64,000 nt of DNA. Source: Candidatus Nomurabacteria bacterium (lineage in GTDB: Bacteria > Patescibacteriota > Saccharimonadia > Saccharimonadales > Saccharimonadaceae). Below the pieces are notes generated by a model. The model had not been told where the DNA came from and searched no databases. It worked only from the letters and a program-made list of their open reading frames with translations. Below, in pieces: positions 1-64,000 of this stretch. The translations under genes and the position numbers were made by a program. Each line of letters begins with the position of its first letter. Position 1 is the stretch's first letter. Location of the stretch: positions 13,949-77,948 of the forward strand of contig JACKGP010000003.1 in the NCBI GenBank assembly GCA_020631935.1, given 5' to 3'.

Positions 1-78
1 CAAAGTTGTGACATGGTCTTGCCCAACAATCTCGTCCAATGATCGTGACCGATACTTTCGATATAGCGCCTTCCCCAT
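1..78 (-). CDS. dnaX: DNA polymerase III subunit gamma/tau, N-terminal fragment (continues off the window)
   Basis: Reverse translation of 78..1 gives MGKALYRKYRSRSLDEIVGQDHVTTL, the conserved DnaX N-terminus. TATAAT lies 7 nt upstream of the ATG. Confidence 0.6.
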   Translation of the reverse strand, partial: MGKALYRKYRSRSLDEIVGQDHVTTL

Positions 79-120
79 TAGTTATATTATACAGGAACAG
101 GCAGCCTTTTCTTTTTATCG

Positions 121-702
121 CTAGATTTTTCCACCTTCGCGCTGATAGCATTTACCACATAGCGAGTCATACTCAATGTCATTTTCGCCGTCGATGGCAA
201 CCTGGCTGCCGTCAAATACGTAGTCGCCGTTTACTTTGCGGGTATTAAACTCTGCCTGAGAGCTGCAAAAGCACATCGTGGGTAGCTTTTCTATATTGTC
301 GGCAAGCTCCAGAAGCCGCTTACTTCCCGGAAACATTTCAGTGCGAAAGTCGGTACGCAGACCGTATGCGATTACTGATATATCATCTTGTTTTGCCAGA
401 GAAAAAAGTTGACACACCTGGTCTTCATTTAGAAACTGAGCTTCATCTACCAGCACGCATGCCAAGGCACTTTTACCCAATTCATGTACAGATTTGCGAA
501 TATCGGTGTCCTTATCTGCTAGTATATCGACTCTTCTTTCGTGGCCACCGCGCGCAGATATGCGATCATCGCCCTTTGTGTCGATCGCTGGTTTTATTGT
601 AGCTACGTCCAAGCCGCGCTCTTCGTAGTTATATGCAGTTTTTATGAGTGTGTCGCTTTTCCCGCTATTCATCGCCCCATATTTAAAGTGTAGTTTTGCC
701 AT
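121..702 (-). CDS. tdk: thymidine kinase
   Basis: 193 aa with P-loop GAMNSGKS, a VDEAQF motif and C-terminal Cys pairs (MCFC...CGKC) typical of TK. Confidence 0.9.
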   Translation of the reverse strand: MAKLHFKYGAMNSGKSDTLIKTAYNYEERGLDVATIKPAIDTKGDDRISARGGHERRVDILADKDTDIRKSVHELGKSALACVLVDEAQFLNEDQVCQLFSLAKQDDISVIAYGLRTDFRTEMFPGSKRLLELADNIEKLPTMCFCSSQAEFNTRKVNGDYVFDGSQVAIDGENDIEYDSLCGKCYQREGGKI

Positions 703-774
703 ATTAAAATTATAGCAAAGTAAAATCTAGATTCGATTGTATAACTAAAATCTCCGCAATAGTGTGGTGAGTTG

Positions 775-1347
775 CTACAGAGCTGCTTCTACAGCCGCCC
801 AGCTGGCGTCTGGGTTGTCGGTTGGGACTATTATGGTTACCTGATCCCCAACGTTTATTCGGAAGTATGTTACGCTAGCAAGCAGAATTCGGTATTCTTT
901 ACCGTTAGCTTCTACGTAGTAGGCGCCATCGTGTTGCTGTAGTGTGCCAATAATCTGAGTTCTTTCAACTGGGCCGATTTGCTTGTAGATAAAGCTTCCG
1001 TCGTCTGCAATGGTTAACTTTAGTATGTCGCCCTCAACAAGTTTTGACTTAGAAGCGTAGTTGGCGGGTACGGGATATTCTTTTCCGTCTGGTCCGGCCA
1101 TTTTCTGGCCATCGAAAACGCCCTCAACAACCTTTCCAGTTACATTTTCTCTACTATTTGATGGTGTTACGATGGAGTCATCCTCCCCTAGGATGCTCAT
1201 CAATAGTTCTTTTGCAGCTGCCATGTTTGTTTCGGCATCTGAGATAAGCGCACGCAAGCGCTTGACTTGTTTCTCTGGTAAATCAGACATAATTCTCGCA
1301 GTTTCCTTGTCTGTTTTTAATATAGTATTACTACCATTATATATCAA
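775..1347 (-). CDS. hypothetical protein
   Basis: 190-aa ORF with no recognisable motif. An alternative start is M20 (ATG at 1290, MSDLPEKQ). Confidence 0.5.
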   Translation of the reverse strand: MIYNGSNTILKTDKETARIMSDLPEKQVKRLRALISDAETNMAAAKELLMSILGEDDSIVTPSNSRENVTGKVVEGVFDGQKMAGPDGKEYPVPANYASKSKLVEGDILKLTIADDGSFIYKQIGPVERTQIIGTLQQHDGAYYVEANGKEYRILLASVTYFRINVGDQVTIIVPTDNPDASWAAVEAAL

Positions 1348-1449
1348 ACAGACGTAGTGTCGTCAAGCCCATAATTATCCACACACTTTCTCGAGATATA
1401 ATTAAAACTGTTGTATTATTGTATATTCATTCATTATTTATCCCCCAGT

Positions 1450-1484
1450 AAAATACCCCGCACTGGAACGTACGGGGTATTTTT
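1450..1484 (-). terminator. intrinsic terminator after rplL (symmetric hairpin)
   Basis: Stem AAAATACCCCG / CGGGGTATTTT with flanking T/A runs, about 35 nt downstream of the rplL stop. Confidence 0.7.
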
Positions 1485-1518
1485 GTAAGACAATGCGGTC
1501 GTTAAAAGTATTTGAACT

Positions 1519-1902
1519 TTAGACAAGCTCAACAGTAGCGCCAGCTTCTTCAAGAGCTTTCTTGGCAGCTTCAGCTTCTTCTTTTGGAAGGTTTTCCTTG
1601 ACGTTAGCTGGAGTATCATCAACGATAGCTTTAGCTTCACCAAGACCAAGACCAGTAATCTCCTTAACAGCCTTGATAACAGCAACTTTCTGTGCGCCTG
1701 CATCAGCTAGCTTAACTGTGAATTCTGATTTTTCGTCAGCGGCAGCGGCGCCAGCGTCACCGCCAGCAGCTGGACCAGCAACTGCAACAGCAGCGGCAGC
1801 TGGTTCGATACCGTATTCATCTTTTAGGATAGTTTTTAGTTCGTTTACCTCTAATACTGTTAGCTTTGTCAAGCTTTCAGCTAGTTTCTTTACATCAGCC
1901 AT
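1519..1902 (-). CDS. rplL: ribosomal protein bL12 (L7/L12)
   Basis: 127 aa with an Ala-rich hinge and a C-terminal ...[19 protein letters not shown]. Confidence 0.95.
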
Positions 1903-1989
1903 ATAGACTCCTTATTTAATTGTTCGATAGTTTTTCGTACTAAATTTATACGAAAAGCTTTCTCATGTTATGTAGTAATTATTTACAGC

Positions 1990-2514
1990 TTAAGCTGTAG
2001 CTTTGGCTTCAATGCCATCAAGTAGTGCATGTATGTTGCCAGAAAGTGCGTTTGTAGTGTCGTGCACTGGGCTAAGTAGCTGTGCAACGACCTCAGCGAT
2101 AAGCTGATCCTTGCTAGGTAGACTAGCGAGCGCCTTCACTTCGGCATCTGCAAGAGCAGCGCCTTCTGCAGAGAATCCACCAGCAAGCTCTAGCTCGCTG
2201 TGTTTTTTCGCAAAAGAGTCAAGCACCTTGCTTGGTGCGACTTCATCTTCGCTGCTAAAAGCATAGATTAACTGACCCTCAAGCGCAGACGTGTCTGTTG
2301 ACTTGAAAGTGTCAGAGCTCTCCATTGCTACTCGAACCAAACGATTCTTAACAACGATTAGCTGTACGTTTAACTCTCGGGCGTCTGCACGAAGCTCTTG
2401 TAGATCGGCAACAGTAAGACCAGTGTAGCGTGCAAATGCAACCGCTTTTGTGTCCTTGAATGCATCCTTGATTTTGGCAACCAAAGCTTGTTTCTTATCT
2501 CGTGAAATTGCCAC
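1990..2514 (-). CDS. rplJ: ribosomal protein uL10
   Basis: 174 aa with a GTG start preceded by AAAGGAG. Lies directly upstream of rplL and has an L10-like sequence. Confidence 0.9.
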   Translation of the reverse strand: MAISRDKKQALVAKIKDAFKDTKAVAFARYTGLTVADLQELRADARELNVQLIVVKNRLVRVAMESSDTFKSTDTSALEGQLIYAFSSEDEVAPSKVLDSFAKKHSELELAGGFSAEGAALADAEVKALASLPSKDQLIAEVVAQLLSPVHDTTNALSGNIHALLDGIEAKATA

Positions 2515-2666
2515 TTGATAATCTCCTTTGCTTTAGTTTGTTCGACCACATTGTTAAAGGTCGACACTACTTTTAAGAGTAGAAACAAGTAAATTGCCTC
2601 GGTAGCAAATTAAGTCAGTCGCGATTATCGCTATGACGGCTACTGTCTTTGGTAATGTCTGGATGA

Positions 2667-2695
2667 ATCATAGCAAACAATCACAGAGCTGTCAA
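2667..2695 (-). promoter_or_regulatory. sigma70-type promoter for rplJ-rplL
   Basis: On the minus strand: TTGACA, a 17-nt spacer, then TATGAT. It lies about 150 nt upstream of the rplJ start, leaving a hairpin-rich leader. Confidence 0.55.
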
Positions 2696-2744
2696 CAGGG
2701 GTGTATATTGCATTAGCATAATTTTTGTGCTATAATACTGTTTT

Positions 2745-3584
2745 GTGAATTTGATAGAGAATAAGATTGACCTAAATTCAAGCAGTCCCTTGCCGCTAGT
2801 ACCCTATTTTCCAGGCTCTCTTACTTATGGAGAAATTCCAAACAGCTATGTACGACAGGTACTAGAAGACAACGATTCGTCCATTGTCCCGCCCGAGGTT
2901 TTGGCCAATGTTTTGCATGAAAACTTTAGGCGTCGTGTTAACGAAGCGAACGGTACATTATCTGGCGACCCCGAATTTTCTAGTTTATTCGATGAAGATG
3001 GTCGGTTTATGAGCGACGGCGAAGATGATATGGTGAACTATTCCATATTTAGACAGGTCGACTCTAGTGGTAGCGCCTCAGTCGCTGCCAGACTCGATCT
3101 GTTTATTGATAATCCGTACTCTGCTGGAAAGATGTCGGCATATGAGATATATGCACGTACTCGATTTAATGAGAGAGATCTATACGATGTTAGCTTCGCT
3201 ACTAGTTGCCTGAAGATAGTTGCAGCCAGTAGGGGTATTGGAGTCAATTATGATGTAGAGCGAAGTGAGCCAAAGCTAACCAGAATTGTTGAAGACGATA
3301 AAAAACGTAAGTTTGGCGTAGTCACCACAAAGGCCGCTGTCGGATCGCTAATACTTGGCAGTGAAGATTTTGTCACGCTAAAGAGTCGTCAGGCGGGTGC
3401 TATACCCTTTGATAATCTGCAGTCCAAAGAGCAGGATTTGCTATATTCGCTTTACAAGCACCCTAGGCGAAAGGGCCGGACTGATAAGTTGATGGAAGAT
3501 CGAAAAAAACTTGGTGAACTGATTGAAGACAATCCTGAACTTGCTTTACCTATAGTAGAATCAATTTACGTAGCCAGAAATTAA
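2745..3584 (+). CDS. hypothetical protein
   Basis: 279-aa ORF with a GTG start 8 nt after TGcTATAAT (2731-2736). No recognisable domain. Confidence 0.55.
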   Translation: MNLIENKIDLNSSSPLPLVPYFPGSLTYGEIPNSYVRQVLEDNDSSIVPPEVLANVLHENFRRRVNEANGTLSGDPEFSSLFDEDGRFMSDGEDDMVNYSIFRQVDSSGSASVAARLDLFIDNPYSAGKMSAYEIYARTRFNERDLYDVSFATSCLKIVAASRGIGVNYDVERSEPKLTRIVEDDKKRKFGVVTTKAAVGSLILGSEDFVTLKSRQAGAIPFDNLQSKEQDLLYSLYKHPRRKGRTDKLMEDRKKLGELIEDNPELALPIVESIYVARN

Positions 3585-4238
3585 CAACCTAATCTCTTGT
3601 TGAATATCTTCTATCGATCGTAAGCTGCTGTGGCTCATGCACTCAATCGCAGTAAACTCCTCTGGGTATATTTCACACAGTTCGCTATAGTTGCGCTTGG
3701 CTAGCTCTAGGTGATTTGCGTCGGCCTCGTGAATATCTCTCTTTTTGTCTGTATAGCTACGAGTCGCCTTTTTGTCTACGTTCTTCTGGGCTATTGCCGT
3801 CGGAACGATTAGAACTATATTTTTACTTGGTCTCGGTATGGCGAGTACCTCATACTCTGTTTTTAGGGTTTGGCTGTAAAAAGCTTTTCTATCATTAGCA
3901 TTAGCTACTTTGGTGCCTTGATGGGCCAGGTTGCTGGCCATATATCTATCTGCAATTACAAGTGAGCTTGGCTTTTCTAGGTGATTTTTAATTTTTTCTT
4001 TGGCGGCAAATCTATCGATAGCAAAAGGCAGTACGCCCAAGTCGGCGGGTACGTTGTTTGCGTCGCCATAAACTCCGTTTAGGTATTTTTCAGCGTAGTA
4101 GGCTGACGGCTCGCCGTATTGCGGGAAGCTAATCTTGAGCACGTCGAGACCTTGCTCTGTCGCCCATTCAGACAACATCATTGATTGCGTGCCCTTTCCT
4201 GAGCCGTCACCTCCCTCGATAGCGATAAAATGTCCCAT
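3561..4238 (-). CDS. tmk: thymidylate kinase
   Basis: 225 aa. The N-terminal FIAIEGGDGSGKGTQ P-loop is typical of dTMP kinase. Confidence 0.9.
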   Translation of the reverse strand: MGHFIAIEGGDGSGKGTQSMMLSEWATEQGLDVLKISFPQYGEPSAYYAEKYLNGVYGDANNVPADLGVLPFAIDRFAAKEKIKNHLEKPSSLVIADRYMASNLAHQGTKVANANDRKAFYSQTLKTEYEVLAIPRPSKNIVLIVPTAIAQKNVDKKATRSYTDKKRDIHEADANHLELAKRNYSELCEIYPEEFTAIECMSHSSLRSIEDIQQEIRLLISGYVN

Positions 4239-4239
4239 T

Positions 4240-4962
4240 TTATTTTATGCCCACTGCTAAGCCGTCAATTTTAGGCGTAGGAATTCTTTGGTCCCTAAAG
4301 GCGCGCGGTAGCATATCTTGTGGCTTCCAGGTAGCAATTAATTCTTCTAGGTTGTCGGTGTGTTGATATTTTCCGCTCATTCCCTCGCGTCCACTTGCAT
4401 AGCCACCCTCGACTGGTCCGGTGCGATGAAATATTAGCTGGCCAATACGCTCTCCTACTGGTAAAACTACGCTTTCGTTCATATTTAAGTTGTAGATTTC
4501 CAGTGTAATTCGGTTTATATAACCTGGGTCTACCCATCCAGCGTCAAAACAGACCGCTACGCCATTTCGTCCCCAGCTAGAGCGGCTCTTTACTTCACAG
4601 GCCCCTCCATGGGCGCGTATTCCAACGAACTCATGGGTATGGGCTAGTATTCTCTCCCCGGGGCGCAATACTATAATTGGGTGATTTTCAGGTACATTCG
4701 TAAATAGTTCCTTATTATATTTTTTGCACCATTCAGCATGCGGCATGGCCTCGAGCGGGCCCTTGAAATAGCGATCTACATCTTCTTTATCAAATGGGTT
4801 ATATACACCATCTGGCTCTATTTTACTTTCTTGTTTGTAAAAGTAGTGACCGAGTGTAAAGTCTAGGCTCGCCTCCGAAACGTGTTTGTCATTAAATGGT
4901 ACACAGACAATTGTACCGTCATCAACAGCCGATAAGATCTCCGTGTTTGAATATACCCCCAT
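4240..4962 (-). CDS. dcd: dCTP deaminase family protein (possibly bifunctional dCTP deaminase/dUTPase)
   Basis: 240 aa with the SLDFTLG motif, KSRSSWGRNG, and DPGYINRITLEIYN...IGQLIF, as in the dCTP deaminase/dUTPase fold. Confidence 0.7.
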   Translation of the reverse strand: MGVYSNTEILSAVDDGTIVCVPFNDKHVSEASLDFTLGHYFYKQESKIEPDGVYNPFDKEDVDRYFKGPLEAMPHAEWCKKYNKELFTNVPENHPIIVLRPGERILAHTHEFVGIRAHGGACEVKSRSSWGRNGVAVCFDAGWVDPGYINRITLEIYNLNMNESVVLPVGERIGQLIFHRTGPVEGGYASGREGMSGKYQHTDNLEELIATWKPQDMLPRAFRDQRIPTPKIDGLAVGIK

Positions 4963-4997
4963 AAGCTGACTTCATTGTATCATGCTAGAATGGTGAT

Positions 4998-5483
4998 ATG
5001 AAATCGATCATTGTAGCTATGGATAAGAACAATGGAATCGGAGCCAAGGGTGATTTGCCGTGGGGTCGTAGTCTGCCGGATGATTTGGCTCATTTCAAAA
5101 AGCTTACTACAGGAGGTTCTGTGATTATGGGACGCAAGACTTTCGAGAGTATAGGTTCGAAGCCTCTACCGAACCGTGAAAATATCGTTGTGTCGTCTAG
5201 GCCGACAGGAGTTCAGGGCGTTTTGACTGCGCGGTCTATGCCTGCAGCGCTAGCCTTGGCTCGCTATGAGGTATTTTTTATTGGCGGTGAAGATATATTT
5301 TTAGAGGCACTTAATGAAGTGGACGCTATACACGCAACGATGATAGACGCTGAATTCCCAGAAGCGGATGTGTTTTTTCCGCAAATAAATTCGCAAGACT
5401 GGCGAGAGGTGTCTCGTAATCATCACGAAGCAGATAAAGACAATAAATACGCCTTCGATATCGTAGAGTACGAAAGAGCCTAG
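4998..5483 (+). CDS. folA: dihydrofolate reductase
   Basis: 161 aa with [18 protein letters not shown] and [10 protein letters not shown] motifs. Confidence 0.9.
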
Positions 5484-6400
5484 ACTGCAATCGGTGCCTT
5501 TATGGCTGGATATGGATCATAGCCATCTAGCCTAATGTCATCAAATGTGAAGTCGTCTATATTTTTTATTTCTTTGTTTAGAGCCAGCCTCGGCAATGCT
5601 CGCGGTGTACGCGACAGTTGTTCGTCAACCTGATCTAGGTGATTTAAGTAAAGATGGGTGTCAATGGTAGTGTGCACAAATTCGCCAGGGACTTTGTCTG
5701 TTACCTGAGCAACCATGCTTTGCAGTAGCGCATACGATGCAATATTGAATGGCACACCCAGAAATGAGTCGGCACTGCGCTGAGTCAGGTGTAGATCTAG
5801 TCTATTTTCAGTTACGCCAAATTGAAACATGGTGTGGCATGGTGGCAGGCCGCCAGCGGCTGCTATATCGTCAATCTCGGCTACATTCCAGGCGCTAACG
5901 ATATTTCGTCTGCTACCAGGATCATTTTTAATGGTATCAATCGCCTGTGCTATCTGGTCAATGTGGCCGCCATTTCCATCTGGCCACTTACGCCACTGTA
6001 CGCCGTAAACTGGCCCTAGGTCGCCCCACTCTTTGGCAAATGCGTGATCTGTCGCTACCCTGCCTATAAACTCGCCCATCTGATTTCTCCATTCATCAGA
6101 GTTCACTTCTGGAATCGGTAGATTATTCTTTTCTAGGTATGCCTTAAAGGGCCACTCATCCCAGATGTGCACATTGTTTTGAGCTAAATATTCTATGTTT
6201 CCACTCCCTTTTAGAAACCACAGAAGTTCGTGGACTACTGAGTTAAAATATAGTTTCTTGGTTGTTACGGCTGGAAATCCCTCGCTTAAGTCGTAGCGAG
6301 TTTGACGTCCGAAAACACTTTTGGTGCCGACCCCGGTACGGTCTGTCTTTTCGTCGCCATTTTCTTTTATGTCCTGCAGCAGATCTAGATATTGCTTCAT
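5480..6400 (-). CDS. thyA: thymidylate synthase (ThyA type)
   Basis: 306 aa with DRTGVGT, the LPPCH active-site Cys context and [18 protein letters not shown]. Confidence 0.95.
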
Positions 6401-6435
6401 ATATCCCCCTTGATTACATCTTATTATACAAGAAA

Positions 6436-6459
6436 TCCTCTTGCACTGGGCAAGAGGAG
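6436..6459 (-). terminator. intrinsic terminator after rplA
   Basis: Stem TCCTCTTGC / GCAAGAGGA with a 5-nt loop, followed on the minus strand by TTTCTTGT and then the thyA TATAAT box. Confidence 0.6.
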
Positions 6460-6525
6460 ATTGTGTTATGTATTAGAACGATAGCTGAGGGTAGACGTAC
6501 GGCTCCGTCCTAGACTTAGAACAGA

Positions 6526-7497
6526 TTAGGAAACGACGTTTTCAACTTTTATACCAGGACCCATACTGGTAGTAATGGCTGTTGACTTAACATAGACACC
6601 CTTTAAAGAGCTTGGCTTCTGCGCCTGTAGGCTGTCGAAGAAACTCTGGGCGTTTTGCTCTAGCTTGGTTGCGCCGAATGAAACCTTGCCGATAGCCAGG
6701 TGAACTATAGACTGCTTGTCTACGCGGTATTCAACCTTGCCTGCTTTTGCTTCACTTACGGCTTTTGCTACGTCGGTAGCAACTGTACCAGCTTTTGGAT
6801 TTGGCATTAGTCCGCGCGGGCCGAGTAGACGTGCATATTTTCCTAGGCGTGCCATGTATTGAGGTGTTGACACTAGCACGTCAAAGTTTAGGTTTTCTCT
6901 GTCTAGCTGCTTCAAGAAGTCATCATCTCCAACTACGTCAGCGCCGGCTTTTTTAGCTTCAGAGTGGCTATCTTCGGGGGCAAACACAGCAACGCGCAGT
7001 GTGCGACCAGTCCCGTTTGGCAATACTACAGTTGCGCGGATATTCTGATCTGCTTGACGAGGGTCAACTCCTAGGCGAACATGAACTTCAACGCTAGCGT
7101 CAAACTTAGTCGTGCTAGTTTCAACAGCCAACTTCATAGCGTCAGATAGATTGTAAAGCTTGCCAGTTTCGATCTTCTTGGCTACTTCTTGGTATTTTTT
7201 GCCACGACGCTCAATTAGAGGACGAACAATTGGCTTCGGGCCTTTTTTTACGGTTGCCTCACCGCCCTCTTGAGGTGTAGTGTCGCCAGCTTCTTTGCGA
7301 GCCTCTTTTTCGGCCTTGGCCTCTGCTTCGTCTAATGATTTTTGCGAGCGCTTTCCGGCTTTTGCAGTGGTTGCTTCGCGAACTTCGTGCTTCTCGGCGG
7401 TAGCGATTGCAGATTCAATCTCTGCAATAGTGTTTTTCTCTGAAACATCCAGCTTCAGTTCTTTTGCTTTGTCAAGCAAGTCGGCTTTTTTTGCCAT
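6526..7497 (-). CDS. rplA: ribosomal protein uL1 with ~95-aa N-terminal extension
   Basis: 323 aa. The canonical L1 core starts near [13 protein letters not shown]...[10 protein letters not shown]. The N-terminus is an extra Lys/Glu/Ala-rich segment. Confidence 0.9.
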
Positions 7498-7576
7498 AGT
7501 AATTAAAAAATCCTTTCTGTGGTATTAGCGGCGTTTTATTCGCCTCCCATCATTGATATAGTTCTCTTATTATAAC

Positions 7577-7607
7577 AAAAACCACCTCAGTTGTCGAGGT
7601 GGTTTTG
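7577..7607 (-). terminator. hairpin/terminator between rplK and rplA
   Basis: Stem AAAACCACCTC / GAGGTGGTTTT, followed on the minus strand by TGTTATAA (a possible -10 for rplA). Confidence 0.55.
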
Positions 7608-7624
7608 CTAAGCAGCTTCAAATA

Positions 7625-8050
7625 TTAGTCTACTACTTCTACGCCCATTGAACGGGCGCTACCAGCTACAACTTTAACTGCGCCGTCTAGATCGATTGCA
7701 TTTAGCTGATCTTTTTTGGCTTCGGCAATTTCTTCTAGTTGCTTGCGAGTAATTTTGCCAACCTTATCTGAGTGCGGCTTGCCACTTCCCTTTTTGATAC
7801 CAATTTTGTCTCGGATCATGTCGTCAACTGGCTGGCCTAGGCTTCTCCAGGTAAAGGTGCGATCTTCGTAGACCTGAATATGAACAATGACGTCCTTGCC
7901 CATGTCGCCCTTTGTCGCTTCATTGAATGGATTGATAAAATCCATCATGTTTAAGCCCCATTGACCAAGCGTAGAACCGACAGGAGGACCTGCGGTCGCG
8001 CGACCAGCTGGGATTCGCAACTTCAAGTTGCCGATAATTTTCTTCGCCAT
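7625..8050 (-). CDS. rplK: ribosomal protein uL11
   Basis: 141 aa with KLRIPAGRATAGPPVGSTLGQWGLN typical of L11. Confidence 0.95.
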   Translation of the reverse strand: MAKKIIGNLKLRIPAGRATAGPPVGSTLGQWGLNMMDFINPFNEATKGDMGKDVIVHIQVYEDRTFTWRSLGQPVDDMIRDKIGIKKGSGKPHSDKVGKITRKQLEEIAEAKKDQLNAIDLDGAVKVVAGSARSMGVEVVD

Positions 8051-8116
8051 ATGCTTTAAGTTTCCTTTTAGATTACTGCTAAATTTTGAAGCATTTCGCA
8101 GTGCGTAACTGCTGCA

Positions 8117-8662
8117 TTATACCTTTTTTACCTGTAGTGCGTCAAGTTCTACAGGTGTGTCGCGGCCAAACATACTGACCATAACCTTGAGCTTGCCCTT
8201 GCTGGTGTCGATTTCAGCAATGCTGCCGTCGAATCCTTTAAATGGACCATCTACGATACTGACAACTTCACCTTCAGCAAAGTCAATCTGATGCTTAGGA
8301 TCCTCGACGCCCATACGCTTCTTGATTTTAGCGATTTCTTTGTCACTAACAGGAGTTGGTGTAGTATCTGCACCAACGAATCCAGTTACACCTGGTGTAT
8401 TTCGTACGATGTACCAAGTCTCATCAGTAAGTTTCATTTCAACCAAAACATAGCCCTGAAAAATCTTAGCCTCAACAACTTTTCGTTTACCGTTTTTTAT
8501 CTGAATCTGCTTTTCTTTAGGCACCATAACGTCGAAAATCTTGTCGGCCATATCAACGGCATTAATACGCTGATGGATACTGTCGGCAACCTTTTCTTCA
8601 TAGCCTGCATAAGTGTGGATTGCGTACCACTGCCTAGTTGAATCGTAACGATGCTTGCTCAC
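8117..8662 (-). CDS. nusG: transcription termination/antitermination factor NusG
   Basis: 181 aa with an NGN domain (WYAIHTYAGYE) and a KOW motif (GEVVSIVDGPFKGFDGSI). Confidence 0.95.
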   Translation of the reverse strand: MSKHRYDSTRQWYAIHTYAGYEEKVADSIHQRINAVDMADKIFDVMVPKEKQIQIKNGKRKVVEAKIFQGYVLVEMKLTDETWYIVRNTPGVTGFVGADTTPTPVSDKEIAKIKKRMGVEDPKHQIDFAEGEVVSIVDGPFKGFDGSIAEIDTSKGKLKVMVSMFGRDTPVELDALQVKKV

Positions 8663-8675
8663 GAGAATTTCTCCT

Positions 8676-9149
8676 TTATGTTAGTAATGATTCGAATAAT
8701 GTTTTGAAGCCAGCGTCTAGTAGCATAATAAATAGAACGTAGAAGCCTGAAAATACCAATACGGCAAATGTTAGGCTCCAGGTAGCTTTTCTGGTAGGCC
8801 AGTGAACTTGTTTTAGCTCAATCCAAGAGTTCTTGAAGTAGCCTAGGAATGATCGGAGCCAGCCGCCACGTTTTTTAGCTAGGTTTGCTGAGGTTTTTTT
8901 CTCTACTGGTTTTTTAGTAGCTTTCTTGTCTGCCGCCACTTTCACAGACCTACTAGTAGAAGCCTTCTTCGTTTTTGAAGATTTTGAATCAGACGCTTTA
9001 ATGCGCACAACTTTAGAGCTTGCTTCCTCAGTCTTGTTACTTGATTTGGTATCTGACTTTCTCTTTGCCACCTTCTTCTCCCAATCTAAAAGTCTGCTTC
9101 GGGGCAGACTGTCAAGTACTATGTTACTACTAAGGCTGGAGTTAGTCAA
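8676..9149 (-). CDS. secE: preprotein translocase subunit SecE with long Lys/Ser-rich N-terminal tail
   Basis: The C-terminal ELKQVHWPTRKATW plus a single TM helix is SecE-like, and the gene lies upstream of nusG. About 100 aa of K/S/T-rich tail precede it. Confidence 0.8.
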   Translation of the reverse strand: MTNSSLSSNIVLDSLPRSRLLDWEKKVAKRKSDTKSSNKTEEASSKVVRIKASDSKSSKTKKASTSRSVKVAADKKATKKPVEKKTSANLAKKRGGWLRSFLGYFKNSWIELKQVHWPTRKATWSLTFAVLVFSGFYVLFIMLLDAGFKTLFESLLT

Positions 9150-9158
9150 CTTATAATA

Positions 9159-10484
9159 TTAGTCAGGAAGGTTTCGCTCTATACAAATTGAAAATGTCGA
9201 TCCATGGTTTAGGCGACTTTTGACATCAATTTTGGCTCCAATTTTTCTAGCTAGCTTTGAAGCAACGTACAAGCCAAGTCCCGTACCAGAAGTTTCCCTG
9301 GTTCGGTAGTCTTCGGTTCTATAGAATTTTTTAAATATTTTTGCTTGGTCGGATTTTGATATTCCGACACCAGTATCTTTGATGGCAAATTCTACAGATT
9401 CCTTTGTGTTTGTAATTTGAATAGTTACATCGCCTTTAACGGTGTACTTGATGGCATTCGTTAGGAAATTCTGCAACAATTCCTCTAGGTATAGGCGGCT
9501 AGCGTAGACCGAGCCAGGCTTTCCAGTTAGTTTTAGATTAAGGTGCAACTTTTTCTCTTTTGCTTGCTCTAGATATGTTTCATAAAGTTTCTTTGCCAGA
9601 GGTTCAACTTCTATAATCTCTTGGTTATCAGCTACTCCCCTTTCGGCGCGACTCAGTGTACTTAGGTCGTTTATCATACCGGCCAATATAACGATTTGAC
9701 CGTGAGCCAGGTCGATGCTTTTCTTTACAGTATCGCGAGATACATTTTCACGATCAAAAAGTATTCCGGCATTATCCAGAGAGCCTTCGGCGATGGTAAT
9801 TGGTGTGCGCAGCTCGTGGCTAACTACGCTAATGAACTCGTCCCTTTCCTCCTCTAGGCTTTTTTCTTTGGTGATGTCGCGAACCGTACATATATAAGTA
9901 GTATGACCACTGGACTCGCCAAAACCTTCAGCAACTCTGTTGACTGTCAGGTGCATTCTTATAGAGTCTTCTTCTGTTATTGGTAAAAGAATATCTTCGG
10001 TTTCGTATCGACTTGAACCCTCTAATAAGCTAGTAATTTTGTGCTTATTTCCGTCCATATCTACGATCGGCATCACTTCATCTATTGGCTTTCCGGCAAT
10101 GTCTGTATTTGTGTCCAGTAAAGATATGAAGGCAGAGTTGTAGAGCCCAATAGTACCGTTATTCTCGATTGTGAATATAGCTTGTGATGCACTATTTATG
10201 GTAGTGAGCAGAGCCTGACGTTCACGCTTGACGCGTTTTTGAGCATTTTTTAAGCGGTCTCGGGCGGCCATCTCATTGGTTATTTGAGAAAGCAATAGAG
10301 CCGCCACGATGGATATGATTAGGCCACTGAGCATCATTATTAATTGATCGAACCAGTTGCTGTGAAAAGGTGCCGCGCCGTAGATGCTAGCAATAAGGCC
10401 ATAGAGCAACACGCCTGTCAGTATTGAGGTTAATGCTCGATGCCGACTTAGGGTATATTTCTTTCTTCTCCCACCACGTTTCAT
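9159..10484 (-). CDS. sensor histidine kinase (two N-terminal TM helices, PAS-like domain, HisKA, HATPase)
   Basis: 441 aa with H-box SHELRTPIT and C-terminal DTGVGI and GTGLGL ATP-lid motifs. Confidence 0.85.
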   Translation of the reverse strand: MKRGGRRKKYTLSRHRALTSILTGVLLYGLIASIYGAAPFHSNWFDQLIMMLSGLIISIVAALLLSQITNEMAARDRLKNAQKRVKRERQALLTTINSASQAIFTIENNGTIGLYNSAFISLLDTNTDIAGKPIDEVMPIVDMDGNKHKITSLLEGSSRYETEDILLPITEEDSIRMHLTVNRVAEGFGESSGHTTYICTVRDITKEKSLEEERDEFISVVSHELRTPITIAEGSLDNAGILFDRENVSRDTVKKSIDLAHGQIVILAGMINDLSTLSRAERGVADNQEIIEVEPLAKKLYETYLEQAKEKKLHLNLKLTGKPGSVYASRLYLEELLQNFLTNAIKYTVKGDVTIQITNTKESVEFAIKDTGVGISKSDQAKIFKKFYRTEDYRTRETSGTGLGLYVASKLARKIGAKIDVKSRLNHGSTFSICIERNLPD

Positions 10485-10495
10485 ATGTCTATAGT

Positions 10496-11185
10496 TTAGC
10501 AGATTGGCTGAAATGCCTTAAGCGCTTTTTTGTGCTGCCTGTAGTTTGAGTCCATTTCTCCTACCAGGTCCCAGAAGTTCGAGCTATGGTTCATCTGTTT
10601 TGTGTGTGCTAATTCATGAACTAGTACGTAGTCGATTAGCTCGTGGGGTAACTTCATCAATGCGATATTTAGACTAATAGTCCCATTTGAGCTGCAGCTT
10701 CCCCACCTGCTACCAGCATGAGGTAGGCGGACCGACTGGTATTTGTAGCCGAACTTCGATGCAATCACCGCCAGTCTTTTTGGTAGGTAGTTTTTGGCTT
10801 CTTTTCGCAGCGCCTTTATAACCTCTGTACGAATAATAGACTGCACTTCATTATCGTTTATATCCATAGACTCTGGCAGAGTGACTATTATCTGAGACCT
10901 CAGTGTGGACACAGATAATTTTGTTCCAAATCGTACACTTATAGAGTGTAGCTTGCCAATCTTTGTTCCATCCGAGTATGTCTGCCCAGCTCGTGCAGAG
11001 TTGAGCAATTCTTTTAGTTTGCTCCTAGAGCCACGCAAAAAGGCTTTCACTGCAAAATCAGGAGTTCTCCTAGGTACTGTTATGGTTAGTTTTCCGTTTG
11101 GTGCTACAGATGCACGCAGGTGTCTGCTGTTGTGGTTATGGCGAACAACAACTTCTCCGAGTATATCGTCCGTAAGTACTTTCAT
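10496..11185 (-). CDS. YgjP/DUF45-like zinc metallohydrolase
   Basis: 229 aa with a C-terminal HELAHTKQMNHS (HExxH) in the DUF45/M48-like context. Confidence 0.7.
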   Translation of the reverse strand: MKVLTDDILGEVVVRHNHNSRHLRASVAPNGKLTITVPRRTPDFAVKAFLRGSRSKLKELLNSARAGQTYSDGTKIGKLHSISVRFGTKLSVSTLRSQIIVTLPESMDINDNEVQSIIRTEVIKALRKEAKNYLPKRLAVIASKFGYKYQSVRLPHAGSRWGSCSSNGTISLNIALMKLPHELIDYVLVHELAHTKQMNHSSNFWDLVGEMDSNYRQHKKALKAFQPIC

Positions 11186-11195
11186 GTATTCGATT

Positions 11196-11744
11196 CTATT
11201 GTACGTTTATTCTACCGCGTCTAGCGCCACTGCTATCTTTAGCCATCTCGCTGCGGCGAGCTGTTAGGTGCTTCAAGACGATCTTTGCCTGGCTGGCGTA
11301 AGTATGCTTTCCACTAATTACCACTGCGTGTTCGCGTTCATGCGGTGGACTGAAGCGCTTGACTAAGGCATCAAATTCATCTGGACTAAGCAACTTTGAC
11401 TTACGTGTGCGTGATTTTGCGGTTGCTTGATCTACCTGTGTCCAGACAAAAAGCGGCGCATAGCCAGCATCACGTACGACTCGAGCTACTTCGGTGCGAT
11501 TGGCGCGAGTTTCGGTCGATAATTCTAAGACTAGTGATTGGCGAGTTTTTAGTAGCTCGGTCAGATACATATAGGCCAACTGGCCTGCTGCCTCTGGCGA
11601 GGCTGCGTATTTACTAATGGCTTGCAAATCGAGGTGAGGCGCGCCGAATGTTTCGGAAAATTTCGAAGCAAAGAAAGTTTTACCACTCCCCGGAATTCCT
11701 ACCATGATAATTGCATGCGGTTGATGCAAACTTAACTGATTCAT
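11196..11744 (-). CDS. P-loop ATPase/kinase (AAA_33-like)
   Basis: Walker A VGIPGSGKT. Start chosen at MNQLSL (ATG 11744), 8 nt after TATACT. The ORF track extends it to 11762. Confidence 0.65.
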   Translation of the reverse strand: MNQLSLHQPHAIIMVGIPGSGKTFFASKFSETFGAPHLDLQAISKYAASPEAAGQLAYMYLTELLKTRQSLVLELSTETRANRTEVARVVRDAGYAPLFVWTQVDQATAKSRTRKSKLLSPDEFDALVKRFSPPHEREHAVVISGKHTYASQAKIVLKHLTARRSEMAKDSSGARRGRINVQ

Positions 11745-11919
11745 TGCAGACCAGTATAGCAACTTTTTGCAAAGTACGCCATATGTTGTGTCGTGGCTAT
11801 TCTACTTTCTTAATGCATCTGTACTAATAAACATGTAAATATCTGCAAAAACAAAACAGCCCACTTTTTGTTTAGCAGACTGCTTGCTGTTGTATCTAAG
11901 TTATGTGTGCATTCTGTTT

Positions 11920-11965
11920 TGACAGGTGCTCCAGGATGATTGCCGAACCTATTGTGGTATGATAT
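11920..11965 (-). repeat. degenerate copy of tRNA-Trp 3' end (copy A, outermost)
   Basis: TGACAGGTGCTCCAGGATGATTGCCGAACCTATTGTGGTATGATAT. It has about 4 mismatches to copy B and shares the CAGGA / CGAACCTA blocks with tRNA-Trp. Confidence 0.6.
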
Positions 11966-12055
11966 GAAAATATGAATTAGTGCACGGCGGGCAAGAAGCT
12001 CTCGCTCTCACTTTGACTCAAAGTTGAATACTTAATTTATGGCAGAACCGAATCG

Positions 12056-12590
12056 CTAAAACTCACTAGTCTTATCGGCCGTAATTTTATGGATTACTGA
12101 ATATAATTTACCGTAATCATGCCAGCTAAAATCACCCTCATTGCCACGATACCACAAACTAACAGGCAGATTTTCGTATGCGTTTGCAAGCGCGCTAATT
12201 TCTTTTGTGCTAAGTGCGATAATTTGTCTAACGTCATCACCCGGACGATAGGCAGAGTCACCTATGTTTACTCCAAAAAGGAAAGTCTCATTGTAAAATT
12301 CTTTTCCGGCTGTATCGATAGCCGAAGTATTAAATTGTGCGAGCGGCGTAAATTGCTCAGGGCTTATCGCTAGACCAAGTTCTTCTTCTAGTTCTCATGA
12401 CGCAGCTAGAAGAATATCCTCGTCTTCATCGATCCCGCCGCCAAGTAGCCGCGTAATCCCTGTAGGGAAAAACGCAGGTTTTGCACCGGTCAAAATTTTT
12501 TCCGATTCATCTTTGACTGCAATTAGTACACATTGTTTACGATAAAGATTACCGAATGCTTGATCGACCTTTAGGCTTAGGTCTATGGTA
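12056..12590 (-). pseudogene. NUDIX hydrolase pseudogene (in-frame TGA, no start codon)
   Basis: Minus-strand translation ...GITRLLGGGIDEDEDILLAAS*ELEEELGL... is a Nudix box. TGA (12395-12397) sits at the invariant Arg position. The frame is open from 12590 but has no ATG/GTG/TTG. Confidence 0.7.
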
Positions 12591-12660
12591 TCTATTTTAT
12601 TTCTCCACTAACAATAACTGGTCTATTTTCTATTTAACCACAATTTTGTAATATTAACGC

Positions 12661-12700
12661 CAAAGTAAAACACCAAGCTAGAGCCTGGTGTTTTACTTTG
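12661..12700 (-). terminator. 16-bp hairpin downstream of repeat copy C
   Basis: CAAAGTAAAACACCAG-type stem (CAAAGTAAAACACCA...CTGGTGTTTTACTTTG). Its position relative to copy C mimics the tRNA-Trp terminator. Confidence 0.4.
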
Positions 12701-12745
12701 GCAGAGGCTAAAGGATAATTATTGAATTTATTGTGGTATAGTATC
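12699..12745 (-). repeat. degenerate copy of tRNA-Trp 3' end (copy C, AT-decayed)
   Basis: TGGCAGAGGCTAAAGGATAATTATTGAATTTATTGTGGTATAGTAT aligns without gaps to copies A and B. Confidence 0.5.
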
Positions 12746-12766
12746 TTTCTCGGGATGAGGTGACTA

Positions 12767-13257
12767 TTAAATACGATAGGGTTTTGCAATAAATGGTCGC
12801 TTACCAATCTCTCGGAGAATCAGATCTCGTAGGATCTCGGATTTATTCTTGCCGGTGATGTGCGCTTGATGCTTTAAATAGGCGTTGATCTCTGGATTTA
12901 TAAAGAAGTTAAGACGCATGTCTTTTTTATGAATCTTATTTTCGTCAATAAACGCCCCTATTACTGCACGAAGACTATCTGTATCATATTGCTTAACAGT
13001 AACAAGATTATCGAAATCAGGGCTGATACCATTTTTAAACTCGTATTGGTAGATAAGGCGTCTTTGCGTATCATGATTAGTACCGGCTTCTTAAGCTGGA
13101 CCGCAGTGGCTATTTTATACCCGACAGAAAGACTTTCCTCTGTCGCTTCTACGATGACAAGATCTGCCCTAGCGAGTGTTCGTAGATCCTTTTTAGTGAC
13201 GATGGTTCTGCTGCTACATCTAACAAAAATGGTATAAAAAACTGATATAATAACCAC
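12767..13257 (-). pseudogene. frameshifted, N-terminally truncated nucleoside 2-deoxyribosyltransferase/DNPH1-like gene running into a ribbon-helix-helix segment
   Basis: Frame 1 gives ...ARADLVIVEATEESLSVGYKIATAVQLKKPVLIM. After a frameshift near 13000 a second frame gives YEFKNGISPDFDNLVTVKQYDTDSLRAVIGAFIDENKIHKKDMRLNFFINPEINAYLKHQAHITGKNKSEILRDLILREI (RHH-like; the ATG at 12919 could start a separate 50-aa ORF). Confidence 0.5.
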
Positions 13258-13272
13258 AGGAGGAGCCTACCC

Positions 13273-14043
13273 ATGATGCTAATCTTTATCAGCCTTATAG
13301 TCACACTTATTATCAATTTTTTGCTATTTTTCGTTGCGTTCAAGCGTCAGTCTGACAAACTGACTGATTTTGCCTATTCACTTAGTTTTATTATTGTGAC
13401 TCTCTATGTTCTCCTCGTGACGTCACAACACTCGTTGCCACTCGTGATCATGAGCCTCATGGTCATCGCTTGGGCTTTACGGCTCGGTATATTTTTGGTC
13501 TACCGAATTCGTAAATCAGGCAAAGATGCTCGGTTCGACGAAATTCGCAGCCATTTTGGCCAATTTTTGAAATTTTGGCTTGGGCAAGGAGTTGTGGCGT
13601 GGTTTTTGCTTTTGCCACTTTTGTTCGTAGCGCTAAATGATAAAGCAGCTATCTCGCCCCTTTTCTGGGTCGGATGTATCATCTGGCTCATTGGCGTCAG
13701 CGTAGAATCTGTAGCTGATATCCAGAAATATCGTTTCAACCAAAATCCGAAAAATAAAGGCACTTGGATCGATAGCGGCGTCTGGAAATACAGTCGGCAC
13801 CCAAATTATTTTGGCGAGATTTGCGTCTGGGTTGGTATGTACGTGGCAGCTTTTGCTTCGTTGACGGTCCTTGAGCGCGTCATTGGCGTCGCCAGCCCAG
13901 TCGCCATCGCGATTAGCCTGCTGTTTATATCTGGCATACCGATTTTAGAAAAATCAGCCGACAAACGGTGGGGCGGACAAAAAGCCTACCAAGCGTATAA
14001 GCGCCGCACCAGTATCCTCATACCGCTATGGCGAAAAAAGTAG
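13273..14043 (+). CDS. DUF1295/steroid 5-alpha-reductase-like polytopic membrane protein
   Basis: 256 aa with an AGGAGG SD, multiple TM helices and a WKYSRHPNYFGEICVW motif. Confidence 0.65.
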   Translation: MMLIFISLIVTLIINFLLFFVAFKRQSDKLTDFAYSLSFIIVTLYVLLVTSQHSLPLVIMSLMVIAWALRLGIFLVYRIRKSGKDARFDEIRSHFGQFLKFWLGQGVVAWFLLLPLLFVALNDKAAISPLFWVGCIIWLIGVSVESVADIQKYRFNQNPKNKGTWIDSGVWKYSRHPNYFGEICVWVGMYVAAFASLTVLERVIGVASPVAIAISLLFISGIPILEKSADKRWGGQKAYQAYKRRTSILIPLWRKK

Positions 14044-14321
14044 AAGTCGATGAGCAATATCAGACGGGCTATGGCTACGAGCTAAGTGAGCCGGTTGGTC
14101 AAAATTTTCGTGATGATTTTAAACCCGAACTGACGCCGCAGCAAATGTTGCAGCTCGGTGTATTTGGCGGAGATTATTTCAAGGAAGTGCCTTCGGAATT
14201 TCCAGCGGACTGGTTTGAAGGGGTCGAACTTTTTAACAGAGGCGGAGGTAATATGAAAAATTTAGATTTCAATATAACAATAAACCGCAACAGGGGTCGC
14301 GGTTCTATCATTTTACATTAA
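14028..14321 (+). CDS. conserved hypothetical protein, probably 3'-truncated fragment
   Basis: 97 aa. LTPQQMLQLGVFGGDYFKEVPSEFPADWF resembles the N-terminal half of a longer conserved family. The tail (NRNRGRGSIILH) runs into repeat copy D. Confidence 0.4.
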   Translation: MAKKVEVDEQYQTGYGYELSEPVGQNFRDDFKPELTPQQMLQLGVFGGDYFKEVPSEFPADWFEGVELFNRGGGNMKNLDFNITINRNRGRGSIILH

Positions 14322-14338
14322 CAGAGAACAAAGATTCT

Positions 14339-14378
14339 TGGCAGGGGTACATAGATGAAGATAGAACTTTTTACTCAG
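14339..14378 (-). repeat. degenerate copy of tRNA-Trp 3' end (copy D)
   Basis: TGGCAGGGGTACATAGATGAAGATAGAACTT. The first 11 nt are identical to the tRNA-Trp 3' terminus as read on the plus strand. Confidence 0.5.
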
Positions 14379-14428
14379 TTAATGAAAACGTTATTTTGGG
14401 GACGAGTAATATTTAGCTCTTGTCGTGA

Positions 14429-15163
14429 TTACTTGAGAGTAAATCCGCCGTCAACCGCTAGAACTTGCCCTGTTATAAAAGATGCATCTTGGCTTAGTAG
14501 GAATGCAATAGTGGCTGCAACTTCTTCGGGAGCGCCAATTCGTCTTATCACAGAGAGATCTGTCGTCCAGCTTGGGTCTTCGCCAGTACTGGTACTGAGC
14601 GGCGTATCTATAAGACCAGGTGCCACAGCGTTAACCCTCACAAGAGGCTCGTTAAACTTTCGAGCGAATGATTTCGTGAAAGAAATAATACCAGCTTTTG
14701 TAGCCGAGTATATTACACCGTACGGCTCACCTATTATTCCGTCGACGGACGTTAGATTAACGATTGACCCTGTTTGTGATGTCTCCTGGATGAGTCTGCC
14801 AAAAATTTTAAGCGATTTGAAGGTACCCTTAAGATTAACGTCGATAGTTCGACTGATATTTTCGTCACTAATATCATCAATTCCTGCAGGCGTCGGAAGG
14901 ACACCGGCATTGGCGACAAGGCAATCCAACTTTCCGAACTCGGAAACGATGAAGTCTTTTAAATTATGTAAGGCTACTTCGTCTGAAATATCGGCTGCAA
15001 AAAAGCGCACTCGATTCTTGTCTTCGAATTGCTCAAGTATAAAAGTGTCTTCATCGGTCGGAGAGTTTAGGACGACGGAAGCGCCGAGGGAATATAGTCT
15101 ATGCGCGGTTGCGAGCCCAATTCCCTGTGTGGATCCTGTAACTAATACGATTTTGTCTATCAT
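14429..15163 (-). CDS. short-chain dehydrogenase/reductase (SDR)
   Basis: [15 protein letters not shown] Rossmann motif and [13 protein letters not shown] (YxxxK). Start set at MIDKIVLV, 10 nt after TATAAT. Confidence 0.85.
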
Positions 15164-15380
15164 GGTTATACAAATTATACCAGAGGATAGATCATCGGTG
15201 CATACCAATACTAGTAACACTTCTCAGCATAATGATAGGTACATGTCAAAAGGAGCTAATGGAGTCGAATTCATCGACAGGGGTGATAGAAGTCGTAAAA
15301 CTAGAAAAATCATATCCGAAGATATGATTAACAGAGGCCGGTGGTTCTATCACCCTCAAATTAATACCTTGCAAATTTCG

Positions 15381-15427
15381 TGGCAGGGGCTTCAGGATGA
15401 TTACCGAACCTATTGTGGTGTAATATA
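15381..15427 (-). repeat. degenerate copy of tRNA-Trp 3' end (copy B)
   Basis: TGGCAGGGGCTTCAGGATGATTACCGAACCTATTGTGGTGTAATAT. The blocks TGGCAGGGG, CAGGA and CGAACCTA occur in the same order as in tRNA-Trp. Confidence 0.6.
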
Positions 15428-15625
15428 ATTTTCAAAGAAAAACAGGCCAGTTGTCCGGTACCTTAGGCTGATATCAGTGACATCAGACCAAGTCACTCGC
15501 ATTATTCAAGCGGATTTCCCCTGCTAAGGAGTGCGCTCTCCCTTGTTGATTACCCTACCGCTTCTCGACCTTGATGACGTGAACGCCGAGGCGCTCCATG
15601 TTCGAGAGTGTAGAGGTAAATGCAG

Positions 15626-15964
15626 CTATGCCAGCTCGAACTTGATGCCAATGACACCGTTCTTTTTCTGCTGGTCAAAGGAGTAGTACTCGTTGATTTG
15701 GCTTTCAAGCCATTCGACACTCTCACCGCCAAACTTTACTGTGCTGTTATGTGCGAAAAGATCGTGAAATGTTTCGTAGCGAAGTAGTCCAACGACTTTC
15801 ACGGAAACAGTCTGGTCGGTATTTTCTCGGTTAGTGAATGCAACGGCGTCACCAAGCTGGATAGTTTGGCGTTTCTCATCATAAAGTCTTGATTCGATTG
15901 TTTATGCGCCGGATGTAATAGAGTCAAATGGTACGGTGGCAAGTCGTAAGTGGTGTGTGTTCAT
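15626..15964 (-). pseudogene. ASCH-domain protein pseudogene (in-frame TAA)
   Basis: The translation reads MNTHHLRLATVPFDSITSGA*TIESRLYDEKRQTIQLGD...GVIGIKFELA. The TAA at 15902-15904 occupies the Lys of the GxKTxExR ASCH motif. Confidence 0.65.
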
Positions 15965-16194
15965 GTCTGACTGCTATCTTATCATTAAATGAGAGGCGTT
16001 CTCGTAGTTATGTTAATTTCGCTTCAAGGGTCTGGTCTTTAACAAATCTTTTCTATAAAGACTCTGGCGCACAGACTACCTATCGTTAGAAGATAAATAT
16101 AGCCACTCAAGAATTTCGACACCTTCATTAAAAAAAAGAGTAGTCGAAAAAAGATCCATTCACTATGACGTCAAGGTCGATATCACCCGGTTTG

Positions 16195-16431
16195 TCAGAG
16201 TAAATGTACGAACCGGCGATTGAGATGTGCAGACAGTTCATGCCAAGTGCCATATTTTTTATCAATAAAATCTAAGACAATTTGAAGATTTTCGTTAACG
16301 TGCTGTACACGTTTTAAAATCTCTTCACGTTTCGTCGTATTTGCCTTCTGGTACCAGAAATTATTAATTAAGTATTTTTCGATAAGTTCATTTTTACTGC
16401 TTAAATCAATAAATTCATCGGCAAATGTCAT
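16195..16431 (-). CDS. hypothetical protein
   Basis: 78-aa ORF with no recognisable motif. Confidence 0.35.
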   Translation of the reverse strand: MTFADEFIDLSSKNELIEKYLINNFWYQKANTTKREEILKRVQHVNENLQIVLDFIDKKYGTWHELSAHLNRRFVHLL

Positions 16432-16581
16432 AAGTGGGTAGTTTGCCTCAAACGGTAAGCTGTCTCTGCACGATATATCGGACCAAGCTGCCCTTTACTA
16501 GTCGATGAGGTCGTATATTGTTTTCTTGCTCTGGGCATGCTAGAGTAATAACATATAATTGAAATTATGCAATGAGTTAAT

Positions 16582-17442
16582 GTGCCCAAGCTATTACGTA
16601 TAACAGCATCCGACAAGCTCTATCTCCCAGGGCTTTTATACTGTGCTCACAACGATGCGAAAACACTATTCGTTTATGTACATGGTGCAGGCAGTTCATC
16701 AATCGTACGAAACACCCTTCTTTTTGAATCACTTTCTCAGACTTTCAACACTGCAGGTGCGGACCTACTAACCTTCATGAACCGTGGAGCTGGATACATC
16801 ACAAAGTTCGATACGGCTATGGGTAAATCACAACTTGGCGGTATGGCCTATGAGAAAATTAGCGATTTTATATACGATATTAAAGGAGTCGTAAGCTGGG
16901 CACGTGAACACAGGTATGAGAACGTATATCTACTTGGCCATTCGACCGGTGCTAATAAACTAGCGCTTGTAGCAGACTATATTAATAGACAAGAAGACAT
17001 CAAGGGCGTGGTGCTACTTGCTGGTGGTGATGATATTGCCTTGCAACGATCAGCACTTGACGATGCGCTCGTAGATATCCAAAGGCAAGCAGAAGAAGCG
17101 ATCTCTACATATCGAGATACTGAACTCGCTCCCATCAATACATTGCCCCACCCGATTAGCTGGCGCAGTCTTTACGAACTCATTACTGTTGATAGTGACT
17201 ACGATATTTTTCACTTCTCTAGGCGTGGTGACATGAAGCGTATACAAAAAACAACTAAACCAACCCTTGTAGTTTATGGCTCAGAGGATTTTGGTACTAT
17301 CATTAAACCTGCTATCGCAGTACGAGTGCTGGTTGAACAAAATAAACATATCGTAGGTACGATAATTAACGGTGCAGACCATAATTTTACCGGATACGAG
17401 ACGGAGTTGGCTAAAATTATCCTTGCAGGGGTTAAGGTGTAG
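16582..17442 (+). CDS. alpha/beta hydrolase
   Basis: 286 aa with a GTG start, the nucleophile elbow LLGHSTGAN (GxSxG) and an FVYVHGAGSS oxyanion region. Confidence 0.7.
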   Translation: MPKLLRITASDKLYLPGLLYCAHNDAKTLFVYVHGAGSSSIVRNTLLFESLSQTFNTAGADLLTFMNRGAGYITKFDTAMGKSQLGGMAYEKISDFIYDIKGVVSWAREHRYENVYLLGHSTGANKLALVADYINRQEDIKGVVLLAGGDDIALQRSALDDALVDIQRQAEEAISTYRDTELAPINTLPHPISWRSLYELITVDSDYDIFHFSRRGDMKRIQKTTKPTLVVYGSEDFGTIIKPAIAVRVLVEQNKHIVGTIINGADHNFTGYETELAKIILAGVKV

Positions 17443-17904
17443 TATACATGTCGGAACGAGTACCATTATTTGTGAACGCAGCAATATAAAATCAGGATTA
17501 TAGTCTTGATGAAAAGCCCTATAAAGCTACCGGAATAATAGCAGCGCGCGCCCTGAACTATTTGTCGGGAAATGATCAAAATGTGCACACCTGGAATACA
17601 GTAGGTGCCTTTAACGATAGCGCAGACACTACGGCGGAAGAGCGCCTAGCCGCGAAGTACAGTTCGGATTTTATACGGTGGCCGCATTGATATTCATCGC
17701 CTACGCGCGCATTGTACTTAACCGTGGCCGAGGATATTATCTAGGCGCATGTGTGAATGCATTGCTTGTCGAACACCTCAAGAACGTATAGCTGATACAG
17801 TTGATATATATTCAATTAAGTGTTAATATAGTGCACAAGACAGGCGACCCGCTTCGCCTTTGTGGATGGCCATCCCAAAAACTCTCGAGAGAAACGAGGA
17901 CAAA

Positions 17905-18153
17905 ATGGCCTGGTTGGATGGCAAGGAAGCCAAGGTGGAGCGCTCCGGCGGTACCATCAACGTCTACTACGGAGGATCCTTCTACCCCGATGGCCACGGC
18001 CACGGGCACGTGAAGGCCACCGGCGGCCCGCTCGGCGAGAACATCGTCTACTGGCGCCTGCCGGCGAACGAGGGCGGCCAGGTGATCGTCGACAACTCGT
18101 GGAACACCAAGAACGGCAACGACCTCCGTGACCACATGACCGGCTTCTACTGA
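17905..18153 (+). CDS. hypothetical 82-aa protein encoded in a foreign high-GC segment
   Basis: ATG preceded by GAGGA. Third codon positions are almost all G/C and the gene ends in TGA. The product MAWLDGKEAKVERSGGTINVYYGG...PDGHGHGHVKATGG... contains an HGHGH run. An upstream in-frame ATG at 17860 is possible. Confidence 0.55.
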   Translation: MAWLDGKEAKVERSGGTINVYYGGSFYPDGHGHGHVKATGGPLGENIVYWRLPANEGGQVIVDNSWNTKNGNDLRDHMTGFY

Positions 18154-18212
18154 GCCACCCGACCTGGACATGTCTTGAAACTGTCCGCTTTTAATTTGGT
18201 AAAATAGTAACA

Positions 18213-18605
18213 ATGAACGAAATATCTAAAGCAGTATATGACGCATTCCCTCAGCTTGTCTGCGCTGAGTTTCTTCGAAGCATGTCGCCACTTGTACCCC
18301 TGAAGCCAGATACTGTATTCAATATCTTCCTTACTGAAGATCAACACTTTCTAACTCTCGTTGCAACGGATTATGCCGATCCTAAGGCTCAAAGCAGCGA
18401 GCTAAAGAGTATCTCGGGAGAATACGAATTTGAATTCACTAATCTTCTTTCAACTAGCGGTAGCGACAAAACAATCGAGATTCTTGATCACGATGATATG
18501 AATGGTGACTTTTATATAAGTATGCCGTACAAAAACCACCGACTGTATTACTATGTCGCGAACACGAGCTCCGCTTTTGGTAAGATGCCAAAAGCGTCTG
18601 TGTAG
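18213..18605 (+). CDS. hypothetical protein
   Basis: 130-aa ORF in local low-GC composition. The ATG lies 7 nt after TGgTAAAAT. No recognisable motif. Confidence 0.45.
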   Translation: MNEISKAVYDAFPQLVCAEFLRSMSPLVPLKPDTVFNIFLTEDQHFLTLVATDYADPKAQSSELKSISGEYEFEFTNLLSTSGSDKTIEILDHDDMNGDFYISMPYKNHRLYYYVANTSSAFGKMPKASV

Positions 18606-18621
18606 CTTGTAGTCTTCGTTA

Positions 18622-19050
18622 TTAAAGCCGATCGATAACATCGAGTAACTGATCGGGGTCTTTGGTGAGATCGATCATAAAGAAATTATCTTGAGCTTCG
18701 TGCTTTTCAAGTTCGTCTAATTCCTCCGGCCACAAATCATCATCTACCCACATGAATGGTTGCGAGAAGTCGATACCCTCTGTCTTGAGATCTTTCCAAA
18801 CAGTCGGTTTTACTTTATCTAGTAGTGCAACTGTTTCGGGTTTGAGATGTGGCGCGAGTACCTCTTTGGCACGATTCTCCTCGTTCCAGTTATGGGTTGT
18901 TAGCCAATAGGTTGATTCAGGATACTTCTCTTTAATTACCTCAAGAGTCTTTGTGATGATGATATCCTAGAACCGATGGAGGTAAGCAAGGACGATACTA
19001 CACTTAACGGTTTCGATATTAGCAACAAAGTCTATCGTGTTTAAATGTTC
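18622..19050 (-). pseudogene. HAD-like (HAD_SAK-type) protein remnant with in-frame TAG and no start codon
   Basis: The translation reads ...LAYLHRF*DIIITKTLEVIKEKYPESTYWLTTHNWNEENRAKEVLAPHL...SQPFMWVDDDLWPEEL..., with the TAG at 18967-18969. The open frame begins right after the stop of the upstream S66 peptidase gene. Confidence 0.45.
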
Positions 19051-20142
19051 CTAATTAGAAAATAATGGTGAGGTAATAAAAAGCTTTTTCTTTGCGAGGT
19101 CTATTTCAGTTTCTGCATCATACGGCAGTATACAGTGTGGGTACGAGTGTCCATAGTTTACGTTGTAGAGTACAGGTAGATCGTGGCGATTGGCAACCTC
19201 CTGCCAAATATCTTTGTACTCTTCGTAGTAGACGTTGTCTTGGGGCTTACCAATAATAATACTTCTTAGACTGCCGAAGCTAATGTATTTACCTAGATAA
19301 TCAATCATGTACTGCATCCTGTCTGGAGCCGACAGGGCCTCGCTAGATTCTAAGAATAGTATCTTGTCGTTCCAGTCACGCCATTCAGGAAATATACCGT
19401 ACTTATTTATAATACTCGGCTGCTGCTTGTATCTTTCACCGGCCATCATCTCATACAAGCTTTCGATACAGCCTCCAAGCAACTTACCCTGTACCGACTG
19501 TCTGGCTGTTTGTCCTTGCAGTGTTTCGAAGCCAGTAGCTTCGTTAACCTTATCTCTGCTCGTACCTATCTGATCTTCCGAGTATTTGGTTCTCTTTTTA
19601 TACCAAGTAGGGCTAGACTCTATCTCTAGTCCGCTCTTGTCATTAAAGAACATATCTTGAAAGCAAGCTTTTGTATGAGACAGCATATTATTATCAAGCT
19701 CGCCGAAATCTGATAAGAAATCTACACCATAGAATGTCGGCATACCTATTTTGTAAAACATTAAGTGGTTATTGGTAGTATCAGAAAAACCAAGAAAAAT
19801 CTTCGGTCTTGTTTTGACAGCGTGAATAAACTCCTCGTCTTCCATCAGATAAGGAATTGTCTTGAAGGTGTCGTCACCTCCAGTAGCTACAATGATAGCT
19901 TTAATACTATCATCAAGCATTGCTTGCTTGAGATCGTCTGCTCGAGCTTCTGGGTGAGCGGACAAGTATTTCATACCCCGGAGAGAATTATCCATGTATT
20001 GCACATTCAATCCGAAGACGTCTAGTAGCCTTTTCTCGGCTATTTCTAACTGATGCTTAGCAAACTCTTCACCCAAGACACCAGAAGAAAGGCTAACGAC
20101 GGCAACGGTGTCACCACGAAGAAGTTTGACTGGTTTATTCAT
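19051..20142 (-). CDS. S66 family LD-carboxypeptidase / MccF-like serine peptidase
   Basis: GDTVAVVSLSSG N-terminus and the FLGFSDTTN nucleophile motif. Start set at MNKPVKLL, 7 nt after TACAAT. The ORF track extends it to 20178. Confidence 0.75.
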   Translation of the reverse strand: MNKPVKLLRGDTVAVVSLSSGVLGEEFAKHQLEIAEKRLLDVFGLNVQYMDNSLRGMKYLSAHPEARADDLKQAMLDDSIKAIIVATGGDDTFKTIPYLMEDEEFIHAVKTRPKIFLGFSDTTNNHLMFYKIGMPTFYGVDFLSDFGELDNNMLSHTKACFQDMFFNDKSGLEIESSPTWYKKRTKYSEDQIGTSRDKVNEATGFETLQGQTARQSVQGKLLGGCIESLYEMMAGERYKQQPSIINKYGIFPEWRDWNDKILFLESSEALSAPDRMQYMIDYLGKYISFGSLRSIIIGKPQDNVYYEEYKDIWQEVANRHDLPVLYNVNYGHSYPHCILPYDAETEIDLAKKKLFITSPLFSN

Positions 20143-20283
20143 AGCATCTATTGTAAGCAAGTAATTGCTTAGCTGCAACTGCAGTTACTAGAATCGGCAC
20201 CCTCCAACTGCCTGCCGTACTGTGCGGTGCGGCATGTATATTTCGTCTGAAATGGGTTCGAATGTAGCAGCATAGCTTCTTTT

Positions 20284-20323
20284 AACATAAATGATACACC
20301 TTTGACGGTGTATCATTTATGTT
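20284..20323. other. perfect 17-bp inverted repeat (hairpin)
   Basis: AACATAAATGATACACC, loop tttgac, GGTGTATCATTTATGTT. Confidence 0.8.
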
Positions 20324-20465
20324 GGTCGGGGTACTAGGAAATCGGCAGCAAGCTGTCTCCTCCGCTCACTCGCAAAAGAAAATACCTGATCAGGGGCATT
20401 AGGAGTACTAAGGTATGTCTGCGTCGCGCTCAGAAAAGTAAACTTTTCTGCCCTGCTCCTTGCTA

Positions 20466-20511
20466 TCGAACCTAGATCTTGCGCCAGCAAGCTGTCGCGA
20501 TCTAGGTTCGA
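20466..20511. other. long near-perfect hairpin (~21 bp)
   Basis: TCGAACCTAGATC...GATCTAGGTTCGA is a 13-bp perfect stem. It extends inward through GCG and CAGC/GCTG pairs to an AA loop. Confidence 0.75.
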
Positions 20512-20535
20512 CTCCGAGCAACTCCGAAGATATAG

Positions 20536-20565
20536 AAAAACGGTAACCAGATGGTTACCGTTTTT
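20536..20565 (-). terminator. intrinsic terminator after tRNA-Trp (bidirectional hairpin)
   Basis: AAAAACGGTAACC, loop agat, GGTTACCGTTTTT, 3 nt downstream of the tRNA 3' end. Confidence 0.8.
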
Positions 20566-20568
20566 CTA

Positions 20569-20644
20569 TGGCAGGGGTAGCAGGACTCGAACCTACGACA
20601 CCTGGTTTTGGAGACCAGTGCTCTACCAACTGAGCTATACCCCT
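20569..20644 (-). tRNA. trnW: tRNA-Trp (anticodon CCA), CCA end encoded
   Basis: The reverse complement AGGGGTATAGCTCAGTTGGTAGAGCACTGGTCTCCAAAACCAGGTGTCGTAGGTTCGAGTCCTGCTACCCCTGCCA folds as a 76-nt cloverleaf with anticodon loop CUCCAAA. Confidence 0.9.
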
Positions 20645-20776
20645 ATAAATGCCTTAAGTTATTGTAGCATATTCTGCTTAAAAAGCGACATTGGGCTTAA
20701 AGCTTGTAAAACATGAGCGTAATTGATTATAATTACAGCAGAATAAACGTCAACGATAGAAAACACAAGGGGTGGA

Positions 20777-21964
20777 ATGAAACTATTGATGCTCGGCTGG
20801 GAATTGCCTCCACATAATAGTGGCGGCCTTGGTGTTGCGTGCTATCACATGGCAAAAGCGCTGGCAGCAAAAGGTACTGATATTGATTTCGTAGTTCCCT
20901 ATAGTGCTGGGCATAAAGAAATTGATTTCATGACAATTCATTCAACGTCTAGGCGGATTCCTGGCGGCAAGTACAGCCTTGGTGCATATGATCATATGTC
21001 TATCGATGGAATGCGCAAAGCTCAAAAGCAGTATGTTCGACATGTAGAAAAGATAATACAGGCTAATCCTAAAAAACATGAAGTTATTCACGCACACGAC
21101 TGGCTGACTGTTGAGGCTGGTATACGCGCCAAGGAATTGACAGGCGCTCCTCTGATCGTTCATATTCATGCTACCGAATTTGACAGAGCTGGTGGCACGC
21201 GCGGCAATCCGCTCGTACACGAGATTGAGGAACAGGGGCTATTGATGGCTGACAAGATTATTGCGGTAAGTAACATTACTAAGTGGATGATTGTTAAGCG
21301 TTATCAGATTCCAGCAAACAAGATTGAGGTAGTTCACAATGCTATAGATGTATCTTCCATGCCAGAGGTAAACCAGGATATTGAAACCTATCGCTATCTG
21401 AGATGGCTACAGGATGATGGCTACACTGTCGTCTCGGCGGTAACACGATTTACTATCCAAAAGGGTCTATTGCAGCTACTGCGCGGATTCGCAAAAGCCA
21501 CTACGCGCTACGACAAACTTGTCCTCTTATTGGTTGGCGACGGCGAACAGCGAGACGAGTTAATTAGAGCTAGTGCAGAGCTAGAGATTGCCGATAAAGT
21601 GTTCTTTACTGGCTTCGTTCGCGGCAGAAAATGGCGAGATGCCTACGGCTTGTCTGATGTATTCGTAATGAGCTCTATTTCTGAGCCGTTTGGACTAACG
21701 GCACTCGAGGCCGCCCACCACAGTAATGCCTTGATTATCTCAAAGCAGTCTGGCGTTGGTGAGGTTTTAGCAAATATATTACGATACGATTTTTGGGATG
21801 AGAGAAAGCTTGCCGATCAAATAGTCGCAGTTGCTTCATCGTCTGCCCTTAGAGACGAGCTGCGTAATAATATCGGCCGAGAGTATGCGCGCCTGAACTG
21901 GCGAGACGTAGCACAGAGCTGTATTCAGCTGTACGACGGGCTAAGAAGAGGGGTTGCAGCATAA
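20777..21964 (+). CDS. GT4-type glycosyltransferase, glycogen/alpha-glucan synthase-like
   Basis: 395 aa. The N-terminal LGWELPPHNSGGLGVA and the C-terminal GT-B fold motif (SISEPFGLTALEA) match. Confidence 0.7.
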   Translation: MKLLMLGWELPPHNSGGLGVACYHMAKALAAKGTDIDFVVPYSAGHKEIDFMTIHSTSRRIPGGKYSLGAYDHMSIDGMRKAQKQYVRHVEKIIQANPKKHEVIHAHDWLTVEAGIRAKELTGAPLIVHIHATEFDRAGGTRGNPLVHEIEEQGLLMADKIIAVSNITKWMIVKRYQIPANKIEVVHNAIDVSSMPEVNQDIETYRYLRWLQDDGYTVVSAVTRFTIQKGLLQLLRGFAKATTRYDKLVLLLVGDGEQRDELIRASAELEIADKVFFTGFVRGRKWRDAYGLSDVFVMSSISEPFGLTALEAAHHSNALIISKQSGVGEVLANILRYDFWDERKLADQIVAVASSSALRDELRNNIGREYARLNWRDVAQSCIQLYDGLRRGVAA

Positions 21965-23178
21965 TGAGCCAGCGTGGCATCGTATTTTACTTACACGTTC
22001 ATCAGCCATGGAGACTTCGAGATTATTCGGTTTTTGACATTGCTAGCGACCATCACTATTTTGCCAATGACCATTTAGATGGCAGCAATGAGGCAGTTAT
22101 GCAAAAGGTAGCTCAAAAATCCTACCGTCCGATGAACGCACTGCTAAAGAAGTTACTTGATAAACATCCTGATTTTAAAGTGTCGTTATCGATAACCGGT
22201 ACGTTTATAGAGCAGGCACAGCAATGGGCGCCAGACGTGATCGAGTCCTTCAAAGAGCTGGTAGATACTGGTCGTGTTGAAATTGTCGGCGAGACATACT
22301 ATCACTCACTGGCATTTTTCTACAGTCGAGATGAGTTTGAGCACCAAGTAGAAAAACACGCTAAGTTAATTCACGACGTTTTTGGCGTGACTCCGACTTC
22401 TTTTAGAAATACCGAGCTAGCATATAACGACGAGCTGGGTAAATGGGCTGAGTCAGCTGGCTACAAAGCAGTTCTTGCTGAAGGGTGGGATTCTGTATTG
22501 GGATGGCGCAGCCCTAACTATCCGTATAGGCCAGCTGGAACTAAAGCTACCTCCCTGCTACTAAAAAACTACAGATTAAGTGATGATATAGCCTTTCGTT
22601 TCTCAAATAAAGGCTGGAGCGAGTGGCCGCTAAAGTCTGAAACTTACGACGCTTGGGCAAACGAGGCCACTAGTGACGCGCCACTTCTAAATCTATTTAT
22701 GGATTATGAGACGTTTGGTGAACACCAATGGAGCGACACAGGAGTATTTGAGTTCTTCGAGGAGTTTATTGGCCGCTGGCATGAGCGCGAAGGCAATACA
22801 TTCTATACAGTTACAGAGGCTGCGGCAGCACTAGAGCCTGTAGACGAGGTCAGTATGCCTGAAACTGTTACTTGGGCTGATAGTGAACGTGATTTGACTG
22901 CCTGGCTTGGAAATTCTATGCAGCGTGAAGCTATGTCATATTTGTATGCATTGGAATCCAGAGTTATGCATTCTGGCGACGAGCAGTTGATTTATGACTG
23001 GAGAAGATTAACCACTTCTGATCACGCATACTATATGTGTACAAAATGGTTTAATGACGGCGACGTACATGCTTACTTTAGCCCATACGATTCACCGTAC
23101 GATGCGTTTATATATTTCCTAAATGCGATTCGTGATCTGCGCTATCGCACTATGATTCACGGGGTATTTGATGGCTAG
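21964..23178 (+). CDS. glycoside hydrolase family 57 protein
   Basis: 404 aa with the FYLHVHQPWRL N-terminal signature of GH57 and a later MDYETFGEH motif. The ATG overlaps the upstream stop (TAATG). Confidence 0.75.
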   Translation: MSQRGIVFYLHVHQPWRLRDYSVFDIASDHHYFANDHLDGSNEAVMQKVAQKSYRPMNALLKKLLDKHPDFKVSLSITGTFIEQAQQWAPDVIESFKELVDTGRVEIVGETYYHSLAFFYSRDEFEHQVEKHAKLIHDVFGVTPTSFRNTELAYNDELGKWAESAGYKAVLAEGWDSVLGWRSPNYPYRPAGTKATSLLLKNYRLSDDIAFRFSNKGWSEWPLKSETYDAWANEATSDAPLLNLFMDYETFGEHQWSDTGVFEFFEEFIGRWHEREGNTFYTVTEAAAALEPVDEVSMPETVTWADSERDLTAWLGNSMQREAMSYLYALESRVMHSGDEQLIYDWRRLTTSDHAYYMCTKWFNDGDVHAYFSPYDSPYDAFIYFLNAIRDLRYRTMIHGVFDG

Positions 23179-25120
23179 ACCGCACATACTGGCAAATGGC
23201 CGCATGCTAATCGGTATAAACCGTAACGGCCAGGTGCATGACGTCTATTATCCGTATATTGGTCTAGAAAATCATTCGCTTGGCAAAGGCCTGCGGCATA
23301 TGGTTGGCGTATGGGTCGATGGTCGAATATCTTGGCTGCGCAATGGCGGCGAGTGGCATATAGAATTTATGACAAGTGAGCATAGTCTACACGGTTATAC
23401 GCGCGCAGAAAATTCAGGCCTGGGGATAGTCCTAACTTTTGATGACGCAGTAGATTCAGACATAGACGTATTCTATCGCAGTATAACCATAGCGAATACG
23501 CGCGATGATGTTCGGGATGTTCATTTATTTATGCATCAGGCATTCAAAATTGGCGATGGACGCAGCAACACCGACACTGTTCAGTACCTACCAGATAACG
23601 ATGCAATTTTACACTATCGAGGGCCTAGGGCGTTTGTTATAGGTGGCGAAACTGATAACGGTACGCCATTTGACCAGCATTCTGTCGGACTATTTGGCAT
23701 AGAGGGTCGTGAAGGAACTTGGCGTGATGCCGATGATGGTAATCTGGAAAATGGCTCCGTGGAGCATGGTATGGTTGATTCTACTATACGGTTCCGGGTG
23801 GAGATGGACGGTCGAAGCGCTCAACATGTTTATTACTGGATGGCGGCAGGGACGACACTTCGAGAAGCCTTGACGGCTCATAAGACAGTCAAAGAGCAAG
23901 GCGTTCCTTCTAGGATGCGCTCAACGGCACAGTGGTGGAGAAAGTGGCTGGAGCCAGCTAGTCAGCAGCTCGAAAATATACCAAAAGCCTATCGTCCGCT
24001 ATATATGCGCAGCCTGATGATCATAAAAGCTCACACAGATCGCGAAGGTGCTATTATTGCTAGCTCGGACAGCGCGATGCTTAATTATTCTCGAGATGCC
24101 TACGCCTACTGTTGGCCACGGGATGCGGCACACGTTTTGTGGCCGCTAATGCGACTTGGTTATCGTGAAGAAATAGAAAACTTCCTAGCATTTGCTAAGA
24201 AATCAATTCATCCAAATGGCTACTTGATGCATAAGTACCGCGCTGACGGCGCACTTGGAAGTAGCTGGCATCCATATGAACACGGAGACCGAACTGCCCC
24301 GCCGATTCAAGAAGACGAAACTGCACTGACTTTATTCCTGTTTTGCGAGTACTATCACATAAATCCTTCACAAGATTTACTGGATAAATACTATAGTTCA
24401 TTTGCACGTCCAATGGCTAATTTCTTAGCTCGTTACGTAGATCCAACCACTGGTCTGCCTAAGCCAACCTACGATCTATGGGAGGAGCGATTTATGGTGT
24501 CTACGTACACCACCGCCCTAGTGATAGCCGCACTTTATTCCGCTGCTGAATTGGCCGACAGTACGGGACATGTAGATGATGCCGTGAAATGGCGATCTGT
24601 GGCTAGCGATATGCACATTAAGGCGCAGCAGAAGCTGTACAATGAAGAAAAAGGCTACATAATAAATGGGCTAACTCCTCACGATGGTGACAAATACACA
24701 GAGGACACGACTCTAAATATGGCATCAATTTACGGTTCCTTTATGTTCGGCCTCTTTAATGCTTCTGGAAAAGAGATAACCAATAGCCTAAAAGAAGCAA
24801 ATAAGCGTTTCATGGCATCACGCGATCGACCTGGTGTGCCGCGCTATGAAAACGACAACTATCACCGCATAGGTATTCAGCCGCCTAACTGGTGGTTTGT
24901 AACTACGCTATGGACGGCTCAGCATTCTCTAGAAATCGGAGACCAAGAAAAGGCGGAGGAGGTTATGAATTGGGTTACTCGACATGCTAGTGAAAGCCTA
25001 ACACTCTCTGAGCAAATTTCACCTAGCGACGGCAGCCATCTTTCTGTAGATCCGCTAGTTTGGAGCCACGCCGAATACGTCTCTACCCTGCTTGACCTAA
25101 TTGGAAATAAAAAGAAATGA
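23168..25120 (+). CDS. GH15 glucoamylase-like glycoside hydrolase
   Basis: 650 aa with YCWPRDAA, WEERF and the (alpha/alpha)6-barrel motifs typical of GH15. It overlaps the upstream gene by 11 nt. Confidence 0.75.
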   Translation: MMARPHILANGRMLIGINRNGQVHDVYYPYIGLENHSLGKGLRHMVGVWVDGRISWLRNGGEWHIEFMTSEHSLHGYTRAENSGLGIVLTFDDAVDSDIDVFYRSITIANTRDDVRDVHLFMHQAFKIGDGRSNTDTVQYLPDNDAILHYRGPRAFVIGGETDNGTPFDQHSVGLFGIEGREGTWRDADDGNLENGSVEHGMVDSTIRFRVEMDGRSAQHVYYWMAAGTTLREALTAHKTVKEQGVPSRMRSTAQWWRKWLEPASQQLENIPKAYRPLYMRSLMIIKAHTDREGAIIASSDSAMLNYSRDAYAYCWPRDAAHVLWPLMRLGYREEIENFLAFAKKSIHPNGYLMHKYRADGALGSSWHPYEHGDRTAPPIQEDETALTLFLFCEYYHINPSQDLLDKYYSSFARPMANFLARYVDPTTGLPKPTYDLWEERFMVSTYTTALVIAALYSAAELADSTGHVDDAVKWRSVASDMHIKAQQKLYNEEKGYIINGLTPHDGDKYTEDTTLNMASIYGSFMFGLFNASGKEITNSLKEANKRFMASRDRPGVPRYENDNYHRIGIQPPNWWFVTTLWTAQHSLEIGDQEKAEEVMNWVTRHASESLTLSEQISPSDGSHLSVDPLVWSHAEYVSTLLDLIGNKKK

Positions 25121-25824
25121 AAAAGTCACTTTCGCGAGCATTTAGGACGATAGATCCCCGCAATATATCTAAAAAGTTGAATGACCGCTCTATCGTACAA
25201 AGCTTTGCCGACAACATGCGTTTAGTATTTTTTGGACATGTAGACCAGAATGATGAAGACCAGAAGGTCGTCAAGGGTGTCACGGTGTCACGTAGTCACG
25301 CAGATCAGTATTATCTAATAGGAAATTACAAAGATTACGACGTGGTATTTGTTGAGCGCAAAGATTCCGTCCTAGAAGCTCATAGGCGCAGGGCAAGGCA
25401 CACTAGTCACCGATGGCACATATTTCAGTTTGACCTAAAGACTCCGATTGACCACCCCATGATTTTTATTTCGAATCGTCGCCATGAAGAATCGTACAGG
25501 GATTTATTGGCAACCAAGTTTACAAATATGAGGGCGCTGCCTGTTAGTAGCGCGGGTGGACACTCTGCCGAGTTTGCGCAAAATTATCATATACTCTCTG
25601 TTCCAACCTATTTCATATACACTGAACAGCTAATAACACCAGAAATTACCGACACAATAGCCAAGCATTTCGGGCACTTCGCAATTGAGATTATGAGCAA
25701 TCATTTAATTATTTATTCCGAGGGAGCGAAACTGTCATCTGGACTACTAAAGACTATGCTCCAAAACGGAACTTGGCTTGCCGAAAAAATAGACGCCCGA
25801 AGTCATGAACTTCAGACGCTATAA
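25117..25824 (+). CDS. hypothetical protein, translationally coupled to the GH15 gene
   Basis: 235-aa ORF starting in an ATGA overlap with the GH15 stop. No recognisable motif. Confidence 0.55.
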   Translation: MKKSLSRAFRTIDPRNISKKLNDRSIVQSFADNMRLVFFGHVDQNDEDQKVVKGVTVSRSHADQYYLIGNYKDYDVVFVERKDSVLEAHRRRARHTSHRWHIFQFDLKTPIDHPMIFISNRRHEESYRDLLATKFTNMRALPVSSAGGHSAEFAQNYHILSVPTYFIYTEQLITPEITDTIAKHFGHFAIEIMSNHLIIYSEGAKLSSGLLKTMLQNGTWLAEKIDARSHELQTL

Positions 25825-25843
25825 TTTGCAAAAAACTATCTGA

Positions 25844-26059
25844 CTATGATTTGCGAGCTTTTACTTCATTTCGACCAAGGTTTTTCTTGGTTTCTTCGTA
25901 GATTGCGTGCTTGCGTGCGATTGGGTCGTATTTCTTGATTGTAAGCTTGCCAAGGCCGTTGCGCTGTTGAGTATTTACAGTCGTATAGTAAGTACGGTGA
26001 CCCGTCAGTTGACTCACCAAACCAATCAATTTACGCTTTGATTTTGAACTCTTTGCCAT
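25844..26059 (-). CDS. rpmG: ribosomal protein bL33 (cysteine-less form, C-terminal extension)
   Basis: 71 aa. ...[36 protein letters not shown] matches the L33 core, with no Cys ligands. Confidence 0.8.
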
Positions 26060-26175
26060 ATCTCTCTCTTAACGTTTATATTCCAACTTCAAGTTATTGT
26101 AGCACACTCTAGACGGTATTACCAGAGGTCTACACTGCAATTAACTTAGTTTACCAAAGGAGTAAGTGCTATAAA

Positions 26176-26251
26176 TGGAGCCACGATCGGGGCTTGAACC
26201 CGAGACCTCATCCTTACCATGGATGCGCTCTACCAACTGAGCTATCGCGGC
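26176..26251 (-). tRNA. trnT: tRNA-Thr (anticodon GGU)
   Basis: The reverse complement GCCGCGATAGCTCAGTTGGTAGAGCGCATCCATGGTAAGGATG...TCGTGGCTCCA is a 76-nt cloverleaf with anticodon loop AUGGUAA. Confidence 0.9.
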
Positions 26252-26348
26252 GTATATCACGCTGATACCTCTGTAATTGTAACAAATTATTCACTAAAGA
26301 AAAAGTCTAGTTAGCTTAGGTGTACATTTTTTAAAGAGTTTGACATCT

Positions 26349-27023
26349 CTAGTTTATCTTGAGACTGTTGACCATTTTCTCAATTAAGGATGATTGGTCT
26401 GTCTCGCCTGGCAGGATGCCATGCTTAATAGCTACACGTTTCGCTTGATGTCTTATGTCGTACACATAGCTAACCGTTCCCTTTGCGGGATACATACCAT
26501 CTTCTCGACCGGGTTCGACAAAATAGTATTTTGACACATCGTACCCAGCATCTGTCTTGTATGTTCTCTGTATAGATCCCTCTATATTAAAGTTATTGCC
26601 GTCTTTGTAGTCATACACTAATGCAAAAGCACTTGATGACCCGCCTCGCCCACCTGAGGCTTCCGTTATAGTGGCCTTTTGGCCGGCTACATGCTTTATA
26701 GACTCGCTACTCCAGGCCCATAGACCATCAGTTCCGCTATTTGACAAGCTGTCGATACTCCAGCCGTCAGGTACTTTAATGCTATATGTATTTTTCGGAG
26801 ATGAATAGCTAAGCCAATTGACAGTCTCATCAGCTTTTTTTATATTTTCTTTTGGACTTTCTGTCGCAGTTTCTGTGCTGTTATCAGAGCTATCTACTTT
26901 ATTGACTGGATCATTATTTTTCTGCCTATCCAAGAATAGCCAACCAACTGCTACTGTTAACCCAATCACAGCCACTATGAGCAGTATCTCTATTACTCCA
27001 AACCCTTTTTGATTCTTTCTCAT
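26349..27023 (-). CDS. type IV pilin-like protein (prepilin N-terminal motif) with novel C-terminal domain
   Basis: MRKNQKG/FGVIEILLIVAVIGL is a class III signal peptide with Glu at +5. Start set at M12 of the listed ORF. Confidence 0.7.
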   Translation of the reverse strand: MRKNQKGFGVIEILLIVAVIGLTVAVGWLFLDRQKNNDPVNKVDSSDNSTETATESPKENIKKADETVNWLSYSSPKNTYSIKVPDGWSIDSLSNSGTDGLWAWSSESIKHVAGQKATITEASGGRGGSSSAFALVYDYKDGNNFNIEGSIQRTYKTDAGYDVSKYYFVEPGREDGMYPAKGTVSYVYDIRHQAKRVAIKHGILPGETDQSSLIEKMVNSLKIN

Positions 27024-27239
27024 TTCACCACCTTTCTTATCGCTGCAATCCATCATTAGTTACGCAGATTGAACAGTATTCATACTTACAATAGTAGCAT
27101 ACGCTTGCCCTAGATGCTATTATTTATGTGAAAGAACGTAGTCATAACTACTATTACTCACTTTCTTCTGTTTTGCCCACTTTGGCGAATCTAATCGCGT
27201 CGAGATGAACGGTTCGAGGCTTATTACAAATACCAAAGT

Positions 27240-27266
27240 AAAAACCATCGCTAGAGGATGGTTTTT
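27240..27266 (-). terminator. intrinsic terminator after tRNA-Tyr
   Basis: AAAAACCATC, loop gctagag, GATGGTTTTT, 4 nt downstream of the tRNA 3' end. Confidence 0.75.
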
Positions 27267-27270
27267 ACTT

Positions 27271-27355
27271 TGGTGCCGGAGGTAGGACTCGAACCTACGA
27301 AGGCCGAAGCCGGGAGATTTACAGTCTCCTGTCATTGCCACTAGACGACTCCGGC
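27271..27355 (-). tRNA. trnY: tRNA-Tyr (anticodon GUA), long variable arm
   Basis: The reverse complement GCCGGAGTCGTCTAGTGGC...GGAGACTGTAAATCTCC...GGTTCGAGTCCTACCTCCGGCACCA is 85 nt. Confidence 0.9.
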
Positions 27356-27396
27356 ATAGAGTCTTAATAAAAGAGCCAGATATTGAAATAAATCAA

Positions 27397-27473
27397 TGGA
27401 GCCGCTTCAGGGATTCGAACCCAGGACCTACTGTTTACAAAACAGTTGCTCTAACCAGCTGAGCTAAAGCGGC
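27397..27473 (-). tRNA. trnT: tRNA-Thr (anticodon UGU)
   Basis: The reverse complement GCCGCTTTAGCTCAGCTGGTTAGAGCAACTGTTTTGTAAACAGT...AAGCGGCTCCA is 77 nt. Confidence 0.9.
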
Positions 27474-27511
27474 GTACACCCTAGCCAGTATATAGCAATG
27501 TAGCTACTCCA

Positions 27512-28039
27512 TCAAGCATATTTTGTGAGTTTGTCCTGCGGAGGGCTACTACTAATCTGTACTGCGGTGGTAAATCTCCTCTTTGTTAGTTGGAGGAGAG
27601 GGTGCAGTAACTGATAGTGGATTGGTGAGCTTGTCCACCATTCGACTGCTTGTTTCGACGTACCCATTGTTTGGTAGTGGATATTCTCACCATAATATGT
27701 ACATCCAGCCAACATCTGCTTCATATCTGCTGTGAGTACATCTCCATCAACCCCTTTCGGGTAGTGACTGAAATACCCGCGCGCTACCATGTCGTCCGCT
27801 TTCAACTGTGCGGATTTGGCGACACTTTCATCGTAGACTAGTGGCGCTACACCCACCTTCTGGCGCTCTATGTTGATCAGCTCTAGCATTTCCTGCGGAT
27901 CTGGCGGGCCGACATCGTACTTATTCTTTGGTCTGACTTCCTGGGCCCGTGTAGCAGGTTCTTCTGCGTCAGGTAGGTCACTACCATCTATGGCTGCTAA
28001 AACTAAATGGATAGCAAAAGCTAGTATGAGCTTTTTCAT
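27512..28039 (-). CDS. secreted CAP/SCP (YkwD-like) domain protein
   Basis: Signal peptide MKKLILAFAIHLVLAA, plus ...GYFSHYP...YYGENI...VEWWTSSPIHYQLL typical of the CAP domain. Confidence 0.7.
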   Translation of the reverse strand: MKKLILAFAIHLVLAAIDGSDLPDAEEPATRAQEVRPKNKYDVGPPDPQEMLELINIERQKVGVAPLVYDESVAKSAQLKADDMVARGYFSHYPKGVDGDVLTADMKQMLAGCTYYGENIHYQTMGTSKQAVEWWTSSPIHYQLLHPLLQLTKRRFTTAVQISSSPPQDKLTKYA

Positions 28040-28089
28040 ACCCTGAGCATAGCATAACAGAGGTATTTGTCGATATTTGTATCTAGTAT

Positions 28090-28794
28090 CTACATAACAA
28101 CGCGTCGGCGTTTTTTAGCATCTGCGGAGTCCTTATTGCTCGATCGCGAAGATTTACTCTTTTTAGCGGCACGTTTTTTGCTGTTATGCGCCATTACTAG
28201 CTTAGCTACCTCTTCTCGGGTGTCTAAGGCTTTGTCGTGCATACCATTGCGTTCGTAGGCGTCTGCTAGTATACCTAGCGACTGCGAAGTGCGCTCTAGC
28301 TCTACGGCTCGCTCAAGTGACGCCAACATCTTTTTTGGATGGTTTAACTTTTCATGAACTTTGGCGTAAGCTATGTGTCGAGAGGCAACGTCCTCTTCGA
28401 TTTTCAAGGCTTGCTCGAATGCTAGCGCAGCCTTGTCATATTTCTCTGCTTCGTAATAAATTAGGCCAACATTGTGTAGACTAGATGCGCTAGGCTCTAG
28501 GCTTTGGGCAATCTCAAAACACTCTATGGCATCCTTGAACTCCCTCTGGCGTGCATAAAGGATACCTAGACGGTTGTATGCAGTAGCGTTGCGCTCATCT
28601 ATGCGCAAAATCATCAAAAGAGCTTTTTCTGCTCGTAGATATTTGTTACTCCTCAGAGAGTCCTGTGCTATCATCCACAGCTTGTCTAGCTTGTCGGATA
28701 CCTTTGAAGGTAAGTCAGCTACGACCTCTGAAAAAGTTTGGCGTTGAAAGATCACCAAAATAGCAAAACCGACTAGTATTAGTAAACCTAGCAT
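28090..28794 (-). CDS. TPR-repeat membrane-anchored protein with basic C-terminal tail
   Basis: N-terminal TM helix, tandem TPR units (AYNRLGILYARQREFKDAIECFE...) and a C-terminal KKRAAKKSKSSRSS tail. Confidence 0.7.
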   Translation of the reverse strand: MLGLLILVGFAILVIFQRQTFSEVVADLPSKVSDKLDKLWMIAQDSLRSNKYLRAEKALLMILRIDERNATAYNRLGILYARQREFKDAIECFEIAQSLEPSASSLHNVGLIYYEAEKYDKAALAFEQALKIEEDVASRHIAYAKVHEKLNHPKKMLASLERAVELERTSQSLGILADAYERNGMHDKALDTREEVAKLVMAHNSKKRAAKKSKSSRSSNKDSADAKKRRRVVM

Positions 28795-28798
28795 ACGA

Positions 28799-29581
28799 CT
28801 AGTATACCATGGAGCGCATTAGCTGAAGCTTGATATTGCCATTTCCAGCAATGGCCACATAGGCGTCCTCCAGCCTCTCGCTTAGCTGTAAGTTTTTTAC
28901 ATTTGGCTGTTTGACGAGTATTGATTGCATGGATTCTAGCAGGTCTAATGCGGGTTTGCGTTGAAGGTTAAGTTTGGATATTATGGCTAATCTTTCATAT
29001 GGATTAGCCGACAGAAGTTCTCTGGTGGTTCTAGCCTCGTCAAAGCGCTGAGTACGATACTTTTCGTCACTAGCTAGACGCCTTAACTCGTCTAGCCTGC
29101 CCTCTGCAAGGTACATTAGTTGTGAGCGGGTTTTTTCATCAAATATTTTGTGCTTAGACATGAGCATTTCACTTTCGTGTTTTGACGCGGGCGGTACATA
29201 TATCATCTCAATTCTTGAGCGTACCGTCGGTAATAGCTCGTCTGGGCTATGCGTCAGTAAAATGAATCTAGTGTACTTATTGGGTTCTTCGAGTATTTTC
29301 AAGAATGCATTTTGAGCCGCCAAGCTCATCATATCGGCATCTTGAATGACAATGTCGTGATTGGCTGTAGTCTTTACTTCTTGGCGCAACTCTCGGATGG
29401 CATCGATGCTTATTTGAGGGATTGTACTAGCCTTCGTCCGTAGCGTCGGTGCGATATATCTTTCTGACGATGCTACGCTGTCGGCTATAGATTTAAGGTC
29501 AACTCCAGGCTTTGAGTGTAGCATTATCGATTGCCAGTTTGATGACTTTAAATTTTGGACTATCTCGCTGGCCTTAAGCAT
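28799..29581 (-). CDS. holB: DNA polymerase III delta'-like clamp-loader subunit
   Basis: 260 aa. NAFLKILEEPNKYTRFILLTHSPDELLPTVRSRI matches the delta' sensor and SRC region. It has no intact P-loop. Confidence 0.6.
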   Translation of the reverse strand: MLKASEIVQNLKSSNWQSIMLHSKPGVDLKSIADSVASSERYIAPTLRTKASTIPQISIDAIRELRQEVKTTANHDIVIQDADMMSLAAQNAFLKILEEPNKYTRFILLTHSPDELLPTVRSRIEMIYVPPASKHESEMLMSKHKIFDEKTRSQLMYLAEGRLDELRRLASDEKYRTQRFDEARTTRELLSANPYERLAIISKLNLQRKPALDLLESMQSILVKQPNVKNLQLSERLEDAYVAIAGNGNIKLQLMRSMVY

Positions 29582-30401
29582 CGTCTACCTTTTCAAGAAA
29601 CTGCTTTGGTACATCTACGGTAAACGTCCTATGCTCTAGATCTGGGGTAGTTAACTCTAGGCTGTAGGCGTGAAGGAACAGCCTATCATCTTCTTTGCCA
29701 TAGACTCTGTCTCCTAAGATTGGATTACCGATATGAGCGAGGTGTACTCGTAGTTGATGAGTGCGGCCTGTTCTCGGCTTTAGCTCAACAAGGCTCAGGT
29801 CGCCTGTGGTTTTTACTACTTTGTACCAAGTCTGAGCTGATTTTCCATTCGGGTCGGTTCTAAACTGGCTAGGGTGCCTGGGGTTGCGCCCTATTGGTAT
29901 ATCAATCACCGCCTCTTCTTGTTTTGGCTTACCGACAACTACCGCGTAGTAAGTTTTTTTAACGGTGCGTCTTTCGAACTGCTTAACTATCATCTTGGCT
30001 GCAGGCTCATTTTTTACTGCCAGAATTACACCGCTAGTATCACGATCTAGCCGATGAATTATACCAGGCCTATTGGAGTCTTTCTGATAGCTTGTATGTG
30101 GACGCACAAACTCGGCAACGGTGAACTCGCTGTCTAAGCCGCCTTTGCTATGGGTTAATATCCCGGCCGGTTTATTTATTACAATAACATCACTATCTTC
30201 GTAGATAATCGGCAGTGTGTCGTTTTCAAAATTTGGAGATTCAGGTATATCTATAGTGACATGGTCATCTTCGTCTAGTTTATACTTTGTTGATTTTATC
30301 GTTTCACCATTGACACTTACGTAGCCTGCCAAGATATACTTTTGCCATAATGCCCTTGAGTTTTCGGGCCAGAATTGGGCGCAGTAGGCGTCGAGCCGCA
30401 T
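29574..30401 (-). CDS. rluD: RluA-family pseudouridine synthase (RluD-like, S4 domain)
   Basis: HRLDRDTSGVIL catalytic motif. Start set at MRLDAYCAQ (ATG 30401), 4 nt after the trpS stop. Confidence 0.85.
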   Translation of the reverse strand: MRLDAYCAQFWPENSRALWQKYILAGYVSVNGETIKSTKYKLDEDDHVTIDIPESPNFENDTLPIIYEDSDVIVINKPAGILTHSKGGLDSEFTVAEFVRPHTSYQKDSNRPGIIHRLDRDTSGVILAVKNEPAAKMIVKQFERRTVKKTYYAVVVGKPKQEEAVIDIPIGRNPRHPSQFRTDPNGKSAQTWYKVVKTTGDLSLVELKPRTGRTHQLRVHLAHIGNPILGDRVYGKEDDRLFLHAYSLELTTPDLEHRTFTVDVPKQFLEKVDDA

Positions 30402-30405
30402 ATCG

Positions 30406-31440
30406 TCAGACCCTCTGGCGTAGACCAACTGCGCGCTGGACTCTTAAAAGTGTTTCGTTGGCCTGAATGTTCATTGTGGATTCAGATTTTGCAAGTTTGG
30501 ATAATATGGAAGTATCATCGACTCCTTCTAGTCTAGTCTGAAAGTCTGTCAGGAAGTTTTTTACTTCATCAGCAACGATAGATTTAAAATCACCGTAGCG
30601 CTCCATGTCAGCATACTTGTCGGCGACTGCTTGGACGCTAACACCCTCTAATAGAGCCAGTATTTCTAGCAAATTGCTAATTCCGGGTTGATTCTCGTAG
30701 TCAAGATTTACACTCGCCTTGCCATCTGTAGTTGCGCTCATAATTTTCTTAGCGGCAAGCTCTGGGTCGTCCCCAAGGAAAATTACTCCTTTGCCGCTAT
30801 CGTCAGACTTACTCATTTTTCTGGCTGGATCTACCAAATCCATAATTCGCAAGCCTTGATCCTTGCCAAAAAACTTGTGCTGACTGGCGACAGAATCGGG
30901 AACTGTAAACAGTTCATCGAATCGTGAATTCATGCGTCCAGCTATGTCACGAGTAAATTCTAGGTGTTGGGTTTGGTCGTCGCCAACTGGCACATATTTA
31001 GCGCCATAGAGCAGAATATCGGCTGCCATCAGCACCGGGTAGTCAAACAGACCTACGCTTATCTGACTGTCGCCAAGTTTAGATGACTTGTCCTTGTATT
31101 GCGTCATTCTGCTCATCTCGCCCATGCCAGTGAAGCTATTTAGTATGACCGTCAATTCGCTATGGGCGGGAATGTAGCTTTGGCGGTACAGGTAGACACT
31201 CTCGTGATTAATCGGCAGTCCAGCCGTAACAAATAATTTTGCATTGTGCAGTATCTGCTCTTGCAGCTTTGAATGATCGATTGGTGTGGTGAAGCTATGA
31301 AGGTCGGGTATGAACATGTTTATCTGATATTCATCAGCGTGTTTTTTCGCCATGTCGACAATTGGCAATATACCGCCAAAGTAGTTGCCGATAGTTAGGT
31401 CATTGTTGGCTCGGAGGCCAGTTAGAATCACTTGTTTCAT
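30406..31440 (-). CDS. trpS: tryptophan--tRNA ligase
   Basis: 344 aa with class I motifs (TIGNYFG in the HIGH position, KMSKS). It ends with TGA. Confidence 0.9.
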   Translation of the reverse strand: MKQVILTGLRANNDLTIGNYFGGILPIVDMAKKHADEYQINMFIPDLHSFTTPIDHSKLQEQILHNAKLFVTAGLPINHESVYLYRQSYIPAHSELTVILNSFTGMGEMSRMTQYKDKSSKLGDSQISVGLFDYPVLMAADILLYGAKYVPVGDDQTQHLEFTRDIAGRMNSRFDELFTVPDSVASQHKFFGKDQGLRIMDLVDPARKMSKSDDSGKGVIFLGDDPELAAKKIMSATTDGKASVNLDYENQPGISNLLEILALLEGVSVQAVADKYADMERYGDFKSIVADEVKNFLTDFQTRLEGVDDTSILSKLAKSESTMNIQANETLLRVQRAVGLRQRV

Positions 31441-31525
31441 CTATACTATTGTAACTCATCTGGTCAAGTAGCCACATAATGTATGCGAAATCGTACTAGA
31501 GACTGGTTTTTGATATACTAAAGAG

Positions 31526-32203
31526 ATGAAATCAAAAAATTTGCGCTATTTCGATGTCGTAATGGTCTACTTTGCCACCATGCTACTGATATCAAACCTA
31601 GCTGCCACGAAGCTGATTGCCTTTGGGCCAATAGTTACCGACGGCGGCGCTATATTATTTCCCCTAATCTATATACTAAACGATGTATTGACCGAAGTTT
31701 ATGGATACAAGTATGCTAGGCGTGCAATCTGGACAGGCTTTGGTGTTATGATACTTGCAATTTTTGCATTTACGGTCGTGCGCTATATGCCCGTAGCCTC
31801 AGAATATACCGACCAGTCCTCATACGAGGCTATACTAGGGTTCTTTCCAAGGATTGTAGCTGCAAGTTTGATAGCTTACCTCGTTGGTTCGTTTATTAAT
31901 TCCTATGTGCTGGTAAAGATGAAAATAAAATACCAAGGAAAGAAACTCTGGGCCAGGCTAATTGGTTCTACTTTTGTAGCCGAATTTTTCGATACACTTG
32001 TATTTGCACTCGTTGCGTTCGGAGGAGTTCTGGGCATGACTGACATGGCAATATTTATACTTGTTGGCTGGCTATTCAAGACAGGGGTTGAGGTAGTCAT
32101 GCTGCCAGTTAGCTATAGAATAATCAATGCACTCAAAAGGGTAGAAAAAATAGACGCGAACGATAAAAATACAGATCTTTCACCGCTTAGGTTTGAAATA
32201 TAG
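31526..32203 (+). CDS. yhhQ: queuosine precursor transporter (YhhQ/DUF165 family)
   Basis: 225 aa, polytopic, with AILFPLIYILNDVLTEVYGY and FVAEFFDTLVF motifs. Confidence 0.75.
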   Translation: MKSKNLRYFDVVMVYFATMLLISNLAATKLIAFGPIVTDGGAILFPLIYILNDVLTEVYGYKYARRAIWTGFGVMILAIFAFTVVRYMPVASEYTDQSSYEAILGFFPRIVAASLIAYLVGSFINSYVLVKMKIKYQGKKLWARLIGSTFVAEFFDTLVFALVAFGGVLGMTDMAIFILVGWLFKTGVEVVMLPVSYRIINALKRVEKIDANDKNTDLSPLRFEI

Positions 32204-32211
32204 TGTTATTA

Positions 32212-32246
32212 CAAAAAATACTGCTCATGGCGAGCAGCATTTTCAG
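32212..32246 (-). terminator. bidirectional terminator between yhhQ and rpsI
   Basis: A 9-bp stem (ATACTGCTC / GAGCAGCAT, one mismatch) flanked by A6 and T4 runs. Confidence 0.55.
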
Positions 32247-32263
32247 AATACGTCCTATCTTGC

Positions 32264-32662
32264 TTATCGCTTTGAGAACTGTTCTTTCTTTCGGGCGCTT
32301 CGTAGACCGTACTTCTTTCGTTCTTTTTCGCGTGGATCGCGCTTTAGGAACTCAGCCTTCTTTAGGGTTGGGCGCAAGTCTGCATGCTCTGTGGTAAGTG
32401 CCTTCGCAATACCAAGCTTAATAGCGTCAACCTGCCCCGATATACCGCCGCCAGACACCATGACGGTGATGTCGTAGCTGTCTTGTTTTTGAACAAGTGC
32501 TAGTGGGTCGGTGATTTCGGCTAGAAGTGTCTTGTTGCCGTCTAGGTATTCCTCGGCGGTTTTTCCGTTGATGGTTACTGCACCCTTACCTTTGTATAAA
32601 CGTACACGTGCAGTAGCCTCTTTGCGTCGACCAAGTCCGTAGGTATATTTCTTATCAGCCAT
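32264..32662 (-). CDS. rpsI: ribosomal protein uS9
   Basis: 132 aa. GGGISGQVDAIKLGIAKAL and a C-terminal basic tail ending KR. Confidence 0.95.
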   Translation of the reverse strand: MADKKYTYGLGRRKEATARVRLYKGKGAVTINGKTAEEYLDGNKTLLAEITDPLALVQKQDSYDITVMVSGGGISGQVDAIKLGIAKALTTEHADLRPTLKKAEFLKRDPREKERKKYGLRSARKKEQFSKR

Positions 32663-33093
32663 TACTTAATCTCCACTTTCTCAGGCTTCTGTGCAGCATG
32701 TTCATGCTCTGGGCCTGCATAAATCTTTAGGCGCTTCATACGCTCACTAGCTAGCTTGTTTTTAGGTAGCATACCCTTAACAGCTGCTTCGATAATGCGC
32801 TCTGGTGCTTTTTCGCGCACCTCTTCGAGCCTAGCGTCCTTGATGCCGCCAGGAAAGCCACTGTGTCGGTAATAAATCTTCTTTAAGTCTTTATTTCCCG
32901 TAACAGGCACCTTCTCGGCGTTTACAACGATAACGTAGTCGCCACCATCTACATGCGGTGTGTAGGTAGGCTTATATTTACCTATTAGATACTTAGCAAT
33001 TTCAGTTGATAGACGACCAAGGTTTGCCTGACTAGCATCTATAACTAGCCATCGACGCGAAACATCAGCTGGCTTTTGTGAAAATGTCTTCAT
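32662..33093 (-). CDS. rplM: ribosomal protein uL13
   Basis: 143 aa with [16 protein letters not shown] and [10 protein letters not shown] motifs. Confidence 0.95.
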
Positions 33094-33492
33094 CTATTTC
33101 GCTCCTTTCTTGTCGGCTTTTTCAACTGGCTTAATCTCATCAACGAAACTTATCTGTGCCATCTGTGCGCCATCGCCAACGCGAACTCGTGTGCGCTTTA
33201 CTCGCACATGACCACTGGTTCGGCCAGTTAGTTGAGGTGCGATTACGTCAACTAGCTTGTTGGCAGCTTCTTGAGTGCTTAGCTTTGATATTACAGCTCT
33301 ACGACCAGCTAGGTCACCTTGCTTTGCTTTGGTGATTAGTTTTTCAATGTAGCGTAGAGTTTCCTTAGCCTTTGGTAGAGTGGTCTCGATAGACTCGTGT
33401 ATTACCAGGCTAGTTGCGAGGCCCTTTAGGAGAGCACGACGCTGATCGCGCTCGCGGCCAAGCTTCCTTCCTTTATATCCGTGTCGATGCAT
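33094..33492 (-). CDS. rplQ: ribosomal protein bL17
   Basis: 132 aa. MHRHGYKGRKLGRERDQRRALL is typical of L17. Confidence 0.95.
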   Translation of the reverse strand: MHRHGYKGRKLGRERDQRRALLKGLATSLVIHESIETTLPKAKETLRYIEKLITKAKQGDLAGRRAVISKLSTQEAANKLVDVIAPQLTGRTSGHVRVKRTRVRVGDGAQMAQISFVDEIKPVEKADKKGAK

Positions 33493-33495
33493 AGT

Positions 33496-34419
33496 CTAAA
33501 GCTCCAACTCCGCTAATTTGTCACGCACTTCTTCTAGCGCCTTCGAGCCGAAGCCCTTAAGCTCTTTTAGGTCTTGTTCGCTCAGGCTAACAAGGTCGTG
33601 TACGCTGCGAATATCGTTATTGATTAGTGAATTTGCAGTACGGGCTGACAGATTTAAGTCTTCGATTGGCGTGTTCATCTGGCTCTGCTCTTCTACTTGC
33701 TCTTGGCCTAGTGCCTCGGCAGCTTCTACAACTGTAGATCCAGCAAGAGCGGTGTATTGGTTTACCAAGATAGCGGCCGCTTCTTCGAAAGTTTCACGAG
33801 GTGACATAGCACCATCTGTTTCAACAGTTAGAAGTAGCTGGTCTAGGTTTGTCTCTTGGCCAACACGAGTTGCGTTTACTTTGTACCGTACGCGCAAAAC
33901 CGGTGAAAAGATTGCATCTAGTGCGATCATATCGCTGTGTAGGCGCTTGGCGCTTGAGTCTTCAATAGTGCGATAGCCGCGACCAGACTCAACCACTAGG
34001 TCAGCTACGAAGCTAGCCTTTGGATCGTCGATGGTTGCAATTACCTGGTCTGGGTTAACAATTTCAACATCAGCGGTTGTCTTGATGTCGGCTGCAGTTA
34101 CCGTACCGGCACCTTTCTTCTCTAGGCGAAGCTCAACTGGTTCGTCAGTGTGAACACGAACACGGACATTCTTTAGGTTTAGCATGATGTCTACGACATC
34201 TTCCTTTACGCCTTCAATAGTTGTGTATTCATGAGTTGCGCCTTCGACGCGGAATGCAACTATGGCACCACCACGAATACTAGATAGAAGAACGCGTCGC
34301 AGGCTGTTGCCTAGAGTGTTTCCGTATCCAGCGTGAAGCGGCTCGATAACAAATGTAGCTTTTGTCTTGCTTTCCTCGTCGATACCAGCTAGCGCAGGGT
34401 TGTGAATTGCTTTGGTCAT
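33496..34419 (-). CDS. rpoA: DNA-directed RNA polymerase subunit alpha
   Basis: 307 aa with GYGNTLGNSLRRVLLSS and a C-terminal domain (LNLSARTANSL). Confidence 0.95.
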   Translation of the reverse strand: MTKAIHNPALAGIDEESKTKATFVIEPLHAGYGNTLGNSLRRVLLSSIRGGAIVAFRVEGATHEYTTIEGVKEDVVDIMLNLKNVRVRVHTDEPVELRLEKKGAGTVTAADIKTTADVEIVNPDQVIATIDDPKASFVADLVVESGRGYRTIEDSSAKRLHSDMIALDAIFSPVLRVRYKVNATRVGQETNLDQLLLTVETDGAMSPRETFEEAAAILVNQYTALAGSTVVEAAEALGQEQVEEQSQMNTPIEDLNLSARTANSLINNDIRSVHDLVSLSEQDLKELKGFGSKALEEVRDKLAELEL

Positions 34420-34437
34420 TTGTATAGTCTCCTTACC

Positions 34438-35055
34438 TTAGCGTGAGTAGTACTCAACGATTAGCTGTTCATTAATCTCTGGCTCTGCTTCGTCACGAGT
34501 TGGCAAGCCAGTTATTTCAATCTTCAGTTTCTTTACGTCACTCTTTAGCCAGCTCTTTGGCTCCTGTGTGGTATTACCGACGACTTCGTCGATAGCGCTA
34601 AAGTAGCCAGACTTGCGGCTCTTTTCGCGAACTACGATTACGTCACCACTCTTAACTCGAATTGATGGAATGTCCACACGGCGTCCGTTTAGCTCAAAAT
34701 GACCATGACTAACTAGTTGGCGTGCTGCACGGCGACTAGTGGCAAATCCTGCTCGGTAAACGGCATTGTCTAGGCGCTGCTCTAGAAGCTGCAGTAGGTT
34801 CTCACCAGTTAGACCGGGCCTGCGAGTAGCTTCTTTCATCAAGCGCGCAAACTGCTTTTCAAGCAAGCCGTAAAGACGACGTACTTTTTGCTTTTCGCGA
34901 AGCTGTGTCTGATAAAGACTTGGCTTGTTGCGGCGTCCATGGGCGTGTTCGCCTGGGATACCAGATTTCTTGACCATTATCTTGTGAGCTTTCGGGTGAA
35001 GTGCATAGCCTTCACGACGACTCTGCTTCACAATAGGACTACGATCTCGTGCCAT
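34438..35055 (-). CDS. rpsD: ribosomal protein uS4
   Basis: 205 aa. YQTQLREKQKVRRLYG and an S4 RNA-binding domain. Confidence 0.95.
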   Translation of the reverse strand: MARDRSPIVKQSRREGYALHPKAHKIMVKKSGIPGEHAHGRRNKPSLYQTQLREKQKVRRLYGLLEKQFARLMKEATRRPGLTGENLLQLLEQRLDNAVYRAGFATSRRAARQLVSHGHFELNGRRVDIPSIRVKSGDVIVVREKSRKSGYFSAIDEVVGNTTQEPKSWLKSDVKKLKIEITGLPTRDEAEPEINEQLIVEYYSR

Positions 35056-35058
35056 ATA

Positions 35059-35472
35059 CTAGACCCTCCGTACCTTTCGTGGACGGGTTCCGCCATGCGG
35101 TACTCCTGTAACGTCCTTAATACTGTCAACTTGCATATCAAATCCTGACACTGCGCGGATTGCTGAATCTCGGCCTAAGCCCACGCCTTTTACGAAAACA
35201 TCGACTGTCTTCATGCCGTGTAGAGTCTTTGCCATTTCAGCGGCTTTTTCAGCAGCTACCTGAGCTGCATATGCTGTACCTTTTTTGCTTCCACGAAAAC
35301 CGCAAGCGCCGGCGCTTGAAGCGCACAATACGGCACCTTTTTTGTCGGTAAAAGTAACAATCGTGTTATTGAAGCTAGCCTGAATGTGCATCTGTCCAGA
35401 GGGAACAGAGCGACGTTGTTTTTTACGACTAACGCTAGGCTTTTTAACTTCTGTAGTAGTTGGTTCTGCCAT
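35059..35472 (-). CDS. rpsK: ribosomal protein uS11
   Basis: 137 aa. HIQASFNNTIVTFTD...DVTGVPHGGTRPRKVRRV. Confidence 0.95.
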   Translation of the reverse strand: MAEPTTTEVKKPSVSRKKQRRSVPSGQMHIQASFNNTIVTFTDKKGAVLCASSAGACGFRGSKKGTAYAAQVAAEKAAEMAKTLHGMKTVDVFVKGVGLGRDSAIRAVSGFDMQVDSIKDVTGVPHGGTRPRKVRRV

Positions 35473-35490
35473 AATCTATCTGCTCCTTTC

Positions 35491-35877
35491 CTAGGTTTTA
35501 GTTGCTGCTTTAGGTTGTGCGCCACCGACGGCTACGGCGCGACCCTTGCGAGTTCGTGCATTCGTACGAGTCCGTTGACCTTTAGTCGGTAGTCCAGCCT
35601 TGTGGCGCATACCACGGTAGGCCTGAATGTCTTTTAGACGCTTGATATTATTTGTTACGAGACGTTGGAGATCACCTTCGGTCGTATAATCGCGATCGAT
35701 TATTTCCCGAAGTTTCTGTTCTTCAGCCTCGGTGAGATCTTTCACCCGAGTGGTCGGCTCAATTTTAGCCGCCGCAAGGATGTCTCGTGAGTGCTTTTTG
35801 CCAATACCGTAAATATAGGTAAGAGCGATATGCACTTGTTTTTCAGAAGGTATTACTACCCCAGAAATTCGAGCCAT
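35491..35877 (-). CDS. rpsM: ribosomal protein uS13
   Basis: 128 aa. [26 protein letters not shown]. Confidence 0.95.
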
Positions 35878-35879
35878 GC

Positions 35880-35996
35880 TTAACCCTGCCTTTGCTTATT
35901 CTTAGGTTTTTTCTTATTGATGACGCGCAGGCGACCTTTTCGGCGCACTAGCTGGTCATCGGGACTGATTTTTTTCACGCTCGCACGAACTTTCAT
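35880..35996 (-). CDS. rpmJ: ribosomal protein bL36 (cysteine-less form)
   Basis: A 38-aa ORF below the ORF-track cutoff: [38 protein letters not shown]. It lies between infA and rpsM. Confidence 0.85.
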
Positions 35997-36062
35997 GAGC
36001 TACTAAAAAATCCTTTCCTCGAGGGCCTATGCCTCGGTTAAATTAATATTTTACACCATACT

Positions 36063-36299
36063 TTACGTACGGCGTTCGTCTCGCATTCGGAAGCTAATAC
36101 GACCCTTCGTAAGGTCATACGGAGTCATCTCCACTTCGACGCGATCACCGGGCACAAGTCGGATATAGTGCTTTCGCATTTTTCCTGAAATGTGCGCGAT
36201 AATACTATGGCCATTTTCGAGCTCAACCTTGAATTGGGTATTAGGCAGTGCTTCCACTACCTTTCCGACCATCTTGATAACCTCTTTTTGACTAGCCAT
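36063..36299 (-). CDS. infA: translation initiation factor IF-1
   Basis: [31 protein letters not shown]... The start is set at MASQKE; the ORF track extends it to 36314. Confidence 0.95.
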
Positions 36300-36355
36300 A
36301 AATACAGTAGTCAATTATACACCAGTTGACACAACCTGGCAAGAGGTCGGTGCGA

Positions 36356-37036
36356 TTATTTTGCTACAGCCCGCAGCATGATGCGTCGATCGAACTGTTG
36401 GTAGCGAGGAACCCATTTACCGTCACAGGTAATTAGACTTAATCCCTCTTTATCCTCTTCTGCTGATTTCATCATTTTTTGCATACCTGTCTTGTTGGCT
36501 TCCTCGAGAGACATGCTTTCGTTTTCGACTACAGTGTAGGTTATTTTTTTGCCGTCACCTCTCTCTACAATAATTTCATCACCTTTAGTCAGTTTGTTTA
36601 ATCCGCTAAACACTCCGTTTCGCGTAACACCGCCATTGTGGGCATCTATTAGGACCGCACCAGAGCCGCTGCCTGGAAGCGCACTGTCTTTATACCAGAC
36701 GGCGTCTGATATGTTAGCCGGAGCCCCTAGTTGACCGTTCTTCTCAACACCAGTGGGAAATATGCGAGTCTCCTCGACTCCTAGCTTTGGAATGCTTATG
36801 TAGCGTGGATTGCTTGCAGGGACCTTGTGTTCATCGACCTGCTTTTTTGTAACGGGTTTCTCGTCAACATTCGGATCCGCCTGCGCCTGGGCTATTGGTA
36901 CAGGAAGCTCATCGCCAAAGAAGTACCAGCGATACCCCAGCCAAGCACTGCTTGCTATGATTGCGATAGATATTATCCAAAAGCCAATTTCTCTAAGACT
37001 AAAGAATTTAGACTTATTTATGTTCAACCCACTCAT
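36356..37036 (-). CDS. sortase (class E/F-like) with N-terminal membrane anchor
   Basis: 226 aa with an AAAGGAG SD, a TM helix, His (VLIDAHNGG), the TC motif (LSLITCDG) and the conserved Arg (RRIMLRA). Confidence 0.7.
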   Translation of the reverse strand: MSGLNINKSKFFSLREIGFWIISIAIIASSAWLGYRWYFFGDELPVPIAQAQADPNVDEKPVTKKQVDEHKVPASNPRYISIPKLGVEETRIFPTGVEKNGQLGAPANISDAVWYKDSALPGSGSGAVLIDAHNGGVTRNGVFSGLNKLTKGDEIIVERGDGKKITYTVVENESMSLEEANKTGMQKMMKSAEEDKEGLSLITCDGKWVPRYQQFDRRIMLRAVAK

Positions 37037-37055
37037 CTATTTTCCCTACTCCTTT

Positions 37056-38471
37056 TTATTTATAGTCGTCGTATGTAACCATCAGCGCGCGCGAGTCAAT
37101 CTGACGTAGCGCTTCTAGGGCCACAGCAACCACAATCAGCACACCAGTTCCACCAATTGCTAACTGAGCATTTTGGTAGCCTGTTAGGTTAAATATTATA
37201 TACTCTGCGATAAAAGGCATCACGGCTATTATACCCAGTGTTGTCGAGCCGAAGAGAATTAGTCTGTTCATAGTTGTCTTTAGGTATTTTTCGGTTTGCT
37301 TGCCTGGTCTAACACCTTCAATGAATCCACCTTGCTTTTGTAGGTTTTCAGCAATTTCACTACTATTAAACACAATTCCGGTATAGAAGTATGTAAACGC
37401 TATAACCAGCACAAAGTAGGCGGCTGGATATATGAATGCCTGCCAGGTAGCGCCAGTAAACTCACCAGGGTTTGGAGTTTGGAACCACGTAATTAACGAA
37501 TCTGCTACGCCAGTAAAGTCTGGATTACCGGTAGCTTTCAGAACCTGGCCAATAAATGCCGGGAGACTTAAGAATGCAACCGCAAAAATAACCGGTATGA
37601 CGTTTGCTGCAATCAACTTCATAGGCAAAATGCTTTTTACGCCGCCATAGCTTGAGTTGCCGTGCACCCTTTTTGCGTAATTGATTGTTACTACGCGTTG
37701 AGCTTCGTTTATTTTCACTAGCAGGTATAGTATGGCCAGTGACGCCAGGCCAAGGACAAGGAATACCCAGAATGCGACAGGGTTAAGAGGCAGGGTAAAC
37801 CAGCCGAATACGCTCATAGCTCCAGCTGAAACATCTGTAATATTGGTAATGAAGAATTGAGCAAAGCTTGGTATCTGACTAATAATACCGGCAAAAATAA
37901 GTAGGCTTAGTCCGTTGCCTACACCCTGTTCTGTCATAATTTCACCCATCCACATGAGTAAGACCGCACCAACGGTCATCGCCGTAACCGCAACGATCCA
38001 TTCGGTCATACCGATCTCGAGCGAGCCCGTGACACCACCTGCCACCTGTGGTGACTGGATAAGTATGTATATAAATGCTATAGACTGAACAACAGCCAGG
38101 GGTACGCTCATTATTCGCGTCCATTGCTGAATTTTGCGACGACCACTCTCTCCGTCTTTGTGCATTTCCTCGAATTTCGGAATTGCTTTAGTCAAGAGCT
38201 GCGTGATGATGCTGGCGGTAATAAACGGACTCAACCCGACCAGTACTATAGATAGCTGAGCTAATGCACCACCAGACAAAAGATTCAAGAATCCGCCAAA
38301 GTCTGACGAGCTGATAACACTGTTTATCACCTCTTTTAGCTGAGTTGGCTCTGCCAAGGGTACGGGAATGTGCGCAAGAAAGCGATACACGACCACTAAT
38401 CCTAACACAACTAATAGGCGTCTTCGCATATCAGCGTTCTTAAATGATCGCGCAACAACTTTCCAGTTCAT
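37056..38471 (-). CDS. secY: preprotein translocase subunit SecY
   Basis: 471 aa, 10-TM pattern, with GLSPFITASIITQLL and a GGTGVLIVVAVALE C-terminal region. Confidence 0.95.
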   Translation of the reverse strand: MNWKVVARSFKNADMRRRLLVVLGLVVVYRFLAHIPVPLAEPTQLKEVINSVISSSDFGGFLNLLSGGALAQLSIVLVGLSPFITASIITQLLTKAIPKFEEMHKDGESGRRKIQQWTRIMSVPLAVVQSIAFIYILIQSPQVAGGVTGSLEIGMTEWIVAVTAMTVGAVLLMWMGEIMTEQGVGNGLSLLIFAGIISQIPSFAQFFITNITDVSAGAMSVFGWFTLPLNPVAFWVFLVLGLASLAILYLLVKINEAQRVVTINYAKRVHGNSSYGGVKSILPMKLIAANVIPVIFAVAFLSLPAFIGQVLKATGNPDFTGVADSLITWFQTPNPGEFTGATWQAFIYPAAYFVLVIAFTYFYTGIVFNSSEIAENLQKQGGFIEGVRPGKQTEKYLKTTMNRLILFGSTTLGIIAVMPFIAEYIIFNLTGYQNAQLAIGGTGVLIVVAVALEALRQIDSRALMVTYDDYK

Positions 38472-38569
38472 TCAAATCCCTCACTTTTGGTATGAATCTC
38501 ATCTAAATGAGATTCAAGTCTTCTTTCGAATATCTTTATTATACTATGAGATGCATAGTGGCGAAACCA

Positions 38570-39049
38570 CTATTTGTCGTTTTCTTCAGCTTTTTTAGTA
38601 GGCTGCTGTAGGGGCGTAGGTACTTTTTCAAATGTACCGCCAGCTTTTTTGATCGCATCCTGCACAGATTTGCTAGCAGCCTGAACTTTTAGGTTTACGG
38701 CCTTATTCAATTCGCCACGCGAAATTACCTTTACTGAGTGAAACGGCGTAGCAATTAACCCCGCTTCAAATAGAGTCATATTATCGGCAGTTTTACCCTT
38801 TAAATCAGCAAGACGGTCTAGGTAAACCACCTGAGCTGGAGTCCGCAGGCTCTTAAATCCTCGGTTTTTGGGCACGGCCTGCACTAGCTGGCGCTGACCA
38901 CCTTGGAATATGGCAAGTAGCTTCTTTCCGGTACGAGCACCCTGACCTTTTGTACCACGACCAGCAGTTTTACCACGACCAGCTGCGATCCCGCGACCAA
39001 CACGACGCTTGTTCTTGTTTGCAGATACCTGGAGTTCATTGTATTTCAT
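38570..39049 (-). CDS. rplO: ribosomal protein uL15
   Basis: 159 aa. RVGRGIAAGRGKTAGRGTKGQ. Confidence 0.95.
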   Translation of the reverse strand: MKYNELQVSANKNKRRVGRGIAAGRGKTAGRGTKGQGARTGKKLLAIFQGGQRQLVQAVPKNRGFKSLRTPAQVVYLDRLADLKGKTADNMTLFEAGLIATPFHSVKVISRGELNKAVNLKVQAASKSVQDAIKKAGGTFEKVPTPLQQPTKKAEENDK

Positions 39050-39657
39050 TACTTAACCTCCTTCTTGGTAGTGCTCTTAGCTGATTTTTTTTCAGCTGCT
39101 AGCCACTGGTCGCGTGGAACGATGCTACGCAAAGCCTCTATAGTGGCGTAGGCTATATTTACCTTGTTTGTTGAACCTAAGCTTTTTGAAAGTAGGTTGT
39201 TTATACCAGTTACGCCTATAACCTGACGAACCACACCACCGGCAATAACACCAGTACCTGGCGCAGCAGGCTTGATAAGTACACGAGCGCCGCTTACTTT
39301 TACTTCAGCGTCGTGAGGTATGGTCGCGTTCACTACCGGGATGGTGATTAGGTTCTTCTTTGCTACATCTGTAGCCTTCGAAACTGCCGTCTGTACGTCT
39401 GCGCCTTTAGACACGCCGACACCGACTCGATTTTTACGGTCTCCCACAACAACTAGTGCCTTGAACCGGAAGCGTCGACCGCCCTTTACGACACGAGCAA
39501 CACGGTCGATATTGATAACAACTTCTTCAAATTCTTTTGGCGCATCATCGCGCGCATTTCGTCGATCATCACGACGACCACCACGCGGACTTCGGCCACG
39601 ACTCTGCGGGGCTTCTGCGCGAGGGGTAGTAGCAGCTGTTTTCTTCTCTTCAGCCAT
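39049..39657 (-). CDS. rpsE: ribosomal protein uS5 (Arg-rich N-terminal extension)
   Basis: Start set at MAEEKK (GGAG SD, just after the rplR stop). Core INIDRVARVVKGGRRFRF. Confidence 0.9.
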   Translation of the reverse strand: MAEEKKTAATTPRAEAPQSRGRSPRGGRRDDRRNARDDAPKEFEEVVINIDRVARVVKGGRRFRFKALVVVGDRKNRVGVGVSKGADVQTAVSKATDVAKKNLITIPVVNATIPHDAEVKVSGARVLIKPAAPGTGVIAGGVVRQVIGVTGINNLLSKSLGSTNKVNIAYATIEALRSIVPRDQWLAAEKKSAKSTTKKEVK

Positions 39658-39658
39658 A

Positions 39659-40015
39659 CTAGAACTCCAATCCTTCTTTACGTGCAGCGTCTGCAAGCGC
39701 TTTTAGTCGACCAGCGTATTGGCGACCATTGCGATCAAAGACAACTGTGGTTATTTTCTTCTTCTTAGCGTTTTTTGCAATTTCAGCACCTATCTTGGCG
39801 CATTTCTCTGTCATTGTGCCAGTTGCTTTTGCACCGACAGTAGTTGCAGCGGCCAATGTATTTCCGGCCACATCGTCAATCAATTGAGCCGACACGTGCA
39901 TATTACTGATGGTAACGCTCAATCGTGGACGTTCAGTGGTGCCGCTAACCTTTGCGCGTACCCTGTTCTTGCGAAGGCTTCGATTAAGTAGTTTTTTAGC
40001 TAGTGCATTTCCCAT
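39659..40015 (-). CDS. rplR: ribosomal protein uL18
   Basis: 118 aa. RVRAKVSGTTERPRLSV...FDRNGRQYAGRLKALADAARKEGLEF. Confidence 0.95.
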   Translation of the reverse strand: MGNALAKKLLNRSLRKNRVRAKVSGTTERPRLSVTISNMHVSAQLIDDVAGNTLAAATTVGAKATGTMTEKCAKIGAEIAKNAKKKKITTVVFDRNGRQYAGRLKALADAARKEGLEF

Positions 40016-40017
40016 GA

Positions 40018-40551
40018 TTACTTACCTGTCTTTCCGCTCTTACGCAAAATTTGCTCATCAGCATACTTAATACCCTTGCCCTTGTAGGGTTCAGGCTTTC
40101 GAAGCTTACGAATATCAGCTGCGACCTGACCGACAGCCTGCTTATCTATACCACTAACGGTAATCTCCATCTTGTTGGTTGAGATTTGAATGCCCTGTGG
40201 CGCCTTGTAGAGTACAGGGTGAGAGTAGCCTAAGCTCATCTCTAGGTCTGTTCCCTTCATAGCTACGCGGAATCCAACACCGTTCACCTCTAGCTTCTTT
40301 TCGAAGCCTTTAGTTACGCCTTCGACGGCGTTATTTATTAGTGAGCGCTGTAGGCCGTGTTGGCTTTTGGCAATTTTTTCATCGTCTTTTCTAGTGACAC
40401 TGATTTTTCCATCTTCTGACTTTACAGTTACGTCGCTCAGGTGTGGCACGGTCAGTTCGCCCTTGGCTCCCTTTACCGTGATAACATCTGAATCGACCGT
40501 GATTGTCACGCCTGATGGTATGTCAATTGGTAGTTTTCCGATTCGACTCAT
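40018..40551 (-). CDS. rplF: ribosomal protein uL6
   Basis: 177 aa. MSRIGKLPIDIPSGVTI... Confidence 0.95.
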   Translation of the reverse strand: MSRIGKLPIDIPSGVTITVDSDVITVKGAKGELTVPHLSDVTVKSEDGKISVTRKDDEKIAKSQHGLQRSLINNAVEGVTKGFEKKLEVNGVGFRVAMKGTDLEMSLGYSHPVLYKAPQGIQISTNKMEITVSGIDKQAVGQVAADIRKLRKPEPYKGKGIKYADEQILRKSGKTGK

Positions 40552-40571
40552 ATCTTATCCTTTCTCTAATA

Positions 40572-40973
40572 CTAATAAACTTTTAGTAGCAGTTCGCCAC
40601 CAAGTTTGTTCTTTACAGCTTCGGCTCCAGTCATAACGCCCTTGCTAGTTGAAACTAGCACAATACCGCGACCAGATTTCACCTTTGGAATATCAGCCGC
40701 AGCCGCGTACATACGTCGACCTGGCTTACTCATACGAGTAAGTTCGGTAAACGTTACGTTTTCACCATCATTATTGATAGTAACGACCAAAATGCCGCGA
40801 GGTTTCCCAGCCTCTTCTTTAACATCAGCTAGGTAGCCATTCTTCTTTAGTTGCTCAGCAACGACTTTCTTTAGCTTGCTAGTTGGAACAGTAATTTCTG
40901 TCTTGCCAACGGCTGCTGCATTCCTGATTCGGGTTAGGAGATCAGCTATCGGGTCTGTAGATTGTAAACTCAT
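40572..40973 (-). CDS. rpsH: ribosomal protein uS8
   Basis: 133 aa. DPIADLLTRIRNA... Confidence 0.95.
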   Translation of the reverse strand: MSLQSTDPIADLLTRIRNAAAVGKTEITVPTSKLKKVVAEQLKKNGYLADVKEEAGKPRGILVVTINNDGENVTFTELTRMSKPGRRMYAAAADIPKVKSGRGIVLVSTSKGVMTGAEAVKNKLGGELLLKVY

Positions 40974-40991
40974 ATTCTTTTCTCCTTTCCT

Positions 40992-41261
40992 TTACCAACT
41001 ACTCTTCTTTACGCCTGGGATCTTGCCTTCTGAGGCAAGCTTACGGAAGTTAATACGATTCAGGCCAAATTTACGCATATATCCGTGCGGACGACCACTT
41101 AGGACATCGCGGTTTTTCCAGCGAGTTGGGCTAGAGTTTCGTGGAAGCTTCTGTAAGCCTTCTTGGTCACCCATTTCCTTCAACTCGGCGCGCTTTTCAG
41201 CATATTTCTTTATCATCTTTTTGCGCTTTTCGTCGCGGGCTATCATAGATTTCTTTGCCAT
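40992..41261 (-). CDS. rpsN: ribosomal protein uS14 (long, cysteine-less form)
   Basis: 89 aa. [15 protein letters not shown]... ending KKSSW, with no CxxC motifs. Confidence 0.9.
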
Positions 41262-41857
41262 TACTTAGCTCCTCCCTGTTTTTCAAACGGAATACCAAAC
41301 TTTTCTAGTAATGCACGGCTAGACTCTTTGCTGCCGTTGCTTACTACGAAAGTAACCTGAAGGCCGTGAATTGTTTGAGTTTCCTCAAATGTTAATTCTG
41401 GAAAAATAGACTGCTCGACAATACCGAGTGAATAGTTTCCTGATCGGTCAAAAGCCTTTGCTTTTACACCGTGAAAGTCGCGAACTCGAGGCAAAGCGAC
41501 GTTTACTAGCCTATCCAGGAACTCGTACATACGAGCACCGCGCAATGTAACAGTATGGCCAACAGGCTGACCCATATTTGCACGGATCTTGAAGCCTGCA
41601 ATTGACTTCTTTGGCAAAACTGAAATAGGTGCTTGACCTGTAATCTTTGTTAGAGTGTTCTTTACGGCACTCTGGAACTGCTTGTTGTCTTTAGCTTTTC
41701 CTGTCCCCGCTGAAACCGTAATCTTTTCTAAGCCTGGAACTTCATGTATGTTCTCAAGTTTCAATTCGGCCTGTAGTTCCTTGCGGTATGTATCTTGGTA
41801 CAAGGCTTTCAAGCGAGGAGCTGGAGCTTTGGTGTTTTTGGTAGATTTCTCTGCCAT
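41261..41857 (-). CDS. rplE: ribosomal protein uL5
   Basis: 198 aa. ...[12 protein letters not shown]...GNYSLGI. Confidence 0.95.
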
Positions 41858-42177
41858 TACTTAATCTCCTTATCCTTTAATGCACGTGCTGTGCGTACTT
41901 TTTTACCAGCTGCATTCTTAGACAGACCAACTCGGCTTGTTTTGCCAGTTTTTTCGTCTACCACTAGTGCAACTTTACTAATGTCCATTGGAACATGAAT
42001 GTCACGCTTGCCACCTTGTGGATTAAGCTGACTTGGGCGCACATGTCGCACACCAACGCCAACGCCCTCTATAAAAACGGTGTTCTTTTTGGTGTCAACA
42101 GACAGCACTTTTCCAGTAGTTCCCTTTTTACTGCCTGTGATTATCTTTACTACGTCACCAGATCGAATTCGAGCCAT
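41857..42177 (-). CDS. rplX: ribosomal protein uL24
   Basis: 106 aa with a KOW motif (GDVVKIITGSKKGTTGKV). Confidence 0.95.
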   Translation of the reverse strand: MARIRSGDVVKIITGSKKGTTGKVLSVDTKKNTVFIEGVGVGVRHVRPSQLNPQGGKRDIHVPMDISKVALVVDEKTGKTSRVGLSKNAAGKKVRTARALKDKEIK

Positions 42178-42178
42178 A

Positions 42179-42547
42179 TTATAGTACCTCCGGCGCTAAG
42201 CTAATAATCTTTGAGTAGCCCATGTCTCGAAGTTCGCGTGGAACTGGGCCGAATACACGAGTCGCACGTGGCTGCTTATCGTCGCCGATGATAACAGCTG
42301 CGTTATCATCAAATGCGATTGTTGAGCCGTCTTTTCGCTGGATTTGATCGCGAGTTCTGACGACTACAGCCTTCACAACAGACTTTTTCTTTACGTTACC
42401 AGTCGGGCTGGCATCTTTAACCGTCGCAACAATGATATCGCCAACTCGGGCGTATCGACGACCGCTACCGCCAAGTACTCGGATACATAGAATTTCTTTC
42501 GCACCGCTGTTGTCGGTAACTTTTAGGCGGCTTTCTTGCTGAATCAT
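42179..42547 (-). CDS. rplN: ribosomal protein uL14
   Basis: 122 aa. [18 protein letters not shown]... Confidence 0.95.
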
Positions 42548-42886
42548 TTAAGCCTCCTTCTGTTCTTTCTTGCTAGACTTTGGAGCCTCAGGCGCTGCCT
42601 TCTTCTCAACCAGCTCTTCTTCGTCCTTTAGCTCAACACGACCCTTAGACTTGGCGTCAATACTCTTTAGCTTGAATGCTTTTGTCTTTGAAAACGGTCG
42701 ACACGCTTCAGCAGTAACTCGGTCGCCTACGTGTGCTTCGTTCTTCTCGTCGTGCACTTGATATGAGCGATTTACTGTGTACTGCTTTTTATAAAGCGGG
42801 TGTGTTTCGCGACTCGTCACGACGACCGTGATAGTTTTGTCGCGTGAGTCTGAAGTCACCACGCCACTTAGTTGCTTCTGTGACAT
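42548..42886 (-). CDS. rpsQ: ribosomal protein uS17 (C-terminal extension)
   Basis: 112 aa. GVVTSDSRDKTITVVV...YKKQY... core plus a Lys/Glu-rich tail. Confidence 0.9.
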   Translation of the reverse strand: MSQKQLSGVVTSDSRDKTITVVVTSRETHPLYKKQYTVNRSYQVHDEKNEAHVGDRVTAEACRPFSKTKAFKLKSIDAKSKGRVELKDEEELVEKKAAPEAPKSSKKEQKEA

Positions 42887-42887
42887 A

Positions 42888-43097
42888 CTACTTCTCCTCT
42901 CCCTTGTTCATATTTTGCTTGGTTAGCTCTCTCGCTATATCTTTGCGATAGCTTTTTAGTACTCGTGGATTAACTAATTCACCAGCAGCGTGTGACTTGC
43001 GTGCCAACTGTAGGTCCGTGCGCAATTCGTCAAGGCTCTTTGCTTTTGCATCAGCCTTCTTAGCTGTCGCCTTCTTGGTAGTCTTTTTCTCTGCCAT
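42888..43097 (-). CDS. rpmC: ribosomal protein uL29
   Basis: 69 aa at the conserved position between rplP and rpsQ. L29-like helical sequence. Confidence 0.85.
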   Translation of the reverse strand: MAEKKTTKKATAKKADAKAKSLDELRTDLQLARKSHAAGELVNPRVLKSYRKDIARELTKQNMNKGEEK

Positions 43098-43098
43098 A

Positions 43099-43512
43099 TT
43101 ACGCTCCGTGCCTCTTTATAAACTTAGTCTTGACCGGCAGTTTGTGGCTAGCTAGGCGCATTGCTTCGCGCGCTACAGACTCTTCTACGCCCTTCATCTC
43201 GAACATGACTGTTCCAGCCTTTACTTTCGCTACAAAGAATTCAGGTGCGCCCTTGCCGCCGCCCATCTTTAGACCTAGTGGTTTGCGAGTAACAGGAGTA
43301 TGTGGGAAGATGCGAATCCAGATTTTACCACCACGCTTGATGTGACGAGTCATTGCCTGACGAGCCGCTTCAATCTGGCGACTAGTAATACGTTCGTTTG
43401 ACTGCGACTGAAGACCGTAGTCCCCGAAAGCAACATAGTTGCCGCGAGTAGCTACGCCATCATTCTTACCAATTCGAACGCGTCGAAACTTCGTTTTCTT
43501 TGGTAATAACAT
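43099..43512 (-). CDS. rplP: ribosomal protein uL16
   Basis: 137 aa. [11 protein letters not shown]...[10 protein letters not shown]. Confidence 0.95.
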
Positions 43513-44153
43513 TACGAGTCTCTCCTTTCGCCCTTGTAAATCCAGACTTTAACACCTGTAATACCACCGCCGTTTGGCATCTGCGCTCGAGCTACATGGA
43601 AGTCCACATCTGCACGCAACGTGTGAAGAGGAACCGAGCCTTCAATAAGCTTCTCGCGACGAGCCATTTCAGCATTGTTTAGACGTCCAGCAACCTCGAT
43701 ACGAATACCTTTGGCACCAGCGTTCATAGTGTTCTGAGCTGACATTTTAGTAGCACGACGGAAGTTTATACGGCGCTCTAGCTGGTGAGCTATATTTTCA
43801 GCAACAAGCTTGGCTGATAGCTCTGGACGCTTAACTTCTTCGATGTTGATACGAACTGGACTGCTAACAATCTTTTCAATGATAGACTTCAATTCGTTTA
43901 CACCAGCACCACCACGACCAATTACTACACCAGCTTTCGCTGTATGGATAGTTACAGTCACCATGTTGGCGCTACGTTCGATTTCAATACGCGCAATGGT
44001 TGGTCGAGACTCGAATCTCTTTTCAATTATTTCGCGAATTTTGATGTCTTCCGCTAGCCACTTGGCAAAGTCACCTTTACCGGCGAACCAGCGCGAATCC
44101 CAGTTCTTGTGAACTTGCAAGCGGAAGCTTAGTGGGTTTACTTTTTGGCCCAT
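43512..44153 (-). CDS. rpsC: ribosomal protein uS3
   Basis: 213 aa. [12 protein letters not shown]... and a KH domain. Confidence 0.95.
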
Positions 44154-44563
44154 TACTTTGCCTCCTCTTTCTTTGCTGTAGCTGGCTTTTTAGCTGCAGC
44201 TGGTTTCTTCTTTGGCTTTTCGCTACCAGTTACGACCACTAGGATGTTGCTAGTTTTCTTCTGGAATGGAAGAGCCATGCCGCGCATGTGTGGCTTGAAA
44301 CGCTTTAGGCGCTTGCCAGCAGTTACGCTTAGGGTTGTAATTTTCAAACTTTTAGCGTCCAGGCCGTGGTTATTTACGGCGCTCGCCTGTGCGCTAGCGA
44401 TTGCTTTCTTGATAGGTAGCGCTGAACGGCGTGGAACATGGTCTAGGATTACTAGAGCATCCGCTACTGTGCGGTTGCGCACCAAGCTAGCTACGATACT
44501 AACTTTTCGTGGCGCAAGGTCTAGACCTTTCGTGTAGCTTCTAACAGTAAAGAGTTCAGCCAT
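44153..44563 (-). CDS. rplV: ribosomal protein uL22 (Lys/Ala-rich C-terminal tail)
   Basis: 136 aa at the conserved operon position. L22-like core. Confidence 0.9.
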   Translation of the reverse strand: MAELFTVRSYTKGLDLAPRKVSIVASLVRNRTVADALVILDHVPRRSALPIKKAIASAQASAVNNHGLDAKSLKITTLSVTAGKRLKRFKPHMRGMALPFQKKTSNILVVVTGSEKPKKKPAAAKKPATAKKEEAK

Positions 44564-44565
44564 GC

Positions 44566-44829
44566 CTATTTCTCCTTACCGCCGTGCTTACGGAACTTAC
44601 GGGTTGGGCTAAACTCTCCGAGTTTGTGTCCAACCATATTTTCTGAAACATAAACTGGTACGTGAACCTTACCGTTGTGTACAGCAAAGTTCTTACCGAC
44701 CATTTCTGGTGTAATTGTTGAGCTACGCGCCCAAGTCTTGATTACAGTTCGATCGTCTTTAGATAGCGCCGCTACTTTTTTAGCAAGCTTGGCGTCGACG
44801 AATGGACCCTTTTTGAGTGATCGACTCAT
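44566..44829 (-). CDS. rpsS: ribosomal protein uS19
   Basis: 87 aa. [12 protein letters not shown]...[10 protein letters not shown]. Confidence 0.95.
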
Positions 44830-44832
44830 AGA

Positions 44833-45672
44833 TTACCTCTTCCTCTTCGCGTCGTGGCGCGTTCGTACGATTAATTTATTGCTTGATTTGCGTCGGCGAG
44901 TGCGGTAACCAAGAGTAAGCTGACCCCATGGAGTGCGAGGTGCCTTACCGGTACCATGCGAACCACCGTCACCACCACCATGAGGGTGATCTGCCGCGTT
45001 CATCACAACACCACGCACGCTCGGGCGGATACCCTTGCGGCGATTGCGTCCAGCTGAACCAATCTTAACGTTTTGGTGCTGTACGTTTCCAACTGTTCCG
45101 ATGGTAGCCTGACATTCGATTCTAAACTTTCGAACTTCGCCAGATGGTAGCCTTACGGTAGCGTAGTTACCTTCTTTAGCCATTAGCTGAGCTTTTGTAC
45201 CAGCGCCGCGAACCATTTGCGCGCCTTTACCAGCCTGAATTTCAATAGCGTAAATGCTTGAACCAACTGGAATTCGACTGAGTGGCATGCGGTTTGAAGT
45301 CTCAACTGGAGCATCTTCACCGGAGGCAATCTTCTTGCCTTTCTGCATCTGAGTGTCGGCTAGAACGTAGTGGTACATACCGTGCTGATCTTTTACGCGT
45401 GCGATACGTGCAGAGCGATTTGGATCATACTCGATTTCCTCAATAGTACCCTTTAAGCCAGCTGGCAGTTTGTGGTTTACCAAACGGTAGTGCCGCTTTA
45501 CTCCACCACCTCTGTGGCGAGTTGTAATGCGACCTTGGTTGTTGCGACCGCTCGAGCGCTTCTTGCTCTTTGTTAGACTCTTTACAGATGTGCGAGTTGT
45601 TATATCACTCAAATCTTGAGTCGTCATGCCGCGACGAGCAGGAGTAGTTGGGTTATAAGCTTTAATCGGCAT
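44833..45672 (-). CDS. rplB: ribosomal protein uL2
   Basis: 279 aa. ...VRGVVMNAADHPHGGGDG... Confidence 0.95.
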   Translation of the reverse strand: MPIKAYNPTTPARRGMTTQDLSDITTRTSVKSLTKSKKRSSGRNNQGRITTRHRGGGVKRHYRLVNHKLPAGLKGTIEEIEYDPNRSARIARVKDQHGMYHYVLADTQMQKGKKIASGEDAPVETSNRMPLSRIPVGSSIYAIEIQAGKGAQMVRGAGTKAQLMAKEGNYATVRLPSGEVRKFRIECQATIGTVGNVQHQNVKIGSAGRNRRKGIRPSVRGVVMNAADHPHGGGDGGSHGTGKAPRTPWGQLTLGYRTRRRKSSNKLIVRTRHDAKRKR

Positions 45673-45989
45673 TACTTCTTCTCCTCTTTCTGCTCAGTTT
45701 CTTCAAATAGCTTAATTGAGCCTTTGCTCAAGGTTACATAAGCCTTCTTTGTATCTTGGCGGTGTGTTGTGCCTGGGTAGCTTCGTTTCCCTCGGCTGTA
45801 TCGAACAGCCTTTCCGCTCTGGACAGCTACAGACACTTTACCAACACTTACGTCACCAAATTCAGCCTCTACGGCTTCAGCAATCTGCTGCTTGTTAGCG
45901 CTCATTGGAACGTTGAATACATATGTATTTTGGGCAGTTGCAAGGCGGTAAGCCTTCTCTGTTGCTCGTGGGGTGATAAGAATACTCAT
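45672..45989 (-). CDS. rplW: ribosomal protein uL23
   Basis: 105 aa at the conserved position between rplD and rplB. Confidence 0.9.
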   Translation of the reverse strand: MSILITPRATEKAYRLATAQNTYVFNVPMSANKQQIAEAVEAEFGDVSVGKVSVAVQSGKAVRYSRGKRSYPGTTHRQDTKKAYVTLSKGSIKLFEETEQKEEKK

Positions 45990-46597
45990 TATTTTTCACC
46001 TCCATTTAGCCACTGCTCAATTGTCTTGACTGCCCTTGGCTCAATAACAATATGATCAGCGTTTATTACGTGATAGACATTTAGATACGTGGCTCGAGAC
46101 AGGATAACATTCTGTAGGTTGCGAGTTGCACGAATTAGCTCTGGCGTTTTCTCATCTACGACCAATAGAGCCTTGCGGTTTAGCTTGTTGTCAGCTAGGA
46201 ACTTAGCGATTTCAGCGGTTTTACCCGTAGTCTTTATATCTGAAACTGTTATCTTCTTAGCCTTATTCGCAAGCGATAGCGCTTGTTTTACGGCAATGCG
46301 CTTAGTTGCTGTAGGCAGTTTCTTGGTATAGTTTTCGTTGCCACTTGGGCCGAATACAATACCACCACCGCGCCAGATTGGGTTACGGGTTGAGCCAAAA
46401 CGTGCTCGGCCAGTACCCTTTTGTCGCCACGGCTTTTTACCACCACCGCGAACTTCGCCGCGCTTTAGAGTGGTTGCGCTAGACTGACGAGCGTTTGCAA
46501 GGTAGGCATCATATGCGCGCTTGACGAGCTCGTGGTTAGCTACCTCGACACCAAACACACTTTTCGGTAGCGTAGTTTTCGTAGTAGTCTCAGCCAT
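45989..46597 (-). CDS. rplD: ribosomal protein uL4
   Basis: 202 aa. ...[25 protein letters not shown]... Confidence 0.95.
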
Positions 46598-47214
46598 TAC
46601 GCGTTACCTCCGTTTAGAACAATCAAACCTTTACGAGGGCCAGGAACAGCACCCTTTAGTCCGATTAGATTATTGGTTGGATCGATGTAGGCAACAGCTA
46701 GATTTTTTACTGTCACTTGATCATGACCCATGCGACCAGCCATGCGCTTGCCCTTAAAGACCTTCTGCGGATACATTGAACCGATTGAACCGGGACGACG
46801 AACGTTTCCGTTACCGCCGTGAGTCTTCTTAGATGTATTAAAGTTGTGGCGCTTTACCGTACCGGCAAAACCCTTACCCTTACTTGTGCCGGTGGCTTTT
46901 ACCAAGTCACCCAGCGCGAAGCTACTGACGTCAATCGCATCACCAACCTTCAAGTCAGCTGGCAATTCATCGACGCGAAATTCCCGAATATACTTCGGCG
47001 AAACTTTGGCTGATTTAACGTGACCAACCACGGCCTTGCTCAGGTTCTTACCCTCACCTAAAGCCACTTGCACAGCGTTGTAGCCGTCAGCTTCGACGGA
47101 CTTCACCTGAGTCACAGTGCATGGGCCAGCCTGAATCAACGTCACTGGTGTCGCAGTGCCGTCTTCGGCTAGGATTTGGGTCATACCAATTTTGGTACCG
47201 AGTAGTGCTTTCAT
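46597..47214 (-). CDS. rplC: ribosomal protein uL3
   Basis: Start set at MKALLGTKIGMTQI; the ORF track extends it to 47250. Confidence 0.9.
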   Translation of the reverse strand: MKALLGTKIGMTQILAEDGTATPVTLIQAGPCTVTQVKSVEADGYNAVQVALGEGKNLSKAVVGHVKSAKVSPKYIREFRVDELPADLKVGDAIDVSSFALGDLVKATGTSKGKGFAGTVKRHNFNTSKKTHGGNGNVRRPGSIGSMYPQKVFKGKRMAGRMGHDQVTVKNLAVAYIDPTNNLIGLKGAVPGPRKGLIVLNGGNA

Positions 47215-47315
47215 GCCTACATTCTCCCATTTAAAACCCTCGGTGGCCACTAGTTTCCGTAGACTTTGCGATTCACCAAGGACAAGTTGTTATTACGTAA
47301 TAAAGTTACCGTCTA

Positions 47316-47344
47316 AGATTATCAAATTTGTAAACAGATGTCAA
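47316..47344 (-). promoter_or_regulatory. candidate sigma70-type promoter for the rplC operon
   Basis: On the minus strand: TTGACA, a 17-nt spacer, then TAATCT, about 100 nt upstream of rplC and downstream of a small hairpin. Confidence 0.45.
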
Positions 47345-47367
47345 CAATCTGTTAAGCTGTGTCCTGA

Positions 47368-47718
47368 CTAAACAACAATTCCTGCTGGCACAAAATAGCT
47401 AACAACACCGATTATAAGCAGTACTGCGTACCAGATTTTGCGATCAGATTGGTACTTCTCGAAAGATTTAACCAACACCAGCCCAACAAGTAGCCCCAAA
47501 GGCAGTGCATTGATCATAACCCCGTTCCAAACAACAGGAGTGCTAAACTTTAGCCACAGGGTGCCCAGGATGACGCAAATAACTAACTTTAAAAAGTAGG
47601 CACTATCACTTTCCAGCGAACGCTTGCGCCATCGATTTTTCGGCGTCCTATTACGCGCATACGTTCTAGGTCGTGCTTTTCGGTTAGTAAAGCTGTTGTT
47701 AAACTGTTTATTTTGCAT
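47368..47718 (-). CDS. small membrane protein with Arg/Lys-rich N-terminus, hypothetical
   Basis: 116 aa with a basic N-terminal 35 aa followed by about 3 TM helices. Confidence 0.5.
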   Translation of the reverse strand: MQNKQFNNSFTNRKARPRTYARNRTPKNRWRKRSLESDSAYFLKLVICVILGTLWLKFSTPVVWNGVMINALPLGLLVGLVLVKSFEKYQSDRKIWYAVLLIIGVVSYFVPAGIVV

Positions 47719-47801
47719 ATACGATTAAGTTAATTATACGAAACTCACCGAAAAACACAAGCACTATACACTTTTTAGAGATTACATAGTATACTTCTGT
47801 T

Positions 47802-48161
47802 ATGGCTACAAAGAAATCAACTACAAAGAAAACTACAAAGTCGGCTAAGCCAAGTACAAAACGTACTTCGGCAGCACGTGCCAGCCGCGCAAAATCAACT
47901 ACCCGCACCCGCACTAAAACTACGGTACGGAAACCGGCAAAGATGCAATCATTCCGCGTTGCAAAGCAGCAAGAGCCGTTTATGAGTACCAAGCCAACCG
48001 TTCAGACCCTTTACTGGCTTGTTATTGGTGTAGTCGTAGTGGCATTTAGCTTGTGGATTCTAAAGCTTCAAGATGACATCTCTAAAATCTACGACAGTAT
48101 CGACAGGGCTAATATAGAGAATTCTATTGTAGAGCCAATTGATGGCATTCACGAGTATTAA
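47802..48161 (+). CDS. single-pass membrane protein with Lys/Thr/Ser/Arg-rich N-terminus, hypothetical
   Basis: 119 aa. The ATG lies 6 nt after TATACT. One TM helix (LYWLVIGVVVVAFSLWIL). Confidence 0.55.
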   Translation: MATKKSTTKKTTKSAKPSTKRTSAARASRAKSTTRTRTKTTVRKPAKMQSFRVAKQQEPFMSTKPTVQTLYWLVIGVVVVAFSLWILKLQDDISKIYDSIDRANIENSIVEPIDGIHEY

Positions 48162-48184
48162 ATATTTAGCTAACTAATAACATT

Positions 48185-48212
48185 AAAATACCGCTCGATT
48201 GGGCGGTATTTT
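48185..48212 (-). terminator. bidirectional intrinsic terminator after rpsJ
   Basis: AAAATACCGC, loop, GCGGTATTTT, lying between the rpsJ stop and the stop of the plus-strand 119-aa gene. Confidence 0.75.
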
Positions 48213-48237
48213 AATAGCATTTACCTAACTCAAATAA

Positions 48238-48555
48238 CTACATTCGTATTTCGGCGTCTACGCCAGCCGGTAGGCTAAGGTTTTGCAGATTGTCGATAGT
48301 CTTTGGGGTAGCATTTGTTATGTCTATAAGACGCTTATGCACACGCATTTCGAATGACTCACCACCAGTTTTGTAAACGTGCGGGCTTTTTATGACAGTA
48401 TAGGTACTTTTTCTAGTAGGTAGAGGAATCGGACCGGCTACCTGCGCACCAGTACGAACTGCTGTATCTATAATTTGCTTTGCTGACTGATCAATTACTT
48501 TGTGATCATACGCTTTTAGGCGTATTCGAATTTTTAGGCCTTCATCTTTAGCCAT
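48238..48555 (-). CDS. rpsJ: ribosomal protein uS10
   Basis: 105 aa. [24 protein letters not shown]... Confidence 0.95.
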
Positions 48556-48792
48556 ATATACTCCTTTGTTTGCCCTGTAACCTCTAGCTCGAATCGGAAT
48601 TTAGTCATCGTCTGGCCGAGTTCTCAAAGCGATTAATACTACTGAAAGTAATACTACTACATTACGACACATTGTGCAAACGGTAGCGAAAACATGTCAG
48701 CATAGTGCCTAGGCCTTGTATTTTATATCAATGGGAGTATAACTATAATCACAGACGTAATAATTGCGTATAAAAACAAAAGGAGATTCGAT

Positions 48793-49080
48793 ATGCAATC
48801 TGCAGAAAAAAACCCCTTATCAGACTTTCAGCCTGACAGAACTATGAACGATGCAATCGCAGAGTCGGCGGTTAATCATCTCACAAACACTGATGTAGAT
48901 GAGTACCGGCCAGACTTTTCAACCGAAGATCGAATGCGTCATATTCAGGCAGAGCTCGCTGCACGCGGCATCAATACTATAATGAAAATCTACTATAGAC
49001 GTGGCGATGAAACACCTACTATACCTGCACTAAAGAAAGTGGATGGAAACGTTACCGATATCTACCTATCAGGCCGCTAA
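48793..49080 (+). CDS. hypothetical protein
   Basis: 95 aa with a strong AAAGGAG SD. Its 3' end overlaps ldh convergently by 29 nt. Confidence 0.5.
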   Translation: MQSAEKNPLSDFQPDRTMNDAIAESAVNHLTNTDVDEYRPDFSTEDRMRHIQAELAARGINTIMKIYYRRGDETPTIPALKKVDGNVTDIYLSGR

Positions 49081-49978
49081 TTACATCTGCTGAGTTTTTC
49101 AGTTTTACACTTTCGGGGTCCGATAGCGGGTAGCCGTCGAGAACCGAAACACCCTGATTACTTACCAGCGAGGGCATACTTAATACTACGTCACTTAGGC
49201 CATACTCGCCATCCATCAATGAGCAGACTGGAAGCACGCTTTTTGAGTCATGAGTCAGCGCGTCAACTATTTTTGCCAGCACTTGTCCGATAGCAAAGTG
49301 CGTAGACCCCTTGCTCTCTACAATGTCGTATGCTCGTTTTTGAATTCTTGAATCTATATCTTTTATGTCTTCTAAGTTGAAATTAGGGTACTGGCTTAGA
49401 GGAATCTCACCGATAGATGCGCTTTCGATTGTAGAAAATGAAGAATCTCCATGCTCGCCCATAACGTAAGCTTCGACCTCCCCGCTGTCAACATCGGACA
49501 TATCTGCAATCGCCGACCTTAGTCTAGATGTATCAAGAGTAGTTCCTGTGCCGAATACGCGACTCCTGGGAAGGCCTGACTGCTTAAGGACTAAATAGGT
49601 CAGTACATCCACTGGATTTGTTACGACAATAATGAATGGCTGCTTGCCTGTAGCAATAATCTTATCTGTGACTTCTTTTGCGATACTAGCATTAGTATCT
49701 ACTAGATCGTGTCTGGTTTGGCCAGGTTTTTGCGAAACACCGCTAGCGATAATAGCGATGTCGTTATCGCTCATATCACTGTAGTCGCCTACCTTAACCC
49801 GGACTGCACTATCAAGCCCAAGCGCATCATTAATATCGGCCGATTGCCCCCAAGCTAGCTTTTCATTCACATCTATTAGTACTATGTCGTCAACTAAACC
49901 TGCGATAGCAATAGCATAGGCAGCGGTAGCTCCTACCATTCCGCCTCCGCCAATTATGAATACTTTTTGTCTTTGCAT
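49052..49978 (-). CDS. ldh: L-lactate dehydrogenase (LDH/MDH family)
   Basis: 308 aa with IIGGGGMVGATAAYA Rossmann motif and the GEHGDS motif. Confidence 0.8.
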   Translation of the reverse strand: MQRQKVFIIGGGGMVGATAAYAIAIAGLVDDIVLIDVNEKLAWGQSADINDALGLDSAVRVKVGDYSDMSDNDIAIIASGVSQKPGQTRHDLVDTNASIAKEVTDKIIATGKQPFIIVVTNPVDVLTYLVLKQSGLPRSRVFGTGTTLDTSRLRSAIADMSDVDSGEVEAYVMGEHGDSSFSTIESASIGEIPLSQYPNFNLEDIKDIDSRIQKRAYDIVESKGSTHFAIGQVLAKIVDALTHDSKSVLPVCSLMDGEYGLSDVVLSMPSLVSNQGVSVLDGYPLSDPESVKLKNSADVISGLIGRYR

Positions 49979-50028
49979 AACTTACTAACTAGTTTAACAT
50001 GTGAATAAAATCAAAACAAAAAATCCTC

Positions 50029-50061
50029 GTCTTGGTGTGACGAGGATTTTTATGGTTTCTT
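50029..50061 (-). terminator. intrinsic terminator after tuf
   Basis: A 13-bp stem AAAAATCCTCGTC / GACGAGGATTTTT with a T-run on the minus strand. Confidence 0.8.
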
Positions 50062-50068
50062 AGTGTAA

Positions 50069-51253
50069 CTATTTAGTAATTTTAGTTACAACACCAGCAC
50101 CAACAGTACGGCCACCTTCACGGATAGCGAAGTTTAGACCCTGCTCCATAGCAATTGGCGCAAGAAGCTTTACATTAAAGGTAACAGTGTCTCCTGGCAT
50201 AACCATTTCTTTGCCAGCTGGAAGTTCAACTTCACCAGTAACGTCAGTTGTACGGAAGTAGAACTGTGGCTTGTATCCCTTTGCGAATGGAGTGTGTCGA
50301 CCACCCTCTTCTTTCTTTAGGATGTAAACCTCTGCCTCAAATTCTGTATGTGGAGTGATTGAGCCTGGCTTTGCGATAACCTGTCCACGCTCGATTTGCT
50401 CACGCTCGATACCACGAAGAAGTAGACCTGCGTTGTCACCCGCCTGACCTTGGTCAAGGTTCTTTTTGAAAGCTTCGATACCAGTAACAACAGTCTTCTG
50501 GCTTTCCTTAAGGCCTACGATCTCTACTTCGTCGTTAAGCTTTACGATACCCTGCTCGATACGACCAGTTGCAACGGTACCACGACCCTTGATTGAGAAT
50601 ACGTCCTCGATAGGCATTAGGAAGTCTTTGTCCATGTCGCGCTTTGGCTCTGGAATGTAGTCGTCCATAGCAGCAACTAGCTCCATGATAGCGTCTTCAT
50701 ATTTAGCATCACCTTCTAGTGCCTTAAGCGCAGAGCCCTTGATAACAGGTGCGTTGTCGCCATCAAAGTCGTTCTTTGAAAGAAGTTCACGTACGTCCAT
50801 CTCAACTAGCTCAACTAGCTCTTCGTCGGCCATGTCCATCTTGTTTAGGAACACAACAATCTTTGGAACACCAACCTGCTTTGCAAGTAGTACGTGCTCA
50901 CGAGTCTGAGGCATTGGGCCATCAGCTGCTGAAACTACTAGAACAGCACCGTCAACCTGAGCGGCACCAGTAATCATGTTCTTTACGTAGTCGGCGTGTC
51001 CTGGCATGTCCACGTGAGCGTAGTGACGCTTCTCTGACTCGTACTCTTGGTGAGATGAGGCGATGGTAATACCGCGTGCCTTTTCTTCTGGTGCGTTGTC
51101 AATTTCATCGTAGTTACGAGGTTTGTTGACGTCGCTTGGCAGTTTCTTTGCCAAAACGTGTGTAATAGCTGCCGTTAGTGTTGTTTTACCGTGGTCAACG
51201 TGACCCATGGTACCAACGTTGACGTGTGGCTTGCTTCGATCGAAATCTGCCAT
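50069..51253 (-). CDS. tuf: elongation factor Tu
   Basis: Start set at [25 protein letters not shown] (GGAGGAG SD); the ORF track extends it to 51298. Confidence 0.97.
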
Positions 51254-51407
51254 TGTGAGAAATTCTCCTCCATTAATAATTATATTTTCCGGGCGCAATC
51301 TGAAAACAGACTCCGCAACGTATACGGACTATTATACACATCTGCACTCTGCTCTACAAGTGGTAGATTACAATAAAATATAAAGATGGATTATAATATA
51401 TTGCATT

Positions 51408-52223
51408 ATGGCATTTTGGGATAAACTTGGCACAAGCGGAAATGTAGAGGATAGACGAGGCGCTGGGCCTCTGACCGGCGGTATCGGCATATGGGCTACG
51501 CTAGGTGTGATGGTATTGGGACTTTTGGGTATAAATGCCGACCCTAGACTAGTGGAGACACTGTTGGCCTTGGCAGGTGTTGGTACCAATCAAGTATCTA
51601 CTGCTCCAGGCGACGGGAAAAAGGATGGCTATGCGGAGTTTGCTAGCTCGATAATTGGCTCGACCGATCAATTCTGGACTAGTCAACTATCAGGCGAGGG
51701 TGCTACATATAAAAAGCCGAGGATGGTACTATTTCGAGGTGCAACACAGTCGGGATGCGGCATAGCTAATTCTGAGACTGGCCCGCACTACTGTCCAGTA
51801 GACCAAACTATATATCTAGACGAGACTTTCTTTGAGGTACTAGAGCGGCAGTTGGGCGGCAGCAAGGGCGATGTCGCCCAAAGCTACGTAATGGCGCACG
51901 AGGTCGGTCACCACGTACAGAATCAACTCGGAGCCTTAACCAGTAGCCGCAGCAATAGCGACTCGGTAAAAACCGAACTACAGGCAGACTGCTATGCGGG
52001 ACTTTGGGCTAGATCAGTGAGAGATAAGGGTATCTTTGAAAACGAAAACGAAATTAACGAAGCATTATCAGCAGCTAGCGCCGTGGGAGATGACCGGATT
52101 CAAGAAAAAACTAGCGGAAAAGTTAATCCAGAAACATGGACACATGGTAGTGCCAAAGACCGCAAAGACAGCTTCCTAAAGGGATACGAGTCAACGAGTT
52201 TCAAAACCTGCCTAGAGGTATAA
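51408..52223 (+). CDS. ypfJ: YpfJ-family neutral zinc metallopeptidase
   Basis: N-terminal SGNVEDRRG plus a TM helix, and a HEVGHHVQ zinc site. Confidence 0.8.
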   Translation: MAFWDKLGTSGNVEDRRGAGPLTGGIGIWATLGVMVLGLLGINADPRLVETLLALAGVGTNQVSTAPGDGKKDGYAEFASSIIGSTDQFWTSQLSGEGATYKKPRMVLFRGATQSGCGIANSETGPHYCPVDQTIYLDETFFEVLERQLGGSKGDVAQSYVMAHEVGHHVQNQLGALTSSRSNSDSVKTELQADCYAGLWARSVRDKGIFENENEINEALSAASAVGDDRIQEKTSGKVNPETWTHGSAKDRKDSFLKGYESTSFKTCLEV

Positions 52224-53393
52224 CTAAAACTTCAAATCGTCTGGCAATCGTAACTCTGGCTTAGTTCTAGCATGCCATGAGCCAATAGCCCAGCTCAGAG
52301 GCAATACATCGCGGTGACCAATAAACCCTGCGGCCGTATGGAGCCAGGCTGCTGCTCGACCCGAAAACCTCAATAAACCCCACTCAAATAGTGCCCACTT
52401 TCTACCGATAGGTATTACGCATGGCGGCAGCTTTGGCCTATATTTTGCTTTCGAGCCCATAATACGACGAGCAACAAAGTAGCCATCGTGAAGTGCCGTT
52501 TGCGCTAGCCCGCTATATGGAGTCGAGGCGTTATCTCCAATTACATATATGTCTTTTCTGGCTTGCATATAATCATCGACGACAACTCTGCCGCGCTTAT
52601 CAAACTCAAACCACTTTTGATTCTTTTGATAGAATTCCACTGGAGCAACTCCTGATGTCCAGATTACAGTTTCGGTAGCAAGCTCTTTTCCTGCTACTAT
52701 AATAGTGTTCTCGGTTAATCGCTCGACAGCCTTGCCAGTAGTTACCCTTACGCCCAGCTTTTTAAGTCTTTTAGTGGCCGCCTTGCTAGAGGACTTGTGT
52801 AATCTGGGCAGCAGCCTGTCAGAAGATTCAATAATTCCTATTCGCAGGCTTTTCTTCCTGATACCAAAGTATTCACGAAGCTTTAGAATATACTCGCCCA
52901 GTGCACCGGCTAGCTCGACTCCAGTTGGCCCGCCACCAACAACTATATAGTTCTTTTCATCATCGCTACCGTCACTCATGTCCTCGAATAAATGCGCCTG
53001 CAGACGACGAATCTCTTGCTGCGACTTTATACCAAATGAGTAGTCTGCCATGCCATCGATATTGAAGTAGGTTGTTGTATTTCCAAGCGCTAACACCAAA
53101 GTATAATACCTGTAAACCGACTTAGATTTACCGACTAGCTGACGTTTCGTAGGGTCTACCTTGGTTATTTTATCAATTACAACTTTGACATTCTTGGTGT
53201 CTGCAAATATCTTTTCTAGTGGCGCCCAAGACTCTCGGTAACTATACCCAGTTGCTGTTGAGTAAAGGGATGGGTAGTATATAAAATTTGGTTGATCAGA
53301 GATTAGGGTAATTTGATTCTTCGAGTCTATAGAAAGCTCCTGTGCGGCCTTAATGCCGCCAAAACCACCTCCAACAATTGTTATTTTTGCCAT
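52224..53393 (-). CDS. ndh: type II NADH dehydrogenase / FAD-dependent pyridine nucleotide-disulfide oxidoreductase
   Basis: 389 aa. ITIVGGGFGGIKAA and a second VVGGGPTGVELAG dinucleotide-binding motif. Confidence 0.75.
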   Translation of the reverse strand: MAKITIVGGGFGGIKAAQELSIDSKNQITLISDQPNFIYYPSLYSTATGYSYRESWAPLEKIFADTKNVKVVIDKITKVDPTKRQLVGKSKSVYRYYTLVLALGNTTTYFNIDGMADYSFGIKSQQEIRRLQAHLFEDMSDGSDDEKNYIVVGGGPTGVELAGALGEYILKLREYFGIRKKSLRIGIIESSDRLLPRLHKSSSKAATKRLKKLGVRVTTGKAVERLTENTIIVAGKELATETVIWTSGVAPVEFYQKNQKWFEFDKRGRVVVDDYMQARKDIYVIGDNASTPYSGLAQTALHDGYFVARRIMGSKAKYRPKLPPCVIPIGRKWALFEWGLLRFSGRAAAWLHTAAGFIGHRDVLPLSWAIGSWHARTKPELRLPDDLKF

Positions 53394-53440
53394 TTTTATT
53401 CCTTGTATAAATTGTCTTTATCATTGTAGCAAAAACCACC

Positions 53441-53470
53441 CGATCGACAAATCGAGTGGTTTCTTGAATC
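53441..53470 (-). terminator. intrinsic terminator after fusA
   Basis: Stem AAACCACCCGAT / ATCGAGTGGTTT (one mismatch) followed by TTTTGC on the minus strand. Confidence 0.6.
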
Positions 53471-53478
53471 ATCTACGC

Positions 53479-55572
53479 CTATTTGCTGCGCTTTTCGATG
53501 ATCTCTTGTGCTACGTTTGGAGGTACTTCCTCGTACTGAGAGAGTTCCATAGTAGATGCAGCACGTCCTTGGCTCATTGAACGAATGTCGTTTGTGTAGC
53601 CAAACATGCTTGCCAAAGGTACAAATGCTTTGATCAACTTAGCACCACCAGCCAAGTCCTCCATGGCGTCAATTCGACCACGTCGACTATTTAGGTCGCC
53701 GATTACGTCACCCATAAACTCTTCTGGAGTGGTGACTTCAACCTTCATAACTGGCTCTAGAAGTATTGGAGCACCCTGTTTGATACCTTCGCGTGCAGCC
53801 AGGCTACCAGCCAATGAGAAAGCTAACTCGGATGAGTCAACGTCGTGGTAGCTACCATCGTATAGAGTAGCCTTCACGTCAACCACTGGATATCCAGCTA
53901 TAACACCGCCATCGAGGGTTTCACGAATGCCCTTCTCAACAGCAGGGCGGTACTCCTGAGGCACGACACCACCCTTAATTTCATCAACGAACTCAAAGCC
54001 CTTACCTGGCTCGTTTGGTGCAAATCGTACCCAAACATCACCGTACTGACCACGTCCACCAGACTGCTTAGCGTGCTTTCCTTGAACTTCTGAAGTTCCC
54101 TTAATTGTTTCACGGAAAGCAACCTGAGGCTCGCCGACATTTGCCTCTACCTTAAACTCGCGTTTCATTCGATCAATTAGAATGTCTAAGTGAAGCTCAC
54201 CCATACCAGACATAATCGTTTGTCCAGTATCTTCGTCGGTGTGGATACGGAAGGTTGGGTCTTCCTCGGATAGTCGCTGCAAGGCAATACCCATTTTTTC
54301 CTGGTCAGCCTTTGACTTTGGCTCAACGGCAATAGAAACTGGCGGATCTGGGAAGGTGATGCTCTCTAGAGCAATTGGGTGCGCGACTTCACAAAGTGTA
54401 TTACCTGTAGTAGTACCCTTTAGTCCTACTACGGCCGCAATGTCACCAGCACCAATCTCATCAATGTCTTCACGCTTATCGGCATGCATACGCACAATAC
54501 GTCCGATTCGCTCCTTATCTCCAGTAGTTGTGTTTAGAATGTAGCTACCAGCCTTCAAAACACCAGAGTAAACTCGTACGAAAATTAGCTTTCCAACAAA
54601 TGGGTCGGTTGCAATCTTGAACGCTAGACCAGCCATTGGCTCGGCAGCATCTGGCTTGCGACTGATGTCGTCGCCAGTCTTGGGGTTAACTCCCCAGATT
54701 GCGTCAACATCTAGCGGACTTGGTAGGTAGTCTGTCACTAGGTCAAGAATCTTCTCAACAATCACACCGCGGCCATCTCCACCAGTTACCAAGTAGAAAT
54801 CACCGGCTAGCACACGCTTACGAAGAGCCGACTTTAACTCGTCGATTGTAATTGACTCTTCGCCCTCTTCAAGGAATCTCATCATCAATTCATCATCCGC
54901 CTCGACTGCATTCTCAACCAGTAGGCTACGAGCATTTTTACACTTCTCGAGCATGTCTTCAGGAATCTCACCCTGGACAAGCTCGTGATCGTGGAAGTCC
55001 TCGTAGGTGTACGCCTTCATATCGATTAGGTCAACTACACCATTGATAGTCTTTTCAAAGCCAATCGGTATATGTATCGGGAAGGCCTGATTAGACAGAC
55101 GGTTACGGATTGACTCAAGAGATTTCCAGAAATCACCACCAGTTTGGTTAATTTTGTTTACAAAGCAAATACGAGGTACGCCATACTTGTTTGCTTGTCG
55201 CCAAACTGTTTCAGTTTGAGCCTCAACACCCATCTTACCGTCGAACACGGTTACGGCACCGTCTAGAACACGCAAAGATCGCTCCACCTCGGCAGTAAAA
55301 TCGATGTGACCCGGAGTATCGATAATGTTGATTTTGTGATCTTTCCAGAAGCAAGTTACAGCCGCAGAGGTAATAGTAATACCACGCTCTTTTTCCTGCT
55401 CCATCCAGTCTGTAGTAGCTCCGCCGTCGTCACCCTTTACGGTTCCAATTTTGTGAGTTAGACCAGTGCGGTACAAAATACCTTCGGTAGTAGTTGTTTT
55501 ACCAGCATCAATGTGGGCAATGATACCGATGTTGCGGTAGTCCTTTAGTGGGACATTTCCAGAGTTAGCCAT
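53479..55572 (-). CDS. fusA: elongation factor G
   Basis: Start set at [27 protein letters not shown] (GAGGTGA SD); the ORF track extends it to 55584. Confidence 0.97.
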
Positions 55573-55693
55573 TGGGTGTTTCACCTCTCGTTATTATTTA
55601 CTTGCTCGCGTTTTTTTTGACAATAGAAAAATCGCTTTGATAATAGTATAGCAAAATGATGCTAGATATAAAAGTATGATATACTCTGTTTAA

Positions 55694-56425
55694 ATGTCAA
55701 AAAGACAAACATCCCTTTACTGTTTCTCGCCGCCAGTAATGCTTGCGACTTTTATGATTGAAATCATAGGTGCGCTCTACATACTATGGCGCTACAAACT
55801 TACTGCAACCAGCCGCCTTATAGTTTCAATCCTTATTTGCTTGGCCGCTTTTCAAGGCGCAGAGTACATGCTATGTGGTGGAATGGGTGTAACGGGTGGC
55901 CGCTGGAGCCAACTTGGCTATAGTGCTATTACATTGCTGCCGCCACTTGGAATTCATCTAGCAATGACTCTTGCGAAAAAGAAGAATGTTGCCCTACTAA
56001 CTGCAGCCTACGGATCTGCTGTGTTTTTTGTTGGCTACTTTACTTTTTACACAGCCGCGATAAGCGGCCACACATGCTATGCAAACTACGTAGTGTTCGA
56101 TGGATCACAGAGTGTAATTCCAATGATCGCCTATGCCGCGTACTACTATGGATGGCTAATCGTCGGAACCGGCCTTCCGCTATATTTCGCTAGCCAAAAA
56201 AAGCTACGCAAGGTGCGTCCAGCGCTCCACGCGCTTGCCGCTGGTTACGCAGCTTTTATCGTTCCGACCACTGCTATTAACATCGCTGATCCATCGACCG
56301 TAGCTGGAATACCGTCGATTATGTGTGGCTTTGCGGTACTTTTAGCCTTAGTTTTAATCGCAAAAGTGGCGCCAGAGAGTCTGTATGTTAAAAACTCGCC
56401 CCGCAGTCTTCGTATACGATACTAA
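55694..56425 (+). CDS. polytopic membrane protein, hypothetical
   Basis: 243 aa with about 7 TM helices. The ATG lies 8 nt after TGaTATACT. No recognisable motif. Confidence 0.5.
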   Translation: MSKRQTSLYCFSPPVMLATFMIEIIGALYILWRYKLTATSRLIVSILICLAAFQGAEYMLCGGMGVTGGRWSQLGYSAITLLPPLGIHLAMTLAKKKNVALLTAAYGSAVFFVGYFTFYTAAISGHTCYANYVVFDGSQSVIPMIAYAAYYYGWLIVGTGLPLYFASQKKLRKVRPALHALAAGYAAFIVPTTAINIADPSTVAGIPSIMCGFAVLLALVLIAKVAPESLYVKNSPRSLRIRY

Positions 56426-56432
56426 TTGCTAG

Positions 56433-57665
56433 CTATGTCTGAAGTTTTGTCGAGTTCTTGCCAATACTTCTAAAGAATAATACCCAGAAATATTCAATGC
56501 TATACTTGTAGTCATAGCGACGCCAAAGAGTTGCCAGAATCAGCCACAGGATTAAATTAACAATCCCAAGCAGCGCACACCATACCAGAGATTCATCCCA
56601 GCTAGAATTAATTTTGAAGAATACAGGCCTCAACAGCTCCGAAGTCAGCGTCTCTAGCATATAAACTGTTAGACTTATGCGGCTCATAGAAATAATTGTG
56701 GCACTCCATTTCGAGTTTGACCTCGATTTCATTTTTGATTTATTAATTATTGATAGAGCTATAAGACTAAACATTATCACAAATAAGCCAGCCTCTAATA
56801 GCACCTTAAAGTACCAAAACCAGCTAGCTCCAAAAAAACTAGGTTGATTTAACACCACACCAGCCCCACCGATAGCCGCAAGCGCAAACCCAAGTGGAAT
56901 CATATAATTACGCAAGTGATCTTTCTTTTTGTAGTAAACCATCATCCCAATCGCAGCGCCAATAAAACCGTACGCCAAATACGCAATACCAGGGTATGGA
57001 TCCGCAATAAACAAACTACCTAGCATGGAGCCCAGCCAGTCACTCGACCTTAGTGTGTCCAACCAATCGCCGTACAGATAAATGCGAAGGAAAGAAAGTA
57101 GGGCAATCATGACGCCGGTTATTGCCAGAAAAGAGTAGTTGATAGGCCTATCTCGCCCACCACTCTCACGAATAATCAAGTAGACAAAAATAGGTACGAT
57201 AAGCAAACTTAGACCAATAGTCTTTATGCCCGATCCGGTCAGCAGCTTTTCGAAATGAACACTAACCTCTTGACCTCTAAGTGTCTCTGCTATAACGGTC
57301 AAATCAATCGGCGGATACGCACCGAGCGACCACCGCCCAAGAAACAGAGTCTGTATGGTGCCTATCAGTAAAATATATATAGCTCCGGAAAGCACCAGGT
57401 AGCCGATAGTCCGACCTAAACCGGCACCAGCCTTGTGTTTTCTCAAAATACTCACAGTATTAACAATCAACGAATAGAATATGAACACGCCACCCCAAAG
57501 TCCTGCAGCGCCAAGGGCGAGAACAAATAAGGGCAGCTCAGCGATATTTAAATCCTTAAACTTCGCATAATTGTATATAGAAGCATGTATGAAAACAACG
57601 TACATGATGCTAATACCCCTTATGAGGTCAAGGGCTCGATAGCGCACCTCTTGTACTTTAGTCAT
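56433..57665 (-). CDS. polytopic membrane protein, acyltransferase-3/DUF1624-like
   Basis: 410 aa. The N-terminal RYRALDLIRGISIMYVVFIHA resembles the acyltransferase-3/DUF1624 entry motif. It starts 4 nt after the pilin gene stop. Confidence 0.4.
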   Translation of the reverse strand: MTKVQEVRYRALDLIRGISIMYVVFIHASIYNYAKFKDLNIAELPLFVLALGAAGLWGGVFIFYSLIVNTVSILRKHKAGAGLGRTIGYLVLSGAIYILLIGTIQTLFLGRWSLGAYPPIDLTVIAETLRGQEVSVHFEKLLTGSGIKTIGLSLLIVPIFVYLIIRESGGRDRPINYSFLAITGVMIALLSFLRIYLYGDWLDTLRSSDWLGSMLGSLFIADPYPGIAYLAYGFIGAAIGMMVYYKKKDHLRNYMIPLGFALAAIGGAGVVLNQPSFFGASWFWYFKVLLEAGLFVIMFSLIALSIINKSKMKSRSNSKWSATIISMSRISLTVYMLETLTSELLRPVFFKINSSWDESLVWCALLGIVNLILWLILATLWRRYDYKYSIEYFWVLFFRSIGKNSTKLQT

Positions 57666-57668
57666 ATC

Positions 57669-58178
57669 CTATTGGGAATAGCCAATACCACTCGGGCAAG
57701 TATACTCTTTACTGCCTCCAGATGATGAATAGTCCGCAGCTAACGTACACTCTTCTTTCGTAACCTCTCCGGTATGATCGATACTATATGCCCACCTGCC
57801 TTTGCCGATAAACAAGTAGAACTGGTCACTGCCGGGGGAGCTTCCTCCGTAACCTGCCAATGCCCCATTTCCCACTATCGGACAGTAGTTACCGCTGCTA
57901 TCCACCTCTCCCGGCTCTACACCGAATGCATCTTGGCAGCTATAGCCATTGCCCAGTGCACTAGATGGTTCAGGAAACTGCCCATTCGCAGCCTTATATT
58001 CCAGCAGCTTCTTTCTATTGTTAGTCAAGTCTACCCTGACAGATGCCTCATCCGCACGGTCTCTAATTCCGTTATATGAAACTACTGTTAAAGAGGCTAA
58101 TACCGCTATCACTACAATCACTATTAGGAGCTCCACAATAGTGAATGCACTGCGATAGTCTGTTCTAGAATTTATCAT
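57669..58178 (-). CDS. type IV pilin paralog 1
   Basis: MINSRTDYRSA/FTIVELLIVIVVIAVLA is a prepilin leader with Glu+5. The C-terminal domain has 4 Cys. Confidence 0.8.
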   Translation of the reverse strand: MINSRTDYRSAFTIVELLIVIVVIAVLASLTVVSYNGIRDRADEASVRVDLTNNRKKLLEYKAANGQFPEPSSALGNGYSCQDAFGVEPGEVDSSGNYCPIVGNGALAGYGGSSPGSDQFYLFIGKGRWAYSIDHTGEVTKEECTLAADYSSSGGSKEYTCPSGIGYSQ

Positions 58179-58240
58179 TTCGCTTATGATTATACTACAC
58201 TCGAGTAATTTTTGGACTACTTACCATGCAATAAATCAAG

Positions 58241-58753
58241 CTACTGCGAGTAGAGTGCGTTGTTTGAACTACATTGATATACTTTTGAATACCCAGTAAA
58301 AGCCGGAGGAGTTGAGACTTCAGAGCACTGCTCTTTGGTTATGGTGCCATCATCAGAAATAGTGTATCCGTACAGGCCCTTTCCTATGGTAAGCTTAAAG
58401 TTTTGTCTTGTATTACTAGTGACTCCGCTCGGGTGGTATGCTGCAAACGCTCCATTGCTGGCAATAGGACAATATATACTGCCGCTTACATCTCCCGGAT
58501 TGCCGGACTGACACTTGCCTTCAGATCGGGTGTAGGTAAAAGTCGGAGGAAACTCGCCGTTAATAGCCTTGTATTCAAGTAGCTTCTTTCGATTATTCAC
58601 TAAATCCGACCTAATCGCCGCATCATTTGCACGATCCCTGATTCCGTTATACGACACCACGGCCATAGCAGCTAGTATTGCTATGACTACAATCACCACA
58701 AGAAGCTCTACGATTGTAAATGCACTGCGGTAATTCGATCTAGAACTTATCAT
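58241..58753 (-). CDS. type IV pilin paralog 2
   Basis: MISSRSNYRSA/FTIVELLVVIVVIAILA. The first ~65 aa are nearly identical to paralog 1, the C-terminal domain is divergent, and both end in YSQ. Confidence 0.8.
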   Translation of the reverse strand: MISSRSNYRSAFTIVELLVVIVVIAILAAMAVVSYNGIRDRANDAAIRSDLVNNRKKLLEYKAINGEFPPTFTYTRSEGKCQSGNPGDVSGSIYCPIASNGAFAAYHPSGVTSNTRQNFKLTIGKGLYGYTISDDGTITKEQCSEVSTPPAFTGYSKVYQCSSNNALYSQ

Positions 58754-58786
58754 TTCGTTTATGATTATACTGCATAAGGCATATAT

Positions 58787-58815
58787 AATAAACCGCCCCC
58801 TGGGGACGGTTTATT
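58787..58815 (-). terminator. intrinsic terminator after rpsG
   Basis: AATAAACCGCCCC / GGGGACGGTTTATT hairpin about 20 nt downstream of the rpsG stop. Confidence 0.65.
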
Positions 58816-58836
58816 AAGTAGCCTGTGATATAGCCT

Positions 58837-59316
58837 TTAGCTACGTGCGAAGTGAGCAAACGCTCGGTTAGCCTCGGCCATTTTGTGCGTATCTTCTTTC
58901 TTCTTGAAGGCGGCACCAGCTTCGTTGTATGCATCTACAATCTCAGACGCTAAACGCTTCTGATACGGCATACCGGAGCGGGCTCGAGCGCCCTCAACCA
59001 ACCACGTGTAGGCATAGTGTAGCTGGCGGTGACCGGAAACTGGAAATGGAATCTGGTAATTTGCACCACCGACACGGCGACTTTTCACTTCAAAACTTGG
59101 ACTAACGTTTTTCAAAGCTTTTTCAAAAACCTCTAGCGGGTCTTCGCTCTTTAGCTTCTTGGCAGCCTCTTCCAGGGCGCCGTAAACTGCGCGCTCAGCA
59201 ACAAGCTTCTTGCCGTCTAGCATAGATTTGTTTATGAGACGTTGTACCAACACACTCTGATATTTGCGGTCTGGCTTTAGCTCGCGCTGGAGCTTTTTAG
59301 TAACTTTTCGTGGCAT
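58837..59316 (-). CDS. rpsG: ribosomal protein uS7
   Basis: 159 aa. [19 protein letters not shown]... Confidence 0.95.
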   Translation of the reverse strand: MPRKVTKKLQRELKPDRKYQSVLVQRLINKSMLDGKKLVAERAVYGALEEAAKKLKSEDPLEVFEKALKNVSPSFEVKSRRVGGANYQIPFPVSGHRQLHYAYTWLVEGARARSGMPYQKRLASEIVDAYNEAGAAFKKKEDTHKMAEANRAFAHFARS

Positions 59317-59729
59317 TACTTAGACTCCTTCTTTGCACCGTACTTTGAACGGCCTTGCTTACGCTTCGCAACACCCTGAAGGTCTAGGGCACCACGAACA
59401 ATGTGGTAGCGTACACCAGGAAGATCTGGCACGCGACCGCCGCGAACTAGCACAACTGCGTGTTCTTGGAGGTTGTGACCTTCACCGCCAATATACGCCC
59501 AAACTTCTTCCTTGTTTGTTAGTCGAACACGGGCAACTTTACGAAGGGCCGAGTTTGGCTTTTTTGGTGTTTTAGTGGTTACCTTAATACAAACACCACG
59601 ACGAAGCGGTGCATTCTGCTCGTAGTAACGAGTCTTTAGTGCATTGTGAATTTTACCAAGCGCTGGAGACTTGCTCTTTTTAGCAGCAATCTTGCGTGGC
59701 TTACGCACCAATTGATTAACTGTTGGCAT
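59316..59729 (-). CDS. rpsL: ribosomal protein uS12
   Basis: 137 aa. [13 protein letters not shown]...[17 protein letters not shown]. Confidence 0.97.
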
Positions 59730-59925
59730 AGAAAACCTATACTCCTAATTAGACTTAAATTTAATTGATTTTACTGATGGCGAGCAGCAAACTCACATTC
59801 AGTATGGATTTTTACCTTTATCTTTTCAAGATGTTGTACACTCACCTCAAAAATAAAGACAGGAAACTCTTTCAATCTATATTATAGCAGCTTAAAGGCG
59901 TATACACAACCTGTTTCCAAAGAAC

Positions 59926-59957
59926 CAAGCACTCGCCTTCACGCTGGCGAGTGCTTG
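59926..59957 (-). terminator. intrinsic terminator after rpoC
   Basis: A 12-bp stem CAAGCACTCGCC / GGCGAGTGCTTG about 20 nt downstream of the rpoC stop. Confidence 0.7.
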
Positions 59958-59977
59958 ATATGAACTAAGTCTGGTGA

Positions 59978-62900
59978 CTAAGCAAAGTCGACAGACTCGT
60001 CGAAGACCGACTCTGCCTCTTCATCAGAAGGAGCCTCTTCTTTCGTCTCCACTCCAGTTCCAACAGGTATCTTGCGTCCAATGATCACGTTCTCTTTTAG
60101 ACCGTTCAAATGATCAGCACGACCAGATGTAGCGGCGTTAATTAGAACACGTGTTGTGTCTTGGAATGATGCGGCCGATAGCCAACTGTCACTCCAGATA
60201 GAAACCTTGGTAATTCCTAGTAGCAACTGAGTGTACTGGATTAGCTCTTTACCGTCTTTGGCTAGCTCTTCGTTGGCATCGACTACCGCAGCCTTGCTAA
60301 CGATATCGCCAGTAACAAATTCGCTACTACCAGCGTCCTCTATTTGAACACGGCTGAACATTTGACGCACAATCACCTCTAGGTGCTTATCGGCAACGTC
60401 CTGACCCTGAGCAGCGTAAATACGCAGAACCTCGTTAATGATGTAGCGCTGAGTAGCTTCAGTACCCTTTAGGCGCATCAAATCATGGAGATTTAATGAA
60501 CCAAGAGTTAGTCTGTCTCCAGCCTCAACAACGTCGCCTGCGTTCACTACAGGCTGCATTGTGCCTGGAATTTCATAACGCTGCGGAGCGCCAGCGTTTG
60601 CCGCCACTAGCACAGTGTCATCAGTAAATTCCACCACTCCATCAAAAGGAGCAACTAGCGGTTTAGTACCTTCATCTCCAGCTGCAATAACATCACCAAC
60701 CTTTACATTGCTACCCGCTTTCACGCTTGGCTTTCGTCCGTCTAGGTCAATTCGTTCAACACTTCCAGATTCAGGGGTAACTTGGACAACGTAATTGCTG
60801 CCATCTTCCCATAGGTCAACAAGACCAGAGACTTCGCTCATGTACGCTTGGCCTTTTGGTGTGCGAGCTTCAAACAGCTCTTCAACACGCGGTAGACCCT
60901 GAGTAATGTCACCACCCGCTACACCTGATGCGTGGAAAGTACGTAGTGTTAGCTGCGTACCTGGTTCACCAACTGACTGCGCCGCAATAACACCAACAGG
61001 CTGAGCTGCAGCTACCAAATAACCTGTTGCCATATCAACACCGTAGCTCTTCTGTGGAATACCACGCAAGTTCTTTGTGCTCAGAATACTCTGAATCTTT
61101 ACTTCCGTAATATCCTCATCGGCTTCAATTGCATCAGCTATATCACGAGTAATCAATTCGTCCTTCTTTACATATCCAGGTATGTCTGCAGCAGCGAAAC
61201 GACCAGCTAGTCGGTTTGAAAAATCGATCATAGTGTCTTCCGACTCGCTTCGGTAGATTGCATAACCATCATCATCCCCCGGTTCGTCAGCTACTGTAAA
61301 TACATCCTGACTCACGTCGACAAGCCGTCTTGTTAGGTATCCAGAGTCGGCTGTCTTTAGGGCTGTGTCAATTAGTCCCTTACGAGCACCTCGTGTTGCC
61401 ACGAACGCCTCAAGGCTTGATAGACCTTCTTTGTACGAGCTACGGATTGGTAGCTCAATTTCACGGTTTGCCGCATCCACCTGAATACCAATCATCGCGC
61501 TTGCAAGCTTGACATTTGATATATCACCACGCGCACCAGAGTTAACCATCACAGAAATACTGGTGTCGATATGTGTTAGTTGATCAAGCAAGAATGACTC
61601 GACTTTACTGTCGACGCCCCGCCAGTTAGAAATCGTGAGGTTGTATCGTTCTTCGTCAGTAATCAAACCTTGATCGTACTGATCAGAGATTAGAGCTTCT
61701 TTTGCGTCACCCTCGGCAACAAACTCGTCAATCTCGTCAAAGTGAACATAGTCGTCTTTACCAGTAGAAACCGCACCAACGGTTGCAAATCTAAACGCCA
61801 AGCCCTTCATTCGGTCGGCAGTACGAGCTGTTTCTTCGGCACCATATTTTAGGAAAACGCGAGCCAAAACCTTCTTTAGCTGCTTTTTGCTCTGTACGCT
61901 GTTGTCATACGGGAAGCCTTCTGGGAGTATCTCGTTAAAGAATACGCGGCCAAGTGTGGTTTCACGAATTCCGCCATCAACTAGGATGCGAATAGGCGCC
62001 TGAAGCTCAAGCTTTCCGTCGTCATAAGCCATTTCAGCCTCGTAAACAGAGCTGTAGGTCTTAATATCCTTAGTCTGAGCAGCTGGTTTTTCGTAAGTCA
62101 GATAGTAGTTACCCAACACAACGTCCTGTCCTATGTTTAGGACTGGCGCGCCATCAGCTGGCTTTAGTAGGTTGTTTGTTGCGCTCATTAGTTCGCGTGC
62201 TTCACGTTGAGCCTCTTCTGAAAGTGGTAAGTGAACAGCCATCTGGTCACCGTCGTAGTCGGCGTTGAATCCGTTGGCTACGAGAGGGTGAAGTTGTATC
62301 GCCTTTCCTTCAACCAATACTGGCTGGAAAGCCTGAATTGATAGACGGTGCAAGCTTGGCGCACGGTTTAGTAGTACGTAACGACCCTCGATAACAGCAT
62401 CTAAAGCGTCCCACACAACAGCCTCTCCAGCTTCTATTAAGCGTGTGGCTGAACGTATATTGTGTGCGTACTCGCCACGAATTAGCCAGCTAATTATAAA
62501 CGGCTTGAATAGCTCTAGGGCCATTTGCTTTGGTAGACCACATTGGTGAATCTTTAGCTTTGGACCAACCACGATTACTGAACGACCCGAGTAGTCCACA
62601 CGCTTACCGAGTAGGTTCTGACGGAAACGTCCCTGCTTACCCTTTAGCATGTCGCTCAAGCTCTTTAGTCGGCGTCGACCACCAGTTGCGTTTACCGCTC
62701 GGCCGCCGCGTGCAGCCGAATTGTCTACTAGCGCATCAACAGCCTCTTGAAGCATTCGCATTTCATTGCGACGAATTACTTCTGGAGCCCTTAGGTCAAC
62801 GAGCTTTTTAAGACGGTTATTTCGGTTAATCACACGACGATATAGGTCATTTAGGTCAGAAGTTGCAAACCGACCACCAGTTAGCTGCACCATAGGACGA

Positions 62901-63814
62901 AGATCCGGTGGAATAACAGGTAGTACAGTCATAGTTAGGCTACTAGGCTTAATTCCAGCTGCGTGCATACCTTCTAGAACTTTTAGCCGCTTTAGAAGTT
63001 TCTTTTCACGCTGTCCCTTGGCGCCTTCAGCCTCTTCCCGTAATGTTTCAATCAAAGCAGGTAGATCCACCTCATCAAGAAGTGCCTTCAGGGCTGTTCC
63101 ACCCATGCCAACCTCTATTAGCTCTTCGTACTCTTCTGGAAGATTACGGAAGTCGTTTTCAGAGATTAGTGCGCCCTTGCTTAGGCCATCTAGCTGATTC
63201 TTTCGTAGAGTAAAGCGCTCTTCTAGCTCTTCGATTTCGCGAGTCTGGGCTTTTGCAAGTTCCTTTACATCAGCACCCTCCGCCTCAGCATCCTTTTCGT
63301 AGCGCATTTTGATAGCGGCACGTCCAGCTTCGGTTTCAGCCTCAAGATCTGTCAACATTTGATCGCGTTTTTCGGTATCAACCTTTAGGATGACGTAAGT
63401 AGCAAAATAAGCTATGCGCTCCAAGTTGCGAACAGTTATGCCAAGCAACAGACCCATAGCACTCGGAGTGCCTCGCATAAACCAAATGTGCGCAACTGGT
63501 GCAGCTAGGTTTATGTGACCCATTCGTTCACGTCGGACAACTGATTTTGTAACCAACTCTCCATTTTTATCAATAGCAGCCTCACGCGATCGAACACCCT
63601 TGAGCTTGCTATCGTGTGGGTTTATGTCTTTTACCGGTCCGAATATCCGCTCACAGAACAAACCATCTCGTTCTGGCTTCTGAGTACGATAGTTAATAGT
63701 TTCCGGTTTAGTAACCTCACCGTGGCTCCAGCGCAGAATATCTTCTGGGCTAGCTACGGCTAGGCGAACAGCATCAAAGTCAGCGATGCCTGTAGTTTGT
63801 ACGACGCGTGACAT
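59978..63814 (-). CDS. rpoC: DNA-directed RNA polymerase subunit beta'
   Basis: Start set at MSRVVQTT (GGAGGAGG SD). It carries the NADYDGD catalytic motif. The ORF track extends it to 63859. Confidence 0.97.
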
Positions 63815-63815
63815 A

Positions 63816-64000
63816 TTACGCCTCCTCCTTTGCTTCTTCTTGATCAAACTCTTGGGCAATTTCGACGCTCATGCCATCTTCTTCAAGATCAATACCGTCG
63901 GCTTCGTCCATTACAGCCTCGTCATCTTTAGTAGTAACGACACCATCTACTGGTACAGTCTTATCCTCTGGGCCACTCTCGGCAATTACGTCTTCGGCGT
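63816..64000 (-). CDS. rpoB: DNA-directed RNA polymerase subunit beta, C-terminal acidic tail (partial, runs off window)
   Basis: The minus-strand frame is open to the window edge, ending ...MSVEIAQEFDQEEAKEEA then TAA, 1 nt before the rpoC ATG. Position is the main evidence. Confidence 0.6.
   Translation of the reverse strand, partial: AEDVIAESGPEDKTVPVDGVVTTKDDEAVMDEADGIDLEEDGMSVEIAQEFDQEEAKEEA

Follow-up and report, generated by a model that had tools for sequence, protein, structure and literature searches.

The question that this locus raises is how the DNA on the 3' side of a tRNA-Trp gene came to hold so much accessory and decayed material. The window (the whole stretch of 64 kb that we analysed) carries an intact tRNA-Trp(CCA) at 20569..20644 on the minus strand, on which ARAGORN and Rfam (71 bits) agree, and an AAA_33 kinase-like gene at 11196..11744, also on the minus strand. 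The preliminary description of this DNA took four sequences lying between both genes for decayed copies of the tRNA-Trp 3' end, left by repeated site-specific integration. We keep the integration and reject the copies. The interval between AAA_33 and tRNA-Trp is probably a hotspot where mobile elements of Saccharibacteria insert at the 3' end of tRNA-Trp by means of a large serine recombinase (LSR). Each insertion leaves at its tRNA-distal end a hybrid junction with three parts: the DNA that had followed the tRNA before (a hairpin terminator or the end of the previous element), the core TGGCAGGGG and a conserved arm of the element (CTTCAGGATGATTACCGAACCTATTGTGGTGTAATA). At least three or four such insertions, with largely decayed contents, are stacked in the window, which shows four junctions as well as smaller relics on the tRNA side.

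The four sites are real repeats and lie in the same orientation, on the plus strand. Three of them form one 46-nt direct-repeat family (D2) with 72-87% identity: E1 (11920..11965, decayed core TGACAGGTG), E2 (12699..12744, decayed core TGGCAGAGG) and E3 (15381..15426, intact core TGGCAGGGG with an element arm of the P' type). An nhmmer profile built from the motif copies of relatives scores them at 50, 39 and 61 bits respectively. No further copy of this family was found within the window, where none is expected by chance. E1 is the outermost boundary of the island, 175 nt from the start of AAA_33, and E3 bounds the youngest unit on the left. Regarding the fourth site (14339..14385), the exact core is followed by TACATAGATGAAGATAGAACTT. 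The main-type nhmmer profile fails to recover it (E>10) and, aligned on its own, it matches in the 9-mer only. Since it is homologous to a site of another genome (L007:1015, TGGCAGGAGTTCCTGGATGAAGATAGAGCTT; 84% over 43 nt, E=1.8e-6), which has a hairpin before it and a ribosome-binding site and an ATG after it, we regard it as a genuine site with a variant arm.

The left neighbours of the sites are of different types. A hairpin of 16-20 bp (12654..12697, terminator scan) abuts E2, as had been noticed before, and hairpins of this type, as a left arm, also abut tRNA-Trp, as the hairpin exchange in relatives shows. E3 is abutted by a probable relic of the 3' end of an LSR gene (P arm, 15325..15380, plus strand), which matches the LSR 3' end of L027 in register at 28 of 56 positions (null probability ~0.001), although a profile search gives no detection of this relic. 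The sequence GGTTCTATCA is indeed shared to the left of both 14339 and 15381, at a distance of 36 nt and not 40 nt as had been stated.

The consensus of the motif is TGGCAGGGGCTTCAGGATGATTACCGAACCTATTGTGGTGTAATA, whereas the tRNA-Trp 3' end, which is the chromosomal attachment site (B' arm), reads TGGCAGGGGTAGCAGGACTCGAACCTA on the plus strand. The four sites have only 9-10 nt in common with tRNA-Trp, and the 9-nt core is TGGCAGGGG. In the window the motif reaches a similarity score of 22 with tRNA-Trp and 24 with tRNA-Thr(TGT), against a background of 11 +/- 2.6, and its likeness to tRNA-Trp past the 9-nt core is not specific. In the acceptor positions after the core the sites have CTT versus TAG in the host tRNA of the window. 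We therefore rejected the reading of the sites as decayed tRNA-Trp 3' ends, because a cross-genome consensus fits them far better than the host tRNA does: they carry a conserved element-borne arm, which shares with the tRNA only TGGCAGGGG and the blocks for recombinase recognition. The preliminary description had also seen these blocks in tRNA order with a 5-nt insertion. The specific likeness beyond the core did not hold up, but the insertion did: CGAACC occupies nt 25-30 in the motif versus nt 20-25 in the tRNA end. In serine integrases the motif of the zinc-ribbon domain (ZD) is offset by 5 bp between attP and attB, the outer block being nearer to the centre in attB (PMC3783163), and the "5-nt insertion" equals this known offset.

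Outside the window, 19 GTDB genomes and 17 metagenome contigs carry the motif with a conservation of about 95%, and nearly all of them are Saccharibacteria. The information content of the motif is zero to the left of the T1 of the core; over the 45 nt to the right it amounts to about 2 bits per position. Each relative has 1-3 copies, every one at the AAA_33/tRNA-Trp locus, and arrays of 2-4 sites occur. The position is constant, with the secE/AAA_33 backbone on one side and tRNA-Trp, the only tRNA nearby, on the other, and the orientation is the same and always as expected for attL/attR. Six other loci show the geometry of the window. In relatives AAA_33 is conserved beside the motif and a GT5/GT4 glycosyltransferase (here 20777..21964, plus strand) beside tRNA-Trp, so both flanks are core genes, as had been claimed. 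A dispersed REP or promoter element was considered as a candidate and rejected, given no further copies in the 64 kb window, 1-3 copies at a single locus in relatives and no copies in viral contigs. Two relatives (L051 and L052) have the backbone, and the motif was not found in them; therefore the motif is not a fixed chromosomal feature.

The joining of the arms points to recombination. A left flank, either a hairpin or the 3' end of a recombinase gene, can abut the tRNA in one genome and the motif in a second one: the tRNA flank of L014 matches motif flanks of L045, L035, L021 and L017, that of L007 matches a motif flank of L008, that of L008 matches motif flanks of L033, L016 and L004, and the junction of LSR end and tRNA in L022 matches that of LSR end and motif in L036 (alignment scores of 17-40 versus a median of 6). 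Thus four junction types sharing their arms pairwise (P-P', B-B', B-P' and P-B') were found, namely LSR end with motif (L036), hairpin with tRNA (L007, L008 and L014), hairpin with motif (many loci) and LSR end with tRNA (L022 and others). This exchange of flanks, together with conservation that starts exactly at TGGCAGGGG, is a signature of site-specific recombination. Furthermore, in 16 pairs of loci the DNA on the right of the motif is at least 85% identical and the DNA on its left is at background level, and no pair showed the reverse pattern. One locus (L004) has the same cargo as the element of L009, L018 and L048 behind a different left arm. The geometry at six loci, the flank exchange, the boundary at the core, the 16 pairs and the two motif-free backbone relatives bear out the earlier proposal of repeated integration at the tRNA-Trp 3' end with att remnants.

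The sharp boundary also dates one of the insertions. From the core of E3 onwards the window is 97.8% identical to L005 over 1103 nt, while the backbone proteins are only 42-49% identical, and therefore the transfer of the unit to the right of 15381 is recent.

Regarding the enzyme, the preliminary description had pointed to tyrosine integrases beside tRNA-Trp in relatives. We found an LSR in that position instead; the screen of the relatives' cargo for a tyrosine integrase covered the top 25 of 109 families. In L022, L023 and L026-L031 the LSR, which has Resolvase and Recombinase domains (and a Zn ribbon in homologues), abuts or overlaps tRNA-Trp, and its gene is encoded in the element in L009, L022-L031 and L048. 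Among the 120 best homologues, 56 have tails that translate the antisense tRNA, in a frame that crosses the core (W-Q-G), and 17 more stop at most 2 residues from W-Q-G. Two tails (P0063 and P0118) read W-Q-x5-Y-R-T, so that CGAACC is shifted outwards by 5 nt, to the spacing of the motif. In addition, L009, L018 and L048 are a circularly permuted element of ~7.9 kb with both the LSR and the motif. In the 10 kb of left flank of the LSR-bearing L022-L031 the motif was not reached, so a complete element from the motif to the joint of LSR and tRNA is not seen in a single contig. Two further findings count against the LSR model, as most motif-bounded islands of relatives, like the window, have no recombinase and the LSR of L036 consists of its last 68 codons only.

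The enzyme would thus be an LSR whose gene sits at the end of intact elements nearest to the tRNA, with a reading frame running through the core. Strand exchange would occur inside TGGCAGGGG, probably between A and G. The recombinase domain (RD) may read CAGGA(T) on both arms and the ZD may read CGAACC, the sequence coding for the T loop; compared with the tRNA arm, the element arm has this block 5 bp further from the centre. In the junction of LSR end, core and motif, direct reading shows a 6-bp inverted repeat (ATCCTG / CAGGAT) at +/-8-13 around the A-G step; this dyad is seen with the LSR 3' end as left arm and not with the hairpin. The 5-bp rule is followed at the right half-site only, where motif and tRNA differ in the spacing of CGAACC and LSR tails show both spacings. 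As left half-site there is a variable hairpin whose sequence is not conserved, unlike canonical serine-integrase sites, and this too counts against the LSR model, as does a search with a strict predicted attP pattern, which gave no match.

No LSR was found in the 64 kb window by tblastn with three LSRs, except for the relic of a read-through tail at 20410-20499, and Pfam found no tyrosine recombinase among its ORFs, in agreement with the earlier statement that no integrase is left. The window is filed as a remnant, and not as an intact LSR element, because the LSR is absent here and present in relatives; with no recombinase and only relics, it is a largely fossil composite island. The loss of the recombinase thus supports the fossilised island of the preliminary description, but a uniform age does not fit the 97.8% identity of the unit to the right of 15381 with a distant genome. 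The older units (11966..15324) hold a NUDIX pseudogene (12059-12607, minus), fragments without a family (12770-13266, minus), a DUF1295 gene (13273-14043, plus), ORF97 (14028-14321, plus) and an SDR (14429-15164, minus). The youngest unit (15427..20285) contains an ASCH pseudogene (15629-15970, minus), an alpha/beta hydrolase (16582-17442, plus), an ORF with 62% GC (17905-18153, plus, tblastn), which is the foreign-GC segment noted before, ORF130 (18213-18605, plus), a HAD_SAK_2-like pseudogene (18625-18966, minus) and an S66 peptidase (19051-20160, minus). The families are Pfam assignments and confirm the accessory or decayed nature of the cargo.

Next to tRNA-Trp there are smaller relics. 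A T2-type hairpin (20286-20321, plus) is followed by relic A (20323-20344, plus), a true decayed tRNA-Trp 3' end reading TGGTCGGGGTACTAGGAAATCG, and by blastn 20286..20344 matches the junctions of hairpin with tRNA and of hairpin with motif in L014, L035 and L033. The segment 20385..20514 (plus) has an LSR-end-like CCTGA, then relic B (T-CAGGGGCATTAGGAGT, at about 20390-20406) and then a spacer homologous to the segment 3' of the LSR in L009/L018 (blastn, 82-83% over 94-127 nt). Finally, a hairpin terminator (20534..20567, direct reading) abuts the tRNA-Trp 3' end and is the current left arm of the tRNA junction. Relics A and B are true decayed copies of the tRNA end that the earlier list did not include, and L051 has a partial duplication of the tRNA end 171 nt downstream of the tRNA. 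The LSR model yields no partial tRNA duplications, and we count these three relics against it.

They fit with an island of a tyrosine integrase that carries a copy of the tRNA 3' end, where the four sites would be displaced ends that decayed independently. The geometry fits as well, and because such partial duplications exist, some events that duplicate the tRNA end may have hit the same tRNA. For the four sites, however, this explanation is largely refuted already: they fit the cross-genome consensus far better than the host tRNA, CTT after the core departs from the TAG of that tRNA, and independent decay cannot give a shared 5-nt offset. In addition, the ORFs of the window include no tyrosine recombinase and the one adjacent to tRNA-Trp in relatives is an LSR, so we hold this explanation to be highly improbable. 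Alternatively, a tRNA-like or small RNA might be encoded on the minus strand, with the motif as the 3' end of its gene, ended by CCA and followed by a terminator; this strand does read ...TAGGTTCGGTAATCATCCTGAAGCCCCTGCCA and then a hairpin, which resembles a T arm and an acceptor end. Yet Rfam gives no match at E<=1, folding z-scores are ~0 on both strands, a conserved 5' half is absent, the sequences to the right of the motif are unrelated groups and the T loop would measure 12 nt. We give this reading practically no credence.

A conserved chromosomal promoter or regulatory site 3' of tRNA-Trp is highly improbable too. In this case natural transformation and homologous recombination would exchange the islands, anchored in the motif and the tRNA, and no dedicated recombinase would be involved. 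The motif ends like an extended -10 (TGGTGTAAT / TGGTATAAT), and in many loci TTTTTC, a ribosome-binding site and an ATG come next. The recombinase is absent from most islands, homologous exchange would also give a sharp boundary of identity at a conserved anchor, and Saccharibacteria are naturally competent (PMC12857230). Nevertheless, the same left arm occurs on tRNA or motif, which would need exchange within 9 nt of identity, and the LSR 3' end joins the tRNA in L022 and the motif in L036. The arrays of 2-4 sites, the circularly permuted LSR element bearing the motif, and backbone genomes entirely without it (L051 and L052) also speak against this explanation. In the LSR model, the final 12 nt of the conserved arm resemble an extended -10 promoter directed into the element; a sigma-70 scan did not pick up this -10-like box, which counts against the model.

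Canonical LSRs are not known to insert into an attR that is already occupied. A tandem stack made by an LSR therefore requires an additional assumption, and this weighs against the LSR model. It is possible, although doubtful, that the locus is an integron-like platform for gene capture. The incoming element would then supply its own hairpin as left arm, and because each element brings one, the site of hairpin, core and tRNA would be usable again after every insertion. Recombinase-less units of 0.25-5 kb would accumulate, each behind an outward-facing promoter in the conserved arm, and they would be served by a serine recombinase supplied either in cis or in trans. Saccharibacteria would in that case own a phylum-wide, single-site system of cassette accretion, and the LSR, the 46-nt arm and the tRNA-Trp site would be directly usable as an integration tool.

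Characterised serine integrases mostly target protein-coding genes, whereas the target here is a tRNA 3' end. The likeness to the attP/attB systems of Listeria A118/LI, phiC31 and Bxb1 lies in the architecture of Resolvase, Recombinase and Zn ribbon, in short att sites (~45 nt) with only a very short shared core, and in similar recognition blocks on element and host, the outer block of the host being 5 bp nearer to the centre (PMC3783163). The differences are that the recombinase ORF here crosses the crossover core into the antisense tRNA, that only one half-site is conserved in sequence, its counterpart being a variable hairpin or the 3' end of the recombinase gene itself, and that the sites are stacked in arrays.

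SCC/SCCmec are composite islands of staphylococci at the 3' end of rlmH (orfX), moved by the Ccr large serine recombinases, with tandem accretion, recombinase-less pseudo-cassettes between repeated integration-site sequences and diverse accessory cargo. The present locus resembles them in insertion by a serine recombinase at the 3' end of a conserved housekeeping gene, in tandem accretion, in recombinase-less cassettes delimited by repeats and in diverse accessory cargo. It differs in target gene, host phylum and recombinase lineage, in being known from sequences alone, and in a repeat with a long conserved element arm instead of a copy of the target end. With the tRNA islands and ICEs of tyrosine integrases (P4-like elements, the phe-tRNA symbiosis island) it shares insertion at a tRNA 3' end, an island located 3' of the tRNA, tandem islands and fossil remnants, but the recombinase class is different, and the repeats do not duplicate the 3' end of the tRNA, their identity with the tRNA being 9-10 nt only. 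A tRNA 3' segment duplicated as a flanking repeat is not what the four sites present, whereas the relics at 20323 and ~20390 do look like one.

A direct-repeat family with three members of 46 nt was found by a repeat finder in the window, at 11920, 12699 and 15381 (E1, E2 and E3), and pattern searches gave no further copies in the 64 kb, where none are expected by chance either. The left backbone consists, from left to right, of nusG, secE, a histidine kinase gene, a YgjP-like gene and an AAA_33 kinase-like gene, all on the minus strand. Past it come the repeats, with accessory and broken genes in between, then tRNA-Trp(CCA) at 20569-20644 on the minus strand (ARAGORN, Rfam), and then a GT5/GT4 glycosyltransferase gene. 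On the evidence of the window by itself, the repeat resembles the tRNA-Trp end only weakly outside the 9-nt core TGGCAGGGG, the alignment scores being 22 against tRNA-Trp and 24 against tRNA-Thr(TGT) over a background of 11 +/- 2.6, and therefore other genomes were needed in order to decide.

We searched GTDB, with one genome for each species, for a 20-base pattern taken from the repeat and obtained 20 loci, 17 of them labelled Saccharibacteria or Saccharimonadia and two belonging to unlabelled MAGs with the same synteny; the other one, in Tissierellia, was a chance match inside a coding region. The scan of the JGI metagenomes added 17 loci (loci of other genomes and metagenomes carry L numbers here), and the motif was absent from viral contigs. 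The motif consensus is TGGCAGGGGCTTCAGGATGATTACCGAACCTATTGTGGTGTAATA, and in 36 distinct copies the information content is around 0 before the first T and nearly 2 bits per position in the 45 nt to its right. With a profile made from the copies, the sites of the window score 61 bits (15381), 50 bits (11920) and 39 bits (12699), and two- or three-copy arrays also appear in L008, L013, L017, L021 and L042. The main motif profile did not recover a fourth site, at 14339, which has a homologue at L007:1015 with 84% identity over 43 nt (E=1.8e-6). Because this homologue has a hairpin before it and a ribosome-binding site and ATG after it, 14339 is a genuine site with a variant arm. Thus, the repeats reported near tRNA-Trp in the preliminary description are real, one of them as a variant.

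Directly to the right of the motif there is often a two-gene module, made of a PLD-like protein (149-159 aa) and a membrane protein (169 aa), for example in L004, L009, L011, L012, L013, L018, L019 and L021. In several loci an HAD_SAK_2-like gene comes next, of which the window keeps only a pseudogene (18625-18966).

Regarding the location, in the relatives the motif lies directly past the backbone block secE - histidine kinase - YgjP - AAA_33 (- F10), and the block GT5 - GH57 - GH15 follows tRNA-Trp, as in the window. The only tRNA near the motif is tRNA-Trp, seen in six loci (L007, L008, L014, L039, L045 and L053) at 0.7-5.3 kb and always in the same orientation as in the window. The motif is missing from two of the backbone relatives, L051 (related to RAAC3) and L052, in which only 2.4 and 4.1 kb, respectively, lie between tRNA-Trp and AAA_33; they come closest to the empty site that had been proposed as a check. 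In L023 and L026 tRNA-Trp and the element of the large serine recombinase (LSR) described below are inverted relative to the AAA_33 / YgjP / secE / nusG block, so that the backbone is faced by the 5' side of the tRNA and not by its 3' side, an arrangement that would fit an inversion of the whole segment of island plus tRNA.

Directly left of TGGCAGGGG there is in most cases a hairpin terminator, of which few types occur, and the same hairpin adjoins the tRNA in one genome and the motif in others. The tRNA flank of L014 matches the motif flanks of L045, L035, L021 and L017, that of L007 matches one motif flank of L008, and that of L008 matches the motif flanks of L033, L016, L004 and L013. The local alignment scores of these exchanged-flank pairs were 17-40, compared with a median of 6 and a 95th percentile of 10 over 420 comparisons. 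Furthermore, 16 pairs of motif junctions showed at least 85% identity in the right 250 nt and background identity on the left, and the converse pattern (left identical, right at background) was not found among all the pairs. The window itself, from 15381/15382 rightward, shares 97.8% identity with L005 along 1103 nt, to the end of the L005 locus. Because the left flanks of the two are unrelated and their backbone proteins (AAA_33, YgjP, histidine kinase and SecE) are only 42-49% identical, we conclude that distant lineages have recently exchanged the unit right of 15381, the edge of which is the core. The exchange of flanks between tRNA and motif, with a sharp edge at the core, supports the repeated site-specific integration at tRNA-Trp suggested before. 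In L040 an oppositely oriented tRNA-like 3' end (GGTTCAAACCCAATAATCCCTGCCA), without an ARAGORN tRNA call, lies just left of the motif at 1366 and faces it across a shared hairpin.

Among the ORFs beside the motif we found one candidate enzyme family, an LSR that contains Resolvase and Recombinase domains. It has over 1000 homologues, and a Zn-ribbon domain is present in many of them too. The earlier suggestion was to look for tyrosine integrases beside tRNA-Trp in relatives, and the family present there is a serine one. Exact protein look-up gave eight contexts, in which the LSR gene ends in TATCCTGTT followed directly by TGGCAGGGG and overlaps tRNA-Trp by around 57 nt on the opposite strand. 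The gene is located behind a conserved DUF3768 / DUF7249 / Replic_Relax module, and the cargo of the elements includes BREX, Abi and metal-resistance genes. Among the best 120 homologues, 56 protein tails read W-Q-G and then the antisense translation of the tRNA, and 17 have a stop at most two residues from W-Q-G. The full-length proteins P0063 and P0118 read W-Q-x5-Y-R-T, which is the core followed by CGAACC at the motif spacing. In L036 the last 68 LSR codons are joined directly to the motif, and this left arm has 90% identity with the one joined to the tRNA in L022. Three assemblies, L009 (whole contig, 7896 nt), L018 and L048, together make up one element that carries the motif, the PLD-like gene, a P-type ATPase and the LSR; the L009 contig is circularly permuted, since L018 bridges its end to its start. 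The cargo of L004 is 100% identical to that of this element, but it has a different hairpin in front. A complete element with the motif at one end and the LSR next to the tRNA at the other was not seen in a single contig, the LSR-bearing elements being longer than the 10 kb flank examined. The PLD-like gene was set aside as the recombinase, being absent from the window and from many units, and the LSR is the only recognised recombinase seen. A screen of 79 island ORFs for other recombinases covered the top 25 of 109 families.

The sharp identity edges could also result from DNA exchange through transformation and homologous recombination. Nevertheless, the same left arm occurs joined to the tRNA and joined to the motif, and homologous exchange cannot produce both junctions when the shared identity is no longer than 9 nt. 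The motif as an RNA gene was rejected, since its folding gave no signal; between 9 and 29 kb Rfam at E<=1 gave four tRNAs and nothing else. Real partial duplications of the tRNA also occur, namely two decayed tRNA-Trp 3' ends in the window (relic A at 20323-20344 and relic B at around 20390) and one in L051, and they are not generated by the serine-integrase mechanism. The L051 relic (CGGCAGGGGCAGCAGGATCTGAATGGAC, reverse-complement coordinate 12756) is a decayed copy of the 3' end of its own tRNA-Trp, 171 nt downstream of the tRNA. The genome has no motif, and integration of another kind may have left this relic.

Serine integration at the core is also consistent with the architecture of the arms. 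The element arm reads TGGCAGGGG-CTT-CAGGA-TGATTAC-CGAACCTA and the tRNA arm TGGCAGGGG-TAG-CAGGA-CT-CGAACCTA. Rutherford et al. 2013 (PMC3783163) showed that attP and attB contain one common motif for the zinc-ribbon domain (ZD) of serine integrases, which in attB lies nearer to the centre by 5 bp, and the 5-nt insertion noticed earlier as shared by the sites is exactly this offset between the element arm and the tRNA arm. Contrary to the first description, the sites are not decayed tRNA-Trp 3' ends and are element arms that have the 9-nt TGGCAGGGG in common with the tRNA. With the LSR 3' end as the left arm there is an ATCCTG/CAGGAT inverted repeat at +/-8 to 13 around the A/G step of the core, which is the position expected for binding of the recombinase domain (RD). 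No sequence is conserved in the left half-site. A strict search of the metagenome contigs for the predicted attP pattern (CCNGTT + core + motif) gave no match; the actual L036 junction has CTGGTT. The remaining conserved bases of the arm are TGGTGTAAT / TGGTATAAT, followed in many loci by TTTTTC, a ribosome-binding site and ATG. The end of the arm resembles an extended -10 promoter and might drive the first genes of the element; the sigma-70 scan did not call this -10-like box because there is no -35. Canonical serine integrases are not known to insert where a site is already occupied, and therefore the stacking needs explaining; the hairpin brought by each element possibly recreates a usable site.

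The island of the window consists of at least three or four stacked insertions, and its outer sites are decayed. The leftmost site, E1 (11920), has the decayed core TGACAGGTG, and a NUDIX pseudogene separates it from E2 (12699), which has the decayed core TGGCAGAGG and a hairpin directly before it. Gene fragments, DUF1295 and ORF97 lie between E2 and the variant site at 14339, which has an SDR to its right, before E3 (15381). E3 has an intact core and is preceded by a 56-nt stretch that resembles LSR 3' ends in the in-register identity count only (28/56, null probability around 0.001); the LSR 3'-end profile detected neither this flank nor that of 14339, and the latter is at background in the count. 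To the right of E3 follow, in this order, an ASCH pseudogene, an alpha/beta hydrolase, a 62% GC ORF, ORF130, the HAD-like pseudogene and an S66 peptidase; then a T2-type hairpin and relic A, then at 20385-20514 the second decayed tRNA end together with a spacer also present behind the LSR in L009/L018 (82-83% identity), and finally a hairpin and tRNA-Trp. This innermost unit is of recent origin, yet pseudogenes are already present. No recombinase gene was found anywhere in the 64 kb window, in agreement with the earlier remark that no integrase survives. The window is thus a decayed composite island, a probable remnant of serine-integrase elements.

The spacer, of around 130 nt, comes after a 19-nt tRNA-Trp end fragment, contains a CTTGC-GCCA-GCAAG hairpin and is 82% conserved between the window and elements of other genomes (L009 7700-7896, L018 747-873 and L039 4076-4258). 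The hairpin abutting E2 (12649-12693) is 71% identical to the terminator after tRNA-Tyr in the same window (27222-27266), including an exact 11-nt run and the loop GCTAGAG. The 62% GC ORF (17905-18153, plus strand, 82 codons), in a genome of 43% GC, had no Pfam match and no plasmid match by tblastn; it may be foreign in origin, e.g. from the host bacterium. Exact-protein look-ups of the S66 peptidase, ORF130 and DUF1295 returned the source contig as the sole match.

The data define a conserved attachment site at tRNA-Trp, a 46-nt element arm and a recombinase family with more than 1000 homologues. Near-identical island DNA, despite backbone proteins less than 50% identical, indicates that horizontal transfer is ongoing in these very small genomes. 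The mechanism class, serine-integrase elements, is already known, and the closest known analogues for the stacking and the recombinase-less cassettes are the SCC composite islands at rlmH. Little has been described of the mobile elements in Saccharibacteria, which are ultra-small and host-dependent, and the literature searched contained no report on serine-recombinase elements at their tRNA-Trp. Saccharibacteria recently became genetically tractable, and for site-specific integration there, a serine integrase whose sites are mapped would be a candidate ready for use. For the window itself, the decayed composite island is a more ordinary result.

The synteny and all the motif-bearing relatives point to Saccharibacteria as the source lineage, despite the label 'Candidatus Nomurabacteria bacterium' under which the identical AAA_33 protein (P0121, 11196-11744) stands at NCBI. 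The next-best homologue of this protein is only 61% identical, so the collection has no close sequenced relative. Unrelated to the island, a direct repeat of 228 nt with 74% identity occurs at 57972-58199 and 58547-58774, the copies starting 575 nt apart.

What the first reader, a model, noticed from the sequence alone, without database searches (positions are those of the whole stretch)
17836..18165. Abrupt ~330 bp high-GC segment encoding an 82-aa HGHGH protein, possibly acquired from a high-GC (actinobacterial) donor
The composition switches sharply from the AT-rich background (...TTCAATTAAGTGTTAATATAGTG) to clearly GC-rich sequence, roughly 60-65 percent by eye, and back (...TGTCTTGAAACTGTCCGCTTTTAATTT). 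In the frame starting at ATG 17905, preceded by GAGGA, almost every third codon position is G or C. This differs from every other gene in the window. The region also throws up long overlapping ORFs in three frames on both strands, which is typical of high-GC DNA. The product is MAWLDGKEAKVERSGGTINVYYGGSFYPDGHGHGHVKATGGPLGENIVYWRLPANEGGQVIVDNSWNTKNGNDLRDHMTGFY. It has a His-Gly repeat suggesting metal binding, and I cannot assign it to a family. If the genome is a Saccharibacteria-type episymbiont, its known hosts are high-GC Actinomycetota, so host-to-symbiont transfer is the attractive explanation. The unameliorated composition implies a recent event. The adjacent low-GC 130-aa ORF (18213-18605) could be a functional partner, but that is speculation.
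Basis: partly seen in the sequence, partly recalled or inferred. Interest (0 to 1): 0.7.

Follow-up and report, generated by a model that had tools for sequence, protein, structure and literature searches.

The report
GC-rich gene in mobile two-gene cassette
The GC-rich patch is real: it is the first gene of a small mobile two-gene cassette, probably a toxin and its antidote, that moves between Saccharibacteria and has reached a Streptomyces mobile element, and wherever the first gene is intact and little decayed that gene uses "high-GC" codons while its partner uses "low-GC" codons.

Summary
Window 17836-18165 is 62% GC against a 45% background (z = 4.9), and the 82-aa ORF has GC3 0.90 against 0.38-0.51 for all other ORFs.

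The ORF, g1, is a real gene of a conserved family with no Pfam match. It is always followed by the 130-aa ORF, g2. The pair is a mobile cassette. I found it in 39 GTDB species loci (38 labelled Saccharibacteria or Nanosynbacter), in at least seven gene neighbourhoods. One copy sits beside type IV secretion genes and one sits in a Streptomyces integrative conjugative element.

The window copy lies in a 1.27-kb decayed fragment of the secretion-linked locus. Independent assemblies and samples reproduce both junctions, so it is not a chimera.

The GC-rich g1 / AT-rich g2 split recurs in seven lineages, including Streptomyces, where g2 is the odd gene out. The spike therefore arrived with the cassette from another low-GC element. 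It was not cut directly from an actinobacterial host.

g1's codon usage is actinobacterial-like, so an ultimate high-GC origin is plausible. Selection that maintains the GC content is not excluded.

g1 decays while g2 stays intact. There are also orphan g2 copies, tandem arrays and toxin-like domain fusions. Together these point to a toxin/effector plus immunity pair. Its biochemistry is unknown.

The parts
17672..17785 (+). 3' remnant (last 38 codons) of a 163-aa membrane-protein gene that precedes the cassette in L053/L054
   Evidence: tblastn gives 79% aa identity to residues 125-162 of L054:178-669. Upstream of it the frame is full of stops. DNA homology to L053 begins at about 17700.
17801..17829 (+). 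Sigma-70-like promoter of g1 (TTGATA, 17-nt spacer, TAATAT, with a TG extension). The predicted transcription start at about 17836 coincides with the left edge of the GC-rich block.
   Evidence: Consensus scan. The same promoter is conserved in L053 (TTGACA-17-TAATAT) and in L019, L067, L068, L069 and L063. The start site is inferred and has not been mapped.
17836..17904 (+). GC-rich structured 5' UTR of g1 with three small hairpins. The last hairpin overlaps the Shine-Dalgarno GAGGA at 17896-17900.
   Evidence: RNAalifold on 7 lineages predicts 14 pairs, 4 of them with compensatory changes. There is no Rfam match at E <= 1. The evidence is weak to moderate.
17905..18153 (+). g1: 82-aa protein with a near-invariant GHGHV...GENIVYWRLP core. 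GC 0.64, GC3 0.90. Candidate toxin/effector.
   Evidence: 79 homologous clusters at 62-96% identity. dN/dS is about 0.2-0.3. H33, G34, H35, W50, R51, L52, P53 and N64 are invariant or nearly so. No Pfam, NCBIfam, PHROG, PADLOC or PDB match.
18161..18186 (+). Conserved intergenic motif GACCTGGACATGTCTTGAAACTGTCC. It forms a hairpin (GGACA/UGUCC) followed by a T-run, so it is a likely g1 terminator or operator, and it overlaps the -35 region of the g2 promoter.
   Evidence: The motif is present in all lineages, including Streptomyces, even though g2 is saturated at synonymous sites. Arm variants are wobble-compatible or compensatory: GGATA/TGTCC, GGATA/TATCC, GGGCA/TGTCC.
18197..18205 (+). Extended -10 box (TGGTAAAAT) of a separate g2 promoter. 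The ATG lies 7 nt downstream, so the g2 mRNA is probably leaderless.
   Evidence: Read directly from the sequence. A -10 box in the equivalent position is conserved in all lineages and in the orphan g2 locus L055. This is an inference.
18213..18605 (+). g2: 130-aa partner protein, AT-rich (GC 0.42, GC3 0.43). Candidate immunity protein or antidote.
   Evidence: It follows g1 in every locus. It is 55% identical to the Streptomyces partner and 47% to the Nanosynbacter partner. The family has 224 clusters. The AlphaFold2 model has pLDDT 82 and no PDB or BFVD fold match.
18625..18945 (-). N-terminally truncated remnant of the 138-aa HAD-like gene that follows the cassette in L053. It is a pseudogene.
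   Evidence: 86% aa identity to residues 32-138 of L053:1290-1706(-). An in-frame stop is present and the DxDGV N-terminus is lost.

Best explanation
The GC-rich block is the transcription unit of g1: promoter-proximal 5' UTR, the 82-aa coding sequence and a 3' hairpin. g1 is the first gene of a mobile two-gene cassette whose second gene, g2 (18213-18605), is AT-rich and has its own promoter.

Shown: the cassette occurs mostly in Saccharibacteria, in at least seven gene neighbourhoods. One copy lies next to a VirD4/VirB4-type type IV secretion cluster. One copy lies inside a Streptomyces integrative conjugative element. In the window it sits in a 1.27-kb decayed fragment (17672-18945) of the secretion-linked locus type, and the canonical chromosomal site for the cassette is empty. 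The g1-GC-rich / g2-AT-rich split belongs to the cassette itself. It is seen in seven lineages, in hosts from 42% to over 62% GC.

Inferred: this genome imported the spike ready-made from another low-GC element, probably by recombination of a tract of about 450 bp. g1 most likely acquired its actinobacterial-like codon usage in a high-GC genome before the mosaic cassette formed. It then ameliorates after chromosomal fixation, with GC3 falling from 0.90 to 0.45. Functionally the pair most likely works as a toxin or effector (g1) with a cognate immunity protein or antidote (g2). g1 translation would be held back by the structured leader, and g2 would be made constitutively from its own promoter.
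For: Composition.

Family and taxonomy.

Cassette linkage in all loci.

Distinct neighbourhoods: DUF2797-dnaX; Streptomyces element with serine recombinase, DUF3846, coupling protein, Replic_Relax, HTH_17 and tyrosine integrase; secretion cluster; and others.

Window copy as an L053-like remnant. Canonical site empty, with thymidine kinase instead.

Universal split (g1 GC3 / g2 GC3): window 0.90/0.43, L053 0.87/0.46, Streptomyces 0.83/0.455, L019 0.82/0.32, L067 0.84/0.35; L068 and L069 show the same spike as a 200-bp GC profile.

Codon dialect: g1 CAI is 0.85 against Streptomyces-element usage and 0.69 against window usage, which is below all 52 ORFs used as the reference set. g2 is the reverse, 0.45 and 0.78.

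Recombination tract: 92-98% identity over 17901-18250 against 76-88% beyond. In Nanosynbacter the cassette is less diverged than its flanks.

Amelioration series and decay: GC3 falls to 0.44-0.68 in chromosomal copies.

Toxin/immunity logic: g1 is frameshifted or stopped in 7 species loci while g2 is intact in all of them. L055 has an orphan g2. L037 and L040 carry tandem cassettes in which the second g1 is broken and both g2 are intact. The intact pair is retained between truncated neighbours. g1-like domains occur at the C-terminus of 340-435-aa coiled-coil proteins.
Against: No homology, fold match or experiment shows toxicity or neutralisation. The g1 AlphaFold2 model is poor (pLDDT 54), and g2 has many invariant polar residues, which is unusual for a simple immunity protein.

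No high-GC donor carrying a fully GC-rich cassette was found. An actinobacterial origin for g1 therefore rests only on codon usage and on remote homologues in Saccharothrix and Streptomyces.

g1 and g2 identities are broadly congruent (Spearman 0.51). Yet the synonymous divergence of g1 is well below that of g2: dS 0.12 against 0.98 for window versus L053, and codon mismatch 0.27-0.29 against 0.51-0.67 among the deep lineages. That fits selection on g1 synonymous sites as well as it fits recombination.
Confidence: 0.55

Rival explanations
1. The GC-richness of g1 is not a historical residue. Selection on synonymous sites actively maintains it while the cassette is functional and mobile. Possible reasons are a long-lived, highly structured toxin mRNA paired with a short-lived AT-rich leaderless antidote mRNA (hok-like post-segregational logic), or tuning of expression to the host.
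For: The split persists in at least three deeply diverged lineages whose g2 genes are saturated at synonymous sites (pS 0.72-0.96) while g1 pS is 0.36-0.41. In AT-biased genomes a neutral GC-rich gene should diverge faster at synonymous sites, not slower. The GC-rich block matches the inferred g1 transcript, including its untranslated ends. The leader hairpins overlap the Shine-Dalgarno sequence. GC3 decays together with relaxed dN/dS and pseudogenisation in chromosomal copies. The g1 and g2 trees are roughly congruent.
Against: Synonymous-codon permutation gives no consistent extra mRNA structure: z runs from -2.6 to +1.0 across 10 alleles. In the Nanosynbacter chromosomal copies g1 pS is not lower than that of flanking genes. 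Synonymous differences among the high-GC alleles are mostly S<->W, as expected for independent neutral decay from a GC3 ~1 ancestor. The window/L053 identity profile has a breakpoint inside g2, which is typical of a recombination tract. A remote homologue shows no GC3 rise over its g1-like domains.
Confidence: 0.25
2. One reading: this Saccharibacterium recently took the ~330-bp segment directly from its high-GC actinobacterial host, and the segment has not yet ameliorated.
For: g1 has actinobacterial-like codon usage. One Streptomyces strain carries a 77%-identical homologue on a conjugative element. Remote homologues occur in Saccharothrix and Streptomyces. Saccharibacteria are naturally competent epibionts of Actinomycetota (PMC10633639, abstract seen).
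Against: The nearest relatives of the window segment (96% nt) lie in low-GC contigs with the same AT-rich flanks. Homology to that locus runs 1.27 kb beyond the GC block, into AT-rich genes. The Streptomyces cassette has an AT-rich g2 with 3 TTA codons, and its closest DNA relative is a 42.5% GC locus, L067 (72.8% over 687 nt). That points to transfer from Saccharibacteria to Streptomyces. There were no hits in PLSDB plasmids or INPHARED phages. The metagenome 20-mer scan found only low-GC contexts.
Confidence: 0.07
3. The pair is not a toxin/immunity module. It is another kind of cargo of conjugative or secretion loci, for example an anti-defence or establishment factor, or a metal-binding protein (g1) with a partner enzyme or chaperone (g2). 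On this view g1 is simply dispensable once the cassette is chromosomal.
For: There is no similarity to any known toxin, antitoxin, immunity or defence family. The GHGH motif is conserved. g2 has many invariant Asp, Ser, Lys and Glu residues that suggest an active site. In both L053 and Streptomyces the cassette sits next to a coupling-protein gene, and those two proteins are 26% identical, E = 2e-32.
Against: The asymmetric decay (g1 broken, g2 always intact), the orphan g2, the tandem arrays, and C-terminal g1-like domains on long helical proteins are the classic signatures of toxin/immunity loci. The intact pair also survives in an otherwise degraded fragment.
Confidence: 0.3
4. The feature is an artefact or is mis-read. 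Either it is an assembly chimera, or the real feature is a non-coding RNA or the 133-aa antisense ORF.
For: A gene caller annotated the antisense ORF rather than g1 in L056. The segment folds somewhat better than dinucleotide shuffles on the + strand (z = -2.2).
Against: An independent assembly is identical over 5.4 kb, and other samples show the same junctions. g1 shows three-base periodicity, dN/dS well below 1 and protein-level conservation out to remote homologues. The antisense frame is broken in L067, L014, L017, L021 and others that keep g1 intact. There is no Rfam hit.
Confidence: 0.02

Closest known systems
Polymorphic toxin / immunity modules (CdiA-CT/CdiI, Rhs-CT/RhsI, LXG/T7SS toxins with orphan arrays)
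   Same: A small variable toxin domain is followed at once by a cognate protective gene. Orphan and tandem copies occur (L055, L037, L040). The toxin gene decays while the immunity gene persists. The modules move horizontally and stand out in composition from their surroundings. The same domain occurs at the C-terminus of long helical carrier proteins (P0114, P0124, P0125).
   Different: Here g1 is a stand-alone 82-aa protein with no recognisable delivery domain. Neither protein matches a known toxin or immunity family or fold. The toxin and immunity genes differ sharply from each other in composition, whereas known CT/immunity modules share one composition. Toxicity is untested.
Plasmid/ICE addiction modules (type II toxin-antitoxin; hok/sok-type post-segregational killing)
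   Same: It is a two-gene module on conjugative or integrative elements. It survives intact in a decayed element remnant. The leader structure overlaps the ribosome-binding site of the putative toxin. A conserved palindromic or hairpin motif lies at the promoter of the partner gene.
   Different: The gene order and the two separate promoters are atypical for type II systems. There is no antisense RNA as in hok/sok. There is no homology to any TA family in Pfam, NCBIfam or PADLOC.
Compositionally atypical genomic islets from horizontal transfer followed by amelioration (Lawrence-Ochman model); Actinomycetota-Saccharibacteria gene exchange
   Same: There is a sharp GC/GC3 anomaly. The segment is linked to mobile-element genes. 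A graded series of GC3 values (0.90 down to 0.45) tracks residence in the chromosome. Copies occur in both phyla.
   Different: The anomaly covers only one of two co-transferred genes. It recurs in many lineages and appears in mirror image in Streptomyces, where g2 is the anomaly. The best-supported cross-phylum event runs from Saccharibacteria to Streptomyces, not from host to symbiont.
Patescibacterial MPF-FATA-type type IV secretion clusters (PMC12102498)
   Same: L053 carries the cassette directly beside VirD4-like, CHAP, VirB4-like, TraC-like, PrgI-like and TrbL-like genes. These are the monoderm-type set described for Patescibacteria.
   Different: The paper reports these clusters as chromosomal and mostly without a relaxase, so L053 may not be a true conjugative element. 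No link between that machinery and g1/g2 has been described, and the window itself has no such genes.

Membership tests
Recent host-derived (Actinomycetota) horizontally transferred islet | Composition and codon usage atypical for the recipient and typical for the donor | tested here: met
   GC3 is 0.90 against 0.38-0.51. CAI is 0.85 against Streptomyces-element usage and 0.69 against window usage.
Recent host-derived (Actinomycetota) horizontally transferred islet | Closest homologues lie in the donor clade, and recipient copies nest within donor diversity | tested here: not met
   38 of 39 GTDB species loci are Saccharibacteria, and there is one Streptomyces strain among 79 clusters. The closest relatives of the window allele are in 47-49% GC contigs. 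The Streptomyces copy groups with the low-GC loci L067, L019 and L063.
Recent host-derived (Actinomycetota) horizontally transferred islet | The whole transferred tract shares the donor composition | tested here: not met
   The transferred fragment spans 17672-18945, but only 17836-18165 is GC-rich. The co-transferred g2 and the flanking remnants are AT-rich.
Toxin/effector-immunity (polymorphic toxin-like) cassette | Toxin gene immediately followed by a cognate immunity gene, with strictly conserved linkage | tested here: met
   g2 follows g1 in all loci from three collections.
Toxin/effector-immunity (polymorphic toxin-like) cassette | Orphan immunity genes, tandem arrays, and loss of the toxin while immunity is retained | tested here: met
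   g1 is disrupted in 7 loci with g2 intact. L055 has an orphan g2. L037 and L040 have tandem cassettes. There are 224 g2 clusters against 79 g1 clusters.
Toxin/effector-immunity (polymorphic toxin-like) cassette | The toxin domain also occurs fused to the C-terminus of large delivery proteins | tested here: inconclusive
   g1-like domains lie at the C-terminus of 340-435-aa coiled-coil proteins with a weak WXG100_2/DUF1771 match (hhalign probability 95.5%). Their secretion route is unknown, and the gene downstream is not detectably g2-like.
Toxin/effector-immunity (polymorphic toxin-like) cassette | g1 is toxic and g2 specifically neutralises it by binding | not testable with these tools
   This needs expression, rescue and pull-down experiments, or at least a complex prediction, which is not available here.
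Type II toxin-antitoxin system | Homology to a known toxin or antitoxin superfamily | tested here: not met
   No Pfam, NCBIfam, PADLOC or PHROG hit for g1 or g2. No PDB sequence or fold match.
Type II toxin-antitoxin system | Single autoregulated bicistronic operon | tested here: inconclusive
   A terminator-like hairpin and a separate extended -10 promoter lie between the two genes. This rests on sequence inference only, with no transcript data.
Structured non-coding RNA / riboswitch | Match to an Rfam covariance model, or significant conserved structure with covariation | tested here: not met
   No Rfam match at gathering score or at E <= 1. Coding-sequence structure z-scores are inconsistent. 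Only the short 5' UTR hairpins (4 of 14 pairs) and the intergenic hairpin show compensatory changes.

The most novel reading that the evidence does not exclude
The two 'codon dialects' are functional. g1 is written to be translated efficiently in high-GC Actinomycetota, the hosts of Saccharibacteria. g2 is written for the low-GC epibiont and is poorly expressed in the host: it is AT-rich and, in Streptomyces, carries TTA codons, which are rare and bldA-dependent there. On this reading the cassette is an inter-phylum weapon or addiction module that rides on type IV secretion or conjugative DNA transfer. It would be harmless in the donor and active in the recipient host cell, and selection would keep the GC split wherever the cassette is still in use.
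Probability: 0.1. Interest if true: 0.85.

Novelty: new variant of a known kind. Interest (0 to 1): 0.55.

Why it matters
If the function is right, this is an uncharacterised toxin/immunity-like gene pair that is widespread in human-associated and environmental Saccharibacteria. It is linked to their type IV secretion genes and shared with a Streptomyces conjugative element. That gives concrete evidence of DNA flow between episymbionts and the phylum they parasitise, and it offers candidate effectors for an interaction whose molecular basis is largely unknown.

The stable juxtaposition of a GC3 ~0.9 gene and a GC3 ~0.4 partner across hosts from 42% to over 62% GC is also a clean natural test case. 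It could show whether compositional anomalies always mean recent transfer, or whether they can be maintained by selection or by repeated allele replacement.

There is a practical point too. Gene callers mis-annotate the locus by calling the antisense ORF, so the family is under-represented in protein databases.

Tried and rejected
- Homology searches of g1 and g2 found nothing: Pfam, NCBIfam, PHROGs, PADLOC, and PDB by sequence profile.
- AlphaFold2 on g1 gave pLDDT 54, which is unusable. g2 gave pLDDT 82, but Foldseek against PDB and BFVD returned nothing with E < 0.09.
- The exhaustive profile search produced multi-stretch hits to fibronectin type III repeat proteins. I regard these as beta-strand motif noise.
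- The antisense 133-aa ORF is rejected, because the frame is broken in several alleles that keep g1 intact.
- A non-coding RNA is rejected: there is no Rfam hit, and the coding signature is clear.
- A specific mRNA fold in the coding sequence is not supported by synonymous-codon permutation (the first attempt timed out).
- An intrinsic, domain-linked GC bias is rejected, because the remote homologue P0124 shows no GC3 rise over its g1-like domains.
- Highly-expressed-gene codon bias is rejected: every other long ORF in the window, including those matching ribosomal proteins L1, L10 and L12, has GC3 of 0.51 or less.
- tblastn of g1 against PLSDB plasmids and INPHARED phages gave no match.
- The gene downstream of the P0124 fusion protein is not significantly g2-like.
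- The Esx effector AesB that Actinomycetota use against Saccharibacteria (PMC13622651) is unrelated to g1.
- Chimera: excluded by L056, L053 and L054.
Full report
OBSERVATION. The segment is as described. Window 17836-18165 has GC 0.621. All other 330-bp windows have mean 0.452, sd 0.035 and maximum 0.542, so z = 4.9. The eight GC-richest 250-bp windows of the 64 kb all lie here. The ORF 17905-18153 has GC1/2/3 of 0.58/0.43/0.90. All 54 ORFs of at least 150 aa have GC3 0.38-0.51, and the neighbouring 130-aa ORF has 0.43. The edges are abrupt at 40-bp resolution. The overlapping ORFs on both strands are present.

An independent Logan assembly of run SRR12358676 (L056) is identical to window 15213-20618. 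Contigs from two other runs (L053, L054) show the same junctions. A chimera is therefore very unlikely.

WHAT THE ORF IS. The 82-aa product, g1, has 79 homologous clusters at 62-96% identity and none has a Pfam domain. The core Y22-G-G, H33-G-H35-V, G-E-N-I-V-Y-W-R-L-P and N64 is invariant or nearly so. dN/dS is about 0.2-0.3, so it is a real protein-coding gene.

A scan of one genome per GTDB species found 39 loci. Of these, 38 are labelled Candidatus Saccharibacteria or Nanosynbacter and one is an unnamed MAG. The window is itself Saccharibacterial. Its L1, L10 and L12 proteins are 75%, 70% and 82% identical to those of a Nanosynbacter-type locus, although NCBI labels the source MAG 'Candidatus Nomurabacteria bacterium'.

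The only named hit outside this group among those 79 clusters is Streptomyces sp. NBC_01235, at 77% identity. An exhaustive profile search adds remote relatives. These include hypothetical proteins of Saccharothrix and Streptomyces sp. SM11. They also include 340-435-aa proteins with a long N-terminal coiled coil (weak DUF1771/WXG100_2 match) and two C-terminal g1-like domains.

A TWO-GENE CASSETTE. In every locus g1 is followed within 45-220 bp by a homologue of the window's 130-aa ORF, g2. The window g2 is 55% identical to the Streptomyces partner and 47% to a Nanosynbacter partner. The g2 family has 224 clusters, again without a Pfam domain.

The pair sits in at least seven different neighbourhoods:
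- between DUF2797 and dnaX in many Nanosynbacter-like genomes;
- beside methyltransferase and glycolysis genes;
- beside murB, beside an ABC transporter and bacA, and beside a RimK-like gene;
- next to VirD4-like, CHAP, VirB4-like, TraC-like, PrgI-like and TrbL-like type IV secretion genes in L053;
- in Streptomyces, inside an integrated element with serine recombinase, DUF3846, a coupling-protein ATPase, Replic_Relax, HTH_17 and a tyrosine integrase.

The coupling proteins next to the cassette in L053 and in Streptomyces are homologous: 26% identity over 440 aa, E = 2e-32.

WHERE THE WINDOW COPY CAME FROM. Alignment with L053 shows homology from about 17700 to about 18950. This stretch holds the last 38 codons of the 163-aa membrane-protein gene that precedes the cassette in L053 (17672-17785), then intact g1, then intact g2. 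It ends with an N-terminally truncated copy, carrying an in-frame stop, of the 138-aa HAD-like gene on the opposite strand (18945-18625).

The window thus carries a 1.27-kb decayed fragment of an L053-like locus, lodged between an alpha/beta hydrolase gene and an LD-carboxypeptidase gene. The canonical site is present in the window (the 171-aa gene at 778-1290 and the dnaX start at 78-1). It holds a thymidine kinase gene and no cassette, and the window has only one g1/g2 copy.

THE COMPOSITIONAL SPLIT BELONGS TO THE CASSETTE. GC3 of g1 and g2, with background GC in brackets:
- window: 0.90 / 0.43 (0.45)
- L053: 0.87 / 0.46 (0.485)
- L019 and L060: 0.82 / 0.32 (0.50)
- L067: 0.84 / 0.35 (0.425)
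- Streptomyces: 0.83 / 0.455 (0.62-0.64)

L068 and L069, recovered by scanning metagenomes for a 20-mer shared by the high-GC alleles, show the same local spike (0.63-0.65) in 48-49% GC contigs. That scan returned no high-GC context.

In Streptomyces the whole interval 5600-7000 is AT-rich except g1. Its g2 has three TTA codons in 128, against one in 2727 codons of the element's other genes. Nucleotide homology to Saccharibacterial loci starts exactly at the g1 ATG and is best to L067, at 72.8% over 687 nt.

In codon-adaptation terms, window g1 scores 0.85 against Streptomyces-element usage. That is above every window ORF (maximum 0.49) and above the element's own mean (0.73). Against window usage it scores 0.69, below all 52 ORFs used as the reference set. 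g2 scores 0.45 and 0.78 respectively.

The GC spike was therefore imported with the cassette from another low-GC element. For the one actinobacterial copy, the AT-rich g2 and its position among low-GC relatives point to transfer from Saccharibacteria to Streptomyces.

HISTORY OR SELECTION? Chromosomal copies form a graded series. g1 GC3 is 0.56-0.68 at the canonical Nanosynbacter site and 0.44-0.56 in another group. g2 stays at 0.30-0.43. This fits amelioration after fixation.

Between the window and L053, identity is 92-98% over 17901-18250. That stretch covers g1, the intergenic region and the first ~40 nt of g2. Identity is 76-88% further into g2 and beyond. dS is 0.12 for g1 against 0.98 for g2. 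The breakpoint inside g2 looks like a recombination tract.

In Nanosynbacter the cassette is much less diverged than its flanks in the deepest comparison: pS is 0.16-0.49 against 0.62-0.75. g1 pS is otherwise not lower than the flanks. This again indicates allele exchange rather than a general synonymous constraint.

Synonymous differences among the high-GC alleles are mostly S<->W. That is compatible with independent decay from an ancestor with GC3 near 1, a value typical of Actinomycetota (established knowledge).

Some evidence points the other way. Three deep lineages keep GC3 of at least 0.82 while their g2 partners are saturated. Codon mismatch at identical residues is 0.27-0.29, against about 0.52-0.55 expected at saturation. 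The g1 and g2 identities are roughly congruent (Spearman 0.51). These points fit purifying selection on g1 synonymous sites.

Tests for a specific mRNA fold were inconclusive (z from -2.6 to +1.0), and a remote homologue shows no domain-linked GC3 rise. My conclusion is that an ultimate high-GC origin followed by spread through recombination is the more likely explanation. Selection that maintains the GC content remains a live rival, at about 0.25.

REGULATORY ANATOMY (inferred from sequence).
- A sigma-70-like promoter (TTGATA, 17 nt, TAATAT, TG-extended; 17801-17829) is conserved in the related lineages. It places the transcription start at about 17836, the left edge of the GC block.
- The 69-nt leader forms three small hairpins. 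The last overlaps the Shine-Dalgarno sequence, and 4 of 14 pairs show compensatory changes in seven lineages.
- After the stop codon lies the motif GACCTGGACATGTCTTGAAACTGTCC (18161-18186). It is conserved in all lineages including Streptomyces. Its arm variants are wobble-compatible or compensatory (GGATA/TGTCC, GGATA/TATCC, GGGCA/TGTCC), and a T-run follows. It is a likely g1 terminator or operator, and it overlaps the -35 region of a separate g2 promoter. That promoter has an extended -10 box, TGGTAAAAT, at 18197-18205.
- The g2 ATG lies 7 nt downstream of the -10 box, so the g2 mRNA is probably leaderless.

The GC-rich block therefore equals the g1 transcription unit.

FUNCTION. No family, fold or defence-system library recognises either protein. 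The genetic behaviour is nevertheless characteristic:
- g1 is frameshifted or stopped in seven species loci, and N-terminally shortened in others, while g2 is intact in all;
- L055 has a g2 without g1, and the junction falls inside the intergenic motif;
- L037 and L040 carry tandem cassettes in which the second g1 is broken and both g2 copies are intact;
- in the window the pair is intact between two truncated genes;
- g1-like domains occupy the C-terminal position of long helical proteins.

These are the signatures of toxin/effector-immunity or addiction modules. I commit to that as the most likely mechanism, at about 0.4-0.45 on its own. g1 would be the harmful protein, kept in check by a structured leader. 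g2 would be the constitutively made antidote. The near-invariant GHGH motif may bind a metal or act in catalysis, but this is untested.

COMPARISON AND NOVELTY. The closest known kinds are polymorphic toxin/immunity modules and mobile-element addiction modules. The cassette matches them in genetic behaviour. It fails every homology-based membership test, and it differs in that the two genes have opposite compositions.

As an instance of horizontal transfer it is a known kind. However, the defining features of a direct transfer from Actinomycetota were tested and not met: nearest relatives in the donor clade, and donor-like composition across the whole tract.

Two things are unusual. The first is a compositional mosaic that persists across hosts of 42% to over 62% GC. 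The second is evidence for exchange between Saccharibacteria and a Streptomyces conjugative element. Patescibacterial type IV secretion clusters are described as chromosomal and mostly without a relaxase (PMC12102498), so L053 may be such a cluster rather than a true conjugative element.

VERDICT. The feature is a new variant of a known kind, with moderate interest (0.55).

Noticed in passing
window 1-1347: The site where most Nanosynbacter-type genomes carry the cassette (171-aa gene, DUF2797, g1, g2, dnaX) is present in the window. It holds a thymidine kinase gene (121-702, minus strand) and has no DUF2797 and no cassette.
   Followed up: partly
whole window; g2 = P0080: NCBI labels the source MAG 'Candidatus Nomurabacteria bacterium' (locus tag H6796_01610). 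The ribosomal proteins and synteny are Saccharibacterial, at 70-82% identity to Nanosynbacter-type loci.
   Followed up: partly
L056:2600-2959 (= window about 17812-18171, minus strand): The gene caller annotated the antisense ORF of the GC-rich block instead of g1. The exact window g1 sequence is absent from the protein collection, so high-GC alleles of this family are probably under-annotated.
   Followed up: partly
window 18161-18186 and equivalent positions in all loci: A 26-nt intergenic motif, GACCTGGACATGTCnnnAAACTGTCC, is conserved from Saccharibacteria to Streptomyces and shows compensatory or wobble arm changes. It could be a terminator hairpin or an operator. The recombination junction of the orphan g2 locus L055 falls inside it.
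   Followed up: partly
window 17836-17904: The g1 leader has three hairpins, and the middle one (AUGGAU...AUCCAU) covaries across lineages as GGAG/CUCC and GGGU/ACCC. There is no Rfam match. It may be an undescribed cis-regulatory leader.
   Followed up: partly
L037:5153-6767 and L040:5416-7032: Two cassettes lie in tandem. The second g1 is split by frameshifts, and both g2 copies are intact.
   Followed up: partly
L055:7790-8393: A g2 homologue, 75% identical to the window's, is preceded by a 58-aa DUF6496 gene instead of g1.
   Followed up: no
L057:6001-7308 (P0124) and relatives P0114, P0125: These are 340-435-aa proteins with a long coiled-coil N-terminus (weak DUF1771/WXG100_2 match) and two C-terminal g1-like domains. 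They lie in a housekeeping neighbourhood of a 49% GC genome. The layout resembles a polymorphic toxin.
   Followed up: partly
L002:6316-6699: The Streptomyces g2 has three TTA codons within six codons (..GAT TTA TTA GCC TTA GTG..), in a genus where TTA is rare and bldA-dependent. The rest of the element has 1 TTA in 2727 codons.
   Followed up: partly
L004:2779-3105 and L005, L006, L009, L010: A WhiB-family gene, a regulator typical of Actinomycetota, sits between the rplA and rplJ genes in these Saccharibacterial loci.
   Followed up: no
window 17443-17671: This ~230-bp stretch between the hydrolase gene and the element remnant has slightly raised GC (0.48-0.50), has no intact ORF, and has no homology to L053. 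Its origin is unknown.
   Followed up: no
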